In this document: in pieces, positions 1 through 64,000 of the stretch
Layout of the letters: every line of letters begins with the position of its first letter
Numbering within the stretch: the first letter of the stretch is position 1
Source: Arcobacteraceae bacterium
GTDB lineage: Bacteria > Campylobacterota > Campylobacteria > Campylobacterales > Arcobacteraceae
Direction of reading: 5' to 3'
DNA length: 64,000 nucleotides
Assembly (NCBI GenBank): GCA_963662945.1
Contig: OY759974.1
Coordinates: forward strand, 1,568,001 to 1,632,000
Position numbers and translations under genes: made by a program
Notes under the pieces: generated by a model
The model's input: the letters and a program-made list of their open reading frames with translations, nothing else
The model's database searches: none
What the model was told of the DNA's origin: nothing

Positions 1-45
1 GTTTTATTATACAATTTCATATCTTAAAAATCGGAAAAATCAATA

Positions 46-1008
46 ATGGGAAAAATAATTACAATATTTTTTATAACTTTTAGTTTTACATTTGCTACAT
101 CTATAGATATAGTTGAATTGTATAGAACACAAGGAATAAAGTCTGTTGAACAAGCTATCGAAAAGCAGTTACAAAACAAAGAATATTGGGATGAAAATCT
201 TAAATATAAAGATACAACAAATGGATATTATGAATCAATTCGTTATGTTGTAATATGTCAAAAAGAGTTAAAAGATATAGTTTTATATGATACTCAAAAA
301 AAAGAGAATTTATTCTCTTCAAGTGTATTTGTGGGAAAAGTAGATGGGGATAAAAAAGTTGAAGGTGATTTAAAAACTCCAATTGGTGCCTATGATTTAA
401 CACAAAGACTTACTTCAGTAGATCCATTTTATGGACCATTGGCATTAACAACAAATTATCCAAATCTTTATGATAAAGTTAATGGAAAAACAGGTCACGG
501 TATTTGGATACATGGACTTCCTCAAAATGAAGAAAGAGATGATTTTACACAAGGTTGTATTGCCCTAGATAATACAAAAATACAAAAATTAGATAACTCA
601 ATAAATATAGAAAATTCTGTTTTGGTGATTAGTGAAAATAAATTACAAGAAGTTTCAAAAGAGGATATAAGTATTATACTATCAAGTGTTTTTCAATGGA
701 GAGATGCTTGGAAATACAGTAATGTAGAAAAATACTTGTCGTTTTATGCAGAAGATTTTAGAAGAACGAATGGGCAAGATTTAGAAAAATTTACAATTTT
801 CAAAAAAAGAATATTTAGTAAAAAAGAAGACAAAAAAATTATATTTTCAAATATTAATGTGATTCCATATCCAAATGATCAAAATAAAAAAATATTTAAA
901 GTAACAATGAATGAATTTTATCAAACAGCTACATACAAGTTTGATGGTAAAAAAGAGTTATATGTAGAGATTAAAAATGGTGAATTTAAAATTTTGACAG
1001 AGAGCTAA
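46..1008 (+). CDS. L,D-transpeptidase/carboxypeptidase (YkuD domain plus C-terminal NTF2-like domain), Csd6/Pgp2-like
   Basis: Signal peptide; GDLKTPIG and GIWIHG...TQGCIAL YkuD motifs; C-terminal W..AW...YLSFY NTF2-like segment. Confidence 0.85.
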   Translation: MGKIITIFFITFSFTFATSIDIVELYRTQGIKSVEQAIEKQLQNKEYWDENLKYKDTTNGYYESIRYVVICQKELKDIVLYDTQKKENLFSSSVFVGKVDGDKKVEGDLKTPIGAYDLTQRLTSVDPFYGPLALTTNYPNLYDKVNGKTGHGIWIHGLPQNEERDDFTQGCIALDNTKIQKLDNSINIENSVLVISENKLQEVSKEDISIILSSVFQWRDAWKYSNVEKYLSFYAEDFRRTNGQDLEKFTIFKKRIFSKKEDKKIIFSNINVIPYPNDQNKKIFKVTMNEFYQTATYKFDGKKELYVEIKNGEFKILTES

Positions 1009-1086
1009 TAAAATACCTTAAACTTTTATACAAGAAAATTACAGTACAATCCCGATAATTTAGAAGAACACAATAGAGGATTTGAT

Positions 1087-2016
1087 ATGTTAGATTTAGC
1101 TATTATTGGTGGTGGACCTGCTGGTTTGACTGCTGGGCTTTATGCCACAAGAGGTGGTTTGAAAAATGTTACTATGTTTGAAAAAGGGCTACCAGGTGGT
1201 CAAATAACACAAAGTAGTGAGATAGAAAATTATCCAGGACAATTAGATGTAGTAACAGGTATGGAGCTTATGGATAAATGGCCAAGTCAATGTCAAAAAT
1301 TCGGTTTAAAACATGATATGAGTGAAGTAAAAAAAGTTACAAAAAATGGGGATATTTTTACTTTAACTTTAGGAAACGGTGATACAAAAGAAGCAAAAAC
1401 AGTTTTAATAGCAACAGGAAGTGTTCCAAAATCAGCAGGTATCAAAGGTGAAGCAGAGTTTTTTGGAAAAGGTGTGAGTACTTGTGCAACTTGTGATGGT
1501 TTCTTCTATAAAGGGAAAGATGTAGCTGTTTTAGGCGGAGGAGACACTGCTGTTGAAGAGGCAATATTTTTAGCTAATATTTGTAAAACAGTGTATATAA
1601 TTCATAGACGAGATGAGTTTAGAGCAAGTCCACATGAAGTTGAAAAAATGAAAAAATTTGATAATATTATTCAAGTTCTAAATCACACAACAGAAGAGAT
1701 AGTTGGTGATAAAATGGGTGTTACAGGAATTATTGTAAAAGATAAAAATAGTTCTGAAGTTAAAACACTTGATGTTCATGGTGTATTTGTATTTGTTGGA
1801 AGAAATGTTTTAAATCAAACATTAATTCAAGAAGATGGTAGTTTTTTATGTGATGTAAATGAAGCTGGAGAAGTTATTGTAAATTTAAAAATGGAAACTT
1901 CTGTTCCAGGACTTTTTGCAGCAGGTGATATTAGAATTGATGCTCCAAAACAAGTAGTTTGTGCAGCTGGAGACGGAGCAGTTGCAGGTATTGGTGCAAT
2001 TGGATATTTGCAATAA
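1087..2016 (+). CDS. trxB: Thioredoxin-disulfide reductase
   Basis: GGGPAG FAD motif, CATCDG active site, GGGDTA NADPH motif. Confidence 0.96.
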
Positions 2017-2032
2017 TTAAAGAGGAAAAATA

Positions 2033-2806
2033 ATGTTAAAAGTAGGAATTTTAGGAAGTACAGGTAGAGTTGGTTCTTTATTGATAGATGATTTAGAAAA
2101 TGATGCAAATGCATGTGTTGGAAGTGTGCATGTATTTGATGAGTTGAAAAAAACTTTGCCAAAAGATACCGTTGTAACAAATGATATGAAAGCTATGCTT
2201 GAAGCTTGTGATGTTGCAATAGATTTTTCAGCTCCAAGTGCTACAGAGGAACTTTTAAATACAGTTATTCAAATTGGTGGGAATAAGCCTCTAGTTATAG
2301 CAACTACAGGTTTTAATGAACATCAAAAAAACCTTTTAATAGAAGCTTCAAAAGTTACACCTATTCTATATGCTACAAATATGAGTTTAGGTGTTGCTGT
2401 TTTAAATAAACTTGTTGCACTTGCTTCTAAAACTTTAGAAGATTTTGATTGTGAAATAGTTGAACAACATCATAGGTATAAAGTAGATTCTCCAAGTGGT
2501 ACAGCACTAACTTTAGCAGAACATGCGGCTGAAGCTAGAGGATTAGATTTAGATGCTGTAAGAGTTTCTGGAAGAGATGGTGTAATAGGCGCTAGAACAA
2601 AAGATGAAATCGGGGTCATGAGTTTAAGAGGTGGAGATATTGTTGGTCGACATACAGCTGGATTTTATAATGATGGTGAATTTATCGAGTTAAATCATAC
2701 TGCAACAGCAAGAAACACTTTTAGTAAAGGTGCAATTAGAGCAGCTAAATGGTTAATAAATCAAGAAAAAGGACTATACAGTATTAATGACTGTTTAGGA
2801 TTATAG
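2033..2806 (+). CDS. dapB: 4-hydroxy-tetrahydrodipicolinate reductase
   Basis: E.HHRYKVDSPSGTAL signature. Confidence 0.97.
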   Translation: MLKVGILGSTGRVGSLLIDDLENDANACVGSVHVFDELKKTLPKDTVVTNDMKAMLEACDVAIDFSAPSATEELLNTVIQIGGNKPLVIATTGFNEHQKNLLIEASKVTPILYATNMSLGVAVLNKLVALASKTLEDFDCEIVEQHHRYKVDSPSGTALTLAEHAAEARGLDLDAVRVSGRDGVIGARTKDEIGVMSLRGGDIVGRHTAGFYNDGEFIELNHTATARNTFSKGAIRAAKWLINQEKGLYSINDCLGL

Positions 2807-2815
2807 GAAAATAAT

Positions 2816-4171
2816 ATGTGTGCTATAGTTGGAATATACGGAAATGATAACGCAGCTAAATTAGCTTCAGCAGCTCTTTTTGCAATGCAACATAGAGGGC
2901 ATGAAGCAACTGGAATTAGCAGTGGTGGATATAGTGATAAAAAAATCTACACTATCAAAAAAAGAGGTTATGTTAGAGATGTATATGATGCAGAAGCTTT
3001 TGAAGTTTTAAAAGGTGATATGGCTATAGGTCATAATCGATATTCAACAGCTGGTAGTGACAGTGTATTTGATGCACAACCAATTCATGCTAGATATAAA
3101 TTAGGTGAAATCTCTATAGTACACAATGGTAACCTTGTAAATAAACAAGAAGTAAGGCAAAGACTTATTGATGAAGGTTCTATTTTTCAAACAGGTATGG
3201 ATACAGAAAATCTTATTCATCTTATTGCTAAATCAACAAGGGATAGATTAAGAGACAGAATTACAGATGCATTAGAACATGTAAAAGGTGCATACAATTT
3301 TATTATTCAAAGTAGAAGTAAACTTTTTGTTATAAGAGATAAACATGGGATTCGACCATTGAGTTTAGGAAAACTTAAAAGTGGTGGTTGGATTGTTGCT
3401 AGTGAAACTTGTGCATTTGATTTAGTTGATGCTGAGTTTGTTAGAGATGTAAAACCAGGAGAGATGTTGATATTCTCTGAAGGTTATAAAGCTCCTGAGT
3501 CTATTCAATTGTTCACAGGTTTTGAATTTAGACCTTGTGCCTTTGAATATATCTATTTTGCAAGACCAGATAGTGTTATTGATGGAAAAAGTGTATATAG
3601 AACACGAGAAAATATGGGTAAAGAATTAGCTAAAAATGATTCAAATAGTCCAATAAAAGCTGATATGGTAATCCCAGTACCTGATAGTGGTGTACCTGCA
3701 GCACTTGGATATGCACAACAAAGTAGATTGCCTTTTGAACTTGGAATTATAAGAAATCATTATGTTGGAAGAACTTTTATTGAGCCAACACAAGAGATGA
3801 GAAATTTAAAAGTAAAAATGAAATTAAATCCAATGAAGGCTTTAATTCAAGGAAAATCTTTAATAGTTATTGATGATTCTATTGTAAGAGGTACTACAAG
3901 TAAAAGAATAGTACAAATGTTAAAAGAAGCAGGGGCAGCCGAAGTACATTTTAGAGTTGCAAGTCCAATGATTCAACATCCTTGTTTTTACGGAATAGAT
4001 ACACCTACAAAAGAGGAACTTATTAACGCTGTAATGTCAAAAGATGAAGTTTGTAAATATATAGGTGCAGATTCATTAGAATATCTTACAATTGATAATT
4101 TAAAAGATTCATTAGGAAGAGATAGAAATTATTCATTAGTAAGTTTTGATGGCGATTATTTCGTAGTTTAA
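2816..4171 (+). CDS. purF: Amidophosphoribosyltransferase
   Basis: N-terminal Cys nucleophile, QHRG, GHNRYST, IDDSIVRGTT PRT motif. Confidence 0.97.
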   Translation: MCAIVGIYGNDNAAKLASAALFAMQHRGHEATGISSGGYSDKKIYTIKKRGYVRDVYDAEAFEVLKGDMAIGHNRYSTAGSDSVFDAQPIHARYKLGEISIVHNGNLVNKQEVRQRLIDEGSIFQTGMDTENLIHLIAKSTRDRLRDRITDALEHVKGAYNFIIQSRSKLFVIRDKHGIRPLSLGKLKSGGWIVASETCAFDLVDAEFVRDVKPGEMLIFSEGYKAPESIQLFTGFEFRPCAFEYIYFARPDSVIDGKSVYRTRENMGKELAKNDSNSPIKADMVIPVPDSGVPAALGYAQQSRLPFELGIIRNHYVGRTFIEPTQEMRNLKVKMKLNPMKALIQGKSLIVIDDSIVRGTTSKRIVQMLKEAGAAEVHFRVASPMIQHPCFYGIDTPTKEELINAVMSKDEVCKYIGADSLEYLTIDNLKDSLGRDRNYSLVSFDGDYFVV

Positions 4172-4194
4172 AATTAGGAAATATAAGTAAAGTT

Positions 4195-5145
4195 TTGAAA
4201 CATTTAAACACAATTGGTCGATACTGGCGAAAAAAGTATTCACAAAAGGTTTATAAAGTACCTATTAGTATATCTGGATTTACTTGTCCAAATATAGATG
4301 GTACAGTAGCAAAAGGTGGTTGTACCTTTTGTGAAAATGAATCTTTCTCCCCAAATTTGGTTGACAAATCAAAATTTAAATTAAATTTGCAGTCAAAAGA
4401 AAATCCATATTTAGAAAAACAGCTTTTACAACTTCAAATGCAGTTTGATGCTACAAAAGAAAGATTAGAAAATAAATATGATGCTAAAAAGTTTATAGTA
4501 TATTTCCAATCGTTTACAAATACATATGCACCGTTAGATACTTTAAAAGCTCTTTACGAGAAGGCTTTAAGCTTTGAAAATGTAGTTGGACTAAGTATAG
4601 GAACAAGAACAGATAGTATTACTGAAGAAACTTTAGATTATCTCCAGAAATTATCACAACATAATGAAATTTGGGTAGAGTATGGGATACAATCAATTTA
4701 TGATGAAACCTTAGAAAAAATAAATAGAGGACACACTTTTGCCAATATCAAAGAGTGGATTATAAAAACAAAAGAGAGAAATCTGAATGTTTGTGGTCAT
4801 ATGATATTTGGATTGCCTAATGAAACACAAGAGATGATGCTTAAAGGTGTAGAAGAATCTATAAAGTTAGGTATTGATTCTATTAAATTCCATCCACTTT
4901 ATGTGACTAAAAATACACTTCTAGCAAATGAGTATAAATTAGGTGAATTTACCCCTATAAGCGAAAAACTTTATATTGACACACTAGTAAAATCGATAAA
5001 AATGTTACCAGAACATATTTCAGTCTCAAGAGTAACTGCTGGGATTAGTGATAGTAGTTTACTTGACCCTTCTTGGTGTAATAATAAACATGCACAAATA
5101 TACAAAATAAAACAAGCTTTGTTAAAAGAAGGATTAATATACTAA
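4195..5145 (+). CDS. TIGR01212/YhcC-family radical SAM protein
   Basis: FTCPNIDG...GGCTFC and YFQSFTNTY motifs. Confidence 0.9.
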   Translation: MKHLNTIGRYWRKKYSQKVYKVPISISGFTCPNIDGTVAKGGCTFCENESFSPNLVDKSKFKLNLQSKENPYLEKQLLQLQMQFDATKERLENKYDAKKFIVYFQSFTNTYAPLDTLKALYEKALSFENVVGLSIGTRTDSITEETLDYLQKLSQHNEIWVEYGIQSIYDETLEKINRGHTFANIKEWIIKTKERNLNVCGHMIFGLPNETQEMMLKGVEESIKLGIDSIKFHPLYVTKNTLLANEYKLGEFTPISEKLYIDTLVKSIKMLPEHISVSRVTAGISDSSLLDPSWCNNKHAQIYKIKQALLKEGLIY

Positions 5146-5795
5146 TGGAAAAATCTTTACGATATGCAAGATGTGAAAAATTATTTGGTGATGATTTTAC
5201 CAAATTGCAAAATGCAAAAGTTATTATTTTAGGAGTTGGTGGAGTTGGTGGATTTGCCTTAGATTGTCTATATAGAACAGGTATAACAAATATCACAATT
5301 GTAGATTATGATACTTTTGATGAAACAAATCAAAATAGACAAATTGGAAGTGATGCAGTTGGAAGTGTTAAAGTTGAACATTTAAAAACTTTATATCCAA
5401 ATGTTGAAGCAATAAATCAAAAAATAGATTTAGAATGGATAGAAAATTTTGATTTTGATAAATATGATTTAATTCTTGATGCAATTGATGATATTAAACC
5501 AAAAGTAGAGCTTATTAAGAGGTATTATAAAAAACTTATTTCTACAACAGGAAGTGCTAAAAGACTTGATCCAACAAAAATAGAATATGTGAATATTTTT
5601 AAGACTTTCAATGATCCATTCGCTAAAAAAATTAGAGATGAACTTAAAAAAGCTAAGTTCGATAAAAACTTTAAAGTTGTCTTTAGTAGTGAAAATCCAA
5701 ATTGTAAAGATTTAGGAAGTTTTGTGGGAGTTACAGGTTCTTTTGGACTTACAATGTGTAGTATAACAATTAAAAAACTATTAAGTGAAATATAG
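5145..5795 (+). CDS. tcdA: tRNA threonylcarbamoyladenosine dehydratase (ThiF family)
   Basis: GVGGVG, TNQNRQ, DAID, DPFAKKIR, VVFSSE motifs. Confidence 0.85.
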   Translation: MEKSLRYARCEKLFGDDFTKLQNAKVIILGVGGVGGFALDCLYRTGITNITIVDYDTFDETNQNRQIGSDAVGSVKVEHLKTLYPNVEAINQKIDLEWIENFDFDKYDLILDAIDDIKPKVELIKRYYKKLISTTGSAKRLDPTKIEYVNIFKTFNDPFAKKIRDELKKAKFDKNFKVVFSSENPNCKDLGSFVGVTGSFGLTMCSITIKKLLSEI

Positions 5796-5840
5796 ATAGA
5801 ATTTAAGAAATTTATGATATTAAATTAAAAAGGAATTTAC

Positions 5841-6755
5841 ATGAGCGGAATTAGTAATAGTGTAGAGCAATTAACACAAGCTCATCTTCGAAATGTTCAG
5901 CAATTAGCTGTATTTCGAACAGGAAATAATGATATTTATGCTATTAATATAGCGAAAATTAAAGCTTTTATAATTACTGAAGAGGTAGATGTAACAGATA
6001 CACCAAAAGAAACAGATGTAATCGAAGGTATTGCTACAATTAGAGGGGAACCAGTTACTTTAGTAAACCTTGACAGATGGCTTGGTTATTCAAAATTACC
6101 GCTTAAAGATTATAAACTTATTATATTTTGTGAATTCAATCATAAACAAGTAGGGTTTTTAGTAAAAGATATGGTTAATATTGTTGAGAAAACAACTGCT
6201 GAATTAAAAAACTCAGAAGACCAAAATTCTAAAGTAACTTATACAACTTATGTAGAAGTTGAAGGAAAAGAAAGACTTTGTACAGTATTTAATGCGGAGC
6301 AACTTTTAAGTGATATTGGTTGGACAGATATCAATGCTAGTGACTTAGATAGATATATAACAAAACCTGTAAAAGCGGATAAAAAAATCTTAGTTGCAGA
6401 AGATAGTGCAGTTGCAAGAGAAGTAATCAATCAATTTTTACGAAAAGCAAGAGCAAATTATGATATCTTACATAATGGTGGAGATCTTTTAGCCGCGGTT
6501 AGAAGTATGGATCCAAAAGATATTGGATTAATAATTACAGATATTGAAATGCCAGGAACTGATGGATATCAAGTAGCACAAGCTATAAAAGATAATTCAG
6601 CTTTAAGTCATGTTCCAGTTGTAGTAAATTCAAGTATGACAACAGAAGCAGTAAAAGGTAAAATGGAAAGAATAGGTATCGATGCTTTTGTTGGAAAAAC
6701 AGATATTCCAGCTTTATATGATGTAGTAGTTAAATACCTGGGGTATGCACAATAA
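5841..6755 (+). CDS. cheV: Chemotaxis coupling protein CheV (CheW plus receiver domain)
   Basis: N-terminal CheW domain (YAINIAKI, IRGE) and receiver domain (AEDS, ITDIEMP). Confidence 0.93.
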   Translation: MSGISNSVEQLTQAHLRNVQQLAVFRTGNNDIYAINIAKIKAFIITEEVDVTDTPKETDVIEGIATIRGEPVTLVNLDRWLGYSKLPLKDYKLIIFCEFNHKQVGFLVKDMVNIVEKTTAELKNSEDQNSKVTYTTYVEVEGKERLCTVFNAEQLLSDIGWTDINASDLDRYITKPVKADKKILVAEDSAVAREVINQFLRKARANYDILHNGGDLLAAVRSMDPKDIGLIITDIEMPGTDGYQVAQAIKDNSALSHVPVVVNSSMTTEAVKGKMERIGIDAFVGKTDIPALYDVVVKYLGYAQ

Positions 6756-8283
6756 AATCATTTTTAGTATATAAAACAATTTGAATTTTTGATTTATATA
6801 TACTTAGGTGGCCAGAAGTTATGGTAATATTTGTACCATCTTCTGGCCTTTTTAATTCTTTGTGAAAATAGAGTTTTATTTTTTCTTCCTTTAATCCTTT
6901 TTGAAAATAAAGGAAACCTTTTTTATAAGTTCCAGTAAGATTAGTAATAATATTATTGAGATTTGTTTCTTCATTAAAATTTACATTTGTGGCATTTAAA
7001 TAATAGTTAGAATAGTTATTGATATATTTTATTTTTTGAATGTTTGATACTTTTTTAATCTCTTTTAAACCATTATATAAGTCTATACTATCTACAGTTA
7101 TGTTGTAACTAAAACCTAGTTTTATGTTTTCAGGAGGATTAAAAATCATAATTGCTCTATCATTTTCTTTTTTTATAATTGCTATATTTTTAGATTTGTA
7201 AATCACAATTACATTTTGAAGTTGATAGTTAGAAATTGTCTGTATATCATAAAGATGTTGTATGGTATTTATCTTAGGAGATTTATTGTGTAGGATAAAA
7301 TTTTGTTTATCCGTAGAAAAGATTGCATATATTGGGAGATGATCAGAGTAACCAATGTGTTTAAAGTTATTCCATCGCATAATTTTTTTATTATTGATGA
7401 GGTAATCTTTTTTGAATACATTAAAACTATTTTGCACATAAGAGATACCCTTTTGATCAAATAATCCTTTAGAGATGATAATATTATCAGGAGTATTTTT
7501 TTCTCCTTTGAAAAGTGTACTAAATTTTTCATCATTTAATTCTAGCCATAAATTGTAGTGTATTTTTTTATCTAAAGAAAGCATATCTTCAATACGAATA
7601 AAGTTTTCTCCTTCTGTTGTATTAAGAATTTGATTTATCCCTGTTATTCCAAAACTATCATTGAGTTTTTTATCATATTTAAAAGTTTGAAACTCATTAT
7701 AATTGGAATTTAAATCACCTAAAATAATATAATCTTCACTTTTACTCAAAGTATCAATCTCATTTTTTAAAGCCATTGCATAAACAATTCTTTTACTTTC
7801 TGGAGCTTTCTTTGAACGCCAATGATTAACATATAAGATTAAATTTTTATTCTCTATAGATATAGTTGCTTTTAAGATATATCGTGCATATTTATCATAA
7901 TTATCCACTTCTATTGTTTTTATATCAATAATAGGATGGATACTTAAAAGTCCTACTCCTACAGAAGAAGTTGTTTTTTTTACAAACGTGTGATATTTAT
8001 ATTGAGGTACTTGTTGTAATAAATAGTTAAGTGCCTCTTGAGATTCTATTTCCTGCAAGGCAATAATCTCTGCATTGAGATCATTGAGGACTTTTGTAAT
8101 ATTTCTTATTTTATTTTGAAAAGATTTTTTATTCCAAGTTTTTGTATTAGGTTTATATTCGTTATATTCAGTCCCATCATATTTTAAATCAAAAAGATTC
8201 TCTACATTATATGATGCAACTTTGAAGTCACGGGCATCAAGATAAAATGAAAATACAAATATAAAAATATATAAGATTTTCAT
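6730..8283 (-). CDS. Secreted endonuclease/exonuclease/phosphatase-family nuclease with C-terminal extension
   Basis: Signal peptide; SYNVENLFD, ALQE, NHW, GDLN and SDHLP motifs. Confidence 0.85.
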   Translation of the reverse strand: MKILYIFIFVFSFYLDARDFKVASYNVENLFDLKYDGTEYNEYKPNTKTWNKKSFQNKIRNITKVLNDLNAEIIALQEIESQEALNYLLQQVPQYKYHTFVKKTTSSVGVGLLSIHPIIDIKTIEVDNYDKYARYILKATISIENKNLILYVNHWRSKKAPESKRIVYAMALKNEIDTLSKSEDYIILGDLNSNYNEFQTFKYDKKLNDSFGITGINQILNTTEGENFIRIEDMLSLDKKIHYNLWLELNDEKFSTLFKGEKNTPDNIIISKGLFDQKGISYVQNSFNVFKKDYLINNKKIMRWNNFKHIGYSDHLPIYAIFSTDKQNFILHNKSPKINTIQHLYDIQTISNYQLQNVIVIYKSKNIAIIKKENDRAIMIFNPPENIKLGFSYNITVDSIDLYNGLKEIKKVSNIQKIKYINNYSNYYLNATNVNFNEETNLNNIITNLTGTYKKGFLYFQKGLKEEKIKLYFHKELKRPEDGTNITITSGHLSIYKSKIQIVLYTKNDFIVHTPGI

Positions 8284-8296
8284 TTTATTAAAGTTT

Positions 8297-10852
8297 TTAG
8301 ATATTGCTTTTTAAGTATTCTAAAGCTTTCTCTTTAGCTTCTTGTATCTTTGATGGATCTTTTCCACCTGCTTGTGCGAAGTCTGGTCTTCCACCACCTC
8401 CACCACCAACGATTGGAGCAATTGTTTTTATCCAATCACCAGCTTTAATTGAGGCATTTTTAACACCAGCAACTAATAATACTTTTCCATCTTTTTCTTG
8501 AAGTAATAAAGTAGCAACTTTTTCATTACCATTTTTCATATCATCAACAAGTTTTTTTAAATCACCTTGCGGAACAATGTCAACAACAACTTTTACTCCA
8601 TTGATTTCTAATTCATTTAATGGTGTTGCAACATTTTCATGAACTGCTTTAATTTCATTTTTAAGTTGTTTAATTTGCTCTTTTAGTTTTGTAATACCTT
8701 GAATAATATCTTTGTTTTTTACTTCATTTTCAACTTCAGAGATTTTTTTCAAAGCTTCTTTTGCATAGTTTATAGCAGCTAGTCCAACAACAGCTTCAAT
8801 CCTTCTTACTCCAGCGCTTACGCCACTTTCTTTTACAATATAAAAGCTTCCTATATCTGCTGTGTTTTGAACATGTGTTCCCCCACAAAATTCAACACTT
8901 ACATCACCAAATTCAACAACTCTTACCATATCACCATATTTTTCACCAAACATAGCGATGGCACCTTTATTTTTAGCTTCTTCGATAGGTAATTCTTCAA
9001 CACTTCCAGCTAATCCTCTTGCAATCATAGAGTTTACTAAATCTTCAACTTCATCTAATTGCTCTTGTGTCATTGCTTTTGCGTAAGTAAAGTCAAATCG
9101 TAGTCTTTTATCATCATTTAAACTACCTGCTTGAGATACTGTATCTCCAAGAACCATTTTTAAAGCACTTTGAAGTAAATGTGTTGCACTGTGATGTTTA
9201 GCAACTTCCCCTCTATTTACAACAACCGCTGATACAGTTTCTCCCACTTTTAAAGAAGAACTCTCAACTTTTACTTTAGAGATATTAAGTCCATGAAGTT
9301 TTTTAGTTTCACTGATAATTGCAATATGTTGATCATTTTCTAAAGCACCAACATCACCTTCTTGCCCACCACTTGTAGCATAAAATGGTGTTTTGTCTAA
9401 TACTACCCAACCAGTTTGTTTTTCTGTTAAAGTCTCCACTTGCTTAAAGTCTTCACTTAAAAGTGCTACGATAGTACTAGTTGAACGGATATGGTCATAA
9501 CCTATAAATGTATTGATGCCAATTTTGTCTAGTAACTCTTTGAAGTCTCCTTCATTAAGTTCATCACCACTCCCTTTCCATGCAGCTTTTGCTTTTGTTT
9601 TTTGCTCATCCATACAAGCTTCAAAAGTGTCGATATCTACTTTTAAACCTTTGTCTTTGAGCATATCTTCTGTTAAGTCAAGTGGAAAGCCATGTGTATC
9701 ATAAAGTGTAAATGCAACTGCACCACTAAAAATTTCTTTTGTATTTTCTAATTCAGCATTAAAAAGTTCCATTCCACTGGTAATTGTTTTGAAAAATCTT
9801 TCTTCTTCTAATTGAATTTGTTCTTTAATATATAGTTTTTTTTCTATTAAATCAGGATAAGCTTCTCCCATCATATTACAAAGAGTATCTATAAGTTTAC
9901 CCATAAAAGCTTCTCTAAATCCAAGAAGATATCCATGTCTTACAGCCCGTCTTAAAATTCTTCTTAAAACATATCCTCTACCAACTTTATCAAAAAGTAT
10001 CCCTTGTGAAAGCATAAACGCAACAGTTCTAACATGATCAGCAATAACTCTAAAACTACCTATATTTTCATTTGTACATTCAGTAGGACTTAGAGATTTT
10101 AATTGTTCAATAAGTGGAGCAAAAGCACTACTATCAAAGTTATTAAATACACCTTCTTTAATGGCAATAACTCTTTCAAGTCCCATCCCTGTATCAATAG
10201 ATGGTTTTGGAAGAGGAGTCAATGTTCCATCAGCACTTCTATCGTATTGCATAAATACAAGATTCCAGATTTCTAAAAACCTATCACCATCTCCACCCAT
10301 TTTATCTTCAGGGCTATTAAATTTCTCTGCACCTTGATCATAAAAAATTTCACTACAAGGACCACATGCACCTGTATCACCCATAGACCAGAAGTTGTCT
10401 TTATCTCCAAATCTCATGATTCTATCTTGTGCTATATGTTTTGTCCAAAGTTCAAATGCTTCATCGTCATTGTCATGAACTGTTACCCAAAGTTTTTCAA
10501 CTGGAAGTTCAAGATTTTTAGTGATAAATTCCCATGCATGTGCTATAGCATCCTCTTTAAAATAATCACCAAAACTAAAGTTACCCAACATCTCAAAAAG
10601 AGTATGATGCCGTGCTGTATATCCTACATTTTCCAAGTCATTATGTTTTCCCCCAGCTCTTACACAAAGTTGACAACTTGTTGCCCTTGGTATTTGTGGA
10701 GTTGGGATTGCACCTGTAAATATATCCTTAAATTGAACCATTCCTGCATTTGTAAATAATAATGTTGCATCATCTGGAACAAGGGGTGCACTTGGTATAA
10801 TTTCATGCCCTTTTGAGGCAAAAAAATCTAAAAACTCTTTTCTTATATTCAT
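8297..10852 (-). CDS. alaS: Alanine--tRNA ligase
   Basis: [22 protein letters not shown] editing motif, CGGTH, GGGGGRP C-terminal domain. Confidence 0.99.
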
Positions 10853-10981
10853 TCTATTTTATCCGTTTTTTTATTTGAACAAATATTTTACCCAAAATAT
10901 CATTTATAGTTTGTTATAAAAAGTTTATTTAAAGAAAAAGATTGTACAATTTTCCAATAAAACAATACAAAGGAATAATAA

Positions 10982-11299
10982 ATGGGTAAATATATTGAAT
11001 TAACAAACGACAACTTTGAAGCAACAACATCAACAGGTGTTGCACTAGTAGATTTCTGGGCTCCATGGTGTGGACCTTGTAGAATGATATCTCCTGTTAT
11101 TGAAGAATTAGCAGAAGAATTTGAAGGTAAAGCTGCAATTTGTAAAGTAAATACAGATGAGCAACAAGAGCTAAGTACAAAATTTGGTGTTAGATCAATC
11201 CCTACAATAGTATTCATGAAAGATGGTGAAGTTGTTGATACTATGGTTGGTGCAGCTTCAAAACAAGCATTCACTGACAAATTAAATAGTTTATTATAA
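10982..11299 (+). CDS. trxA: Thioredoxin
   Basis: WAPWCGPC; AAGGA Shine-Dalgarno. Confidence 0.98.
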   Translation: MGKYIELTNDNFEATTSTGVALVDFWAPWCGPCRMISPVIEELAEEFEGKAAICKVNTDEQQELSTKFGVRSIPTIVFMKDGEVVDTMVGAASKQAFTDKLNSLL

Positions 11300-11317
11300 T
11301 TTTATAATTTTTCAAAC

Positions 11318-11359
11318 AAAAAAGGGATTTTAGAGTATAACTCTAAAGTCCCTTTTTTT
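11318..11359 (+). terminator. Intrinsic terminator after trxA
   Basis: Stem AAAAAAGGGATTTTAGAGT / ACTCTAAAGTCCCTTTTTTT followed by T tract. Confidence 0.85.
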
Positions 11360-11381
11360 ATAACTTTTATAAAGGATATTT

Positions 11382-11702
11382 ATGTTTACAATGGGTGCAA
11401 AACTTGAAGGTGATAGTTGGGAGACAAGTAGATTAAAAGATCCTAAAAAACTCACTGAAAAAATAGAAAAAAATCAACATCAACTTGTGTTTACGTTTGA
11501 AAAAAGAAAAGGAAAACCTGTAACCCTCGTAGGTAGATTTTTTATGAGTGATAAAGAGAAAAAAGAGATTTTAAAACTTCTCAAAACAAAACTGGGATCT
11601 GGTGGAACTATCAAAGATGAATGGATAGAGATACAAGGTGATAAAAAAGAGAAAATCATAGAAGTACTTGAAGCTGATGGTTGGAAATTTAGAAAAAAAT
11701 AA
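11382..11702 (+). CDS. SUI1/YciH-family translation initiation factor
   Basis: KRKGKPVT, LKTKLGSGG, IEIQGD motifs. Confidence 0.9.
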   Translation: MFTMGAKLEGDSWETSRLKDPKKLTEKIEKNQHQLVFTFEKRKGKPVTLVGRFFMSDKEKKEILKLLKTKLGSGGTIKDEWIEIQGDKKEKIIEVLEADGWKFRKK

Positions 11703-11711
11703 GGATTTGTT

Positions 11712-13106
11712 TTGCAAAAAGTTTTTGATGAAGTAAACTCTTTAGATCAACGATGTTATGACCAATATCTCTTAAGTGAAGATATTCTTATGGAACATGC
11801 TGCAACTGCTATGATGGATTTTATAATAAAAAATTTTGAACAAAATAGTAAAGTTTTAATAGTATGTGGAAGTGGAAATAATGGAGCAGATGGGATAACT
11901 CTTGCACGCCTTTTATATGGTAGTTTTGATGTGAGCTTATATCTTGCTAAACAACCCAAAACAGATATTGGGAAACTACAGTTAGAACGAGCTTTAAGAG
12001 TTGGTATCAAACCTACAAGTGAACTTTTATTTGATGATTATGATGTTATAGTTGATGCACTTTTTGGTAGTGGTTTTGACAAAGAGATAGATCAAGAATA
12101 CTATCATTTAATTATGAAACTTAATAATTTTGTAGGATATAAAATTGCTTGTGATATACCAAGTGGAATTAACAATAAAGGACAAGTAAATCAAATTGCA
12201 TTTAAAGCGCATAAAACAATTACGATGGGAGCTTTGAAAAAATCACTTTTCTTAGATGAAGCAAAAGATTATATTGGAGAAATTACTGTAGCTAATTTGG
12301 GAATAATGAGAGAACTATATGAGAATAATTCAGATATATGTATATTAGATATTGATGATTTATGCTTACCAATAAGAGATAATAAAAATACCCATAAGGG
12401 AAATTTTGGTCATCTTGCTGTAATAGTTGGACAAATGCAAGGTGCTGGAATATTGTGTGCAGATGCTGCATTTAATTTTGGTGTGGGACTTGTGAGTATA
12501 ATTAACCATAAAGAATATCAACTTCCATATCATATTATGCAAACTCATAAACTACCTAATAATACTACTGCCATAGCTCTTGGTATGGGACTTGGGAATT
12601 ATGAAAAAAATGAAATTCTAGAGATACTTAATAATCATTTACCAAAAATTATTGATGCAGATATGTTCTATGAACAAGATATAAAAATTGCATTAAATAA
12701 AGAAAATATTGTACTTACTCCTCATCCAAAAGAGTTCTGTGCTTTATTAAAAATTGTAAAAATTGCTGATATTGATGTAGAAATTTTACAAAAAAATAGA
12801 TTTGAATATGTACAAAAGTTTTGTTTACAATATCCAAAAGTAGTATTACTTTTAAAAGGTGCAAATACACTTATAGGGCAAGACACAAAAATCTTTATAA
12901 ATCCAAATGGAAGTAATAAATTGAGTTTTGGAGGAAGTGGAGATGTTTTAAGTGGTTTTATTGGTTCTTTACTTGCACAAGGATATAAAAATATAGATGC
13001 AGCGATTCATGGAAGTTTAGCACATGCAAAAGCAGCGCAAGTGTATAGTAAAAATAATTATTCAATGACACCAGATGATTTAATAGAAGCTGTGAAATCA
13101 CTATGA
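11712..13106 (+). CDS. nnr: Bifunctional NAD(P)H-hydrate epimerase/dehydratase
   Basis: GSGNNGADG, DALFGSG, DIPSG, TPHPKE, GGSGDVL. Confidence 0.93.
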   Translation: MQKVFDEVNSLDQRCYDQYLLSEDILMEHAATAMMDFIIKNFEQNSKVLIVCGSGNNGADGITLARLLYGSFDVSLYLAKQPKTDIGKLQLERALRVGIKPTSELLFDDYDVIVDALFGSGFDKEIDQEYYHLIMKLNNFVGYKIACDIPSGINNKGQVNQIAFKAHKTITMGALKKSLFLDEAKDYIGEITVANLGIMRELYENNSDICILDIDDLCLPIRDNKNTHKGNFGHLAVIVGQMQGAGILCADAAFNFGVGLVSIINHKEYQLPYHIMQTHKLPNNTTAIALGMGLGNYEKNEILEILNNHLPKIIDADMFYEQDIKIALNKENIVLTPHPKEFCALLKIVKIADIDVEILQKNRFEYVQKFCLQYPKVVLLLKGANTLIGQDTKIFINPNGSNKLSFGGSGDVLSGFIGSLLAQGYKNIDAAIHGSLAHAKAAQVYSKNNYSMTPDDLIEAVKSL

Positions 13107-13414
13107 AACTTTTAATTATTAAAACAACTTTTGATAATAAAAAAGAGGCTAAAAATTTAGCAAAAATATTAGTTAAAGAAAAATTAGCGGCATGTATTCA
13201 AGTTAGTAAAATTGATTCAATTTATATTTGGGAGAATAAAATTTGTGAAGATAAGGAATATTTACTCTCAATAAAAACTAAAAAAGAAAATTATAAAAAG
13301 ATTCAAAGGAAAATTAAAGAGAATCATAGCTATGATTTGCCCCAAATTATAGCCATAAAAATCAAAAAAACAAGTAGTGAATATAAGAATTATATAAAGG
13401 AAAATACAATATGA
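13103..13414 (+). CDS. cutA: Divalent-cation tolerance protein CutA
   Basis: [19 protein letters not shown]. Confidence 0.92.
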
Positions 13415-14193
13415 ATGATCAAATACTTAGAATAGGAAAATATGAATTTAATAGTAGATTAATAGTTGGGAGTGGAAAATATAAAGATTTTCAAACAACT
13501 AAAGAAGCAACTATTGCAAGTGGAAGTGAACTTATTACTGTAGCAATAAGAAGAGTAAATATCACTAACCCAAATGAGGAAAATTTATTAGACTATTTTA
13601 AAGATACAAATATCAAGTTATTACCAAATAGTGCAGGGTGTTTTACAGCGGAAGAGGCTATTACAACATTTAGGCTTATGAGAGAAGCTACAGGGATTGA
13701 TATTATTAAACTTGAAGTTATAGGAGATGCACAAAAAACATTGTATCCAGATGTAATAGAAACTATAAAAGCTTGTGAAGTGTTGAAAAAAGATGGATTT
13801 ACTATTATGGCATACACAAGTGATGATCCAATTATTGCAAAAAGACTTGAAGATGCTGGTGCAGATGCTATTATGCCTCTTGCTGCTCCTATTGGAAGTG
13901 GTTTGGGTATTCAAAATCCATATAATATAGCATTTATAAAAGATGCTGTAAAAGTACCAGTTATTGTTGATGCAGGTTTAGGGTGTGCTAGTGATGCGGC
14001 ATCTGCTATGGAACTTGGTGCAGAGGGAATTTTAGCAAACACTGCAATTGCTCAGGCACAAAATCCAATGATGATGGCAGAAGCTTTTAAACACGCTGTA
14101 ATTGCTGGTAGAATGAGCTATAAAGCGGGAAGAATACCGAAAAAACCTTATGCAACAGCTTCTTCTCCAATAGATGGTTTAATACAGTTTTAA
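13411..14193 (+). CDS. thiG: Thiazole synthase
   Basis: [26 protein letters not shown]. Confidence 0.97.
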
Positions 14194-14233
14194 AGGCTTT
14201 TTGAAGAAATTTTAAAATTTGTTCAAAATACTC

Positions 14234-14262
14234 TTGACATTCCAAGAATTTTTTTATATAAT
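14234..14262 (+). promoter_or_regulatory. Sigma70 promoter of the tRNA operon
   Basis: TTGACA (14234-14239), 17-bp spacer, TATAAT (14257-14262): full consensus. Confidence 0.9.
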
Positions 14263-14298
14263 TCCACTCCATTTTAAGAAGATATTCTTAAAAATGTA

Positions 14299-14376
14299 CG
14301 GAGTGTAGCGCAGTCTGGTTAGCGCACCTGGTTTGGGACCAGGGGGCCGGAGGTTCGAATCCTCTCACTCCGACCA
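14299..14376 (+). tRNA. tRNA-Pro(TGG)
   Basis: Cloverleaf, anticodon arm CCTGG-TTTGGGA-CCAGG, GGTTCGAAT T-loop, CCA end. Confidence 0.97.
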
Positions 14377-14422
14377 TGTGTTATTTAAAACTTTATAATA
14401 AACTTTAAACTATTTTTAGGAT

Positions 14423-14500
14423 GGTGGGTATAGCTCAGTTGGTTAGAGCATCGGGTTGTGGTTCCGAGGGTCGTGGGTTCGAGCCCCATTATCCACCCCA
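14423..14500 (+). tRNA. tRNA-His(GTG)
   Basis: Anticodon loop TTGTGGT, encoded G-1 opposite C discriminator, CCA end. Confidence 0.97.
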
Positions 14501-14523
14501 TATTTAAAAGTTTATTTACAAAT

Positions 14524-14600
<77 letters not shown>

Positions 14601-14628
14601 TTAATTGCTATCAATTAACTACATTTAT

Positions 14629-14713
14629 GCGGATGTGGTGAAATTGGTATACACGCCAGACTTAGGATCTGGTGCCTAACGGTGTGAAGGTTCAAGTCCT
14701 TTCATCCGCACCA
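14629..14713 (+). tRNA. tRNA-Leu(TAG)
   Basis: Anticodon arm CCAGA-CTTAGGA-TCTGG, long variable arm, CCA end. Confidence 0.97.
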
Positions 14714-14734
14714 TCGTGTAGTTAAGTGATAGTA

Positions 14735-14770
14735 ATAAAAAAAGCTCCAAGTAATTGGAGCTTTTTTTAT
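14735..14770. terminator. Bidirectional intrinsic terminator (tRNA operon / MCP)
   Basis: ATAAAAAAAGCTCCAA-GTAA-TTGGAGCTTTTTTTAT perfect hairpin with A and T tracts. Confidence 0.9.
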
Positions 14771-14815
14771 GCCTAAAATATTCTAAAAGTGATATATTAT
14801 ATAGTGTTTATATAT

Positions 14816-16684
14816 TTATATCGTTGCAGAATTTTTCCCAATAAACTCTTTTGAATTTACATCAGCTACTATCTCTTCTGCCATAGTATTTGTTTCTACT
14901 GCTATATCTTTTGTATGTGTGGCTGTAGAGGCATTTTTTTGAGTTTGTCTATCTAGTCCACCTATTGCATCATTTATTTGTTCTATACCTGTTCTTTGCT
15001 CTTTTGAAGAGGCAGAAACATCTTCTATTACAGCAATAGTATTTTGAATATTTTCATTTAAAAAATCATAACCATGAATCATACCATCTGAGATAGATTT
15101 CCCTTCACTAGCTTTTACCATAGCAATATCAACTAAATTTTTAATTTCATGTGCGGCATCTGCACTTCTAGAAGCTAAATTTCTAACCTCTTGTGCAACA
15201 ACAGCAAATCCTTTTCCAGCTTCCCCTGCAGTAGCTGCTTCGACGGCAGCATTAAGTGAAAGTATATTTGTTTGGAATGCTATTTGATCAATAACTGTTA
15301 TGGCATCATTTATAGATGTTACTTGTGAGTTAATATCATCCATTGCAGTTGTAGTCTTATGTGCAAGTTCTTCACCATCTTTCACTGCATTTGTAAGTTC
15401 AGAAGCATAGTTAAGCATTTTTTGAATATTTGAAGAATTACTTATCATCGTACTTGTGATCTCTTCTAATGCTGCTGCTGTTTCCTCTAGTGATGCTGCA
15501 GATTCATTTGAACTAGAATCAAGGACATTTACATTTTCAAGTAGTTTACTAGAATTTTTTTCTAATTTAAGCCCGTTTTCTAAACTATCTAATAACATTT
15601 TAGAGATAACATCTCCTAAATTATTAATACCATCACTTAGTTGTGCTAGTTCAGCAGTTATTTCTCCCTTTTCAACTTTTTGAGTATAATTTTGATGTGC
15701 ATAGCTATCTAATACAGTAAGTATTTTTGATATATTTGTATCTATAGCATCAATCATGTGATTCATAACATCTTTTAATTTATTAAGTTCTTGATTATTT
15801 GAGTTTTTTGTAATTCTTTGTGTGAGTTTTCCACTTGTTATACTATTGGCAATTTGTGTGGTATTTTCAATAAGTTCAAGATCAATTTGTTGATTTTTCT
15901 GAATATTTATAATATTTTCATTTACTAAATGTGCCATTGTACCTATTTCATCGGAGCTGTTTTCATCGAGTAAAACAGTTTTATCAGTTTTTTTATTTAA
16001 ATAATCAAAAAATTCTAATAAACCTTTTTGGAATATTACAATTGGTTTTATAAGCTGATATACTGATATATAATAACTTATTACTATAAAAAGTATTAAA
16101 CATAGTATTGAGACTATGAGTGAAAGTTTCATTTGATTGTTTAATTTTGTTTCACTATCTGTTTGAATTTCATCGTAATATTTTTTTACATTTGCATCTA
16201 GTTTTGCTAAACTTTTTTTGATTTTAAAAAAATAAGGTGAAATATCTATTTGAGCAACAGTTCCAACTAAGTCTAAATCTTCATCCTCATAAGCAGGAAG
16301 TATTTTTTCGATAATTATTTTTTTCATTAATAACCAGTTTTGGTTAATATCTTCTACAAGTTTTTTATTTTCTATAAATATAGTATCATTTAAGTTTTTA
16401 AATTGATTTTCAATTACGATAAATTTCTTTTTCATAGTATCATATGAGCCAACTGGAGCTGCAAAATCACTTCGAACTTCTATCATATTTGAAAAAGTCC
16501 ATTTGATATTTTCATCTAATTGTTTTATTTTATTTGCAGGTAGTACAGCTTTTGTAATAAAGTTATCTAATGATACTTTACCTTGGTTTGAGCTTACTAT
16601 TGTCATACTAGCTGAAAATAAAATTCCAATTAAGCCTATAATAACTAATAATAACATTTTAAATTTAATTGATAAATTTTTCAT
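14816..16684 (-). CDS. Methyl-accepting chemotaxis protein with periplasmic four-helix-type sensor domain
   Basis: Two TM helices, HAMP-like linkers, [30 protein letters not shown] signalling hairpin. Confidence 0.95.
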
Positions 16685-16707
16685 AATCTTCCTATATAAT
16701 GAGTATG

Positions 16708-16735
16708 AAGATAAAGACTATTGAGTCTTTATCTT
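16708..16735 (-). other. 12-bp stem-loop between the rhodanese and MCP genes (no U tract on the coding strand)
   Basis: AAGATAAAGACT-ATTG-AGTCTTTATCTT perfect inverted repeat. Confidence 0.7.
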
Positions 16736-16748
16736 GTGAAGTTTGGAA

Positions 16749-17210
16749 CTATTCTACTGGATTTCCAGCTTTTTTCCATGCAGGTATACCATCTCTCATC
16801 CAATATACATTTGTGTACCCTAGTTTTTTTGTAAGTACAACAGCCGCTTTATATGATTTCCAACATTTTTCACCGTTACAGTATGTAATTAATGCAGTCC
16901 CTTTATCAGCAGGAAGATTTTCTGTTTGAAATTTATCAGCACTTTGATCCCAATCTGCAGATTTATTTTTATTTCCACCTTTTTCATCATAATATGCTCT
17001 TATAGCACCTTTGATTTTACTTTGAGAAACTTCCATTGGTTTTCTTGTATCAAGAAAAGTTGCACCACTATCAAATAGCTTTTTTGCATCTGCAATAGAG
17101 ATGTATTTAGCACCCATAGTAGCACCCTCAGCAGGTTCAGGTGTAGTGGGTTTTGCAGCAAAAGCTAGTCCAACAAATATTACACAAAGTAATAAAATAA
17201 TTTTTTTCAT
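16749..17210 (-). CDS. Exported single-domain rhodanese-like protein
   Basis: Signal peptide (AFA-A), FLDTR, IKGA, loop YCNGEKCWKS, GY..VYWMRDGIPAW. Confidence 0.9.
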   Translation of the reverse strand: MKKIILLLCVIFVGLAFAAKPTTPEPAEGATMGAKYISIADAKKLFDSGATFLDTRKPMEVSQSKIKGAIRAYYDEKGGNKNKSADWDQSADKFQTENLPADKGTALITYCNGEKCWKSYKAAVVLTKKLGYTNVYWMRDGIPAWKKAGNPVE

Positions 17211-17441
17211 TTTTTCTCCTTTTAATAAGATAACAAATTCTATCAGAGTTAATATAATAGTTTAATAAAACTAATAATTAAATATTTTAAGCTATTTATA
17301 AAAAAAATAATCAAAATTAATTTAGATAGAAATATAAAATTAACAAATTGCCATATTTTAAAGTTAAAATTTTTTTTTGTGTTACTATTCTATTTACGAT
17401 TGTTTATAGATAATCAGTCAAATAAAATGGAGATAAAATTA

Positions 17442-17564
17442 ATGACAGAATTAATATTGTTTAGTATAGTTATAAGTATTATATTTTTTGGATATGAATA
17501 CTTAAAAGATAGGTTTTTAGAAAAAAATAAAACACCATTTCATAATAGATTAAAAATCAAATAA
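17442..17564 (+). CDS. Putative small single-TM membrane protein (~40 aa)
   Basis: GGAG SD before ATG 17442; hydrophobic N-terminus then basic tail. Confidence 0.4.
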   Translation: MTELILFSIVISIIFFGYEYLKDRFLEKNKTPFHNRLKIK

Positions 17565-17604
17565 TATAAAAACACTTTAAATAATTTCTTGATATATTTA
17601 TTAA

Positions 17605-18219
17605 TTAGTTTGTAAAATATCTTATGGAAGCAAATCCATAACAATTTGTATTTTTGACTTGTTGAACTTGTGTGTTATCAATAATTCCACCTAATCCTAT
17701 TATTTGGAAATTATCATCTTGATATTTTTCTACTATCACTTTTAAATTTTCACACCCTTTAGGATTGCCTTTATCCTCTTTGTAGAATATTGGGGAGTAA
17801 GTGATAGCATTTACCCCTTTTTGTTTAGCATTTAGGATCTCTTCTTCGTTGTGACAGCTAATTATTGTATATAGATTGTGTTGTTTTGCGTTGGCTATTT
17901 TATCGAATTGTTGCGAGGTGAGATGTACACCATCCAATTTCATATCTATAGCTTTTTTAATATCACTATTAATTAGTATTTTATCTATTTGAAATTGTTG
18001 TGCTATTTTTTGAAAGCATTTTACTAATTCAAAAGTATTGGGTGTCTCTTTATCTCTAAAACATACCATATCAACTTTTTGTTTAGAAAGTATTCTTGTA
18101 AAATTTTGTTCAAATTGTTTAGGGGTATTTCCATAAAATGATGGATCTGTAATCAGATAAGAGATAAAAAAAGGAGGCTTAATAGAAGCCTCCTTTTTTA
18201 ATTTTGTTTCTATAAACAT
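17605..18219 (-). CDS. Thiamine-phosphate synthase/TenI-family protein
   Basis: YLITD, FRDK, DGVHL, SCH, YSPIF, GLGGI motifs; start uncertain. Confidence 0.82.
   Translation of the reverse strand: MFIETKLKKEASIKPPFFISYLITDPSFYGNTPKQFEQNFTRILSKQKVDMVCFRDKETPNTFELVKCFQKIAQQFQIDKILINSDIKKAIDMKLDGVHLTSQQFDKIANAKQHNLYTIISCHNEEEILNAKQKGVNAITYSPIFYKEDKGNPKGCENLKVIVEKYQDDNFQIIGLGGIIDNTQVQQVKNTNCYGFASIRYFTN
18166..18199 (-). terminator. Intrinsic terminator of atpB, overlapping the 5' end of the downstream ORF
   Basis: Minus strand AAAAAAGGAGGCTT-CTATT-AAGCCTCCTTTTTTT. Confidence 0.8.
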
Positions 18220-18228
18220 AGATAAATA

Positions 18229-18915
18229 TTAGTGATCTTCCTCAGCCATCATAACTGAACCAGAAATATATACATAAGTAAGCATCATAAAAATAAATGA
18301 TTGTAATATACCAAATGCAAATAAGAAGAAAAATCCTGGTAGTGGTGCAATCCAAGGTACAAGCATAAGAAGTACCATTAAGAACATATCGTCACCTTTG
18401 ATTGAACCAAAAAGCCGGAATGATAAAGAAACTATTCTTGACACATGAGAAATAACTTCAATTGGGAACATTAAAGGAGCAAGTGCAGGAACAGGTCCCA
18501 TCATATGTCCTAGATATTTTCCAGCACCATTTTCTTTAAATCCTAAGTAGTTGTAGTATAAAAATACTAAAATTGCTAAAGATAAAGTAAAATTGATATT
18601 TCCTGTTACTGATTCAAAACCAGGAACAATTCCCATCATATTTGCTACAAATATAACTAAACCAAGAGTTGCTATAAGTGGCATAAACTTTTTAGCGTTC
18701 TCTTCACCCATTGAGTCTTTACCCATTGCTACTACACCTTTTAAGTAAGCCTCAATAATATTTTGTGTACCTGTTGGCACAAGTTGCATTTTACTAACAG
18801 CAGCTCTTGCTATTAAAAACACAATAATAACTGTCAATAGTAAGTGAGCACCGATAATCTCTACTTGACCGTGACCTACAAGTTCACCCAAGAATGTAAA
18901 TAATCTACCTTCCAT
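18229..18915 (-). CDS. atpB: F0F1 ATP synthase subunit a
   Basis: Polytopic membrane protein; PIE.IS..SR..SLSFRLFG, ILQSFIF..LT..Y. Confidence 0.96.
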   Translation of the reverse strand: MEGRLFTFLGELVGHGQVEIIGAHLLLTVIIVFLIARAAVSKMQLVPTGTQNIIEAYLKGVVAMGKDSMGEENAKKFMPLIATLGLVIFVANMMGIVPGFESVTGNINFTLSLAILVFLYYNYLGFKENGAGKYLGHMMGPVPALAPLMFPIEVISHVSRIVSLSFRLFGSIKGDDMFLMVLLMLVPWIAPLPGFFFLFAFGILQSFIFMMLTYVYISGSVMMAEEDH

Positions 18916-19088
18916 ACATCTATTCCTTTTGTTTATCTCTATTGCTTAGAGAATTTAATTTGGCAATTATATTAAAATATTTATAAATTTTTTATAAAAC
19001 CACCTTATCAATTTTAAAATATATTGTTATTATTTTATAAAAATAATTAGTATGATATAATCTTCTAAAATAAAATGATGGAAAAAAA

Positions 19089-19772
19089 ATGATTATAAAA
19101 AATGGTGCAATTTTTATAGCGGATGCACATTATAATAAAATTAGAGAAGAACTTATAGATTTTTTAAAACAAATCAAAGATGGAGAAGTTGTTTGTACAC
19201 AACTATTTTTGATGGGAGATATTTTTGATTTTTTATGTGATGAAGTTGATTATTTTCAGGAAATCAATTATAAATTAATTGATCTTATAGATGAAATATC
19301 ACGTCATACAGAAACAATATATTTTGAAGGAAACCATGATTATAGTTTGGAAGATACTTTTCCAAAAGTAAATGTTATTTCAAGAAAAGAACAGCCTGTT
19401 TATATAAATATGAATAATAAAAAAATTGCCTTAGCTCATGGGGATATTTTTACACCAAAAGGTTATGACATATACTGTATGATTATTAGAAATCCCTATT
19501 TATTAAATTTTTTAAATCTAATTAATATAAATAATTGGTTATCTCAAATAATTTACAATGCTTTAGAAAAAAAATATCTTTGTACTAAACAAGTGAATTT
19601 TGAAGAATTTGTAAAAAATAGAATTGAAAGTTACGGAAATGTTGATTTAGTAATTGAAGGACATTATCATCAAAATTATTTAAGTGATAAGTATATAAAT
19701 CTTCCTTCATTTGCATGTGATAAACAATATATACAATATATTGATGATGAGTTTAAATTATTTAAGGTATAA
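19089..19772 (+). CDS. lpxH: UDP-2,3-diacylglucosamine diphosphatase
   Basis: Metallophosphoesterase motifs DAH, GDIFD, GNHD, HGD, GHYH. Confidence 0.8.
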
Positions 19773-19773
19773 T
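19768..19773 (+). promoter_or_regulatory. -10 box 7 nt upstream of the prfB ATG (candidate leaderless promoter)
   Basis: TATAAT-ATCTCTT-ATG. Confidence 0.55.
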
Positions 19774-19780
19774 ATCTCTT

Positions 19781-20875
19781 ATGGATAATTATGAATATAC
19801 ACAACTTTTAAAAATATTAAATCAAAAAATAAAAAATATTGAGTCGATATTAAAACCAACTATGATAGAAAAAAGACTTCAGGAAATTACTGCTTTAGAG
19901 CAAGAACCAGAGTTTTGGAGTAATCAGGAAAATGCAGCAAAAATTGCTCAAGAGAAGAATAGGCTTTTAAGTAAATTGTCAAAATTTAATAAAGCTAATT
20001 CAGCAATTACAGATGCTAATGAATTATATGAGATGGCAGTTGAAGAGAAAGATGAAGATACTCTAAATACATTATTTGAAGAATCAGATGTATTAGAGGA
20101 AATTGTACAAAAAACAGAAATAGAAGTAATGTTAAGTAATCCAGAAGATGGTAATAATGCAATTATTTCGATTCATCCAGGTGCCGGTGGAACTGAGTCT
20201 TGTGATTGGGCAAGTATGTTATATCGTATGTATTTAAGATGGGCAGAGCGAAAAGGATTTAAAGTTGAAATTTTGGATCATCAAGCGGGAGAAGAAGCTG
20301 GTATCAAAGATGCCAGTTTTATTATCTCTGGTGTTAATGCCTATGGTTACCTAAAAACAGAAAATGGTATCCATCGACTTGTAAGAATTAGCCCTTTTGA
20401 TAGTAATGCAAAAAGACATACCTCTTTTGCTTCAGTTATGGTAAGTCCAGAGGTTGATGATAATATTGATATAGAGATTGAAGATAAAGATATTAGAATA
20501 GATACATATAGAGCTTCTGGAGCTGGTGGACAACATGTTAATAAAACAGAATCAGCAATTAGAATTACACATATTGCAACAAATATTGTTGTACAATGTC
20601 AAAATGATAGAAGTCAGCATAAAAATAAAGCAAGTGCTATGAAAATGTTAAAATCAAGACTTTATGAATTAGAATTAGAGAAACAAGCTGCAGAAAAAAA
20701 GGGTATTTCAAAAAGTGAAATTGGTTGGGGACATCAAATTAGAAGTTATGTTATGCAACCTTATCAACAAATTAAAGACACGAGAAGTAATATAGGATAT
20801 AGTAATGTGGAAGCTATACTTGATGGTGATTTAGATAAAATGATAGAAGATGTTCTCATCGCGCAAAGTCAATAA
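19781..20875 (+). CDS. prfB: Peptide chain release factor 2 (continuous ORF, no programmed frameshift)
   Basis: SPF anticodon-mimic motif and GGQ motif. Confidence 0.98.
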
Positions 20876-20885
20876 AAGAGATAAT

Positions 20886-21827
20886 ATGAAAAAGATATTA
20901 AGTGTAGATGCCAATTTATTATATAGTAAAATTTTAAAGCAAGATATTGAAGACTATTTTACTTCTATAGGTGAAACGATAGAGTTTTATGTTAGTCAAA
21001 CTCCACAACAGACACTTGATATTGTTAATGCACACGAAATAGATATTATTTTTTTAGATATTTCATCAAAGCAATTTGATGGGATTAAACTGCTTAAATA
21101 TATTAAACAACAGCCTGTCAGACAATCTAAAATTGTAGGTGTAATGGATTTGTATGATCATACCTACAGATTTGAGGCTTTAAAACAAAAAGTATATAGG
21201 TATATCTATAAACCTTATGATAATCAAGAAATTCACGCGGTATTATCGAAATTTTTTAAGAAGAATTATTACAATAAAGAGATTAATCGAACAGAAAAAT
21301 TTATTAATATAGAAGATATTGAATCTCAAGAGAATACATTTACAACGGAAGTTGATCAAATGGAATATGAACAGGAGTTAGTTCAGACTTATATTTCAGT
21401 ACATCAAAAAACTGATGCTAAAAGCTTTTTGGAAAGTTATGAAGATTGGGCATATAGTTTAGATGATTTAGATGATTTGGAATTAGCACTTGATAGATTG
21501 ATGATGAATCTTATTATGGAAAATGATTTTGAGACAACTATGCCAGATATTATTAATATTCTAGAAACATATAATAAGTTTTTATATTTATTTTTAGAAT
21601 TTGATGAATTAAGTAAAGTTGTATATTCAATTGTTATGCTTCTAAGAGGAATAGATTATACTAATATACCGAGTCAAACAATGGTTTCAAAACTCTTAAT
21701 GACAACTATTCAAGACCTTGTTGAGTGGAAAGAGAAAGTTTTTGTGGCACAAACAACGGAAGATGTTTATTATATAAATGATCCAATACTGAATAGTTAT
21801 GTACAGTTACAAGATCTGCTTTCATAA
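20886..21827 (+). CDS. Response regulator with unrecognised acidic helical C-terminal domain
   Basis: Receiver domain (FLDI, DGI.LL, YIYKP); start reassigned to ATG 20886 (MKKIL). Confidence 0.75.
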   Translation: MKKILSVDANLLYSKILKQDIEDYFTSIGETIEFYVSQTPQQTLDIVNAHEIDIIFLDISSKQFDGIKLLKYIKQQPVRQSKIVGVMDLYDHTYRFEALKQKVYRYIYKPYDNQEIHAVLSKFFKKNYYNKEINRTEKFINIEDIESQENTFTTEVDQMEYEQELVQTYISVHQKTDAKSFLESYEDWAYSLDDLDDLELALDRLMMNLIMENDFETTMPDIINILETYNKFLYLFLEFDELSKVVYSIVMLLRGIDYTNIPSQTMVSKLLMTTIQDLVEWKEKVFVAQTTEDVYYINDPILNSYVQLQDLLS

Positions 21828-21837
21828 AGGGTAGAAT

Positions 21838-22506
21838 ATTTTAGTTGAATTTTTTACAACAAATGAAGATGAAAATATCGCTTATCATGTAGGTGATATA
21901 CGAACAAATGTTGATAATGCAAGAAAAAATTTAGCAAAAAAATATCACTATGATTACTTAAAACTTTGCTATATGGAACAAATACATTCTAATATCGTAA
22001 AAGTGGTTGAAGAGAATAAAACAGTTTATAAATGTGATGCTTTGGTAACCAATAAAAAAAATATTCCTTTGATGGTTATGGTGGCTGATTGTATCCCTAT
22101 ATTATTTTATGATAATGAAAAAAATGTCATAGCTGTAGCACATGCAGGAAGAGCTGGAACTTTTGAAAATATTGCAAAAAATACTTTAGAATGTATGAAA
22201 AAAAATTTTAATAGTAATATGAAAAATATTCAAGTAACTTTAGGTCCAAGTATTCAACAGTGTTGTTATGAAGTTTCAGAAGAGATGGCCCGAGAAGTTG
22301 AGTACAAATTTGGAAAAGAATATGTCAATCATAGAAATATTGATCTTCAAGGGATAAATAAAAAACAGTTACTCTCTGAAGGGGTTTTAGAAGATAATAT
22401 TACAATATCTCCAATATGTACACAATGTTCAAATCAGCCATACTTTTCATATAGAAAAGATAAAAATTGTGGTAGATTTGCTGGTATTATTATGATGGAA
22501 AGCTAA
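21838..22506 (+). CDS. pgeF: PgeF/YfiH-family protein (laccase-like purine nucleoside phosphorylase)
   Basis: NIAYHVGD upstream of the track ATG, then QIHS, DAL.T, ADC.P, HAG, GPSI..CCYEV, FSYR; true start lies upstream of 21973. Confidence 0.88.
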   Translation: MLVEFFTTNEDENIAYHVGDIRTNVDNARKNLAKKYHYDYLKLCYMEQIHSNIVKVVEENKTVYKCDALVTNKKNIPLMVMVADCIPILFYDNEKNVIAVAHAGRAGTFENIAKNTLECMKKNFNSNMKNIQVTLGPSIQQCCYEVSEEMAREVEYKFGKEYVNHRNIDLQGINKKQLLSEGVLEDNITISPICTQCSNQPYFSYRKDKNCGRFAGIIMMES

Positions 22507-22579
22507 AAATATAAAGTTTCATTGAAACTATTGTATAATGAATCTAATTTTAAATTTATAAAACACAAAGGTATGTAAT

Positions 22580-23467
22580 TTGATAGAAACAAGATGTGGA
22601 TTTGTAGCCACCGTTGGAAGACCAAATGCTGGTAAAAGTTCGTTGTTAAATTGGTTAGTTGGTGAAAAAATCACAATGGTTTCACATAAAGCGAATGCTA
22701 CACGAAAAAGATCAAATGTAATAGTAATGAATGGTGATGATCAAATAGTATTTATAGATACCCCAGGTATCCACGAAACAGAAAAACTTATTAATCAGTT
22801 TATGCTTGAAGAAGCTTTAAAAGCTATTGGAGATTGTGATTTAATACTTTATTTAGCTCCAGTTACAGATAAGATAAGTTATTATGAAAACTTTTTAGAG
22901 AAAAATACAAAGAATACAAAACATATATTACTTCTTACAAAAACAGATTTTGTGTCTCAAAGTGAAGTTTTTGCAAAAATGGATGAGTATAAGCAATTTG
23001 AAGATAAATATGAAGCTTTGATGACAGTATCTATTAAAAAAGGGAGAAAACAAAAAGATTTACTTGATGAAATCGTTAAACATCTTCCTGTTTCACCTCC
23101 ACTTTATGATACAGAGATTATGACAACATCACATTTACGAGAAATTTTCAAAGAGTTCATAAGGGAATCTGTTTTTGAAAATATTAGTGATGAAATACCT
23201 TATGAAACAGATGTCATTATTGAAAAAGTTGAGGAAAAGCCAAAGGTTGATGTTATAAAAGCTACTATCATTGTAGAAAAATCAACTCAAAAAGGGATGA
23301 TAATCGGAAAAGATGGGGCTGCTATCAAAAGAATAGGGCTTAATGCTAGAAAAAAAATAGAAAAACTTACTGGAAAAAAAGTTTATCTGGAACTTTTTGT
23401 CTCGATTAAAAAAGGATGGACTAAAAACAAAGACTCTTTAAAAGAGTTAGGCTATAACTTCGATTAA
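22580..23467 (+). CDS. era: GTPase Era
   Basis: GRPNAGKS, DTPG, KH domain GMIIGKDG. Confidence 0.97.
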   Translation: MIETRCGFVATVGRPNAGKSSLLNWLVGEKITMVSHKANATRKRSNVIVMNGDDQIVFIDTPGIHETEKLINQFMLEEALKAIGDCDLILYLAPVTDKISYYENFLEKNTKNTKHILLLTKTDFVSQSEVFAKMDEYKQFEDKYEALMTVSIKKGRKQKDLLDEIVKHLPVSPPLYDTEIMTTSHLREIFKEFIRESVFENISDEIPYETDVIIEKVEEKPKVDVIKATIIVEKSTQKGMIIGKDGAAIKRIGLNARKKIEKLTGKKVYLELFVSIKKGWTKNKDSLKELGYNFD

Positions 23468-23470
23468 GTT

Positions 23471-24379
23471 ATGGCTACTAAGACTTGGGAGATAATTGAT
23501 TGTTCAAATATTCAGAGTTTTAGTATAAAAGTTACTGAAGAGATTAGTGATAAATATCTTTTAGATTTTTTACGAACCTCTTTAGAAAATCAACAACTAG
23601 AGTTCAGTACAAACAGTAAATTTTATTACAATTTTATCCCCTCGTCACTCTCTTATGAGATAATATACTTTGAAGACACCTTAAAACTATCTGTTCCTGA
23701 ACCATTTATATTTATAGAAGAGTGTGATACAACTACAAAAGAGCTTTTTGTAACAAATCATTATTTTTGTCTTTTTGATTCTAAACAATTACTATTATAT
23801 AAAGATATAAAAAATATTTTGCAAGAAGATATTCAAACTTATATTGAGCAGTTATATAAAATAAAAATAGATAAAGTAACTGTAGTAGATGAGGAAAAAT
23901 ATGAGTTGATTAAAAATAAATTTTTATTACAAAATAAAAAACATTCATTTACTTTTTATTCCATGAAAAAAGAGAACTCTTTTCAAATATTTCTAATTTT
24001 TGTTTCTGTAATGATTGTATTATTTACATTTTTTCTTTATATTTCTCTAAATCCAAATCAACAAACAACAGCAAAAGATGAAAATATACCTTCTTATGAA
24101 AAAGGATATAAAAAACATCTTCTCATCTATAAAGAGATCGATAAAAAACCTGTTAATAGTTCCATAGAATTATTTGAGTATTTAGTTAGTCATAATATCT
24201 TTATTGAAAAATTAAGTTATAAAAATAGTAAATTAAATATTGTAGTAGAAAATAGTAGTAGGAAAAAACTTCTTGCAGTGATGAAAAATTACATAAAAAA
24301 TATAGAGATACAATCTATACAATTTGATGAAAAGTTGAACAAATATAAAATGGATATAAGTATAGATGTTAAAAAATAA
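23471..24379 (+). CDS. Putative T2SS/type IV pilus alignment protein (GspL/PilMN-like)
   Basis: Cytoplasmic domain, one TM, periplasmic tail; upstream of gspE/gspF homologues. Confidence 0.5.
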   Translation: MATKTWEIIDCSNIQSFSIKVTEEISDKYLLDFLRTSLENQQLEFSTNSKFYYNFIPSSLSYEIIYFEDTLKLSVPEPFIFIEECDTTTKELFVTNHYFCLFDSKQLLLYKDIKNILQEDIQTYIEQLYKIKIDKVTVVDEEKYELIKNKFLLQNKKHSFTFYSMKKENSFQIFLIFVSVMIVLFTFFLYISLNPNQQTTAKDENIPSYEKGYKKHLLIYKEIDKKPVNSSIELFEYLVSHNIFIEKLSYKNSKLNIVVENSSRKKLLAVMKNYIKNIEIQSIQFDEKLNKYKMDISIDVKK

Positions 24380-25082
24380 TTTTGAAAATCTCCCTTTAAG
24401 GGAAAAAATACAATTATATTTTATAGTAGCCATATTTTTTATACTAGTTTTTGTATTTTTGCAGGAATTATTTTTTGTTGATGGGAAAAAAGAATCAGAG
24501 CAAAAACAATACTTGAGTTTAAAAAGCTTATCCAATAAAATCGTTGTCAAAAACAATAAAGAACTTATAGATTATATTGAAACAGAACTGGCAAAAGATA
24601 CTCTATTTGTACAATCTATTACAACATCAAATCAAACTATCTCTTTAAATATAAATGGTTCATTTGATTCAGTTATACAGTTTTTACATAGAGTAGAACA
24701 ACATTTGGTTATAGATGAATTTTTTTTAGATAAGAGCGATTCAAATACTACAATGATAAAAAGCAGGATTGTATTTTTAAATCATTATTTTGCAAATCCA
24801 AATCAACATGATGTTGTATTAAAAAATATAAAAAATCCTTTTGAAAATGAGAATATATCTGTTGTAGAAAAAAAGGAAAGTCAAAGAGAAAAAGAGGTAC
24901 AGGTAAAATCAATACAAATAGAGGCAATTATATTTAATGAAGTTTTTATAGATGGGGATTGGTATAAAATTGGAGATATATTTCAAGAAAATAAGATTGT
25001 TCAAATAGAGCCAACTTTAGTAGAATTTGTAGATACAAAGACAAATAAAATAAAAACTATAAGGTTGGAAATTGATGAATAA
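24366..25082 (+). CDS. Putative PilO/GspM-like membrane protein
   Basis: LPLREK..TM start, G.F..V..FL..VE segment; operon context. Confidence 0.5.
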   Translation: MLKNNFENLPLREKIQLYFIVAIFFILVFVFLQELFFVDGKKESEQKQYLSLKSLSNKIVVKNNKELIDYIETELAKDTLFVQSITTSNQTISLNINGSFDSVIQFLHRVEQHLVIDEFFLDKSDSNTTMIKSRIVFLNHYFANPNQHDVVLKNIKNPFENENISVVEKKESQREKEVQVKSIQIEAIIFNEVFIDGDWYKIGDIFQENKIVQIEPTLVEFVDTKTNKIKTIRLEIDE

Positions 25083-26469
25083 TAGCTTACTTGATTTTGA
25101 TATAGAATATGATATTTTGGATAGTTTTGATACTGAGAAGTTGTATGAATATAATTTTATACCATTATATAAAGAGCAATTATTTGTAATAGTAGCTACA
25201 TCCAATGAAGATAATGATATTGACAAGTTAGTAGATATTTTTAATCAACCAATAAAATTGATTTTTGTAGAGCATCAAGAGTTACAATTTGAATGGAAAA
25301 ATCTTCTTTTCAAAAGAAGATTATATAATTTGGCAAGAAAAGCTGTAAACTATAATAAAGAGAATAACAACTCCTATATTTTGGAATTTTTTGATGAGGT
25401 TTTATCCTTTAGTATAAAAAATAATGTAAGTGATATACATTTTGAATGTTTTGAAAATAGTATTGTATTGCGATGTAGAATTGATGGTGTTTTGAATCAG
25501 TTTTTTCGATTTAATATTGCTTTGTATCAAGTGATAAGTTCTGCTATAAAATACTTAGGAAATTTAGATTTAGCACAAAGAAGAATTCCTTTAAATTCTC
25601 GATTAACAAGAAAGATAGAGGCCACAAACTATGATATTAGAATCTCTACTATGCCATCAATTCATGGTGAATCAATTGTATTACGGATACTAGACAATGG
25701 AAATATAGATAAAAACTTGCAAGATATAGGCTTCGAGCAAAAAACATTGGAAGCTATTGAAACTATTTTAACTTTAACACAAGGTTTGGTATTAGTAACT
25801 GGACCTACAGGAAGTGGGAAAACAACTACACTTTATTCTATGTTAAATAAAATAAATACAAAAGAGAAAAAAATAATTACTATTGAAGACCCAGTTGAGT
25901 ATAAACTTGATGGGGTTGTACAGGTCAATCTGAATCCAGATATAGATTTAGATTATCCAACAGTACTTAAAAATGTGTTACGTCAGGATCCAGATATATT
26001 GCTTATAGGAGAGATACGAGATATAGAGTCACTTCAAATAGCTATACAAGCTTCCCTTACTGGTCACTTGGTCATTGCAACATTGCATACGAATAGTGCT
26101 GTAGAAACTATCACAAGGCTCTTAGATCTAAATGCCCCATCCTATCTTATAGCAGCAACACTAAAAATGGTCATTTCCCAAAGACTTCTACGAGTATTGT
26201 GTAGCCATTGTAAAGAGGAAGAGAAAGATTTTACTTATAAAAGTGTAGGGTGTAAGGAGTGTAATTTTACTGGATATAAAGGGAGACAAGTAGTCTCTGA
26301 GGTATTAAAAATAAATAGTGATATTGCAAGATTAATGAGTGAATATAAAGATGTGTCTAAAATTGAAAGTTATTTGGATACGCATGATTTTCATTCGTTA
26401 TTGGATAATGGGAAAAAGTTACTCCTTGAGGGGAAAACTTCTTACAGTGAATTGTATAGTAAAATTTAG
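25072..26469 (+). CDS. gspE: GspE/PilB-family assembly ATPase (CtsE-like)
   Basis: SDIHFE, GPTGSGKTT, TIEDPVEY, RQDPD..IGEIRD, TGHL..TLH, CxxC...CxxC. Confidence 0.92.
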   Translation: MMNNSLLDFDIEYDILDSFDTEKLYEYNFIPLYKEQLFVIVATSNEDNDIDKLVDIFNQPIKLIFVEHQELQFEWKNLLFKRRLYNLARKAVNYNKENNNSYILEFFDEVLSFSIKNNVSDIHFECFENSIVLRCRIDGVLNQFFRFNIALYQVISSAIKYLGNLDLAQRRIPLNSRLTRKIEATNYDIRISTMPSIHGESIVLRILDNGNIDKNLQDIGFEQKTLEAIETILTLTQGLVLVTGPTGSGKTTTLYSMLNKINTKEKKIITIEDPVEYKLDGVVQVNLNPDIDLDYPTVLKNVLRQDPDILLIGEIRDIESLQIAIQASLTGHLVIATLHTNSAVETITRLLDLNAPSYLIAATLKMVISQRLLRVLCSHCKEEEKDFTYKSVGCKECNFTGYKGRQVVSEVLKINSDIARLMSEYKDVSKIESYLDTHDFHSLLDNGKKLLLEGKTSYSELYSKI

Positions 26470-27633
26470 ATGAAATATAAAATAGTATATCAGCAAGATG
26501 GAAAAATAGAGACAATCAAAGTAAATAATTTAGAAAATTTACCAAAGAATATTATAAAAATTCAGGAAAAAAAAGTAGTTCCAAATTTTCAATTAAAACA
26601 TAATCATAAAAAAAATATTCTTTATATGTTTGAACAATTAACTATTATGTTAAATGCAAATATTACATTGAGTGAAGCTATAGATTTATCTTTGAAAACA
26701 GAACAAGATAAGACTATAAGAGAGATTTTGCTCATAATGCAAGATTCAATAACAAGTGGAAAACCAATAGATAAAGCACTGCAAAAATATGATTCTATCT
26801 TAGGGGAGGTAACCATATTATTTTTAAAACTTGGAATTGAAAATGGGAATATCAAACAATCCTTAAATTCATTGACCCAACTTCTTCAAGAAGATATGAA
26901 AATAAAAACAAAACTTGATGATACCTTGCGTTATCCAAAGTTGTTAATAAGTTCACTAGTAATTTCTCTTGCAATGGTTTTTATATATGTAGTACCAAAT
27001 TTTGAGTATATTTTTACTATGAATCAAAATCAAATTCCACTCTCAACTCAAATTTTAATAGGAATAAATACTCTTTTGAAAAACTATTTTTATTTGGTTG
27101 TATTGGGTGTTGTTGGGGTGAGTTTATTGTTATATTACGGTGTTTATAAAAGATTTACTTTTTTTGTTCATAAATTTATCATTTTACAGCTACCACTTTT
27201 CAATAGAATTTTAAAAGATTATTATTTTTATAGATTTTTTTTATTAATATCAATCATTGTCAATTCTAAATATCAGTTTCAAATTGCAATAGAAAATAGT
27301 AAAAATATTATCCCAAATCTTTACATTAAAAGATTAATAGAAACAATTATGGGTGATATTAAAAATGGTACTTCAATCGCAACTGCATTTGAAAAAACAA
27401 AACTTTTTGATCCTCTCACAATACAGTTACTCTTCACCGCTGAACACACAGCTTCCTATGAGACTATTTTAGAAGATTTAGCTATCTATTACAAGCAAAA
27501 GTTTCAGACAAGTTTAAAAGTTTTTTCATCATATATTGAACCTGCTATTATTTTATCCATAGCATCTGTTGTATTATGGCTTATGTTAGCAATCATGTTG
27601 CCTATTTGGAATATGAGTTCTTTTTTATCGTAA
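26470..27633 (+). CDS. gspF: GspF/PilC-family inner-membrane platform protein (CtsF-like)
   Basis: Two T2SSF repeats, ENG, LRYP, IEP, three TMs. Confidence 0.9.
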   Translation: MKYKIVYQQDGKIETIKVNNLENLPKNIIKIQEKKVVPNFQLKHNHKKNILYMFEQLTIMLNANITLSEAIDLSLKTEQDKTIREILLIMQDSITSGKPIDKALQKYDSILGEVTILFLKLGIENGNIKQSLNSLTQLLQEDMKIKTKLDDTLRYPKLLISSLVISLAMVFIYVVPNFEYIFTMNQNQIPLSTQILIGINTLLKNYFYLVVLGVVGVSLLLYYGVYKRFTFFVHKFIILQLPLFNRILKDYYFYRFFLLISIIVNSKYQFQIAIENSKNIIPNLYIKRLIETIMGDIKNGTSIATAFEKTKLFDPLTIQLLFTAEHTASYETILEDLAIYYKQKFQTSLKVFSSYIEPAIILSIASVVLWLMLAIMLPIWNMSSFLS

Positions 27634-28863
27634 ATTCTGTGCCAAAGTATACCCACTAGCCCAAGCAAAATGGAGATTATATCCTCCACAATCCCCATCT
27701 ACATCTAAAACTTCACCAATAAAATAGAGATTTTTTTGAAGTTTTGATTCCATTGTGTGTAGATTAATATCTTCAAGAGTAACACCACCTGCACACACTT
27801 CACAAGTTTCAAAACCTTTTGTATCTATGATATTAAACTCAAGATTTTTTATAGTATGCACAATTTTTAAAATATCTTTTCTATTTAAAAATTGTGCAGA
27901 TTTTATATTGTCTGGAATCTTTGAAGCTATGATAATATAACGACTAAGTTTTTTATTTACAATACCATCAAGCCAATGAGAAATATCTCTAGTGGCTAAT
28001 GTTTTAGCTCTATGTAGAAGCATATCAACTAATTTATTTTTAGAAAATGCTGGGAGAATATCAACAGTAACTTTTACACTTTTTTGGTGTTGTAATTTGT
28101 ATGAAATTTCTCTACTAATATCTAAAATAGCAGAACCAGAAAGTCCATATTTTGTAAAGAGAATATCACCTTGTTTGTTTTCTACAACTCCATCTATTTT
28201 AACTCCACTAATCATATCTAAATTTTTATCATCACTTACAAGTTGTACTAAAGATGCAAATGGATCAATAATATTATGATTGAATTGTTTTGCAAAGTTA
28301 TAACCACTTGTATCTCCACCAAGTTTTGGCATAGCTGTACTTCCAGTTGCAATAATAAGTTTGTCATATTTTTTATTGTTTATAATATAATATTGACCAT
28401 CATAATTTATATTTTCTATTTTTGTATTTAAGTTAATAGTGACATTATTATGTAAAGCTTCATATTCAAGACTATCTACAATACTTGAAGAGTTTTGGGA
28501 CATGGGATAAACTCTTCCTATTTCATTATTAACAAACTCTACACCTATGTTATTAAAAAAATCTTTACATTTTTTATAGTTAAAGTTTTCTAGAATAGGT
28601 TTTATTAGCGAAATATTTGAGTGGGAGTAAAAGTTATTTAATGAGATATTCTCATTAGTTACATTACATCTTCCATTTCCAGTAGCTAAAAGTTTTTTAC
28701 CTACTTTATTATTTTTTTCAAAGATTGTAACGTGATGATTTTTTTTTGCTAAAAAAATAGATGCAAGAAGACCAGAAGCTCCTGCACCTATGATAGCAAT
28801 ATTGTATTGTAAAATATTTTTTTTATTCAATGGTGAAGTTTGTAGTGTATTCTTTTTGCTCAT
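27625..28863 (-). CDS. HI0933/BaiN-family flavoprotein
   Basis: GAGASG, GKKLLATGNGRCNVTN, GE.LDVDG.CGGYNL. Confidence 0.92.
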   Translation of the reverse strand: MSKKNTLQTSPLNKKNILQYNIAIIGAGASGLLASIFLAKKNHHVTIFEKNNKVGKKLLATGNGRCNVTNENISLNNFYSHSNISLIKPILENFNYKKCKDFFNNIGVEFVNNEIGRVYPMSQNSSSIVDSLEYEALHNNVTINLNTKIENINYDGQYYIINNKKYDKLIIATGSTAMPKLGGDTSGYNFAKQFNHNIIDPFASLVQLVSDDKNLDMISGVKIDGVVENKQGDILFTKYGLSGSAILDISREISYKLQHQKSVKVTVDILPAFSKNKLVDMLLHRAKTLATRDISHWLDGIVNKKLSRYIIIASKIPDNIKSAQFLNRKDILKIVHTIKNLEFNIIDTKGFETCEVCAGGVTLEDINLHTMESKLQKNLYFIGEVLDVDGDCGGYNLHFAWASGYTLAQNLR

Positions 28864-29158
28864 CTATAACTTTAAAAGTCCATACACCTTTTGTTCTACC
28901 TTCAATATATCTATAGTCATAGACTGAACCATGATTAGCAGGGATTGTCATTTCTCTTTCTCTTGTTACTGTGTTATCAGGTTCTATCCATTGTATACGT
29001 ATATTTTTTTCATAATCAACTCTATTTACACTATACTTACAGATAATTGAGTTTTCATCTTCAAGTATTAAACAATCTACATTGTTCTCTTCAGCATACG
29101 CAAATTGAAAAAAACACAATGTGAAAAGGTATAAGAAAAAATATTTAGTTTTCATCAC
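28823..29158 (-). CDS. Hypothetical exported beta-rich protein
   Basis: Signal peptide (AYA-E), Cys pair, G.W.FKV motif. Confidence 0.7.
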   Translation of the reverse strand: MMKTKYFFLYLFTLCFFQFAYAEENNVDCLILEDENSIICKYSVNRVDYEKNIRIQWIEPDNTVTREREMTIPANHGSVYDYRYIEGRTKGVWTFKVIDEQKEYTTNFTIE

Positions 29159-29210
29159 AGTTCCCTTTATAAATAATTCTTATTTTAGCTAGTTAGATAT
29201 AATAGTTATA

Positions 29211-30047
29211 TTAAACCCATATATTATCAATTAATCTTGTATTTCCTATTTTTACAGCTATTAATATAATACTATTTTTTATTTGCACAGTATTAATTTC
29301 ATTAAATTCCCTATCTACAATAGTGATATACTCAACATTTAATTCTGAATATTGAGATAAATAATTTCTCATTTCGTTTACAATGAATGAAGAATTCGTT
29401 TTATTTGCACCAATAGATTTTGCAGCAAATTTAAGTGATTTTGAGATGTTTAATGCTAATTCTCTTTGTTGTTTATCTAAATAAACATTTCTACTACTCA
29501 TAGCTAAGCCATCACTTTCTCTTACTATATCACAAGCAATAATGTTAATATCTAAATAAAAATTTTTTACCATTTGATTTATAAGAGAAAGTTGTTGTGC
29601 ATCTTTTTTTCCAAAATAAGCATTAGTAGGTTTTACTATATTAAAAAGTTTGAGAACGATTTGTAACATACCATCAAAGTGACCAGGTCTTTTTTCACCT
29701 TCTAAGATGAAACCTTTAATTTTAGGTGCTTTTATAAGTACTTCATCTTTTTCATACATCATCTCTTTGTTTGGTAAAAAAAGATAATCAACACCTGCTA
29801 ACTCACATAATTTTGAATCTGCTTGTTCTTTTTTAGGGTATTTATCTAAATCTTCACCTTGTAAAAATTGAGTAGGATTGACAAATATAGAAACAATTAC
29901 AATATCATTTTCTTTTCTAGCTTTTGAGATTAAGCTTAAATGTCCCTCATGAAGTGCACCCATTGTTGGTACAAAACCTATTGTTTTATCTTGTTTAGAC
30001 TGTTTTAGTTCATTCTTTAATATATCGATTTGATTTATTGTTATCAT
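29211..30047 (-). CDS. panC: Pantoate--beta-alanine ligase
   Basis: [35 protein letters not shown]. Confidence 0.98.
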
Positions 30048-30063
30048 AGTAAGGAGTAATAAT

Positions 30064-30348
30064 TTAGGCTTTTATATCAATAAGTGTTCTATGAACTGAA
30101 CTTTGTGTTGAAATTACTTCAGCATTTGCAGTATATGCAATTGGTATTTCTATTTGTTTTAACATCTCTTTTGCTATATCAATATCTTGTGTAGTATCTT
30201 CTTGATTCGTTACATTACTTTGTAAATTTTTTTGATCTTTTTGTTCTGTTTGTTCATTATCAAGATTAAGTTTTGAAAGTGCACTAGCACTTTGTTCCAA
30301 TTTTTTCTCTAGTTGGAGCATAGAATTGAGATTATTATTGATTTGCAT
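30064..30348 (-). CDS. Small helical protein resembling a flagellar rod/hook C-terminal domain
   Basis: DIAKEM...AYTANA.VI...TLIDIKA C-terminus; start reassigned to ATG after AAGGTG SD. Confidence 0.6.
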
Positions 30349-30844
30349 TTTCTTCACCTTTAAGTTGAAGTAGAATTTTATTTAAGTTAGTTTGTGTTGC
30401 TATTGTATTATCAGCACCACTTGCATCTGCAACACCAGAAGCAGCTTTCTGTATTTGATCTAATTTAAATGCTGCTGCTTTAGGGTCTGTTGGAATTGAT
30501 GTATCGAATCTCACACTTCCTCCTACTGCATACATTTTACCATCAGGACCTTGCTGATAAGTGTATGATATTGGAGTAGTTGTATGTCCTATACTTGCAT
30601 GTATTTGTTCGTGTGTACGAACTTGTGCATCAGATTGTTTGAACTTTGCTAAAACCCTAGCAAAATCTTTTTCATCATAATTCGTAGCTTGTGATGATTG
30701 TTCAATATAGTCTTTTTTAGAAACACTATCGACAGCTTTTTCTTGCTCTGCTTTTGCTAATTGGGCATATTTTGACGATAATTTTGAGTATAACTGATTC
30801 ACTGATAAGTTTTCAAAACTATCTGTAATTATCTCCATAACCAT
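30335..30844 (-). CDS. SprA-related putative metalloprotease-family protein
   Basis: D..VRTHEQIH (HExxH) and YQQGPDGKMYAVGG.V motifs. Confidence 0.75.
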   Translation of the reverse strand: MVMEIITDSFENLSVNQLYSKLSSKYAQLAKAEQEKAVDSVSKKDYIEQSSQATNYDEKDFARVLAKFKQSDAQVRTHEQIHASIGHTTTPISYTYQQGPDGKMYAVGGSVRFDTSIPTDPKAAAFKLDQIQKAASGVADASGADNTIATQTNLNKILLQLKGEENANQ

Positions 30845-30933
30845 CCCTTTATATGATTTCTTTAGATAATTATATCTAAATTTCTTAAAATTAAATTAAA
30901 AATATAAAAGTAATTGATTATTTGTAGTAAGAG

Positions 30934-30965
30934 AAAAATATCCTCATCATTTTTGATGAGGATAT
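30934..30965 (-). terminator. Intrinsic terminator after the Sud-like rhodanese
   Basis: ATATCCTCATCA-TTTT-TGATGAGGATAT hairpin with T tract on the minus strand. Confidence 0.8.
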
Positions 30966-30972
30966 AAAAAAA

Positions 30973-31488
30973 TTATTTTTTACAATGTTCTGCTGTAAAT
31001 GTACCAAACTTTTGTTTTGTACCATGTTTATCTTCATGTGTACTGTATTTGTTTTTGAATGGTTCACAACCATCAATCCAAGTTACAATACCATAAATTT
31101 TAACTTCTTTGAATCCCATTTTTCTAAAAGTTTCTGCTTCTATTGCTGCTCTTGAAGCAGTATTACAAACTACTATAATTTTATCTTTTACAAATTTTTT
31201 GTTATCATCAAGTACAACGTTTGCTAAAGCTTTTTCTGGAGCTTGTCTACCAATTCTTGTTGAACCAGGGATATGAGCACCAGCCCATTCTTCCATTGTT
31301 CTAACGTCTACAACAGCCCAATCTTTTGATGCTAACGCAGCTTTAACGTCTGCAGTAGATGCGATTTGACCATTTTTTTTAGCTTCAGATTTTAAATGTT
31401 TTGTTAAACCTTTGTAATCTACAAATTCAGATGCAGTTGCTGCACCAGCCAATAATGTTGTTGCTAATAATATATTAGTTAATTTCAT
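30973..31488 (-). CDS. Exported rhodanese/sulfurtransferase, Sud-like
   Basis: Signal peptide (ATA-S), VDVRT..EW...HIPG, loop CNTASRA. Confidence 0.85.
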   Translation of the reverse strand: MKLTNILLATTLLAGAATASEFVDYKGLTKHLKSEAKKNGQIASTADVKAALASKDWAVVDVRTMEEWAGAHIPGSTRIGRQAPEKALANVVLDDNKKFVKDKIIVVCNTASRAAIEAETFRKMGFKEVKIYGIVTWIDGCEPFKNKYSTHEDKHGTKQKFGTFTAEHCKK

Positions 31489-31660
31489 AATATATGTTCT
31501 CCTAGTTTTGTTTTATTTCTATAAGTTTTACTAATAAATTAAATAATTCTTCATTATTTAGTATAAGTAAAAGTTATATGTTGATGAAAATTGTATCACT
31601 ATTTTCTTATAGTAAACTTAAAAATTTAAATATAATTGACTAATAGTCAAAATATAATTA

Positions 31661-33079
31661 TTAATTACAAATTACTATTGATTTTATCTCCGTAAATTCT
31701 TCAATTGCAAAAGTTGGACCCTCTTTTCCTATACCACTTAATTTTGTACCACCATATGGTTGTATGTCAAATCGTAAAGTTGGTATGTCGTTAATAACTA
31801 CACCACCACAATCAGCTTCATCTATAAATTGTTGTGTTTGTTTAAGATTATTTGTAAAAATACTAAACTGCAAACCATACGGAGAATTATTCATTTTTAG
31901 GATAGCTTCTTCATAGTTTTTAACTTTTACAAGACTAACAATTGGAGCAAAAACTTCTTCACAGATAATTTTCATCTCATCTGTTACATTTGTCATAATT
32001 GTAGGGTAGAAATTAAGTTCATCATTTTTATTTCCAGTTATGCAAATAGCACCTTCATTAATTGCACTGTGAATCCAAGATTTTGCACGACTTAATGACT
32101 CATCATTAATTAAAGGACCTATAAATGTAGTTTCTTCATAAGGTGAACCTACTTTTAGTTTTTCAGTTTCATTCTTCATAGCTTTTGCAAATTCTTCATA
32201 AATAGATTCATTTACATAAATTCTTTGTAAACTAATACACACTTGACCACTATTGATAAAAGCACCAAAAGTACATCTTGCAGCTGCTTTTTGAATATCT
32301 GCACTATTATCTATATAAGTTGCTGCATTTCCACCAAGTTCAAGTGCGACTTTTTTAATTCCTGCTGTTTTTGTAATAATGTTACCAACGGGAACACTTC
32401 CTGTGAAACTAAGAACTCTTGGTATATCTGAGGCAACTAAAGTACTTCCAACTTCTACATCACCATATACTAAACTTAAAGCATCCTTTATTGCATATTT
32501 TGATTCAATAAAGAGTTTTACAAATTTATATGCAGTAAGTGGAGCTTCTGGAGTTGGTTTAAGGACAACAGCATTCCCACTTACAAGGGCAGGTGCTATT
32601 TTATGTGCTACAAGATTTAATGGAAAATTAAAAGGAGTAATACAAGCTACAACACCAACTGGAACCCTTTTATAATAGGAAGTAGTTTTGATTCCACTTG
32701 GCATCGCATCAGTATTAATTGTATGACCATGAAGATTAATCATTGCATGACAGCTAAGTTTGACTGTTTCAATACATCTTTGTACTTCAACTCTTGCAAA
32801 TGTGATTGGTTTTCCAACTTCATCACATAAAGTTTTAGCTATATCTTCGAGGTTCTCTTCAAGTTTTTGTGCAACGTCTTCAAGCCAAGAGATTCTTTGA
32901 GATAGTTTTGAAGTTTTTGTGTTTATACTTGCAGTTTGTGCTATTTCAAGTACTTTAAGCGTATCTTCTTTTGTACACATTGGGTATTTAGAAACCACTT
33001 TTTTAGTATATGGATTTATGATATTTTCAAGAGATTCTCTTGTAATTTCATTACTTCCAAAAAAAATATTTGCAACCAT
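31661..33079 (-). CDS. NAD(P)-dependent aldehyde dehydrogenase
   Basis: ITPFNFP, FTGS, LELGGN, GQVCIS, EEVFAP. Confidence 0.93.
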   Translation of the reverse strand: MVANIFFGSNEITRESLENIINPYTKKVVSKYPMCTKEDTLKVLEIAQTASINTKTSKLSQRISWLEDVAQKLEENLEDIAKTLCDEVGKPITFARVEVQRCIETVKLSCHAMINLHGHTINTDAMPSGIKTTSYYKRVPVGVVACITPFNFPLNLVAHKIAPALVSGNAVVLKPTPEAPLTAYKFVKLFIESKYAIKDALSLVYGDVEVGSTLVASDIPRVLSFTGSVPVGNIITKTAGIKKVALELGGNAATYIDNSADIQKAAARCTFGAFINSGQVCISLQRIYVNESIYEEFAKAMKNETEKLKVGSPYEETTFIGPLINDESLSRAKSWIHSAINEGAICITGNKNDELNFYPTIMTNVTDEMKIICEEVFAPIVSLVKVKNYEEAILKMNNSPYGLQFSIFTNNLKQTQQFIDEADCGGVVINDIPTLRFDIQPYGGTKLSGIGKEGPTFAIEEFTEIKSIVICN

Positions 33080-33214
33080 TTTAACCACCTAATATCAGTT
33101 TTATTTAATTGTAACATAGATAAATTAATTTATCCACAATCTCTGATTTTATATTTAACTTATTTTTAATTAAGTTTTGGATACAATTGCGTTCATTTTA
33201 GAATAAGGGTTAAT

Positions 33215-33544
33215 ATGACATCAACATTATTAATAGTACAATTCATTTTAGCAGTTTTACTTACAATTACAGTTTTGCTTCAAAAAAGTTCAAGTATGGG
33301 ACTAGGAGCATACAGTGGTAGTAATGAATCAATGTTTGGAGCAAAAGGTCCTGCTAATTTTTTAACAAAACTAACATTTATTTTAGGGCTTACACTTGTA
33401 TTAAATACATTATATTTAGGGTATTTATACAATGAAGAAAATTCAAAAAGTGTTGTAGATGCAGTGGAAGTTAATACTCTTGTACCAGCATCTCCTATAA
33501 ACACAACTCTACCACAAAGTGCTCCAGCTGCACCTACAAAATAG
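33215..33544 (+). CDS. secG: Preprotein translocase subunit SecG
   Basis: VLLQKS..GLG...FG..G..NFLTK.T. Confidence 0.93.
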   Translation: MTSTLLIVQFILAVLLTITVLLQKSSSMGLGAYSGSNESMFGAKGPANFLTKLTFILGLTLVLNTLYLGYLYNEENSKSVVDAVEVNTLVPASPINTTLPQSAPAAPTK

Positions 33545-33558
33545 TCTGACAGTATAAA

Positions 33559-34536
33559 ATGAGATATTTATTTTTTGTAATATTCTCATTTTCATATATA
33601 TTTGCTAATGCACATATATTTGTTTATCATAGATTTGCAGATGATAGATACACAAGTGCAAATACTTCAAAAGAAGAACTTATCAAACAATTTGAGTATT
33701 TCAAAAAAAATAATTACAAAGTTGTGCCATTAGAAAAAATCATTGAAAAACTAAAAAACAATGAAAATGTTCCATCAAAATGGGTTGCTTTAACTATTGA
33801 TGATGCGTATAAAAGTTTTTATGAGAATGGACTAGAAATCTTTAAGCAGTATAATTATCCATTTAGTTTATATGTGTATGTAGAAGCTACTAATAAACAC
33901 TATGGAGATTATATGAGTTGGGAGCAAATAAAAGAAGCTTCAAACTATGGAACTATTGGTCTTCATTCATATTCTCATCCAAGATTGCAAAATTTAACTT
34001 CCCAAGAAGTTTTTGAAGATACTAAAAAAGCATATGATACATTTGTTGAAAAACTAAATATTAAGCCAACTTCTTATGCTTATCCTTATGGAGAATATAC
34101 TCAAAACGTTACTAAAGTTTTACAGGATAATTTTAATTTTGATGCAATTTTAAATCAAAATACAGGTTCAATCAATGAAAAAACTGATCGTTTTGATATT
34201 CCTAGAATAGCACTTGTTGGGGAAGTGAATATAGCGCATAAGTTAAGATATAAAACTTTTGATGTAAAATGGTATGAACCAAAAGAATTTCCAAAAGATG
34301 GAGTTCTAAGAAGAGTTCATGCTCAAGTTGATCCAAAATATAAAACTCTGAAATTATATATTACACAAGAGGGTTGGAGAGATGTGGAAGTAAAAGATGG
34401 TGTTATCGATGAAAAATTTAATCTTTATCTTCAAAAAGCACGAACAAGAATTATGTTAGGAAGTGATGTTTTTACAGTATCTAACAAAATATTAAATAAA
34501 ATTAAAATCAACAAAGGAGAAATGAATGGTAAATAA
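33559..34536 (+). CDS. Exported polysaccharide deacetylase (NodB family)
   Basis: YHRF, LTIDD, HSYSH, AYPYG motifs. Confidence 0.88.
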
Positions 34537-35083
34537 AATTTATGAAGAAACAAAACAAAATATGGAAAAATCTTTAGAATCATTAAAAAAAGATTATTCA
34601 ACATTAAGAACAGGAAAAGTACACACTAGTATTTTAGATAATATTACTGTAGATTATTATGGATCACCAACTGCATTAAATCAAATTGCAACTGTTTTAG
34701 CACCAGATGGTACAACAATCAATATTACACCTTGGGAAAAAAATCTTGTAGGTGCTATTGAAAAAGCTATTCAAGAAGCAAATATTGGAGTAAATCCAAA
34801 TAATAATGGCGAATCAGTACAGTTATTTTTCCCTCCAATGACTCAAGATCAAAGAAAAGAGAGTGTAAAAGGTGCTAAAGCAATGACTGATAATGCAAAA
34901 GTTGCTATTAGAAATGTAAGAAAACACTCAAATGATAAAGTAAAAAAATTACTTAAAGATAAAGAGATTACAGAAGATGAAAGCAAAAAAGCACAAGATG
35001 AAATTCAAAAAATCACAGATGCTTATGTTGTAAAAGCAGATGATATGTTTAAAGCAAAAGATGCTGAAATAATGAAAATATAA
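34526..35083 (+). CDS. frr: Ribosome recycling factor
   Basis: [28 protein letters not shown]. Confidence 0.97.
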
Positions 35084-35093
35084 GTAGTATTGA

Positions 35094-35702
35094 ATGAATG
35101 TAGAACAAATATATAAAGACTCTTCAGCACTTCTTGAGGGGCATTTTAAATTAAGTAGTGGAAATCACTCACAATTTTATTTACAAAGTGCAAAAGTACT
35201 TGAAGATCCTAAAACTGCAAAATTATTAGCAGAAGCATTAGCTGCGCAAATAAAAGCAAGTAAAATACAAGTAGATGCTGTATGTTCACCTGCACTTGGT
35301 GGTTTAATTGCAGGATTTGCACTTGCAACAGCTTTAGATGTACGATTTATTTTTGCTGAACGTGTTGATGGTGAGATGACTATACGAAGAGGATTTGAAG
35401 TTCAAAAAGGTGAAAGATATATTATCTGTGAAGATATTATCACTACAGGTGGAAGTGCTTTAGAAGCTGCAAATCAAGTTGAAGCTAATGGTGGGGTAAT
35501 AGCTGGATATGCAGCACTTGCAAATAGAGGTTTTTGTACTCGAAATGGTTGTAGTAGTGATCCAAAAGTTAATTGTAAATTACCTAGTCATTTACCATTA
35601 TTTGCACTTGAAGATTTTACTTTTGAAATGTATGCACCAGAAGATTGCCCTTTATGTAAATCTGGAAGTGTTGCATATAAACCAGGTAGTAGAGGTAACT
35701 AA
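35094..35702 (+). CDS. pyrE: Orotate phosphoribosyltransferase
   Basis: [19 protein letters not shown]. Confidence 0.95.
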
Positions 35703-35708
35703 ACTTTA

Positions 35709-36197
35709 ATGGCTAGATGGAGAGATACAAAAAAAGGGAACAATAAAACTGTCCATAATAAACAAACAACAAAAATTTATGGACTTTGTACCTCTCCACT
35801 TCACAGAATAAAAGCATTTATTACTGATATGTTTTTAATTATGATGCCAATTATGTATCTTACTACTTATGTAATTATGGATGGAAAAGATTCTTTCCAA
35901 GCTAGTGAGATGGCACGATGGATTACTATGATAGTTTATGGTGGTATTACAGTTGCATTTTGGGTAAAAAAAGGTCAAACACCTGGTTTTAAAGCTTATG
36001 ATTTAATTCTTATTGATGATAAAACTCAAAAAACTTTACCATTAATAAAAGCGATTTTAAGATATTTTATGTTTTTAGTAAGTGCTGTGAGTATTTTAGG
36101 ATTTCTTATTCCATTTTTTAGAAAAGATAAAAAAACATTTCAAGATATAGTGATGCAAACTTCAGTTATTAGGATTGAAGAAGACACTAGCAAATAG
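35709..36197 (+). CDS. RDD-family membrane protein
   Basis: RIKAFITD, GQTPG, FQD motifs. Confidence 0.88.
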   Translation: MARWRDTKKGNNKTVHNKQTTKIYGLCTSPLHRIKAFITDMFLIMMPIMYLTTYVIMDGKDSFQASEMARWITMIVYGGITVAFWVKKGQTPGFKAYDLILIDDKTQKTLPLIKAILRYFMFLVSAVSILGFLIPFFRKDKKTFQDIVMQTSVIRIEEDTSK

Positions 36198-37286
36198 ATG
36201 CTATTTTTTAAATTATCAGCATTTTATTTTTTTTATTTTGCCGCTGTTGGTGTATATGTAATATTTCTACCTAAAGTGCTTTTAGATATTGGTTATACAC
36301 CTGCACAAATTGGTGTTGTTCTTGCACTTGCACCACTTATGCGATTTCTTACCCCTTTTTTATTTTTAAAACATATCAGTCTTAATCAGACAGTATTCAA
36401 ACTTACTCTTGTTTTTTCCACTTTAAATACACTATTTTTTTATTTTACAATCCATAATTTTTATGCTTTCATGATTAATAATGCTTTTTTAGGGGTATGT
36501 ATAAGTATACTTTTACCATACATGGAAGTTATATCAATAAAAGAGTTAGGTAATCGATATGGAAAATCAAGATTATTTGGTTCAATTGGTTTTATGATTA
36601 TTAGTTTGGTTGTGGCGAGAGTATTAACTTCATCTGATATTGTGTTACATTTTTATCTAGGTACTATATTGTTTACTTCAGTAGTTGCATATAGTTTATT
36701 GAAGTATGATACTGATGAGCATGAAGGTGGAGTTGAAGATGATAAAAAATTTTCACTAATCAAATATTGGCCTTTTTGGTTAAGTTTGTTTTTAATGCAG
36801 GTAAGCTTTGGTGGATTTTACAACTTTTTTACTATTTATGAAACTACACATGGCATAAGTTTAGAAGTCACTAGTTATCTTTGGGCATTTGGTGTTATTT
36901 GTGAAATAGCAATGTTTTATTATCAAGCACCAATTTTAAAATTAAATCTTTTAACTATTATAAAATTTTCTATAATAATGACAATTATCAGATGGTTTTT
37001 ATTGTATTTATTTCCTGATAGTTTAACAATTTCATATTTTACTCAAAGTATGCATGCTTTTAGTTTTGGGCTCTATCATAGTGCAGTTATACTCTATCTT
37101 TATACACTTTATTCAAATAAAAAACTTGCACAACAATTTATGTTAGGGTTTGCATATGGTTTAGGTGGTTTTGTAGGAGCTTTTACATCTGGATGGTTTT
37201 ATGGAGAGTATTTGTTTCTTTACTCATCTTTTATGGCGTTTATAGCGTATATGAGTTTAGTAATATTTAAAAAAAAGAGTATGTAA
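36198..37286 (+). CDS. MFS transporter (HcaT/MFS_1-like)
   Basis: About 12 TMs, YGKSRLFGSIGF, GVICEI. Confidence 0.85.
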   Translation: MLFFKLSAFYFFYFAAVGVYVIFLPKVLLDIGYTPAQIGVVLALAPLMRFLTPFLFLKHISLNQTVFKLTLVFSTLNTLFFYFTIHNFYAFMINNAFLGVCISILLPYMEVISIKELGNRYGKSRLFGSIGFMIISLVVARVLTSSDIVLHFYLGTILFTSVVAYSLLKYDTDEHEGGVEDDKKFSLIKYWPFWLSLFLMQVSFGGFYNFFTIYETTHGISLEVTSYLWAFGVICEIAMFYYQAPILKLNLLTIIKFSIIMTIIRWFLLYLFPDSLTISYFTQSMHAFSFGLYHSAVILYLYTLYSNKKLAQQFMLGFAYGLGGFVGAFTSGWFYGEYLFLYSSFMAFIAYMSLVIFKKKSM

Positions 37287-37290
37287 ACTA

Positions 37291-37935
37291 TCAATTTTCA
37301 CAATTAAAAATATAATCCACACTTAATGATAAACTTATATCTTCTTCTATTGGAGAAGTTACAATTGTTGCAGCTTCTTGTCTTGCCAATGTTTTATAGA
37401 GTATTGGTGTATGAGAGTTATTAAAATTGATTGTTTTGATATTACAATTATGAAAAATATTGTTGAGTTTTTTTGTATATTGTTTAGCATACTCATAAGC
37501 TAAAAATTCTAATTGTGATTTTTCTTCTTCTTGTTTTGTGGTAGAAATTTTATAGGAAATTGGATTTTGTGTGAGTTTTATATTGAGTTTTTTGATTTTT
37601 GCTAGTATATTTTCATATTTTTTAATATCATTAAATTCACAATAAAAATTTATATTTGAATTGTATCCAATCTCAATTTTTCTATTTTCAACATATTTAT
37701 AGTCTGGATAAATTCGATATTGTCCACCTCTACAGATACCACTTTTATTTGCAGTTATAAGGGCTTTTTGAAATAAATTCTCAATTTCATTACTTGTCTT
37801 TGCAATGTGGCTTAAAGAAAAAGTTGCTACCTGTGTTGTAGGTTTTAAAGTTACTGTAAAATTTTTTTGTTTAGAAATATCTAAGGCTTGTAGTTGTAAT
37901 AAGATAATAAAATAAGTTATAATAAACTTTATCAT
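37291..37935 (-). CDS. SIMPL (DUF541)-like exported protein
   Basis: Signal peptide; Y.IYP.Y.Y...GY, C-terminal S.SV.Y pattern. Confidence 0.55.
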   Translation of the reverse strand: MIKFIITYFIILLQLQALDISKQKNFTVTLKPTTQVATFSLSHIAKTSNEIENLFQKALITANKSGICRGGQYRIYPDYKYVENRKIEIGYNSNINFYCEFNDIKKYENILAKIKKLNIKLTQNPISYKISTTKQEEEKSQLEFLAYEYAKQYTKKLNNIFHNCNIKTINFNNSHTPILYKTLARQEAATIVTSPIEEDISLSLSVDYIFNCEN

Positions 37936-38030
37936 TGCAGTTCCTTTTTTAACAATATCTTGAATAAAAGTATATACTAATCCATGTTAAATAGCTCTTG
38001 TTTAAATAGTATTTAGATATACTTTTTCTC

Positions 38031-39515
38031 ATGATTAATAATAATATTATATATAATATTCTCATTTTAGCAGATAGTTTTGATACGAATGAAATCATTC
38101 AAAGAAATCCAAACTATAATTTTATTGCAGTGAATAATCCACAAGAAACAATCTATGCTTTAGAAAAATATGATATTTCTTTAGCGGTATTTGATGTAGA
38201 TATAGAAACATTTCATTTTGTTGAGTTGTTACAAAATTTACAAACAAAGCGATTGTTAAAAAATTGCTTAGTTCTAGCTCTATCAAATATAGAGAATCCT
38301 ACATATTTAAAAGAAATTTTAAAAAATGGAGCTGCAGATTTTTTAAAAAAACCTTTTATGAATGATGAATTTGTACTTAAAATAGAACTTTTAATAAAAA
38401 AATTACTTGATAATAATCTTATTGAGAAGCAAAAAAAAGAGATAGAAAATAATCTGAAACAATTTAAAGCCTTGATAGATTCTTCAATAAATGCAATGTA
38501 TATTTTTAAAGATAATATTTGTATTGAATGTAATAAAGAAGCTTCTCTACTTTTAGGTTTTAGTTCAAAACAAGATATAATAAACAAACATATTTTCGAT
38601 ATTTTTCATAATGTTTCAAAAAAACATCAAAAATTACTTTTAGATAATGAAATAGATCATAATTTTCAAACAACAGTAACAAGTAAAAAAAATAAATTGT
38701 ATCAAGTACAAATTAAAGAGAGAAATATTTCATTTGATACAGATAATTTAAAAATTATTACAGCTATGGATATAACAGATATTAAAAGAAATGAAAAGAT
38801 ATTAGCACAAAAATCAAAACTAGCTTCAATGGGAGAAATGATAGGAAATATAGCACACCAATGGAGACAGCCATTAACTGCAATATCTATAGCAGCAAGT
38901 GGTATTAAATTTATGTATGAGTGTGAAATAGAAGATAAACAAGAAACAATGGATAGTTTAGAAAATATTGTAAAAAATACAAAATATTTATCTGCAACTA
39001 TTGAAGATTTCCAAAATTTTATGAGAAATGATAGGGAAAGTACAACTTTTTCAATTAAAGATGTCTTACAAAGTACACTTATGATTGTAGATGCAAATAT
39101 TAAATTAGAAAATATACAAATTATTCAAAAGTCAATTGAGTCATTAGAAATCACAACAATTCAAAATGATTTGGTACAAATATTATTAAATCTTATTAAT
39201 AATGCTATTGATGCTTTTAGAGATAATAAAACTAAAGAGCGATTGATTTTTATTGAAGTGTATAAAGAAAAAGATTTTGCATCTATTAGATTATTAGATT
39301 CAGCTGGTGGAATAGATGAAAAAATTATTGATAAAATATTTGAACCATACTTTACAACTAAACACCAATCTCAAGGTACTGGACTTGGGCTTTATATGAC
39401 ACAACAGATTCTTTCAAAACTAGACGGTAAAATAGATATACAAAATAAATGTTATGAATATGAAGAACAAGAATATTGTGGTGCAGAATTCACAATATCT
39501 TTACCATTATTTTAA
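38031..39515 (+). CDS. Cytoplasmic REC-PAS histidine kinase
   Basis: Degenerate receiver (GAADFLKKP), PAS, GEMIGNIAHQWRQPL H-box, DSAGG and GTGLGL boxes. Confidence 0.9.
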   Translation: MINNNIIYNILILADSFDTNEIIQRNPNYNFIAVNNPQETIYALEKYDISLAVFDVDIETFHFVELLQNLQTKRLLKNCLVLALSNIENPTYLKEILKNGAADFLKKPFMNDEFVLKIELLIKKLLDNNLIEKQKKEIENNLKQFKALIDSSINAMYIFKDNICIECNKEASLLLGFSSKQDIINKHIFDIFHNVSKKHQKLLLDNEIDHNFQTTVTSKKNKLYQVQIKERNISFDTDNLKIITAMDITDIKRNEKILAQKSKLASMGEMIGNIAHQWRQPLTAISIAASGIKFMYECEIEDKQETMDSLENIVKNTKYLSATIEDFQNFMRNDRESTTFSIKDVLQSTLMIVDANIKLENIQIIQKSIESLEITTIQNDLVQILLNLINNAIDAFRDNKTKERLIFIEVYKEKDFASIRLLDSAGGIDEKIIDKIFEPYFTTKHQSQGTGLGLYMTQQILSKLDGKIDIQNKCYEYEEQEYCGAEFTISLPLF

Positions 39516-39518
39516 AAT

Positions 39519-39977
39519 TTATTTAATTTTTTTATTGGTATCTTCAATTTTTCTTGCTAAAACTTCTGCAATATTTCTATAAAAGACAGCATAAATATTT
39601 CCATGTTGTCCTAGTTGATATTCATTTATTGTAAAGCCTATCAAGATATTTTCATCATTATTTGCAACACAAGTTGCTGTTCTTGCTTGATTTAAAACAA
39701 TTTGCATCTCGCCTATGATTGAACCACTTGGTAAAGTTGTAACAGTTTTTGTTACTCCATATTCATCTCTTAGGTTTACTTTAATACTTCCAGCTAAGAT
39801 GTAATAAATGTAAGGGTCTCTTGTATCCCCTTGTCGAAATATTGTTTCATGACGATTAAATTTTTTAAAGACAACATCTTTTATAAGTGTTTGAATTTGA
39901 TAATCTGTTAAATCTTTGAAAAAATTTATTTTATTTTTTGCTCGTATAAGTTGTTCCAGTGCCTCATTATCTATCAT
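39519..39977 (-). CDS. Stand-alone cyclic-nucleotide-binding domain protein
   Basis: IFRQGD, YYILAG, GE, RTAT phosphate-binding cassette; no HTH. Confidence 0.85.
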   Translation of the reverse strand: MIDNEALEQLIRAKNKINFFKDLTDYQIQTLIKDVVFKKFNRHETIFRQGDTRDPYIYYILAGSIKVNLRDEYGVTKTVTTLPSGSIIGEMQIVLNQARTATCVANNDENILIGFTINEYQLGQHGNIYAVFYRNIAEVLARKIEDTNKKIK

Positions 39978-39990
39978 TTTAATTCCCCTT

Positions 39991-41964
39991 TTACGCTTTT
40001 TTAATTTTTTCTATTTCATCTCTAAGTCGAATAGCTTCTTCAAAGTTTAAATCTTTGGCAGCTTTATGCATTTGTTTATTAAGTTCTATAAGTATTTTCT
40101 TTCTCTCGGATGCGGGCATTTTATTTAGTTTTTCTAATTTTAGTGCAGTATCATCATACTCTTCCATTTTTAAATCTTCGTCAAGTCTTCTTATAGTTGT
40201 AGTTGGAGTTATACCGTGTTCTTTATTAAATTTATCTTGAATTTCTCGTCTATGATTTGTAGTTTCTATAGCAAATTTCATAGACTCCGTCATTTTTTTA
40301 GCAAATAAAAGAACTCTACCATTTGAATTTCTAGCAGCTCTTCCCATTGTTTGTACTAGTGAAGTACGACTACGTAAAAAACCTTCTTTATCTGCATCAA
40401 GTATTGCTACTAATGAAGCTTCAGGTATATCAAGTCCCTCTCTTAAAAGGTTGATTCCAATAAGCACATCAAATTTTCCAAGTCGTAGTTGTCGTATGAT
40501 TTGATTTCTCTCTATAGCATCAATTTCACTATGCATATATTTTACTTTGATACCTAAATCTGCATAATAGGTTGCTAACTCTTCTGCCATTTTTTTTGTT
40601 AATACTGTTACAAGAACTCTTTCGTTTCGTGCTACTACTTTTTTTATTTCGTCATGAAGTTTTTCTACTTGAAACTCACTATCTATCACTTCAACCACTG
40701 GATCTAAAAGTCCAGTCGGTCGTATGATTTGTTCTGCAACTACACTACTGAGTTCTAATTCTAAATCAGCAGGTGTAGCACTTACAAATAAGAAGTTTGC
40801 TTTTTTATTGATATATTCATCAAATTTTAAAGGTCTATTATCTAAAGCACTTGGAAGTCTAAATCCATATTCTACAAGTACCTCTTTTCTACTTTTATCA
40901 GCAGCATACATACCTCTAAATTGTGATAATGATACATGAGATTCATCTACTATAATAAGATATTCTCTACCCATAGTTTCAAAATAATCTATAAGGGAAT
41001 AAGGTGTTTCCCCTGGTTGTTTATCTGTTAAAAGTCGTGCATAGTTTTCGATTCCTTTACACATACCTGTAGCTTCAAGCATCTCTAAATCAAATTCAAC
41101 TCTTTGTTTAAGACGTTGATATTCTATGTGTTTTTCATGTTCTTTAAAATAGGCAAGTCTTTCATCAAGCTCTTTTTCGATACTTTCAATAGCTTTTGCC
41201 AATCTACTTTGTGATACAACAAAAGGGTTTACACTGTAAATAGTTACATCATCAAGCTCTTTGACTGTATTGTTTGTAAGATATTCCATTTTTAAAATAG
41301 ATTCTACTTCATCTCCAAAAAACTCAATTCTGATATATTCATCTTCCCAATATGCAGGAAAAATATCTATCACATCGCCATTGACTCTAAAATCAGCTCT
41401 ATCAAAAAACTTGTCATTTCGTTTATATCCCATCTCTACAAGTTTTAGCAGCATTTGTCTTTGAGAATATTCTTGCCCTGTTTCTACTTTTTGTACATTT
41501 GCTTTATATTCTTCTGGATTTCCTAAACCATAGTTTGCTGATACTGAAGCAACACAAATAATATCATCAAAACTAAGCATAGAAGCAGTTGCACTAAGTC
41601 TAAGCCTTTCTAATTCACTATTGATGCTACTATCTTTTTCTATAAATAAATCAGATCTAGGAATATATGCTTCAGGTTGATAATAATCATAATAAGAGAT
41701 GAAATATTCTACGTGATTATTAGGGAAAAATCCTCTAAATTCAGAGTATAGTTGGGCTGCTAAAGTTTTATTATGAGTCATAATTAAAGTTGGCATTTGA
41801 AGTTGTTCAATCACTTTTGCCATAGTATAAGTTTTTCCTGAACCTGTTACTCCAAGTAAAGTATTGTATTTATTTCCTTTAACAATACTTGCTGTAAGTT
41901 TTTCTATAGCTTGAGGCTGGTCTCCAGCAGGAGAATAATCTGTGTGTACTTTAAATGGTGTCAT
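39991..41964 (-). CDS. uvrB: Excinuclease ABC subunit B
   Basis: [18 protein letters not shown] beta-hairpin, DESH, C-terminal UVR domain. Confidence 0.99.
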
Positions 41965-41971
41965 AAGAAGT

Positions 41972-41980
41972 ATTTTAGCA
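41972..41980 (-). promoter_or_regulatory. Extended -10 box 7 nt upstream of the uvrB ATG (candidate leaderless promoter)
   Basis: Minus strand TGcTAAAAT-ACTTCTT-ATG, no SD. Confidence 0.65.
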
Positions 41981-42027
41981 GATTATTGTAAAGAATTTGG
42001 TAAAGATGACACATTGTTAATTTTTAT

Positions 42028-43752
42028 TTAGATATTAAGTGTAAGAGGTAAATGTATAATAAATTCAGCTCCATTATACGTTTTACCATCATATTCATAA
42101 GTTGTATTATGTACTTCAATACTTCCTTTCATCCCTTCAACTATAAGTTTATAAGTCATATGAAGTCCAAGACCTATCCCTTGTGCTTGATGTTTTGTAG
42201 TAATATATGGTTCAAATATTTTTGGGAGTATTTCTGGATTAACTCCACCTGCATTATCTTTGATAATAATTTCAGCATTGTCATTATTAATTGATGTGGT
42301 AAGGAAGAGAAATCTCTCTTCAATATCATTTTCTTTGAATGCATCTTTTGTATTATTAAAAATATTGATAAAACATTGAGTAAGTCCATTTTCATAACCA
42401 TAAATGACAATATCTTCTTGAAGATTTAATACAATATTGATATTATTTTTTTTTGTTGAACCTTCAATTAAATGTAAAAAACTATCAATATCATTTTGCA
42501 ATTTAAAAGTAGTTTTTTTATGTTCTTCTTTAACAAAGTTTCTAAAATCATCAATTGTTTTAGAAAGATATTGTGCATTATCATTTATTAGTTCACAGGT
42601 TTGATTAAATTTTTCATCTGTTAATACACCATATTGTTTTTGAAATTGCATTCCCGTAGCACCAGTTGAAATGATGGAAAGTGGCTGCCTCCATTGATGT
42701 GCAATATTTCCTATCATCTCACCCATACTTGCCAATTTATCTTGTTGTTGAATTATTTTCATTTGGTTTATATTTTCTTTTGTTTTTTGTAAAACATCAT
42801 TTTTTAGCTTTTTTGTATATTCTCTATTGAGCATAATGAAGATTAAAAGTACAGTAACTATGATAATACTCATCCATTTAAAAATAAAGTTTCTACTTGT
42901 AGTATCAATGTCTGTTAGATCAATTTTATTTAAATCTTGAAAAAGAAAAATATATCCTATAGGCTGATGATGTGTATTTGTTAAGTGAAAAACTGTTAAA
43001 AAATAATTTTCTACAAATTGATAAGTTTTTGTAGTCTCAATAAGAGTATCTATATTATGCTTTTTTAATAATTCCAATAAAGTTTGATCTGCATTTAAAT
43101 TTGCAACATAATAATCTCCTACAAATGTTTTTGTAAAAGGAAATTTTATTTGTTTTGTATATGATTTATCTGCCAATATAATTGGATTGATATTTTCTCT
43201 TTGTAATTTATTTGCTATTGAATTGAGTTTTGTAATTACCTCAAAAATTCCTAAAAATTTTTTGTCTTTATAAATTGGTACTTGTGCTTTGATTGTAATA
43301 TCAAATTTTCCAACACTGATAGTTTGAGTTACCTTTGGTTCTTTTAAAAATTTTATAACATCTTGTCTAAAACCTAAAACACTTTCACCTTTTTGTTCAG
43401 ACCAGCTTTTTATAAAACTAATACCATCATTTTTAATTATATGTAACCATACATGTTTAAAAGAAGAATCTGATGCATACATTTGTGATATTTCTTGAAG
43501 AGATAATAATGTATGGTCATTTTTTAATAAAGCATTTTGTACAACACTATCTTTTGATAAAGCTAATGCAAGTATTAATGTTGTTTCTTGCTTTTGTTCA
43601 ATAAGTGTTTTAGTTTCTTGTTTTAATTGATTAGAAATAGTTAAAAGTTTTTCACTTATTTGTTTTTCTGTTTTAAAATCAGAAAATATTTTTAAAAAAA
43701 CAAACAACAAAATAATTATAAAAATATAATAAAAAATAAATTGTTTTTTCAT
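42028..43752 (-). CDS. Membrane sensor histidine kinase with Cache-like periplasmic domain
   Basis: Two TMs, GEMIGNIAHQWRQPL, DNAGG, G.GLGL. Confidence 0.92.
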   Translation of the reverse strand: MKKQFIFYYIFIIILLFVFLKIFSDFKTEKQISEKLLTISNQLKQETKTLIEQKQETTLILALALSKDSVVQNALLKNDHTLLSLQEISQMYASDSSFKHVWLHIIKNDGISFIKSWSEQKGESVLGFRQDVIKFLKEPKVTQTISVGKFDITIKAQVPIYKDKKFLGIFEVITKLNSIANKLQRENINPIILADKSYTKQIKFPFTKTFVGDYYVANLNADQTLLELLKKHNIDTLIETTKTYQFVENYFLTVFHLTNTHHQPIGYIFLFQDLNKIDLTDIDTTSRNFIFKWMSIIIVTVLLIFIMLNREYTKKLKNDVLQKTKENINQMKIIQQQDKLASMGEMIGNIAHQWRQPLSIISTGATGMQFQKQYGVLTDEKFNQTCELINDNAQYLSKTIDDFRNFVKEEHKKTTFKLQNDIDSFLHLIEGSTKKNNINIVLNLQEDIVIYGYENGLTQCFINIFNNTKDAFKENDIEERFLFLTTSINNDNAEIIIKDNAGGVNPEILPKIFEPYITTKHQAQGIGLGLHMTYKLIVEGMKGSIEVHNTTYEYDGKTYNGAEFIIHLPLTLNI

Positions 43753-43974
43753 AAAAAAACTCCATATAAGTGCTAAATATCTTTATTATTGTATGTTATA
43801 GTTACATTAAAAAAATATTATCTATATTGTAACAAAAGTATCTAAAATATATTAAATTTATTTATATTCTTGTTTATATATATTTATACATAAAAAAATA
43901 ACAATAAAAAATTTTGCAATCAAATTGTAATTTTTTTCTATCATAATTAACTATCTTATAAAAAAGGGGTAACA

Positions 43975-44286
43975 ATGGCAAAGTTTATTGAAGTAAATTT
44001 AACAGAAATTTTTGAGGTACCAGATAATTGGGAAGTTGTTGAAGATGAAGATGGTAATGCCGCTTTAAAAACTGAAAGTGATGAGTATTTAGATTTTGAA
44101 ACTTTAATTTTATATGCAAATGCAAATGATTTAGCAGAAGATGAAGAAGCTGATTGGGTTCCTTGCATTGATGATGAGTCATTTGAGATGTTGGATAATA
44201 AAGGTTTAAAACAAGTAAAAACAGAATTAGATATTTATGAACTAGAGGAAGATGAATTAGATTTTGAACAAGTTGAAGTTCAATAA
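43975..44286 (+). CDS. Highly acidic hypothetical protein
   Basis: AAGGGG SD; 35 of 103 residues are D/E. Confidence 0.85.
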   Translation: MAKFIEVNLTEIFEVPDNWEVVEDEDGNAALKTESDEYLDFETLILYANANDLAEDEEADWVPCIDDESFEMLDNKGLKQVKTELDIYELEEDELDFEQVEVQ

Positions 44287-44306
44287 AATAAAAGAGATAG
44301 TTCTTT

Positions 44307-44354
44307 TCTAATTCTATGTAAAAACTTTTATGAGCAAATTTACATAGAATTAGA
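44307..44354. repeat. Perfect 16-bp inverted repeat between convergent genes
   Basis: TCTAATTCTATGTAAA-16 nt-TTTACATAGAATTAGA. Confidence 0.8.
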
Positions 44355-44355
44355 T

Positions 44356-46452
44356 TTAATGTTGTTCCAAAGGTATAGTTATAGTAAATTGAGCACCAAT
44401 ATATCTCTTATTATTAAACTCAAATGAAACATTTTCTGCTTTTATATCCCCTTTCATACTTTTTGTTATAAGATTATAACTCATATGTAATCCAAGTCCT
44501 GTTCCTTGAGATTGATGTTTTGTAGTAAAATATGGTTCAAATATTTTTGGTAAAGCACTTTCTGAAATTCCACCACCATTGTCTCTAAATTTTATTATTA
44601 CTTTATTATTTATAACTTTTTGAGAAATAAAAATATATCTTTCACTCTCATCAACATTTGTAATCAATGCATCTTTTGCATTATTAAAAATATTGATAAA
44701 ACATTGAATAAGTTCATTTGGATAGCCTTTGACTTTGATAGATTCTTCAAGTTCTAAAATAATATTAAGGTTATATTTTTTGATAGTAGAGTCTACAAGT
44801 TTAATAAAACTATCAGTATCATTTTTAAGATCAAATCTGATAGGTTTTGAGTCACCTTTGATGTAATTTGTAAAATCTTCTATAGTTTGGGAAAGATATT
44901 GTGCATTTTCATTAATAGAGTCACAGGTTGTATAAAAGAAATCATCTTTAAGAAGGTTGTACTCTTTTTGCATTTTCATTCCTGTCGCTCCTGTAGAGAT
45001 GACAGAAAGAGGTTGTCTCCATTGATGAGAAATATTTGCTATCATTTCACCCATTGCAGCTAGTTTGGACTGATTGTATAACATTTTTTGTTGGTCTAAT
45101 TGTTCTTGTTGGAGAAGGGTTAGTTTTGTTACATCATAAATACTACCTTCCGTTTTAATATGATTACCTTTTTTATCAAAAGTATGAATTGCTCGTTCTT
45201 CTACATATTTTATATTATTCTTGGCACTTTTGAGTTTATATTTTATAAAATATTCTCTTTTATCTTCAATGGAATTTTTATATTCTTCTTTTATCTTTGG
45301 AATATCTTCTTGATCAATGTATGATAAAAATTGATTATATGTTATTTCTTGGTCTATATCATCAATCTCTAAGATTTCATAGATTCCTTTATTCCAAGTA
45401 AGTTTATCTTTGATTTTATTATATTTCCAAAATCCTAAATGTGCAATATGAGACGCTCTATCTAACGAGAGGTTAAGTTTATCTTTGAGTATACTGACTC
45501 TATTTTGTAAAATTTTTACAGTAATGATACTTAAAAGCATAGAAAAAACAATTGTAAGTATAGAAACTAATAGATATCTTTTGTTTGTTTCTTTTGTTTG
45601 TTCTTTTTCATATTTTTTGCTTAACTGAAGTATTATAATAAGTTGGTCATTTATTTTTCTAGATACAAATTGATTATTTTGATAGAGTTCATTATTCAAT
45701 ATTTGTTTCGCATCATTTGGAAATTCTTTGTATATATTATGTTTTTCAAAAGAATAATTTCCCCAGTTTTTATTTGTATCATAATGTATTAAAAAATCTC
45801 CACGGTTATTGATAAGGATAGAGTCATAAAGTGGCATATTTATAAATTTTTTTAAAAAATTATCCATAAATAAATTAATAATAAGGATTCCATCAAATTT
45901 CCCATCTTTTTCAAGTGGCATGATAGCTCGAAGTGTTGGTTTATAAGGTATTTCTATTTGTCCATTTTCTATGTTTAAATCTAATGGAGAATACCACACT
46001 TTATTTGGTTCTTGAGATTTGGAGTTAAGGAAATAATATCTTTGAGATTTATTTTGTAAATTTTCTTTTTTTACCAAAAAGGGTTTACTTGTTTCATCAG
46101 TTCTATCAACTCTTATTTTTTCATAACCATCTTTATCTAGATATCTTAATTGCATAATAGTCTGGTCTGTTTCTGCGAAAGCTAGAAATAGACTTTCTAC
46201 TTGTATTGTTTGATTTTTACGATATTCTTTAAATTTATCAAAATCTTTGATAGCATTTAACATATTATTTGATTTTGAGACAAAACTATTAAAAACATTT
46301 GTTCGTTCTTTTGTTTTTTTAATAGCATTTACAAGAGCTACATTTTGTGCTTGATTTGAAAATAAAATATTTTCTATTACGATATAAGAAGACACCAATA
46401 AAATTGAAAATAAAAAAAATATTAATATCAATTTTATGTTATTTTTTGACAT
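44356..46452 (-). CDS. Membrane sensor histidine kinase (Cache-like domain, PAS, kinase core)
   Basis: QLRYLD..G.E..RVD and LDLN.E.G.IE.P.KP..R periplasmic motifs, PAS/PAC, ISHQWRQPL, GTGLGL. Confidence 0.92.
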   Translation of the reverse strand: MSKNNIKLILIFFLFSILLVSSYIVIENILFSNQAQNVALVNAIKKTKERTNVFNSFVSKSNNMLNAIKDFDKFKEYRKNQTIQVESLFLAFAETDQTIMQLRYLDKDGYEKIRVDRTDETSKPFLVKKENLQNKSQRYYFLNSKSQEPNKVWYSPLDLNIENGQIEIPYKPTLRAIMPLEKDGKFDGILIINLFMDNFLKKFINMPLYDSILINNRGDFLIHYDTNKNWGNYSFEKHNIYKEFPNDAKQILNNELYQNNQFVSRKINDQLIIILQLSKKYEKEQTKETNKRYLLVSILTIVFSMLLSIITVKILQNRVSILKDKLNLSLDRASHIAHLGFWKYNKIKDKLTWNKGIYEILEIDDIDQEITYNQFLSYIDQEDIPKIKEEYKNSIEDKREYFIKYKLKSAKNNIKYVEERAIHTFDKKGNHIKTEGSIYDVTKLTLLQQEQLDQQKMLYNQSKLAAMGEMIANISHQWRQPLSVISTGATGMKMQKEYNLLKDDFFYTTCDSINENAQYLSQTIEDFTNYIKGDSKPIRFDLKNDTDSFIKLVDSTIKKYNLNIILELEESIKVKGYPNELIQCFINIFNNAKDALITNVDESERYIFISQKVINNKVIIKFRDNGGGISESALPKIFEPYFTTKHQSQGTGLGLHMSYNLITKSMKGDIKAENVSFEFNNKRYIGAQFTITIPLEQH

Positions 46453-46583
46453 AAATTCCCTTAACTTATTTAACTAGCACCAATTATATCGAATATTATA
46501 TAATAATTTATAAAAAAAATTAATGGAAGATTAAATAAATAGGTATATACTAAAGTTATAGAAACTAAAAAAAGGTGTTAATT

Positions 46584-47777
46584 ATGGTAGTAGAAATAGT
46601 ATTTGCTGCAGGATGTTTTTGGGGAGTAGAAAAACATTTTGAGTCTATGAATGGTGTTATAGATGTGAAGTCTGGTTATGCTGGTGGAAATTACCCAAAT
46701 CCTACATATAAAGATGTTTTACGACATCGTTGGATTGACAATGATAAAAATATTGTGAATTATACAGAAGCTGTAAAAGTTAAATTTGATAATGACAAAA
46801 TAACCGCAAAAGAGCTTATCAAATCATTTTGGGAATTACATGATCCTACAACGAAAAACAAGCAAGGAAATGATGTAGGTAATAATTATAGAAGTGCAAT
46901 ATTTTATACAAATGAGAATCAAAAAGACATAGCATATAATACAAAAGCAACTTATCAGACACTCTTAAAAGAGCATGGATTTGGAGAAATAGTTACTGAG
47001 ATTAAACCACTTACAAAATTTTATGAAGCAGAACAATATCATCAAGATTATTTAGCTAAAAATCCAAATGGATATTGTCCAAATCATAGTACAGGTGTAA
47101 AGTTTGAGAATCAAAAAAATAAAAACAATACGGAAGCTATAGTTCCCTTAGGAGGTAAAGAGATAGTAGTCGTGGAAGCTGAGAGTTTTTGTCCTTATTG
47201 TGAGAAGTTTAAAGCAGAGGTAAGCTCATCTTATAAGGGAATCACACCTTTACGAACAGTGTATAGTTCTCAACTGAAAAAATTTGATATTAAAACCAAG
47301 CTAGATGCAACTCCTACAATACTCTTTATAGAAGATGGCAAAGAGGTATTTGCACATAGAGGTTTTTTAAATTCTCAAGAATTCTATAAGGTATTAGGAG
47401 CATTTCAACTAGGAAAAGATTCTGAAAGTTATAGTGTTGCTTTTAATAAAGATACAGATAGCAGATTTTGTAAACAGTATGATATATTTAAAAATACTCC
47501 AGATGGGGTTTTTGTGGATAAACTTTCTGGGGATGTACTTTTTGATACAAAAGACAGATTTAATTCTGGTACAGGGTGGTTGAGTTTTTATAAAGCGGTT
47601 GATGGTTCTACTATAGAAAAGCCTGATTATAGTTATGGTATGAACAGAATTGAGGTATTAGCAAAAAAAAGTGGAATACATTTGGGGCATGTTTTTCCAA
47701 GAGTAGATGGGAAAAGAAGATTTTGTATAAATGCAACAGTCTTAGAGTTTATCCCAAGGGAAAAATTAAAAAAGTAA
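46584..47777 (+). CDS. msrAB: Methionine sulfoxide reductase fusion MsrA-thioredoxin-like-MsrB
   Basis: GCFWG, AE.YHQ.Y...GYC (MsrA); CPYC and TPT (Trx-like); GW.SF, HLGHVF, RFCIN (MsrB). Confidence 0.9.
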   Translation: MVVEIVFAAGCFWGVEKHFESMNGVIDVKSGYAGGNYPNPTYKDVLRHRWIDNDKNIVNYTEAVKVKFDNDKITAKELIKSFWELHDPTTKNKQGNDVGNNYRSAIFYTNENQKDIAYNTKATYQTLLKEHGFGEIVTEIKPLTKFYEAEQYHQDYLAKNPNGYCPNHSTGVKFENQKNKNNTEAIVPLGGKEIVVVEAESFCPYCEKFKAEVSSSYKGITPLRTVYSSQLKKFDIKTKLDATPTILFIEDGKEVFAHRGFLNSQEFYKVLGAFQLGKDSESYSVAFNKDTDSRFCKQYDIFKNTPDGVFVDKLSGDVLFDTKDRFNSGTGWLSFYKAVDGSTIEKPDYSYGMNRIEVLAKKSGIHLGHVFPRVDGKRRFCINATVLEFIPREKLKK

Positions 47778-47835
47778 ATTTAATCTGACATAAGAAAATT
47801 TTAGTAATCTTTCAAAAAATGTAAAAGGATTTAAA

Positions 47836-48081
47836 ATGTATACAATAAAAATAGATAAAGAGTGCGGATGTTTCAAAAAAAGTGTTTATGAAAATAATAT
47901 GAGTTTTGAGTCAAAAGATGATGCTTTAATGCAAGCAAGTCTTATGCAAACACATATGAATACAAAATTTTGTGGAAAACATAACTTTGAATTATGTGAA
48001 GATGGTAATGATTTTTTAATTAGTGTTAATATGAACGAACAGCCAAGTAGTGGATGCTGTGGTGGTGGACACTGTTCTTAG
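47836..48081 (+). CDS. Small Cys-rich hypothetical protein
   Basis: AAGGA SD; CGC, FCGKH, C-terminal CCGGGHCS. Confidence 0.8.
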   Translation: MYTIKIDKECGCFKKSVYENNMSFESKDDALMQASLMQTHMNTKFCGKHNFELCEDGNDFLISVNMNEQPSSGCCGGGHCS

Positions 48082-48121
48082 TCATTGGGCTCTTAACCAG
48101 AACTTTTGTATAATATGATAT

Positions 48122-48784
48122 ATGAAAAATGATATATTAGAAAACAATACAAGAGAAACATGTTACAGTTGCTATAGACCAAAAAGTAGTTGTATGTGTG
48201 ATTATGTAAATGCTATAGAAACAAAAACTCAATTTGTAATTTTAATGCATCCAAAAGAGTTTAGAAAAACGAAAAATGGTACTGGGCGATTTACACATAA
48301 CTCTTTACCAAATTCGTTACTTTTTATAGGAATTGATTTTAATCATCACACAGAGATAAATAAGATAATAAATGATTCTTGCAATAATTGTTTTGTACTA
48401 TATCCGGATAAAAATAGTATAAAATTAAATGAAGTTAATATACAAGCAGAAGGTAAAAATAATATAATTTTTATTATTGATTCAACATGGCCATGTTCAA
48501 AAAAAATTTTGGCTGTAAGTAAAAATATAAATATGTTACCAAAAATCAGTTTTGAACATACAAAATCATCAGAATTTAAAATCAAAACACAGCCAAATAA
48601 GTATTGTCTCTCGACAATTGAATCAACAGTATGTGTATTGGAATTACTCACAGAACATAAAATTGAAAATATAGAAAAAGAGCAATTTGAAAAGTTTTTA
48701 CAACCGTTTAATGAGATGGTAAATTATCAAATAAACTGTGTTACAAAGCCAGATATTAAAGAACCAAGATTTTTAAGGAGATAA
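48122..48784 (+). CDS. DTW-domain tRNA-uridine aminocarboxypropyltransferase
   Basis: CxxC...CxC, HPKE, TG, LYP, DSTW, LSTIE. Confidence 0.88.
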   Translation: MKNDILENNTRETCYSCYRPKSSCMCDYVNAIETKTQFVILMHPKEFRKTKNGTGRFTHNSLPNSLLFIGIDFNHHTEINKIINDSCNNCFVLYPDKNSIKLNEVNIQAEGKNNIIFIIDSTWPCSKKILAVSKNINMLPKISFEHTKSSEFKIKTQPNKYCLSTIESTVCVLELLTEHKIENIEKEQFEKFLQPFNEMVNYQINCVTKPDIKEPRFLRR

Positions 48785-48786
48785 CT

Positions 48787-49101
48787 ATTAAATCATTATT
48801 TAAATTTTTAAAAATTTTATTATTGATGGGTGTTCTATTTGCAGGATTTGTTTATGGAGTATTGAATTTTTTTGCTTATAAAGTCCAAGAAGATTATGAT
48901 AAATTAGTAAAAAGTAATAGATACATTTTAAATCCATATTATACTGATTTATATATGTTGTGTATGTTGGATTATCATTTTAATCCTAGAGGAAAAGATA
49001 TGTTACAAGAGTGTAATAAATTAGCAAAAATTGCAGATAAAAAACCAGATACGCCTTATTATGACTTTTATATTAAGTATGTGAAAGATTTTGTAAAATA
49101 G
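48787..49101 (+). CDS. Hypothetical membrane-anchored protein (start uncertain)
   Basis: Open frame with N-terminal TM; AAGGAG SD precedes in-frame ATT 48787; first canonical start is TTG 48823. Confidence 0.55.
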   Translation: MKSLFKFLKILLLMGVLFAGFVYGVLNFFAYKVQEDYDKLVKSNRYILNPYYTDLYMLCMLDYHFNPRGKDMLQECNKLAKIADKKPDTPYYDFYIKYVKDFVK

Positions 49102-49116
49102 TTTTAAACAATATCC

Positions 49117-49929
49117 CTAATTTTGGGATATTGTTTTTTGTTCCAAAAGTATAGTTTTGAGTTCTTGTATCTCTACTCTTAATTTTTCTAGTTCTGATTT
49201 TGTATGATCTTCACTTGAATGTATCTCACTTACAAGAGTTTCACTTTCAGTGTCTTTGATTTCATTCATGGCATCTACTACAATTGCTATGATGAGGTTT
49301 ATCATAATAAATGTTACGATAAAAATAAAAGGAACAAAAAAGATCCAAGCATAAGGATCTACTTCCATAATAGGTCTAACAATTCCCATTGACCAAGATT
49401 CTAAAGTCATAATTTGGAATAATGTATAAAAAGACTCACTTAAACTACCGAACCATTGTGGAAAAGATTCTCCATAGAGTTGTGTTGCCATAATAGCAAA
49501 AATATAAAATAATAAAGTAAGTAATCCAGCAATAGAAGCCATACCTGGTATTACACTTACAAGTGCAATAACTATTTTTCTCATTTGAGGTACAACTGTT
49601 ACAAGCCTGAAGAGTCTAAGAACTCTTAAAATTCGTAAGATTTCAAATCCAGCACTAGATGGCACTAATGAAATAGCTACAATAAAGAAGTCAAATAAAC
49701 TCCATCCATCTTTAAAAAATGGTAATCTATGCACATAAATTCTCATAGCAATCTCTATTGTAAATATAGTGATAACAACTTTATCAAAGATATGTATAAA
49801 ACCACCAATAGAGTTCATAATATCTTTTGATGTTTCCATTCCCATAGTGATACCATTGAGGATAATGATAGCTATAATAAAGTTTTGAAATTTACTACTT
49901 TCTACAATACTTTTAGTTTTTTCATACAT
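49117..49929 (-). CDS. Voltage-gated sodium channel, NavAb/BacNav family
   Basis: S4 [10 protein letters not shown], selectivity filter TLESWSM, C-terminal coiled coil. Confidence 0.95.
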
Positions 49930-50067
49930 TGATTTTCTCTCATAGATTTAAATTTTTTGGAAGTTTAACATAAAGTAAATTAAGTGAAAAGTTATACAAT
50001 TGAATTAACATGTTTCAATTATTTTAAACTAAATTTTGATAAAAATACTGTTGAAAATTAGATTGAA

Positions 50068-51858
50068 TTAATCTAATTTTAACACGGCCATAAATGCTTC
50101 TTGTGGTACATTTACTTTACCAATAGCTTTCATTCTTTTTTTACCAGCTTTTTGTTTCTCTAAGAGTTTTCTTTTTCTTGTGATATCTCCACCATAACAT
50201 TTTGCAGTTACATTTTTTCCAGTAGATTTTACAGTTTCTCTGGCAATAATATCTTTTCCAATACTTGCTTGAATAGCTACTTCAAAAAGTTGTCTTGGTA
50301 TGAGTTCTTTTAATTGCTTAACAAAAACTCTTCCTCGTGCCTGTGCTTTTTCTTCAGGAACAATAATACTTAATGCATCAACTGGCTCACCTGCAACAAG
50401 TACATCTAGTTTTTTAAGATTTCCTGGTCGAAATCCAGTTACTTCATAGTCAAAACTTGCGTAACCTTTTGTTGTAGATTTTAATTTGTCGTAAAAATCC
50501 ATTACAATTTCATTCATAGGCACATCGTATTCTAGTAAAACTCTTTTATTGATGTAGTCCATTTTAATTTGGATACCTCTTTTGTCATTTAAAAGTTTTA
50601 TTACATTTCCAAGATATTCATCTGGTACTAAAATAGTAGCTTTTACATAAGGTTCTGAGATTACATCTATTTTATTTACTGGAGGTAGTTCATAAGGATT
50701 TTGTATCATAAGCTCTTGACCATCTGTTGTAAGAACTTTATATACAACTGTAGGTGCAGTTGCTATTAAATCAAGGTCAAATTCTCGCTCAAGTCTTTCT
50801 TTGATTACTTCCATATGAAGCATCCCTAAAAATCCAGTTCTAAATCCACTTCCAAGTGCAGTTGAACTTTCTGGTTCATAAGAGATTGAGCTATCGTTGA
50901 GTTTTAGTCTCTCAAGAGCATCTCTTAAATCTTCAAACTTATCTGTTTCAATTGGATAGAGTCCTGCAAATACAAAAGGTTTTGCTGGTTCAAATCCATC
51001 AATAGGTTCAGCTGTTGGATTTTTTGCATCAGTCATAGTATCACCAACTGCAATTCCCTCAGTAGTTTTTATACCAAGAACAACAATACCTATTTCACCT
51101 GTTTGTATCTCTTCTGTTTTTTGTTTATGAAGAGGATGAGGATACATAAGGTCAAGTACTTTATGCTCAACTTTAGTATTCATCATTTTAAGCATTTGCC
51201 CTTTTTTGATACTTCCATCATAAACTCTTACTAGTGCTAATGCACCAAGATAATTATCAAACCAACTATCATAAATAAGTGCTTTTGTAGGAGCATTTTC
51301 ATCTCCATTTGGTGCAGGAATAGTATCTACAATTGCATCAATTAAGTCTTTAACTCCAACACCAGTTTTAGCAGAAATTAAATTGTGAGCTGTACAGTCA
51401 AGACCTATTGCTTCTTCAGTCTCTTCTAGTACTCTCATAGGATCTGCAGATGGTAAATCGATTTTATTTACTACTGGCATTAATGTAAGTTCATTTTCTA
51501 GTGCAATGTAAACATTTGCTATAGTTTGTGCTTCAACACCTTGTGTAGCATCAATGATAAGTAAAGCACCCTCTGAAGAAGCTAAACTTCTACTTACTTC
51601 ATAAGAAAAGTCAACGTGACCTGGAGTATCAATAAGATTGAGTATATAGTGTTCGCCATCTTTTACATAGTCTAGTCGTACAGATTGAGCTTTGATTGTT
51701 ATACCACGCTCTTGTTCGATATCCATAGTGTCCATCATTTGAGCACTTAATTCTCTATCTGCAACAGCACCACACTCTTGTATAATTCTATCAGCTAATG
51801 TACTTTTCCCATGGTCAATATGGGCTATAATACTAAAGTTTCTTATTTTATCTTGCAA
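50068..51858 (-). CDS. lepA: Elongation factor 4
   Basis: [34 protein letters not shown]. Confidence 0.99.
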
Positions 51859-51952
51859 TTTTTATCCTATTCTTCTCTAAAATGAATTTAATTTTCTTTA
51901 GAAGTGGGATTTTATCTAAAAATTGCTTTTACTTTAGTTTAAGCTAGAAAAA

Positions 51953-52711
51953 TTAAAATCTATCTGCATCTTCAAAGATAGGCTTTGTTAAAAACTTACC
52001 ATTAGTATCTATAAATCCCCAATTATTGCCACTTTTAACTTTTGCAAATCCATTAGAAAAATCATAAGCATAATCATAAATAGGTTTTGTTACAAAATTA
52101 CAATTATTATCTACAAATCCCCACTTGTTATCTAGTTCAACTCTTTTAAAATTTTCATGTTGAATATAAATCATATCCATAGAAGGGGTGATTTTAAGTT
52201 CTAAGTTTTTATTTATACAACCAAATTTACCAAATTTTTTTACAATTATTGTATCATAAATAAATTCTTGTACTTCATCGTAAATAGGTTTGACAACTAC
52301 TTCAAAGTCTTCATTTATCAAACCAAATTTCTTATTTACTTCAAGTTTAGCAAATCCATTATGGAATCTACCAATTGAGTCATAAATTGCTTTGAGTTGT
52401 AATTCACCATCTTTATTGATAATACCATATTTCCCATCTGTATTTTCTACTATTGCATAAGTATTATTACCATTGTTCTCAATCCAATGTATATTGATAT
52501 AGTTTGGATGAAAGTATCTCCCAAAATTCCCATCAAATCTATTTATTTTTTTGTAAATAGGTTTGATTGTAACTTCAGAATTATCTTTTAATAATCCATC
52601 TTTATTATTTACAGTGACAACTGTATCTAAATTTTCATGTGATAGTTTAGAACTACAACCATTGAAAAACATTATTGAGAGTAGGCCAAATGTATATATT
52701 ATTTTTTTCAT
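51953..52711 (-). CDS. WG-repeat lipoprotein
   Basis: Lipobox FNGC; repeated K(W/F/Y)G.I...YD...F.NG.A units. Confidence 0.85.
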   Translation of the reverse strand: MKKIIYTFGLLSIMFFNGCSSKLSHENLDTVVTVNNKDGLLKDNSEVTIKPIYKKINRFDGNFGRYFHPNYINIHWIENNGNNTYAIVENTDGKYGIINKDGELQLKAIYDSIGRFHNGFAKLEVNKKFGLINEDFEVVVKPIYDEVQEFIYDTIIVKKFGKFGCINKNLELKITPSMDMIYIQHENFKRVELDNKWGFVDNNCNFVTKPIYDYAYDFSNGFAKVKSGNNWGFIDTNGKFLTKPIFEDADRF

Positions 52712-52721
52712 AGTATCTCTT

Positions 52722-53822
52722 TTATTGTTCTTTTTTCACTATTTTAAAATCAACTCTTCGTGATGCATCAACATTCTCTGTTCCATCAGGATTTAGAATT
52801 GGATTATCATAAGACATACCGTAAGGTTTGAAAGTATTTTCTATCCATTCCTTACTGATTTCACTATCTTTTGAGGCTTTGTTAACTGCATAATCTCTCA
52901 CTTCTTCTGCTCTTTTTTGTGACAATAGTTTATTGAATTTGTATCTCTCTTCATCTGTTTTTGAAAGTTTGTATTCAGATGAAGTGTGACCCTCTATTCT
53001 TATCTCTTGTATTTCATCTTTATATTTTTCTACAATTTTTAAATATCGTGGAAAAAAATCACTTAAAATATCTGTAAATCCAACTTTTAAATCACTTTTC
53101 CCTGTTTCAAAAAGGGCAAGGGGATTATTGAATCTAAAAAGTAAATTATCTTTTGAAAGTTCTGCATTCCAAGGTTTAAAATCATTTTTAAATTCTTCCA
53201 TTAAGGCATCATATAAACCTACAAAACTCGGTGTAACATCTTCTACTACTAGAGTTTCCTCTTGTATTGGTTCTTCTACTACGACTTCAGTTTTAGGCTT
53301 TTCAATATTTTCTTCTTGAGGTTTACAGTATGAATCTAAATTTTCTGCTTTGAGCATTTCAGAAATATAGATATTGTTATTCTTTGAGCTATTATGAAGT
53401 GGTGACATTTGATGGCTATCTACTACATCTCTTTGTGCTTTATTACAAATAAGTAATTTTGAAAGGTCTGTATAGTTATCTCTTGTAGAATCTAAAAGTG
53501 GAGTATCTTGATAATTATCAAATGTATTTACTTCTCCACCATTTTGGATTAAAAGTTTTGCAATATCATATTCTTTTAATCTTACTGCAATATGTAACGG
53601 TGTGTAACCATAAATATCTTTTTTATTAATATCACTTTTTTGTTCAATTAAAAATTGTACCAATTTTAAATCTCTTGCTCGAACTGCATCATGTAGTGCC
53701 ATTTCGTTTATAAAATCATTCTTGGTTACATTAGTTGTATGGATTGAATTAACTTGATTTGTTGCTGTACAACCTCCCAATATTAGTGAGGCTATTGTTA
53801 ACAATAATATATTTTTGCTCAT
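52722..53822 (-). CDS. Lipoprotein with ankyrin repeats and OmpA/MotB-like peptidoglycan-binding domain
   Basis: Lipobox LGGC; ALHDA, GYTPLHIA, TPL, SPLH ankyrin motifs; IEGHTS...LSQKRA...SRRVDF. Confidence 0.85.
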   Translation of the reverse strand: MSKNILLLTIASLILGGCTATNQVNSIHTTNVTKNDFINEMALHDAVRARDLKLVQFLIEQKSDINKKDIYGYTPLHIAVRLKEYDIAKLLIQNGGEVNTFDNYQDTPLLDSTRDNYTDLSKLLICNKAQRDVVDSHQMSPLHNSSKNNNIYISEMLKAENLDSYCKPQEENIEKPKTEVVVEEPIQEETLVVEDVTPSFVGLYDALMEEFKNDFKPWNAELSKDNLLFRFNNPLALFETGKSDLKVGFTDILSDFFPRYLKIVEKYKDEIQEIRIEGHTSSEYKLSKTDEERYKFNKLLSQKRAEEVRDYAVNKASKDSEISKEWIENTFKPYGMSYDNPILNPDGTENVDASRRVDFKIVKKEQ

Positions 53823-53849
53823 AGTTTGATGTCCCCTTTTAAATTTAAT

Positions 53850-55196
53850 CTATCTTTCATGTAATGATCCTTCTTTTATTTTTATTATTGGTTTTAAAAA
53901 GTAATCCATGATTGTTTTTTTGCCAGTTATAATATCTACACTGGCTACCATTCCTGGAATAATTGGAAGTTTCTCACCATTTCTTTCAAGATAATTTTTA
54001 TCTGTTTTTATGGTAACTTGGTAATAACTTTTATCATCTTTACTATCTTTATCTTTTATACTATCAGCAGATATTTCAATAATTTTCCCTTCTAATCCAC
54101 CATAAATTGAAAAATCATAAGCTGTTATTTTAACTAATGCTTTTTGTGCAGGTGAAATAAAGGCAATATCTTTTGGATCTATTTTTGCTTCTACTAATAA
54201 TATATCACTATCAGGTACGATTTCTATTAAGTCAACTCCTGATTTTACAACACCACCAATAGTATTGATATTTATTTGTTTAATAATTCCATTTACAGGA
54301 GAACGTATAATTGTTTTTTCTAATTTATCTGTTTCAGATATTAATCTTGCATCGATTTTATTTAATTCAGAGGTTACTTCTTGTAATTCTTTATAACTAT
54401 TAGATTTAAAACCTTTTACTTTTTCAAGAATTTTATTTTCAGCTTCAGAGATAGCAAGTTTTGATCTAGGAAGAGAAAGAAGTGCAGAATTTAAATCTCC
54501 ATCCAATGTGTTATATTCTTTTTGTAGATTTAAAAGTTCTATTTTTGACTTTGAACCTGATTTTACCATTCGTTCTATAGTTTGTAATTGTTGTAAAACA
54601 AGGGTTACACTTTTTTTTAGCTGTTCTATTTTCGATTCAATCTCTTTTTTTTCTTGAACTTTTTGTTCAAATTGTAATTCTAAAATTCGTAAAGAACTTT
54701 TATACTCATCTATATTGTTATTATAAATTTGGATTTCAATATTTGTATATTTTTTAAGATTTTTTACTTCTGTAGGAAAGTTAATTTCTCCTTTTGGTTT
54801 TGAGGGATTATATTGTAGTTGTGCATCTAATCTAGCTTTTTTCGCTAATAATGCAATATTTTGTTCTTTTGCTTCTTCCAAAGAAGCTTGAAATCTTGTT
54901 GTATCTATTTTCATTAAAGCTTGATCTTTAACTACATGTTCACCACTTTTTACAAGTATTTCTGACACTAAACCACCATCTAAGTTTTGAACTTTTTGAA
55001 TTTTATTTGAAGGGATAACTTTACCATCACCTCTTGCCATTTCATCAATTTGTGCTATCATAGCCCAAATAATGAGTCCAAGTACTATAGTAATTACACT
55101 TGCAAATAAAAAATCTATTTTAAATTTTGGTTTATCATATGCATGACCATATAAAGAGTTTACAAAACTTATATCATCTTCATTAATTTTAGTCAT
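53850..55196 (-). CDS. HlyD-family T1SS periplasmic adaptor (LapC-like)
   Basis: TM, G.VIPS..Q.VQ.LDGG, IRSPVNG, AYDFSIYG, PGM; start reassigned to ATG 55196. Confidence 0.93.
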   Translation of the reverse strand: MTKINEDDISFVNSLYGHAYDKPKFKIDFLFASVITIVLGLIIWAMIAQIDEMARGDGKVIPSNKIQKVQNLDGGLVSEILVKSGEHVVKDQALMKIDTTRFQASLEEAKEQNIALLAKKARLDAQLQYNPSKPKGEINFPTEVKNLKKYTNIEIQIYNNNIDEYKSSLRILELQFEQKVQEKKEIESKIEQLKKSVTLVLQQLQTIERMVKSGSKSKIELLNLQKEYNTLDGDLNSALLSLPRSKLAISEAENKILEKVKGFKSNSYKELQEVTSELNKIDARLISETDKLEKTIIRSPVNGIIKQININTIGGVVKSGVDLIEIVPDSDILLVEAKIDPKDIAFISPAQKALVKITAYDFSIYGGLEGKIIEISADSIKDKDSKDDKSYYQVTIKTDKNYLERNGEKLPIIPGMVASVDIITGKKTIMDYFLKPIIKIKEGSLHER

Positions 55197-57327
55197 TTTT
55201 TTCACCTTTTGATTGTAAAACTTTATCTTTAGGTCCATCAGCTACTATTTTTCCATGATCAAGCACAATAATTCTATCGACAAGTGGTAAAATAGACATT
55301 TTATGAGTTATGATAATAACTGTTTTATCTTGAATAAGCGCATGGATTCTTTTAATAAAATCATTTTCTGTTTGTTTATCCATAGAATTAGTAGGTTCAT
55401 CAAATATCATAATATTGGGATTTGTAATGATTGCACGAGCAAGTGTTACAGCTTGTCTTTCCCCTCCACTTAATCCTTCTCCTCTTTCTCCTACAAGTAA
55501 ATCATAACCAGCTTCATGTTTTCCTAAAAACTCATGCACACCTGCTGCAATCGAAGCTTCAAGAACTTCTTCATCCGTTGCATATTGTTCACCTATGGTA
55601 ATATTGTCTTTTATACTTCCCATAAATAAAAAAGGTTCTTGTGGTACACAGCCTATAGATTGTCTTAAATCAACAGGATCAATTTGTCTTATATCTGTTT
55701 GGTCTATAAGAATTGAACCATGAGTTGGACCATATAAATTCATTAGAAGTTTTGCTAAAGTTGATTTCCCAGACCCAATTCTCCCTAAAATAGCTACTTT
55801 TTCACCTTTTTTAATTGTTAGATTAATATTTTTTAAAGTCTCAAAATTTTGTCCTTTATATGCAAAAGTTACATCTTTAAATTCAATACTACCATTAAGA
55901 TTTGGACGGCTAATATAATTTTTATTATTATGTTCAACTTCCATCTTCATAAGCTCTTCAATGTTATTCATAGAAATAATAGTTTGATCATAACGTATAA
56001 TCATACCTACTATCTGTGAAATAGGAGCAACTACACGACCATTTAACATCATAGCTGCAATAATACCACCCATACTCATATCGCCTTCAAGTGATAAATA
56101 AACACCAGCAACAATAATAGCTATGTTTGATAGTTTTGAAATAAGTCCAGTTGTAAGTGTTGTAAATTGCGAAAGCATTTGTGATTTTTCACCATAATAA
56201 AGTGTTTGATTTAAAGATGCATCCCAATGGGTTTTCATTCTATTTTGAGCTCGAATACTTTTTATAATTTCTAAACCAGCAACGGTTTCATTTAAAGTAG
56301 TTTGTTTTAATTGCTCCTCTTTTGACGATTTTTCTACAACAGCTTTAATTCTATCTTTCATAATCCAAGAGAATGATAAAACTATTACAATTGTAGCAAC
56401 ACTAATCCAACCTAATAATCCTGCAAAGTAAAATATTACACCTATAAATAATAGCGTAAAAGGGATATCAACTAAAGTTGCAATTGTAGCACTTGTAAAA
56501 AAATCTCTAACACTTTGAAAAGATTGTAGTCTACTTACAAATTGTCCTGTAGAATTTGGTTTTTCACTAAGACGTATGTTTAACAACTGATCAAATATTT
56601 TATTACTCATAATTAAATCAGCTTTTTTACCAGCTTTTCCAAGATAGTAAGCTCTTAAAAGTGAAAAAATAAGATCAAAAATCATAATAAAAACTATTCC
56701 AAAAGTCATTGCTAGTAAAGTTTCTAAAGCATTATTTGGTAAAACTCGATCAAAAACATTTTTCATAAAAAGTGGCATTGCTAAAACAAAAAGATTTATA
56801 AATATAGCAGCAACAATCACTTTTTTATAAATTGGTAAATTTGATTTTAAAGCACCCCAAAACCAGTCTTTTGGTTTTGGAATTACAATTTCATTTGATA
56901 CTTTATTATCAAATTTATAAGTTGGTTTTATTATAATTACTTGTTGTTTGAACTCTTCTTCCAAGGACTCAAGTGACATTGTTGTTGCACCTTCACTAAG
57001 ACCTGGGATAATTACTGTTGCTTCATTTTTATTAAAGTCTATATTCAGTAATACACATGCTCGTTCTTTTTCAAGTATTAATACAGCAGGAAGCGCTAGT
57101 TTTGATATACCTCTAAGCTCTCTTTCAACAATTTTTGAAATAAGTCCTATTCTTTTTGATGAAATTAAAAAATCTTTAATAGACATTGATTTATTGTGGA
57201 TAGGCAGTCCTGCTACTAATGATTCTTTTGAAGTATTTCTTTGGTAATAAGTTGCGATAAAAGAAAGACACTCTAGTAGAGAATCTACTGTTCTTCTCTC
57301 TTTCATTACATCATTTTTAATACTCAT
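55189..57327 (-). CDS. T1SS ABC transporter with C39-like domain (LapB-like)
   Basis: ESLVAGLP N-terminal domain, FDRVLPN, GRIGSGKST, LSGGERQ, DEPT. Confidence 0.94.
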   Translation of the reverse strand: MSIKNDVMKERRTVDSLLECLSFIATYYQRNTSKESLVAGLPIHNKSMSIKDFLISSKRIGLISKIVERELRGISKLALPAVLILEKERACVLLNIDFNKNEATVIIPGLSEGATTMSLESLEEEFKQQVIIIKPTYKFDNKVSNEIVIPKPKDWFWGALKSNLPIYKKVIVAAIFINLFVLAMPLFMKNVFDRVLPNNALETLLAMTFGIVFIMIFDLIFSLLRAYYLGKAGKKADLIMSNKIFDQLLNIRLSEKPNSTGQFVSRLQSFQSVRDFFTSATIATLVDIPFTLLFIGVIFYFAGLLGWISVATIVIVLSFSWIMKDRIKAVVEKSSKEEQLKQTTLNETVAGLEIIKSIRAQNRMKTHWDASLNQTLYYGEKSQMLSQFTTLTTGLISKLSNIAIIVAGVYLSLEGDMSMGGIIAAMMLNGRVVAPISQIVGMIIRYDQTIISMNNIEELMKMEVEHNNKNYISRPNLNGSIEFKDVTFAYKGQNFETLKNINLTIKKGEKVAILGRIGSGKSTLAKLLMNLYGPTHGSILIDQTDIRQIDPVDLRQSIGCVPQEPFLFMGSIKDNITIGEQYATDEEVLEASIAAGVHEFLGKHEAGYDLLVGERGEGLSGGERQAVTLARAIITNPNIMIFDEPTNSMDKQTENDFIKRIHALIQDKTVIIITHKMSILPLVDRIIVLDHGKIVADGPKDKVLQSKGEKND

Positions 57328-57353
57328 ATCTTATCCAATTTATATATTTTTTT

Positions 57354-58916
57354 TTAATTTTCTTTATTGATATTTTTCATATCAATCTCATTAAGCTCTA
57401 GCGAAGAGTCTTTTATTTTTTCATCATTATACAAACTATCGAGTCTCGTATTTACGTCTATACTTTCAGTTTCATTAGAAGTTTCTTGATTTTGAGAATC
57501 TTCTTTTTTATCTGTCTTTTCATCAAACATATTAAGTAAATCTTCACTTAAAGCATCATTTGTAGATTCTATTTTTGGATTACTATCTCTTGCTACAAAT
57601 GTATATTTACTACAGCTTTGTTTTTCTTGCATTAATATAACATCACTTAACATTGACATATTAAATAATAAATTATAATATGCAGATATATAGTCAAATT
57701 CTTGTTGAATTTTATCTATATTTGATCTATAAAATTCAGATTCTGCATTTAAAATATCAATAAAAGTTCGAGTTCCATCTGCAAGTTGTTTTTTGTACAC
57801 TGTAAGTATATTAAAATTATCCTCAACATACATACTTATATTTTTAATTCTTTTTTGAAGATTATAAAATGTATTATATGCTTCTTTAATTTCATCTATA
57901 ACTTCATTGGTAATATTGTCAAGCTTTTTTTGTTCTTCTTGTAAGAATAGTTTTTCTTTTTGTGTTGCATAGTATGTCTTTCCACCATTAAAAAGATTCC
58001 AACTTAAATAAAGTCTTGCACTATGGATATCTTGTCTTCCGTTTTCCTCTAATTCTAAATCGTTATCAAATAAACTTTGAAATTGTAGTTTTAATGTAGG
58101 TTTATATCCTGCTTTTTCTTGAACAATTTTTTCTCTTTGTTCATTAGTTTTTTCAATTTGTTCTTGAACTTTATAACTTCTTCTGAGTCCAACTTTAATC
58201 GCTTCTTCTAAACTTGGTGGTAAAAAACTTTCATTTACATTTGGTCTACAAATATCTCCTTCCAAATCTTTGCCTGTAAGCTTTTTATATAAACTTAAAG
58301 CTTTCTTTTGCTCATTTTCTTGTTCTAAGAATCTATCTAAAACTGAATGGTATTTAGAGTTGACTTGGTGTGTTTCTAAGACTTCACCACTTATTTGCTC
58401 TTTTTCTTTTGCAATTGTTAAATAGTTTTCATGAATTTTTATATTATGCTGCGAGAGTGCTACTAATTCTTGTCTACTTGCTAAGTCAAGATATGCATTT
58501 ACAGTATCTAAAATAGTATTTTCTACAGTATATAAGCTTCTATATTTATTTGAATTATATTTATGTCGAAACTCTTGGGCTTCACTAGGGGTTCTTCCTC
58601 CATCATATAAAATATGCTCTAATTTGATGACAGCATTCCATCCATTTTTTTTAATCCAACCTTCTGCTGGTGGAGGAGTGTCTGGTCTATTTTCAGTTTT
58701 AGATTTTTCTAAATAAGCATCTAGATTTAGTGTAGGAAGATAATCAGCTTCTTCTTGATAAATATACATCTCATAAGCATTTCTATTTAAATGTTCTGCA
58801 ATAATTGAAGGATTATTATTTAGGGTGTCTTCGATACTATTTCGTAAGCTTGTTGCATTCATATTAAGAGAACAAACAATTCCAAACATGATATAATATT
58901 TTAATTTTTTCAACAT
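57354..58916 (-). CDS. TolC-family outer membrane protein (LapE-like)
   Basis: Signal peptide after AAGG SD (ATG 58916), YLPTL, LYDGG, WNLFNGG, G.RT..D.LNAE. Confidence 0.92.
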   Translation of the reverse strand: MLKKLKYYIMFGIVCSLNMNATSLRNSIEDTLNNNPSIIAEHLNRNAYEMYIYQEEADYLPTLNLDAYLEKSKTENRPDTPPPAEGWIKKNGWNAVIKLEHILYDGGRTPSEAQEFRHKYNSNKYRSLYTVENTILDTVNAYLDLASRQELVALSQHNIKIHENYLTIAKEKEQISGEVLETHQVNSKYHSVLDRFLEQENEQKKALSLYKKLTGKDLEGDICRPNVNESFLPPSLEEAIKVGLRRSYKVQEQIEKTNEQREKIVQEKAGYKPTLKLQFQSLFDNDLELEENGRQDIHSARLYLSWNLFNGGKTYYATQKEKLFLQEEQKKLDNITNEVIDEIKEAYNTFYNLQKRIKNISMYVEDNFNILTVYKKQLADGTRTFIDILNAESEFYRSNIDKIQQEFDYISAYYNLLFNMSMLSDVILMQEKQSCSKYTFVARDSNPKIESTNDALSEDLLNMFDEKTDKKEDSQNQETSNETESIDVNTRLDSLYNDEKIKDSSLELNEIDMKNINKEN

Positions 58917-59038
58917 GATTACCTTTATAAAAATATTTTCATACATTATATTCTAAAAAAGTTGCTAAAAGGTTCTAGTTTATAATTTTTTTTATGATTT
59001 ATTGATTTAATAAGTTATTTTTGGTTAAAATCATTTTT

Positions 59039-59719
59039 ATGATTAAAATAATTAAGAATCTTACTATCCTTTATGTGGAAGATGATAGTGTAACTAGGGA
59101 GTTTATTACCAAGTCATTACATCTTATGTGTGATAATGTCATTGCTACGGATACTATAGAAAAAGCAAAAATTATTTATAATAATCATGATATAAATATT
59201 TTAATTAGTGATATCAGTATTGGGAAGCATAGTGGCATAGAGTTTATTAAAGAAATACGAAAAAATAATAAACAAATTCCTATTATACTTTTATCTGCCC
59301 ATTCAGACAAAAATTTTTTATTTGAAGCAATTAAGTTAAACTTGATAGATTATTTGGTGAAACCAATTAATTATGAAACTCTTAAAAATTCGTTAAAATC
59401 ATCAGTGCAATATTTGATTGATAATGGATATTTAGAAGTAGAATTTATTAATGGAATAAAATATAGTTTACAACAAAAGGTGGCTTTTAAAAATAAAGAT
59501 ATTATACAATTTACAGCTACAGAATTAAAACTCTTGACTCTTTTTTTGAATAATAAAAATAATATTTTAAGTTCTGATGAAATTATTTATCATGTATGGG
59601 AAAATGATTTTGCTACAACAGGTGCTTTAAAAAGTTTAATTAATAAAGTAAGAAAAAAAATTGGAAAAGAGAGTATTAAAAATCATTCTAAACTTGGATA
59701 TCAATTAGTATTAAAATGA
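59039..59719 (+). CDS. OmpR/PhoB-family response regulator
   Basis: ILYVEDD, ISDI, YLVKP, winged helix ending in GY; start reassigned to ATG 59039. Confidence 0.9.
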   Translation: MIKIIKNLTILYVEDDSVTREFITKSLHLMCDNVIATDTIEKAKIIYNNHDINILISDISIGKHSGIEFIKEIRKNNKQIPIILLSAHSDKNFLFEAIKLNLIDYLVKPINYETLKNSLKSSVQYLIDNGYLEVEFINGIKYSLQQKVAFKNKDIIQFTATELKLLTLFLNNKNNILSSDEIIYHVWENDFATTGALKSLINKVRKKIGKESIKNHSKLGYQLVLK

Positions 59720-59728
59720 AGCTAATAA

Positions 59729-61927
59729 TTATCTACTAGCTCCGTAAAGTCCTATATCTTTTACAATTTTAAAATCATCATCATCTTTTACATTTTCTGC
59801 AAATACTTTAATAGTAAGGAGTGTTGAAAGTTCTTGCATTGCTTCTACAAAACCTTTTTTACTAGAATCTTTACAAATACCATCAGTATAATCTCTTGCA
59901 AGTCTTATATAATCTAAATTAAAATCTTTGATAGTATCAAGTGGGATGAATTTTGTTTCAAATCTTTTAATAATAATTTTTGCACCAGCACTATGAATAG
60001 ATTCGATAAAATATTTAAATTTTTCTATATCTTTAGCCGCACCATAAGCAGTTACACTAAAAACAAGTTGCGAAGCTATGTCACTATTTTCTAATATCAG
60101 AGTTTTAAGCCAATTTTTGAATTTTATATCAAAAACTGAGTCTAAAGCTAAGTTAATTGAAATACTATGTTGTACATTTAATTCTCTAATATGTTTGATA
60201 ACTTTTTTAACTACAGCTTTATCAAAATCTAATATTTTCTCATATTTTTCCGCAATTGAAATAAATGTTCCAATTGGTATAAGTTCATTATATTTATCTT
60301 TTGCTTGAGTAAAAGCTTCTTCCATTACAATAAGGTTTTGTTCTTTCATATCTAAACAAAATGCTTGTCCAATATAACTAATATCGAATTTTTGATTATC
60401 TATGATGTCAAAAACTAAATCTCTCCATTCATTCATATCTCTTGCAAGATCATTATCATCTCGAATAAAAGCTTCATTTTGTCCAATAAGTTTTGCTTTT
60501 TCATATGCTTCATAAGCACTAGCAATAATACCAGAAGTGGTACCAATAGGATTAAATGGAGTTCCTCCTATGTGTGCTATATCATTGATTCCAAACTCTA
60601 ACGCAAATTGTGTTAACTCTTTTTTGAGTTTTTCTATGATTGTTGTACATTCTTCAAGTTGTAAGTTTTTTGCAATCATTGCAAACTCTGAACCAAAAAA
60701 TCTGTATGCAGTTACATTTGGAGATAAGTTTTTTAAGATATTTGCAAAAGAGATTAAAAATTTATCCACTTCTTTATTTGTATGATTTTTTGCATAAGAA
60801 CCTAAGTCATCAATTCTAATGACGAAAATATATCCAGTCTCTTTAGATATAAACATTTTTTTCATATCAGTTTCAAATGTTTGTTTTAAACTCAAACCTG
60901 TTAAATCATCCAAAGAGAGTTTGTTTGTCATAGATTCTAAATTTGCATTAAGTTTTTTGATAACTCCTTCAATTTTGCCAGACATATCATTCATTGCTAT
61001 TGAAACATTTTTTAATTCTGTTGTCCAAGGTAAATGTTGAATAATTGTAAATTTTCCTTTAGAAATTGATTGTGCTAAACTTTCTATATTTTTTAGAGGC
61101 TTAAGAATAAATCTTAAAAATATAATAAGAAGAATCATAGAAAGAGTAAATGCTATAATTGCATAAAGAATAGCTCCTTTGGCCTGTTCATATAGTTTTG
61201 CGTAAGCATCACCAGCATTTGCACTTACATATATAATAGCTGTAGTATTCCAACCATCACTAATTTCACTTTTCATTTCAGACATTTTAAGAGGGATTAA
61301 ATCAATAAACCATTGTGGAATATAATCAAATTTTTCAGCTCTAGAAACTTGTACAAGAATTTTTGAGATATTTAGAGTTGCGGTGGCATCTACAGTTTTA
61401 CTACCTTTTGTAGCTTGAAATTGAATTTTTATATTATTCCCATCGATAAAATTTTGATTTGGTTGAAAACTATATGTTATTTTTTTATTTTCTTTTTGCT
61501 CTATATTTTCATTTTCTAAGAGTGCTAATTGGTTTGTAATATCATCATCACTACTATTTTTTTCAATTTTACCAATAGTACTATCAACATGAACATTAGA
61601 AATTTCCCAGTTTTGATTATCTTGAAGATTACTATTTGCAATTAAATCTTTATCTGTAAAATTTTGATTTATATTTTCTAATCTAATCTCTTTATAAAAA
61701 CCTCTATTAGCAATAGCATTCACAATTGATTTTATTTCTGGATTTTGTTTATTTGACATAAATGATTTAAGGCTCATACCTAAGCTCGTAGCAGTATCTT
61801 GAGCTTTTGTTGTTGATTCTATCTCTAAATACTCTTTTGTATTGTTGACACTTATTAAAAAGTTACCTGTAAAGATTATAAAAAATATGAAAGATATTAT
61901 TATATAGAGTTGTTTAGATAGTGACAT
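59729..61927 (-). CDS. lapD: LapD-like c-di-GMP receptor (periplasmic domain, HAMP, degenerate GGDEF and EAL)
   Basis: MSL.KQL, AQDTATSLG, P.WF, GW loop, P...EL..V..AMN.M HAMP, FGSEF and EAF degenerate motifs; next to lapG. Confidence 0.88.
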   Translation of the reverse strand: MSLSKQLYIIISFIFFIIFTGNFLISVNNTKEYLEIESTTKAQDTATSLGMSLKSFMSNKQNPEIKSIVNAIANRGFYKEIRLENINQNFTDKDLIANSNLQDNQNWEISNVHVDSTIGKIEKNSSDDDITNQLALLENENIEQKENKKITYSFQPNQNFIDGNNIKIQFQATKGSKTVDATATLNISKILVQVSRAEKFDYIPQWFIDLIPLKMSEMKSEISDGWNTTAIIYVSANAGDAYAKLYEQAKGAILYAIIAFTLSMILLIIFLRFILKPLKNIESLAQSISKGKFTIIQHLPWTTELKNVSIAMNDMSGKIEGVIKKLNANLESMTNKLSLDDLTGLSLKQTFETDMKKMFISKETGYIFVIRIDDLGSYAKNHTNKEVDKFLISFANILKNLSPNVTAYRFFGSEFAMIAKNLQLEECTTIIEKLKKELTQFALEFGINDIAHIGGTPFNPIGTTSGIIASAYEAYEKAKLIGQNEAFIRDDNDLARDMNEWRDLVFDIIDNQKFDISYIGQAFCLDMKEQNLIVMEEAFTQAKDKYNELIPIGTFISIAEKYEKILDFDKAVVKKVIKHIRELNVQHSISINLALDSVFDIKFKNWLKTLILENSDIASQLVFSVTAYGAAKDIEKFKYFIESIHSAGAKIIIKRFETKFIPLDTIKDFNLDYIRLARDYTDGICKDSSKKGFVEAMQELSTLLTIKVFAENVKDDDDFKIVKDIGLYGASR

Positions 61928-61960
61928 AATATGCTCCTAGTTGTAGTGTACTTGTAATCA

Positions 61961-62608
61961 TTATATTTTCTCCATTAAAGATTTCCAGTTTTTAAGATTA
62001 TTATCTCCAGCACGTTCTTCCGTTTTTCCTTTGTTTTGTGCTTTCCATAATCCAGCAGCATTAAAACTATAAATAGGTTTTAAATCTGTTCTCGCTGTTG
62101 CTAATTTTAATTTTTTATTGATATTATCTAATACAATGGGAGGTTTTCCCTCTTTATGATAATAGTTAAGTACCATATGCGCTTCTTCAAATTTGGTATT
62201 ACTTCTTTTAAGTGTAACATAAGTGATTTTTAATTTTTCATCAGGGATACCCAATGTTCTTAGTGCAAAATATTTAGCAATAGCATAATCTTCACAATCT
62301 CCCGCACCAGTCCCTAAAAATTCAAATGGAGAAGCCCAATAGTCATTTTGTTTCCAATGCACACTGTCTCGTTTGTAAGTAATTTTATTAAAAAAATCAT
62401 TGACTATTTTGAGTTTTTCTAATGTATTTTTATCTTTTGCACTTTGGAGCATTTGATCCCATAACAAAACTCTTTGTTTTGCTTTTGAACCATATTTTTT
62501 TTCTATTTTGATTAATTGTTCTATAGATACATATACAGGCATACTAGCAAGCAATATCGTAAAAAGTATTGAGAGAGAAAAAAGAGCGCTTGCAAAAATT
62601 TTAAACAT
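61961..62608 (-). CDS. lapG: LapG-like periplasmic transglutaminase-like cysteine protease
   Basis: DYWASP.E, GDCEDYAIAK, AHMVL, LDN catalytic triad. Confidence 0.92.
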   Translation of the reverse strand: MFKIFASALFSLSILFTILLASMPVYVSIEQLIKIEKKYGSKAKQRVLLWDQMLQSAKDKNTLEKLKIVNDFFNKITYKRDSVHWKQNDYWASPFEFLGTGAGDCEDYAIAKYFALRTLGIPDEKLKITYVTLKRSNTKFEEAHMVLNYYHKEGKPPIVLDNINKKLKLATARTDLKPIYSFNAAGLWKAQNKGKTEERAGDNNLKNWKSLMEKI

Positions 62609-62720
62609 ATATACTTCCTATAAATATCTTTCCATTGTAACGAAAAACTTTTAAAAATAAGATAATATTTTTTATGATTTTAACAACCTTTTTGAAACTA
62701 TTTTATTGTACAATTATTTT

Positions 62721-63425
62721 ATGAAGAATGAAAACTCAAGTTTAAAATTATTAAAAACAAAGTCGATACTGTATATAGAAGATGAAGATAATATACGAAA
62801 AGATTTAACAAAGACATTAGAATTAATGTGTCAAGAAGTTTTTTCATTTTCAAATGCGGAAGATGCTCTTATGTTTTTCCCCCACACTAGACCAGATATA
62901 ATATTAAGTGATATTAGTTTGGCAGATATGAATGGAATTGAATTTACTAAAAAAATCAGACAGGTAGATAAAAAAATTCCTATAATTCTTTTATCTGCTC
63001 ATACAGATACTCGTTATTTATTGGAAGCAGCAAAATTAAAACTTGTGGAATATCTCACAAAACCTATCACCTACCAAGAATTAGAAAATTCACTTTTTTT
63101 AGCATTGAAAGAGATGCAATCTTATGAAAAAAGATTTGTTCATTTAAGTGATACAATTAGATATGATACATTTCATAAAATTTTATATGAAAATAAAAAT
63201 ATAAAAAAACTTTCAGCAAGTGAAACAAATCTTTTGGATTTTTTTATTAAAAATCAAAATAGGACACTATATACACAAGAGATTAAAAATTATATCTGGG
63301 AAGATTCATATGATGCTACAGATACAGCATTAAAATCTCTTATGCATAAATTACGAAATAAAATAGGGAAAGACTCTATTAAAAATGTCTCAGGAATAGG
63401 GTATTATATAATTACGTTAGATTAA
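62721..63425 (+). CDS. OmpR/PhoB-family response regulator
   Basis: ILYIEDE, LSDI, YLTKP, KNVSGIGY; start reassigned to ATG 62721. Confidence 0.9.
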   Translation: MKNENSSLKLLKTKSILYIEDEDNIRKDLTKTLELMCQEVFSFSNAEDALMFFPHTRPDIILSDISLADMNGIEFTKKIRQVDKKIPIILLSAHTDTRYLLEAAKLKLVEYLTKPITYQELENSLFLALKEMQSYEKRFVHLSDTIRYDTFHKILYENKNIKKLSASETNLLDFFIKNQNRTLYTQEIKNYIWEDSYDATDTALKSLMHKLRNKIGKDSIKNVSGIGYYIITLD

Positions 63426-63427
63426 AA

Positions 63428-64000
63428 TTATAATATTGGAATAGTTATAAAAAACTTTGCTCCATTTTTTTCATTTGAAGCAGTAAGTGTTCCATTCATA
63501 TTATTTTCTACAATGAGTTTCGACATAAAAAGTCCAATTCCGCTACCATCTTTTTTTTCAAATGTCATAAAAGGTTTAAAAATATCATCCATATATTTTT
63601 CACTTATTCCACCACCATTATCTAAAATTTCAGTAATGCATTTACCATTTACTTCATAGACTTTTACCTCTATAAGACCATCTTGTATGTTTCTTTGGAT
63701 TAGTACATCTTTTGCATTGGAAATTATATTAATAAGAACTTGTGAGTATTCATTTTGATAACCATAAATTGTAGGATTGTTTTTGAGAATAATATTGATT
63801 TTAATATTTTTATTATCTAGTGTACTACTGAGTATATTAACTGTTCTTTTTATTTGTTCAGATATTTTAAATTTTGTTTTTTCTTTATTTGTTGCAAAAA
63901 AATTTCTAAAATCTTCAATAGTATTTGACATATATTTTAATATATGATTTGATCTATCAATCATCTCTAAAATTTCATCATTTGAAATATTTTCTTTGAT
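63428..64000 (-). CDS. Sensor histidine kinase, C-terminal part (runs off the window)
   Basis: YMSNTIEDFR, N-box, DNGGG, GSGIGL; frame is open to the window edge. Confidence 0.9.
   Translation of the reverse strand: MKENISNDEILEMIDRSNHILKYMSNTIEDFRNFFATNKEKTKFKISEQIKRTVNILSSTLDNKNIKINIILKNNPTIYGYQNEYSQVLINIISNAKDVLIQRNIQDGLIEVKVYEVNGKCITEILDNGGGISEKYMDDIFKPFMTFEKKDGSGIGLFMSKLIVENNMNGTLTASNEKNGAKFFITIPIL

Follow-up and report, generated by a model that had tools for sequence, protein, structure and literature searches.

Why does a gene for an exported rhodanese lie directly ahead of a chemoreceptor gene? The question is raised by a locus in the window analysed here, a 64,000-nucleotide stretch of an Arcobacteraceae genome. 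In it, a 153-amino-acid rhodanese reading frame with the loop YCNGEKCWKS (residues 110-119) and, as judged from its sequence, a Sec-type signal peptide is followed on the same strand, after an intergenic gap of 64 bp (16685-16748), by a 622-amino-acid frame for a transmembrane chemoreceptor (MCP). An earlier note on this DNA had drawn attention to this order, and the open reading frames and Pfam matches agree with it.

Periplasmic binding proteins can activate MCPs indirectly, as in the MBP-Tar, RBP/GBP-Trg, and DppA-Tap pairs of E. coli; BasB-BasT and CosB-CosT in Halobacterium and PstS-CtpL in Pseudomonas are further cases of indirect chemoreception. Rhodaneses, for their part, form Cys-persulfides from thiosulfate or polysulfide. 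The explanation that we favour, and hold to be somewhat better than an even bet as a whole, is that the two genes form one sensory unit in which the MCP relies on the rhodanese as a co-sensor of redox state or sulfane sulfur in the periplasm.

Organisation of the locus

The features of the locus are collected in Table 1. The SD-like AAGGAG lies 7 nt ahead of the rhodanese ATG, and the region upstream of it, as read from the sequence, is probably a promoter, leader, and ribosome-binding site. A sigma-70 scan for promoter-like sites was uninformative, with 25 found against 21 expected. At its other end, the pair converges on a tRNA-Pro/His/Arg/Leu cluster on the plus strand (14299-14713). We define a rhodanese-MCP module as an exported CX4C rhodanese ending in ...PAWKxAGxPxE with a chemoreceptor gene or chemosensory operon directly downstream on the same strand, and the window holds one.

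Table 1 Features of the rhodanese-MCP locus, with positions in the window
Feature	Position	Strand	Basis
Candidate promoter, leader, and RBS, ~130 bp 5' of the rhodanese start	17211..17341	-	Conserved in three close relatives
Exported single-domain rhodanese gene, CX4C subfamily	16749..17210	-	ORF; PF00581, 57.2 bits; AF2; SD-like AAGGAG
Predicted signal peptide, residues 1-18, cleavage after AFA	17157..17210	-	Read from sequence
Active-site loop C111-N-G-E-K-C116 (CX4C), then W117	16863..16880	-	Invariance; AF2 model
Hairpin within the 64-bp gap, perfect 12-bp stem, 4-nt loop, ending 23 nt before the MCP start codon	16708..16735	-	
MCP gene, transmembrane chemoreceptor	14816..16684	-	ORF; MCPsignal, 121.1 bits; HAMP, 30.7 bits
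Periplasmic sensor domain, residues ~33-183, four-helix-bundle type, without Cys	16136..16588	-	AF2 and PDB matches
MCP signalling domain, residues 428-578	14951..15403	-	PF00015
Hairpin, perfect 16-bp stem flanked by an A-run and a T-run, separating the MCP stop from the convergent tRNA genes	14735..14770	.	

The rhodanese and its two cysteines

The PF00581 score of the rhodanese is well above the cut-off of 22.2 bits. Its AF2 model (pLDDT 91.4) retrieves rhodaneses as the top Foldseek matches (6mxv, YgaP, BH2092, and GlpE, probability 1.00). The N terminus (MKKIILLLCVIFVGLAFA, followed after the predicted cleavage site by AKP) contains the single hydrophobic segment of the protein (residues 1-24), and the protein is predicted from these features to be exported to the periplasm. 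Anchoring as a lipoprotein through Cys9 was considered and dropped, since this residue is not conserved (Phe in L004 and L005) and there is no lipobox.

Both cysteines of the loop that the earlier note had called unusual, C111 and C116, are unchanged throughout 11 orthologues and 27 sequences spanning all clades. W145, G149, and P151 are likewise invariant in the 27-sequence alignment, and CX4C is found in 119 of the 120 near-length homologues among the matches listed. In the AF2 model, the loop lies between a strand (107-110) and a helix (117-129), with C111 at the catalytic-Cys position of PF00581. The canonical thiosulfate sulfurtransferase loop has six residues and ends in Arg, Thr, or Ser (CRxGx[R/T] type); C-N-G-E-K-C ends instead in an invariant Cys and is not of this GlpE/PspE/Rhobov type. 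Profile alignments to 6mxv and YgaP give it one or two extra residues. C111 and C116 are the only two cysteines of the mature rhodanese and the MCP periplasmic domain taken together, and the pair looks redox-active.

The receptor and its sensor domain

The MCP carries both the PF00015 and the PF00672 (HAMP) domain, and its periplasmic domain is flanked by hydrophobic segments (3-33 and 181-218). The 4HB_MCP_1 family scores below the Pfam threshold (19 bits against a cut-off of 27). The AF2 model of the sensor domain (pLDDT 77.5) has four long helices (6-71, 81-101, 104-133, and 137-211), and its best PDB matches are 4HB ligand-binding domains, namely Vc1313 (TM 0.81-0.82, by target length), Tar, Tsr, and MCP2201, all with E values of at least 7e-3. 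The XylFII-LytS-N complex (5xsj) is also among the fold matches. The sole Cys of the MCP, at position 195, is in TM2, and a periplasmic Cys is absent from the receptor in 9/9 aligned orthologues. A complex prediction with two copies of the sensor domain (33-183) and the mature rhodanese (20-153), run from alignments of 9 and 58 rows with no controls, gave a score of 0.08 and a mark of 0.32, which amounts to no answer.

The pairing across genomes and phyla

A family search covered 151 Arcobacteraceae genomes, including that of the window, 19 of which had a match at E ≤ 1e-10. All ten full-length orthologues (45-93% identity) are followed directly, on the same strand, by matches to the MCP HAMP/linker and signalling regions, and the window-type sensor domain was matched at nine of these loci. 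A same-strand downstream MCP was found at none of the eight weaker rhodanese loci (L014-L021, 31-38% identity), one of which, L020, has a convergent MCP.

A second scan, with peptide patterns specific to the rhodanese, crossed phylum borders, and the best 80 of 112 relatives were examined. These loci span Campylobacterota, Beta-, Gamma-, and Alphaproteobacteria, Geobacteraceae, and Acidobacteriota, with named carriers such as Kiloniella litopenaei P1-1 and Parasulfuritortus cantonensis LSR1. An MCP signalling domain lies within 4 kb downstream on the same strand in 69 of them. Just one locus, L084, which is the second copy of the module in a tandem, has a same-strand MCP upstream. Opposite-strand MCPs were found at one locus downstream and at none upstream. 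Gaps between the rhodanese stop and the longest MCP frame go down to 1-31 nt in gamma/alpha and Acidobacteriota loci, and in L104 the longest frame, with a TTG start, overlaps the rhodanese gene. It should be noted that the 80 loci include many close relatives, 26 of them from one beta clade, so the linkage counts as some five to seven independent clades rather than 69. The neighbourhood survey that the earlier note had proposed came out strongly in favour of the linkage. Since the genome of the window has 26 MCP-signal matches in 2.5 Mb, adjacency by chance would be expected in about 1% of cases. We regard it as very probable that the two genes are functionally coupled.

The receptor type differs by clade. 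Partners with 4HB sensors are found in Arcobacteraceae and at one Terriglobales locus. Among the 15 gamma/alpha MCPs scanned, nine have dCache_3 or dCache_1 and the other six have no sensor family at E ≤ 1e-3; the gamma/alpha partner labels on our quick tree were set by locus number, with dCache confirmed by Pfam in those nine. Two Geobacteraceae MCPs scanned have a large sensor without family assignment. In Thiobacillus/Hydrogenophilales, the rhodanese heads a REC-(REC)-CheW-PilJ operon with no adjacent MCP in the three loci scanned out of 26. Because the sensors are of such different types (4HB, dCache, PilJ, and one unassigned), any docking surface cannot be universal, and a single conserved one is excluded. 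Some members have no linked MCP, namely L093 (next to a dihaem cytochrome c), L098, L099 (next to MauE/DoxX), L100, and L102, all on long branches of the quick tree. MauE (PF07291) was not found in the genome of the window, which is 99.99% complete.

Most carriers are sulfur oxidisers (Thiobacillus, Hydrogenophilales, Chromatiales, Sedimenticola, Thiodiazotropha, Arcobacteraceae, and a protein labelled Sulfurimonas). The genome of the window encodes SoxB and two SoxZ, and a triple-rhodanese CX4C paralogue adjoins a type III SQR-like gene. From this taxonomy, the Sox genes, and the position of the paralogue, the chance that a sulfur species is the signal appears a little short of even.

Natural fusions of the two proteins

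Rhodanese-MCP fusions were found in fourteen protein clusters and in three genomes, with one carrier labelled Sulfurimonas; in the three genomes the fused frames run uninterrupted over 744-755 amino acids. Thirteen of the clustered proteins are full-length (733-746 amino acids) and one is a fragment. Their order is signal peptide, rhodanese, two extra or retained transmembrane segments, sensor domain, transmembrane segment, and MCPsignal; the added membrane hairpin keeps the fused rhodanese periplasmic. The rhodanese part is 46-54% identical to ours with the motif YCNGxKCWKSYKAA, and the CX4C pair provides the only cysteines in the six fused proteins checked.

BLASTP of the window MCP against one fusion (P0129) matched the signalling domain only, and a word search with sensor-domain residues 1-215 in a set of 5.8 billion proteins returned six close relatives (53-98% identity) and no wider family. 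A profile comparison was therefore needed to link the sensors, and it found those of the window and the fusions to be homologous (hhalign probability 93.7%, E 2e-7, 183 columns). As far as can be read from their domain order, the fusions would place the rhodanese and the sensor domain in one periplasmic assembly, with contact between them a candidate interaction. Other fusions of CX4C domains were picked out from a profile search against 1.84 billion representatives, which returned mostly multi-rhodanese repeat proteins, gave no clean census of the subfamily, and was used solely for this purpose. The partners in these fusions are redox parts (thioredoxin-like, MauE) or signalling parts (a ToxR-type DNA-binding domain with TPR). 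An adenylate cyclase-TPR-rhodanese protein adjoins L102.

Hairpins around the two genes

The 86-nt junction between the genes folds at -15.3 kcal/mol, against -8.8 ± 2.6 kcal/mol in shuffled sequences (z -2.5), and 2 of 200 shuffles were as good. The 64-kb window has five perfect stems of at least 12 bp with loops of 3-8 nt; 30 first-order Markov simulations give an expectation of 0.07, so the intergenic hairpin is not due to chance. It had been described in the earlier note as a perfect hairpin lacking a U tract. The stem is as described and no separate U tract follows it, with the qualification that the 3' arm, paired with an A-rich 5' arm, is itself U-rich (AGUCUUUAUCUU).

Intergenic hairpins often stabilise the mRNA of an upstream binding protein. 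In all ten Campylobacterota relatives a stem-loop directly follows the rhodanese stop, with differing sequences and with a T-run in four, and the hairpin may thus be a partial terminator as easily as a stabiliser. In one capacity or the other, it probably determines how much rhodanese transcript there is relative to MCP transcript. The hairpin downstream of the MCP gene and another at 18167-18199 have the same A-arm/T-arm layout and are, by this layout, candidate bidirectional terminators; the former would probably close the rhodanese-MCP unit. A terminator scan found none. Since it overlooked the strong hairpin at 14735-14770, its silence on the intergenic one means little.

Relation to known systems

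The pair resembles binding-protein chemoreception in that a soluble periplasmic protein is encoded with, or acts on, a transmembrane receptor with a helical-bundle sensor domain, and it resembles BasB-BasT in that the partner gene is directly upstream of the transducer. It differs in the fold of the partner, which is that of a rhodanese and not of a solute-binding protein and carries two redox-type cysteines. What is signalled is probably a redox or covalent state instead of the reversible binding of a ligand, with docking a putative step. The two partners also occur fused through a transmembrane hairpin.

The best NCBIfam match is TsoB (NF045694), a rhodanese/DsbD fusion-like selenoprotein (E 2.6e-12, profile positions 42-157 of 572). 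In PMC13188914, the motif of TsoB is listed as UxxxxU, which would give both proteins two redox residues spaced by four. The window protein does not belong to this family: it scores 45.6 bits against a cut-off of 805, lacks the DsbD membrane domain and selenocysteine (its reading frame has no in-frame TGA), and has an MCP as its partner. Another partial match is the PQQ_CXXCW protein (TIGR03865, over rhodanese residues 96-153), likewise rhodanese-related and exported with a Cys pair followed by Trp. Membership was again rejected, with 45 bits against 128.05, CX4CW rather than CXXCW spacing, and a different gene context.

Small exported single-domain rhodaneses of the same build are Sud, the polysulfide-sulfur transferase of Wolinella, itself a Campylobacterota sulfur respirer, and PspE of E. 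coli. Both are weakly similar to the family profile (1qxn, E 6.7e-5; 2jtq, E 7.9e-8). Each has a single active-site Cys, and their roles lie with enzymes or redox homeostasis and not with receptors. In the four alignments shown by the family-profile search, the CX4C loop is absent from the solved structures. In CstR, SqrR, and BigR, a Cys pair reports sulfane sulfur or oxidation through di-, tri-, and tetrasulfide links, and the back-door Cys of the Cdc25 phosphatases, which have a rhodanese fold, may be compared. These are cytoplasmic repressors or phosphatases, whereas the present rhodanese is predicted to be periplasmic and coupled to chemotaxis, with a chemistry proposed by analogy.

Full-text literature searches found no paper on a rhodanese-MCP pairing and no description of a periplasmic receptor for reduced sulfur. 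The accessible parts of PMC3543383 and bioRxiv 10.64898/2026.03.30.715255 likewise hold nothing on the pairing.

Proposed mechanism and alternatives

A pairing that is kept across several phyla, and is even fused, points to what is probably an undescribed extracellular redox or sulfur sensor that steers swimming. The reading in the earlier note, of a covalent sulfur/redox sensor that docks on the MCP sensor domain, finds partial support here. In the mechanism that we propose, the rhodanese would be exported to the periplasm, where C111 and C116 would switch between dithiol, disulfide, and persulfide or trisulfide states in response to redox conditions or sulfane sulfur. The state of the switch would be read by the Cys-free four-helix-bundle sensor domain, most likely through direct contact, and the MCP would pass the signal on via its HAMP and kinase-control domains to the chemotaxis pathway. 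Swimming would thereby be guided by thiol-reactive chemistry in the periplasm, which in this Sox-carrying Arcobacteraceae bacterium is most plausibly that of reduced sulfur species (sulfide, polysulfide, or thiosulfate). The most specific form, in which sulfide or polysulfide converts a loop disulfide to a persulfide or trisulfide and the 4HB sensor reads this covalent sulfane-sulfur switch, is offered tentatively, as less probable than not. Transfer of the persulfide onto the receptor was rejected, since the receptor has no periplasmic Cys.

The strongest alternative is that the rhodanese works as an enzyme on the MCP ligand, which it would make, consume, or carry, with no stable state-dependent complex. 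The rhodanese fold and the Cys at the catalytic position would suit an enzyme, tethering such an enzyme beside the receptor would also account for the fusions, and the variety of sensor types is easier to explain if just a small molecule passes between the partners. On the other hand, the MCP periplasmic domain has no Cys on which sulfur could be accepted. An intramolecular redox pair, and not simple transfer, is suggested by the second invariant Cys together with the UxxxxU motif listed for TsoB. CX4C domains also form the ends of ToxR-type regulators, in which they are most naturally read as sensors. We consider this enzymatic role unlikely; that the rhodanese supplies the signal input instead of processing the ligand is somewhat more likely than not.

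A lesser possibility, which we judge quite improbable, is that the rhodanese is merely co-regulated with the MCP as part of redox or sulfur metabolism, giving no input to a receptor that binds its ligand directly. The terminator-like stem-loop between the genes in all the Campylobacterota relatives would fit this, as would the members beside cytochromes or MauE/DoxX instead of MCPs and the CX4C paralogue next to the SQR-like gene. Co-regulation alone, however, predicts neither a fusion whose added transmembrane hairpin preserves periplasmic placement nor a pairing kept while the receptor type is swapped across phyla. It is still less probable that the rhodanese matures or repairs the receptor, for example by keeping it reduced or folded: redox-type cysteines encoded beside a receptor gene would suit such a factor, but with no periplasmic Cys in the 9/9 orthologues and none outside CX4C in the six fusions checked, it would have no obvious substrate. 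Chance adjacency or an annotation artefact, for which only the AT-rich, compact genome speaks, is refuted by the 69/80 downstream against 1/80 upstream loci, the 10/10 orthologues, and the fusions, and its probability is negligible.

The sensory unit that we favour is a concrete, widespread, and genetically testable candidate: two small genes, two cysteines, and natural fusions. Sulfur-oxidising bacteria position themselves precisely in sulfide/oxygen gradients, and to our knowledge the literature describes no periplasmic receptor for reduced sulfur. If the proposal is right, indirect chemoreception would reach beyond reversible solute-binding proteins to include a redox-enzyme fold reporting on chemical state, and a large rhodanese subfamily that is so far uncharacterised would gain a function. 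If the sulfane-sulfur switch also holds, the pair would be the first receptor identified at the molecular level for the chemotaxis of sulfur bacteria to sulfide/polysulfide, and the rhodanese a reusable periplasmic input domain for 4HB, dCache, and PilJ chemoreceptors, ToxR-type regulators, and possibly cyclases.

An exported rhodanese encoded upstream of a chemoreceptor

The earlier note had described a signal-peptide rhodanese encoded 64 bp upstream of a same-strand chemoreceptor (MCP), and the ORFs and Pfam matches agree with this arrangement (see table). The rhodanese N-terminus reads as a Sec-type signal peptide (MKKIILLLCVIFVGLAFA/AKP). The MCP has two hydrophobic segments (residues 3-33 and 181-218), and its sensor domain, sub-threshold in Pfam, is a four-helix bundle according to a predicted model and fold search. 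The spacer upstream of the rhodanese gene measures 394 bp, of which the last ~130 bp are kept in three close relatives. The genome also codes for SoxB and two SoxZ proteins.

Further upstream, an apparent atpB terminator, a perfect hairpin, falls inside the 5' end of a long thiE/tenI-like ORF; the thiE-like gene therefore probably starts at a later codon. Compared with the close relatives L023 and L024, the thiE-like-to-rhodanese spacer has ~265 bp of extra DNA, which contains a hydrophobic ORF. Elsewhere in the genome, one of 26 MCP-signal matches may be a broken chemoreceptor gene, because an in-frame TAA lies within it.

Features of the module and of related loci (bare coordinates, window; L, rhodanese loci; G000, genome of the window; C1, its contig)
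Feature	Location	Strand	Remarks
Exported rhodanese gene, 153 aa	16749..17210	-	ORF; PF00581, 57.2 bits
MCP gene, 622 aa	14816..16684	-	HAMP and MCPsignal (Pfam)
Perfect hairpin, 12-bp stem, 4-nt loop	16708-16735		Rhodanese-MCP gap
Perfect 16-bp hairpin	14735-14770		A-run and T-run flanks; closes unit; shared with convergent tRNA cluster
Two further perfect 12-bp hairpins	30938-30965, 49106-49136
Hydrophobic 61-aa ORF	17379..17564	+	Extra spacer DNA
thiE-like-to-rhodanese spacer	17342-17604		Upstream part of spacer
thiE/tenI-like ORF	17605..18219
Perfect 14-bp hairpin	18167-18199		A- and T-run flanks; just downstream of atpB
atpB	18229..18915	-
Second spacer stem-loop	L027:4459-4571, L028:4459-4562, L029:4459-4536		After terminator-like hairpin, directly before MCP ribosome-binding site
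Triple-rhodanese paralogue, 406 aa	L002:1066-2286	-	Near C1:504000-506000
Type III SQR-like flavoprotein gene	L002:2418-3164	+	Divergent from paralogue
Tandem module	L084:1457-6117		Lucinid-symbiont contig
Adenylate cyclase-TPR-rhodanese protein	L102:2244-4604		Adjoins L102 rhodanese
MCP-signal match with in-frame TAA	G000:C1:1256402-1256872

Conservation of the linkage

The survey of gene neighbourhoods proposed earlier showed the linkage to be conserved. Within the family (151 genomes searched, this one included), an MCP lies directly downstream on the same strand in 10/10 rhodanese orthologues (45-93% identity), and the sensor domain found in the window was also matched in nine of these ten loci. 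Flanking genes vary among the more distant orthologues; therefore only the rhodanese-MCP pair travels together. At eight weaker rhodanese loci (L014-L021), a same-strand downstream MCP is absent. A 400-genome sample of the phylum yielded four more carriers, one of them a separate pair in which the longest MCP ORF extends into the rhodanese gene.

A collection-wide scan, seeded with rhodanese peptide patterns only, gave 112 relatives; the analysis covered the best 80. Among these 80 loci, an MCP signalling domain lies downstream on the same strand at 69 and upstream on the same strand at one (L084, a tandem second module); on the opposite strand the counts are one downstream and none upstream. 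In L084 the rhodanese-MCP pair is followed by a second rhodanese and a response-regulator-TPR protein in place of an MCP. This second copy is among the 11 loci with no MCP signalling domain detected. Of the others, L086 and L087 have a contig edge inside an MCP; L097 and L099 have <620 bases of downstream flank (the next gene in L099 is MauE/DoxX); L041, whose ORFs are arranged as in its relatives, and L054 are beta-clade members; L093, L100 and L102 have a full 4 kb flank without an MCP; and L098 has 1,347 bases only, without an MCP and with a convergent GGDEF gene. These loci cannot be counted as independent: a quick tree groups the rhodaneses of each partner type into essentially one clade and puts the unlinked members on long branches, which reduces the evidence to some five to seven lineages.

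Partner types were assigned by Pfam on a sample of loci. Four-helix-bundle (4HB-type) partners occur in Arcobacteraceae and at one Terriglobales locus. Gamma-/Alphaproteobacteria partners are MCPs of ~621 aa, with dCache_3 or dCache_1 in 9 of the 15 scanned and no Pfam sensor family at E<=1e-3 in the other six. The two Geobacteraceae loci scanned encode MCPs of ~800 aa whose sensor has no family assignment. In the Thiobacillus/Hydrogenophilales clade (26 loci), the rhodanese heads a chemosensory operon of pilG/H-pilI-pilJ type with a PilJ-type MCP in 3/3 loci scanned (REC-REC-CheW-PilJ in L035; one REC ORF, CheW and PilJ in L039 and L043), which suggests that it feeds input into twitching-motility control.

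The CX4C loop and fused proteins

In the AF2 model (pLDDT 91.4), the active-site loop (C111-N-G-E-K-C116; CX4C) joins strand 107-110 to helix 117-129, where a rhodanese active site usually lies. Neither cysteine varies in 11 orthologues or in 27 sequences drawn from all clades; the C-terminal PAWKxAGxPxE is conserved as well, and 119 of 120 near-length homologues among the matches listed have CX4C. W117 is restricted to three clades (Campylobacterota, beta, Acidobacteriota) and two of three Geobacteraceae loci. C111 and C116 are the only cysteines of the mature rhodanese and the receptor's periplasmic domain taken together. The best NCBIfam match is the rhodanese domain of selenoprotein TsoB, whose motif is given as UxxxxU in a table of a 2026 review (PMC13188914).

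A search among longer proteins identified 13 full-length fusions of signal peptide, rhodanese and MCP (733-746 aa) plus a single fragment; among these, one carries a Sulfurimonas sp. label. Uninterrupted fused frames of 744-755 aa were found in three genomes. The rhodanese parts are 46-54% identical and have the same loop (YCNGxKCWKSYKAA), with no cysteine beyond the CX4C pair in the six fused proteins checked. The rhodanese is followed by an added TM segment, a ~10-residue loop and the receptor's own TM1; with these two segments the chain crosses back into the periplasm before the sensor domain begins, which would leave the rhodanese outside and tethered beside the sensor. This sensor domain is homologous to that in the window (hhalign 93.7%, E 2e-7, 183 columns).

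Other proteins (P0210, P0240, P0194, P0145 and P0271) join a CX4C domain to a thioredoxin-like domain, MauE or phosphonate-binding-protein parts, or have it at the end of a ToxR-type regulator (Trans_reg_C, TolB_N-like, TPR, rhodanese). A rhodanese domain, possibly of the same kind, also occurs with adenylate cyclase and TPR parts in a protein beside L102. In the exported triple-rhodanese paralogue of the window's genome, two of three domains have CX4C loops (YCGGYKC, YCGGYAC); a twin-arginine-type leader is present on the neighbouring SQR-like product. On its other side, the paralogue is flanked by a convergent MCP gene.

The intergenic hairpin

The perfect hairpin reported earlier between the two genes is real and not due to chance: the junction fold has z = -2.5, and perfect stems of at least 12 bp occur at 5 sites in the window versus 0.07 expected by simulation. 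A stem-loop directly 3' of the rhodanese stop codon is found in 10/10 Campylobacterota relatives with varying stem sequences, and carries a T-run in four (L027, L029, L030 and L032). The window's own hairpin has a U-rich 3' arm, and 23 nt separate the end of its stem from the start codon of the MCP gene. We infer a weak terminator or 3' stabiliser, setting the ratio of the two messages. Halarcobacter-type relatives have a second long palindromic stem-loop (~20 predicted pairs) in this spacer, which may be an operator or translational control element.

Proposed function

The rhodanese and the MCP very probably form one sensory unit. We favour, with less assurance, a rhodanese that would take redox or sulfane-sulfur input through its CX4C loop and be read by the MCP sensor domain. 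The main rival, in which the rhodanese would be an enzyme acting on the receptor's ligand with no stable docking, seems unlikely. As for the signal received by the sensory unit, reduced sulfur species are the likeliest, if tentative, candidates. In full-text literature searches, neither the pairing of a rhodanese with a chemoreceptor nor their fusion turned up in any paper. Among known systems, binding-protein-dependent chemoreception comes nearest; the pair differs from it in its partner fold and in a presumed covalent or redox mode. Partner sensor types vary among clades; thus the rhodanese goes with chemosensory input as a whole rather than with any single sensor fold.

Follow-up and report, generated by a model that had tools for sequence, protein, structure and literature searches.

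The window, a 64,000-nucleotide stretch of an Arcobacteraceae genome, holds a lapD orthologue together with a lapG orthologue and the genes of a TolC-like outer membrane factor, a type I secretion ABC transporter, and a membrane fusion protein (Table 1). The LapA-type adhesin (4562 aa, 16 LapA domains, TAAG site at ~aa 149–152) has its end 262 bp outside the window. The Lap-type adhesin-release system here is complete, with LapD of the window as its receptor. In 75 of 80 loci, lapG is the gene directly upstream of lapD, and across 78 LapG sequences, the Cys of GDCEDY and the His of AHMVL are invariant and the Asp of LDN is kept in at least 90%. LapD serves as the textbook example of inside-out c-di-GMP signaling; to our knowledge, the output domain has been regarded as a compact, PAS-like module with LapG as the sole known partner. 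We found no publication on LapD in Arcobacter and none on LapD or LapG in Campylobacterota among the literature matches listed. A LapD with a nested cadherin-like domain was not found in print in the available excerpts of the literature, though the term "cadherin-like" does co-occur with LapD there.

Table 1. Features of the lap locus and of LapD in the window (positions counted from the first nucleotide of the 64,000-nucleotide stretch).
Feature	Positions	Strand	Description
Membrane fusion protein (LapC-like)	53850..55238	minus	Pfam HlyD_3 4.8e-20
Type I secretion ABC transporter (LapB-like)	55189..57327	minus	N-terminal C39-like domain; Pfam ABC_tran, ABC_membrane, Peptidase_C39
TolC-like outer membrane factor (LapE-like)	57354..58946	minus	Pfam OEP 2.3e-32
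lapD orthologue, 732 aa	59729..61927	minus	TM1, interrupted LapD_MoxY_N, TM2, degenerate GGDEF, EAL
Output domain, C-terminal part, aa 189–252	61172..61363	minus	β2, PQWF, α3, β3, GW loop, β4, α4
G225-W226, LapG-anchoring Trp loop	61250..61255	minus	Read from translation
PQWF (PxWF segment), aa 204–207	61307..61318	minus	Read from translation
Nested cadherin-like (Cadherin_5/Big_9-type) insert, aa 88–188, ~101 residues	61364..61666	minus	Absent from 4u64 and Methylobacter LapD
Insert C-half, aa 151–188	61364..61477	minus	Equivalent to last ~40 positions of adhesin repeat; Y.F.P ... F.A ... L.I pattern
Insert-specific helix and acidic variable linker, aa 125–150	61478..61555	minus	26-residue hhalign gap; absent from adhesin repeats
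Insert N-half, aa 88–124	61556..61666	minus	Equivalent to ~positions 20–56 of adhesin repeat
Output domain, N-terminal part, aa 23–87	61667..61861	minus	α1, α2, β1 including GFYKEIRL; aligned with 4u64 residues 2–66
lapG orthologue, 215 aa, BTLCP cysteine protease	61961..62608	minus	Pfam Peptidase_C93 3.4e-15

In LapD, Pfam recognized LapD_MoxY_N (E = 7e-28, 97.4 bits against a cut-off of 25) split over two stretches, the first aligning aa 23–89 with positions 1–67 of the 124-position profile, as well as GGDEF (1.3e-9) and EAL (5.9e-31) domains. Two hydrophobic segments read off the translation (aa 7–27 and ~253–275) flank the periplasmic domain. HAMP gave no Pfam match at E ≤ 0.01 in the window LapD, and 3 of the 11 relatives scanned that bear the insert have one. 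The cytoplasmic part aligned with that of Pseudomonas fluorescens LapD (3pjw; E = 2e-23), with FGSEF and EAF at the motif positions and with metal-binding stretches as degenerate as those of the P. fluorescens protein. Judged from sequence, the GGDEF and EAL domains are probably enzymatically inactive, which would make LapD a receptor and not an enzyme. On the periplasmic side, G225-W226 was invariant in all 31 sequences of the alignment, as were P204, W206, and F207, and GW was retained in 27 of the 29 insert-bearing rows aligned. An earlier, sequence-only reading of this DNA had described the Trp of a GWxQ loop as retained. The GW is indeed present, but the loop reads GWNT, with T at the fourth position, and no aligned row from Campylobacterota or Methylobacter had Q there.

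The same reading had proposed that this 732-aa LapD carries ~100 extra residues between GFYKEIRL (aa 76–83) and PQWF, and comparisons with Pfam, 4u64, and Methylobacter LapDs confirmed it; every string that it had quoted was found in the translation. It had placed the extra residues at 61361–61672 (aa 86–189), and here the site held while the boundaries were refined to those of Table 1. The insert opens the β1–β2 hairpin of the PAS-like periplasmic output domain. Using phmmer, we aligned the protein in two blocks with the output domain of a Legionella LapD orthologue (4u64), aa 23–87 falling on chain residues 2–66 and aa 191–249 on residues 70–128, so that ~103 LapD residues stand for 3. With BLASTP, aa 1–87 and aa 189–732 mapped to neighboring residues, 95 and then 97, of Methylobacter LapDs. 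Alignment to canonical LapD is therefore not free of gaps, since the insert interrupts it.

The insert was present in 76 of 80 related loci, at the identical site, in frame, and with 99–108 extra residues; it was cleanly absent from the other four (Methylobacter and Methylomarinum). In a 301-genome sample of the phylum, interrupted full-length LapDs occurred in Arcobacteraceae only, and the LapG-linked lineage of LapDs in this family conserves the insert. Our phylogeny was a quick tree that left out one locus with a wrong ORF (L096) and one cut at a contig end (L079). The closest insert-less relatives were the Methylobacter LapDs, which are 45–46% identical and have the hairpin closed. Pairwise comparison with the four closest relatives gave a dN/dS of 0.29–0.40 for the insert, 0.07–0.10 for the core, and 0.07–0.11 for the rest of LapD, an approximately fourfold faster evolution of the insert than of the core, and 0.41–0.89 for the N-half of the insert; these ratios are rough because dS is ~1. 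Because 76 of the 80 loci carry it in frame and its dN/dS stays at 0.29–0.40, the insert is neither a chance occurrence nor an artefact.

An AlphaFold2 (AF2) model of the periplasmic domain (pLDDT 86.2, pTM 0.73; model residue n corresponds to aa n + 23) predicted the insert as a β-sandwich nested in the output domain, and not as a disordered stretch. The core was built from helices 2–33 and 40–50 and strand 55–62 on the N-terminal side and from strand 167–172, helix 182–187, strands 194–200 and 205–213, and helix 216–228 on the C-terminal side (model numbering), and it matched 4u64 with a TM-score of 0.82 (E = 5.6e-6). The insert was modeled with six strands, including 85–91, 96–101, 128–133, 142–151, and 154–163, at a strand pLDDT of 82–91, and with two helices; one of these spans residues 105–114, and the helix and linker block has a pLDDT of 61–67. 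The best fold matches of the insert model were Ig-like domains with Z of 4.2–6.0, a range that VIA-align rates as common, among them PorM (Z 6.0, rmsd 2.7, 65 aligned residues) and a protocadherin EC domain (Z 4.9). A Foldseek search of the insert model against the PDB gave no match at E ≤ 1e-3, and the ESM Atlas gave no usable match for aa 86–192.

Sequence profiles connected the insert to a specific family. Among the 76 inserts, the sole Pfam family to recur was Cadherin_5 (45 at E ≤ 1, 21 at E ≤ 1e-3, best 6.4e-7), and each other family reaching E ≤ 1e-3 did so in one insert. The Pfam scan that had been suggested for the window copy itself gave less, a match to Cadherin_5 (PF17892) of 16.9–17 bits (E = 0.005), below the 26.5-bit gathering cut-off and confined to the second half (profile positions 49–97, aa 138–187). 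We searched 1.84 billion proteins with a profile of the insert (a representative search) and obtained 214 matches at E ≤ 1e-3, with giant repeat proteins ranking highest; the top match has 3903 aa and 34 matched stretches (E = 4e-137). All eight top matches that were scanned carry arrays of Cadherin_5, Cadherin_4, and Big_9, with 13–32 Cadherin_5 stretches each, and five of the eight have RTX repeats. In one matched protein (P0121), profile positions 2–38 and 67–107 match contiguously in each 98-aa repeat. Profile–profile alignment with hhalign joined the insert to 67 adhesin units chosen by the insert profile (98.4% probability, E = 8.9e-15, 80 columns) and to 8 units delimited by Pfam (98.1%, E = 1.4e-13, 77 columns), insert position 2 pairing with unit position 20. 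These comparisons of sequence profiles show homology between the insert and the Cadherin_5/Big_9 unit repeated in giant RTX adhesins. Insert and units share the pattern F.(I/F)....L(I/L)..S......(I/V)S.V.VD...G.I followed by Y.F.P.......I.F.A......A.L.(I/V). They differ in that the unit is complete (~98 positions) and belongs to a tandem array within a secreted protein, whereas the insert is a single copy in an inner-membrane receptor, lacks the first ~19 positions, and has gained 26 residues forming the helix and acidic linker.

It is thus very probable that the periplasmic domain of LapD harbors a nested adhesin-type domain, and the kinship to cadherin-like/Ig adhesin repeats that the sequence-only reading had proposed is borne out. 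As to its further suggestion that the receptor may have captured such a repeat, the genome's own adhesins give no sign of being the source. We rejected capture from them on the finding that, among 6836 six-frame ORFs of the genome, the insert profile recovered LapD alone (E = 1.4e-34; next E = 0.18). The cognate adhesin consists mainly of LapA domains, with one Pfam Cadherin_5 stretch, or two by a whole-genome scan of the frame. The four Cadherin_5 units that Pfam found in own-genome adhesins aligned with the insert at 64.6% probability (hhalign; E = 6.3e-5, 43 columns), in the C-half only. Searching solved-structure sequences with the insert profile returned nothing significant (best E = 1.3).

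The pattern of conservation bears on what the domain may do. W107 is retained in 72 of the 76 inserts and G119 in 75 (N-half), Y152 in 71, P156 in 65, and F170 in 69 (C-half), while the helix region keeps L134 (75/76), L137 (73/76), E138 (66/76), and N139 (57/76); D115 (63/76), E122 (54/76), and K189 are further conserved polar residues. The nested domain might be a structural decoration, a spacer that lengthens or stabilizes the output domain, for example by reaching deeper into the periplasm, carrying no signal and making no specific contact. Its fast evolution relative to the rest of LapD accords with this, and the conserved positions are mostly hydrophobic and core-like, with an alternating strand pattern. 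Insert-less LapDs, the closest Methylobacter proteins included, retain GW and an adjacent lapG, so the basic switch does not require the insert. However, such a spacer sits poorly with an insert present in 76 of 76 clade members and constrained in length to 99–108 aa. Conservation is among the highest in the part that adhesin repeats lack, a helix with L-E-N at its end, and D115, E122, E138, N139, and K189 are hard to attribute to folding alone. We consider a purely structural role unlikely.

The sequence-only reading had suggested that the insert may add a Ca2+, adhesin, or partner-protein input. One such reading makes the insert a calcium sensor whose binding of Ca2+ renders LapG capture calcium-dependent. 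The insert descends from a Ca2+-binding repeat family, in which we take the VNDGP, DNGDG, and D.DGD stretches of the adhesin units to be the ligands, and the conserved acidic and amide residues D115, E122, E138, and N139 and the acidic linker would suit such a function. LapG-type proteases are calcium-dependent according to the available excerpts of two papers (PMC13090378 and PMC4359373). Nevertheless, the acidic motifs of the aligned adhesin units are mostly lost from the insert. The ~19 N-terminal unit residues with the VNDGP stretch are missing, and the helix and linker take the place of the DNGDG stretch. Of the positions aligned with D.DGD, two have Asp in 38 of the 76 inserts each; the window LapD reads L-Q-D-N-Q there and keeps one. 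Calcium sensing is the least probable of the readings weighed here.

In the portions available of the structural work on LapD, the GW Trp anchors LapG (Navarro 2011; Chatterjee 2014), W125 is the output domain's most distal point and P. fluorescens LapD has its PxWF at the membrane (Navarro 2011), and LapG docks on the distal part of the output domain, bridging both protomers (Chatterjee 2014, section 8). Since β2 descends to the membrane-proximal PxWF and the β3–β4 GW loop is most distal, the insert would project from the distal tip, and on this topology we think it probable that it sits there beside the LapG-anchoring Trp. The LapD strands are nearly continuous with the first and last insert strands in the AF2 model, and insert and core should consequently move together. 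We dropped the domain-swapped, V-shaped LapD dimer as a reference because the accessible part of the same work regards it as probably an artefact and the parallel dimer as relevant (Chatterjee 2014).

On balance, we favor the explanation in which a nested adhesin-type domain at the distal tip takes part in LapG docking or gating. This role, taken by itself, is a tentative proposal. The insert may offer an accessory surface that enlarges or restricts the LapG-binding site, and it would adjust how tightly or how specifically LapG is captured once c-di-GMP turns the receptor on. Against this, its faster evolution fits a loosely constrained surface domain equally as well as a co-evolving interface. 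Moreover, inserts of the same kind occur in two groups of proteins with neither the GW Trp nor a nearby lapG, so the domain need not act via LapG. One group consists of 284-aa orphans, found in four of six genomes of one genus, that lack a cytoplasmic part; the other consists of paralogues of 718–726 aa that lack the extra helix and adjoin a TolC-like protein bearing a long C-terminal extension.

Ig-like and cadherin-like domains are frequent protein-binding modules, and together with these Trp-less proteins, this would fit a module that binds something other than LapG: the adhesin's periplasmic retention module, a type I secretion component, the cell wall, or a neighboring LapD dimer in a homophilic, lattice-forming contact. 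However, the insert profile finds no second copy of the domain in its own genome, and contact from repeat to repeat within the periplasm is improbable since adhesin repeats are extracellular. A partner other than LapG is decidedly unlikely in our view.

Within the LapG docking or gating explanation, a more specific version can be imagined, in which capture is a two-point lock made by the Trp loop and the conserved helix of the insert (L..EL..LEN). The helix would dock on the β-sheet surface of LapG that normally receives the targeting helix of the adhesin and would act as a noncleavable pseudosubstrate, and c-di-GMP would then control both the location of LapG and the blockage of its substrate groove. 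We hold this version to be very unlikely. An hhalign comparison of the insert helix with the targeting helices of the family's adhesins scored 7.5 over one column, and 40 column shuffles reached at most 7.0; sequence comparison gives support neither for nor against such mimicry. Targeting helices of adhesins are poorly conserved in sequence, as stated in the available part of one study (PMC13090378).

Compared with the LapDs of P. fluorescens and Legionella (3pjv, 3pjw, 4u64, and 4u65), the window protein shares the order of transmembrane segment, LapD_MoxY_N, transmembrane segment, and degenerate GGDEF–EAL, the GW loop and PxWF, and, in its surroundings, an adjacent lapG, a type I secretion system, and a TAAG-bearing LapA-type adhesin. 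It differs in having a ~101-aa, predicted Ig-like domain where those proteins have a three-residue β1–β2 turn, in reading GWNT instead of GWxQ, and in giving no Pfam HAMP match at E ≤ 0.01. DvhD of Desulfovibrio vulgaris likewise regulates a LapG-type protease from the inner membrane in a c-di-GMP-dependent manner and has a noncanonical periplasmic module, but there, by the excerpts available (Nat Commun 2026, PMC13090378), a dCache domain replaces the whole periplasmic module and the cytoplasmic part is PAS/HD-GYP. In the window LapD, the canonical module and Trp loop are retained, and the domain is added inside. A β-rich domain within the loop of another is also seen in the Vibrio cholerae adhesin FrhA, in its peptide-binding domain and adjacent split domain (9y9w). 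The structural match to the insert is weak and tied with many unrelated Ig-like domains (Z 4.2, rmsd 3.6, 76 aligned residues), and the host there is an adhesin, whereas here it is a signaling receptor.

An adhesin-type fold set into the output domain, probably at its LapG-capturing tip, across a whole family is a natural experiment on the switch and shows a way of elaborating it. The Arcobacteraceae include sewage, marine, and animal-associated relatives of Arcobacter, and comparators are at hand in the insert-less Methylobacter LapDs, the helix-less paralogues, and the orphans without the Trp or the cytoplasmic part. If the insert contacts LapG, a second contact would have to be added to the structural model of how LapG is sequestered, and the periplasm could be the place where specificity between co-resident LapD/LapG pairs is determined.

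Architecture, core fold, Trp loop, and gene context all identify the protein as a LapD orthologue. Pfam recognizes a LapD_MoxY_N periplasmic domain (E = 7e-28) followed by GGDEF (1.3e-9) and EAL (5.9e-31) domains, and the cytoplasmic part aligns to Pseudomonas fluorescens LapD (3pjw; E = 2e-23) with degenerate GGDEF and EAL motif positions, as is likewise the case in P. fluorescens LapD. Its neighborhood is a complete Lap-type system. The Cys and His of LapG are invariant among 78 sequences and the Asp is nearly so (at least 90%); downstream of lapD, three type I secretion genes encode a TolC-like protein, an ABC exporter bearing a C39-like domain, and a membrane fusion protein. The adhesin carries 16 LapA domains, one Cadherin_5, and one VWA, with a TAAG motif ∼150 residues into the protein. 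On the opposite strand, two genes for OmpR-type response regulators bracket lapG–lapD, and a short ORF with a histidine-kinase ATPase domain only (a 271-aa frame in the genome) is situated between the second of them and the adhesin gene. The protein departs from canonical LapD in an added nested domain and in GWNT replacing GWxQ; the GW pair (G225-W226, site of the LapG-anchoring Trp) is at 61250–61255, where the sequence-only reading had put it.

Features of the lapD region and of insert-related genes (window coordinates unless a locus, L, or a genome of the phylum sample, G, is named; G000 is the window's genome)
Feature	Coordinates	Strand	Remarks
lapD orthologue	59729-61927	minus	ORF, 732 aa
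insert	61364-61666	minus	aa 88-188; from alignments to 4u64 and Methylobacter LapDs
lapG	61961-62608		BTLCP protease; directly upstream of lapD
OmpR-type regulator gene	59021..59719	plus
OmpR-type regulator gene	62706..63425	plus
histidine-kinase ATPase ORF	63428..64000	minus
LapA-type adhesin	G000:C1:1632262-1645968 = L106 263..13948	minus	4562 aa; ends 262 bp past window end
orphan insert protein	L087 3816..4670 = G009:C1 ~585315-586169	minus	284 aa; TM, output-like domain + insert, TM
LapD-like paralogue	L088 2026..4206	plus	726 aa; insert type without helix + linker, without GW
LapD-like paralogue	L089 1302..3458	minus	718 aa; insert type without helix + linker, without GW

Extra residues within the periplasmic domain, claimed from the sequence at aa 86–189 (61361–61672), are indeed present. 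The LapD_MoxY_N match is split, with aa 23–89 covering profile positions 1–67 of 124. On the Legionella LapD output domain (4u64), aa 23–87 align to chain residues 2–66 and aa 191–249 to 70–128, and a three-residue turn between two strands is replaced by ∼103 residues. Methylobacter LapDs align to aa 1–87 and 189–732 with adjoining subject coordinates, at 45–46% identity over the rest. Because of where these alignments break, we redrew the boundaries to aa 88–188.

The insert is conserved within a lineage and is not peculiar to the window protein. A word-indexed search with LapD residues 1–270 returned 717 proteins at E ≤ 1e-3; among the 120 matches listed, most had 713–747 aa (the four given as shorter had 413, 437, 659, and 727 aa), and the named sources were Arcobacter, Aliarcobacter, Malaciobacter, Poseidonibacter, and related labels. 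Across 80 loci from species-representative genomes, an insertion of 99–108 residues occurs at this hairpin in 76; three Methylobacter loci and one Methylomarinum locus make up the remaining four and have no extra residues there. lapG directly precedes lapD in 75 loci and follows it in the three Methylobacter loci; in the two without a visible lapG, the gene touches a contig edge. A second lapG paralogue (48–52% identical) occurs just upstream of the lapG–lapD pair in four loci (L038, L040, L062, and L017). In a phylum sample of 301 genomes, 96 have a LapD_MoxY_N match, mostly unbroken (profile 2–124) in frames of 628–687 aa; two-half matches within 734- to 747-aa frames occur in only seven genomes, all in the window's own family. 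The insert profile matched 14 of the 301 genomes and 11 of the 15 in that family (window's genome excluded from the count).

The window insert alone has a single weak Pfam match, to Cadherin_5 (E = 0.005; 17 bits, below the 26.5-bit cut-off), over its second half only. Among the 76 inserts, however, Cadherin_5 recurs in 45 at E ≤ 1 and in 21 at E ≤ 1e-3 (best 6.4e-7), with no other family reaching 1e-3 in more than one member. A HMMER search with the profile of the 76 inserts against 1.84 billion representative proteins gave 214 matches at E ≤ 1e-3, headed by giant proteins with many matching stretches, the first with 3903 aa and 34 stretches (E = 4e-137). All eight giant matches scanned were arrays of 13–32 Cadherin_5, Cadherin_4, or Big_9 units, five of them with RTX calcium-binding repeats; all 11 single-stretch matches scanned were LapD-like with a LapD_MoxY_N match. 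One match (P0256, 1439 aa) is an insert-bearing LapD-like protein fused to DUF6272 and further EAL stretches. In the first-ranked protein, repeats recur with a period of 98 aa, and every one matched profile positions 2–38 and then, within three residues, 67–107; no stretch in 19 giant proteins spanned both halves of the profile. Profile–profile comparison with 67 adhesin units gave 98.4% probability (E = 8.9e-15, 80 columns), a partly circular figure, the units having been cut with the insert profile; eight Pfam-delimited units gave 98.1% (E = 1.4e-13, 77 columns), with insert position 2 on unit position 20. Against four Cadherin_5 stretches of the own-genome adhesins, found by Pfam alone, the value was 64.6% (E = 6.3e-5) for the C-terminal half only.

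From the Pfam recurrence, the profile matches, and the profile–profile scores, we infer that the insert is very probably a diverged copy of an adhesin repeat unit, without the first ∼19 residues and with a 26-residue addition between its halves. The likeness to cadherin-like adhesin repeats proposed earlier is thus borne out by Cadherin_5 recurrence and a 98% profile–profile probability. The domain is homologous to Cadherin_5-type repeats but is not classed as a member, because the window copy falls below the family cut-off, because it is N-terminally incomplete and interrupted, and because it is a single copy outside any secreted array.

An AlphaFold2 model of the periplasmic domain from an 80-sequence alignment (mean pLDDT 86.2, pTM 0.73; model residue n is aa n + 23) reproduces the LapD core of 4u64 (TM 0.82 on target, E = 5.6e-6). 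The insert is predicted to form strands at model residues 65–68, 85–91, 96–101, 128–133, 142–151, and 154–163 and helices at 69–74 and 105–114, and block pLDDT drops to 61–67 only over residues 101–130. Just two to three residues separate β1 (55–62) from the first insert strand and the last insert strand from β2 (167–172). Modeled alone, the insert retains the same elements (pLDDT 75.9). Its structural neighbors are Ig-like, namely a PorM domain (Z 6.0), protocadherin EC domains (Z 4.9), pilus chaperones, filamin, and a split domain of an adhesin (Z 4.2), in a range that the tool calls common; a Foldseek search with the insert model gave no match at E ≤ 1e-3. The predicted β-sandwich agrees with the sequence evidence but would be insufficient by itself.

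According to Navarro 2011, the PxWF segment is probably in contact with the inner membrane. In the window protein, PQWF lies ∼10 residues after β2; therefore, β2 would run from the insert down to the membrane, with the β1–β2 turn distal, by the GW loop. This topology, rather than model coordinates, makes it likely that the insert sits at the distal end of the output domain, beside the GW loop. In Chatterjee 2014, the parallel, unswapped LapD dimer is the relevant form and LapG docks laterally, bridging both protomers; the dimer's two insert domains would accordingly lie to either side of the place where LapG lands. We favor, at less than even confidence, a role for the insert as an accessory module that docks or gates LapG. 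Fixed rigidly next to the Trp loop, the Ig-like domain would make the LapG site larger or more restricted and would follow the output domain as c-di-GMP changes it.

In a bolder version of this reading, the insert helix would be a pseudosubstrate imitating the adhesin targeting helix, which docks on the LapG β-sheet according to a 2026 Desulfovibrio study (PMC13090378). Targeting helix and cleavage region were recovered from 27 of 30 family loci, with the consensus IIDDFGSL.E.L(D/E) and then AAAA or TAAG; most family relatives have AAAA, not TAAG as in the window adhesin. Profile comparison of the insert helix with these helices scored 7.5, barely over 40 column shuffles (≤7.0); imitation, so far unsupported, seems quite improbable.

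Comparison with the four closest relatives gives dN/dS values of 0.29–0.40 for the insert, 0.07–0.10 for the remaining periplasmic domain, and 0.07–0.11 for the cytoplasmic part, rough ratios because dS (∼0.8–1.3) is near saturation. The insert is therefore under purifying selection, weaker than that on the core. Well-kept positions include W107 (72/76), G119 (75/76), Y152 (71/76), P156 (65/76), and F170 (69/76); in the 26-residue addition that adhesin repeats lack, L134 (75/76), L137 (73/76), E138 (66/76), and N139 (57/76) are kept. That the domain is a mere structural extension appears rather unlikely. The acidic stretches of the adhesin unit, which we take to bind Ca2+ in adhesins, fare badly in the aligned inserts: Asp occupies each of two D.DGD-aligned sites in 38 of 76 (one site in the window protein), the helix and linker stand in place of DNGDG, and the N-terminal stretch is missing. 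A role as calcium sensor is very unlikely.

The domain also occurs in proteins without the GW Trp. Orphan insert proteins (284–286 aa), which have no cytoplasmic domains, are found in four of six genomes of one family genus, with similar 285- to 286-aa frames in G033, G092, and G246; at the one locus examined (L087), the gene lies between MFS-type transporter and PAS-PAS chemoreceptor-like genes, and no lapG was seen near it. The two paralogues have 83–91 residues at the insert site, and the gene directly before each encodes a TolC-like protein of 637–797 aa whose C terminus is greatly extended. In L054, an insert-bearing orthologue and the most divergent row of the periplasmic alignment (36% identity), the GW loop reads DDDR, with lapG still adjoining. 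Loss of the LapG-anchoring Trp thus need not entail loss of the insert domain, which weakens a LapG-directed role in the window orthologue. That the insert serves some other partner or receptor clustering is an unlikely alternative to LapG docking or gating.

We built a tree of 49 proteins by quick maximum likelihood (insert columns removed; L096 and L079 left out). In it, a branch with SH-aLRT 97 sets apart all 29 insert-bearing orthologues, whose sister group is three Methylobacter proteins (support 96). The two long-branched paralogues come next, and the whole group stands apart from 15 insert-less Campylobacterota proteins (support 100). The tree is compatible with one insert origin; it does not discriminate between insert loss in Methylobacter after interphylum transfer and separate gain in the paralogues. 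The LapDs of the gammaproteobacterial methanotrophs Methylobacter (L074, L075, and L077) and Methylomarinum (L079) are 45–46% identical to the window protein, and the affinity of the Methylobacter proteins suggests transfer between phyla.

We found nothing in print, supplements being outside the search, on LapD in Arcobacter or Campylobacterota or on LapD with a cadherin-like domain. Among published departures from the canonical output domain, the nearest that we found is DvhD, which has a dCache domain in place of the entire module (PMC13090378). The insert is well supported as a structure, and it provides clean natural comparators for a well-studied switch.
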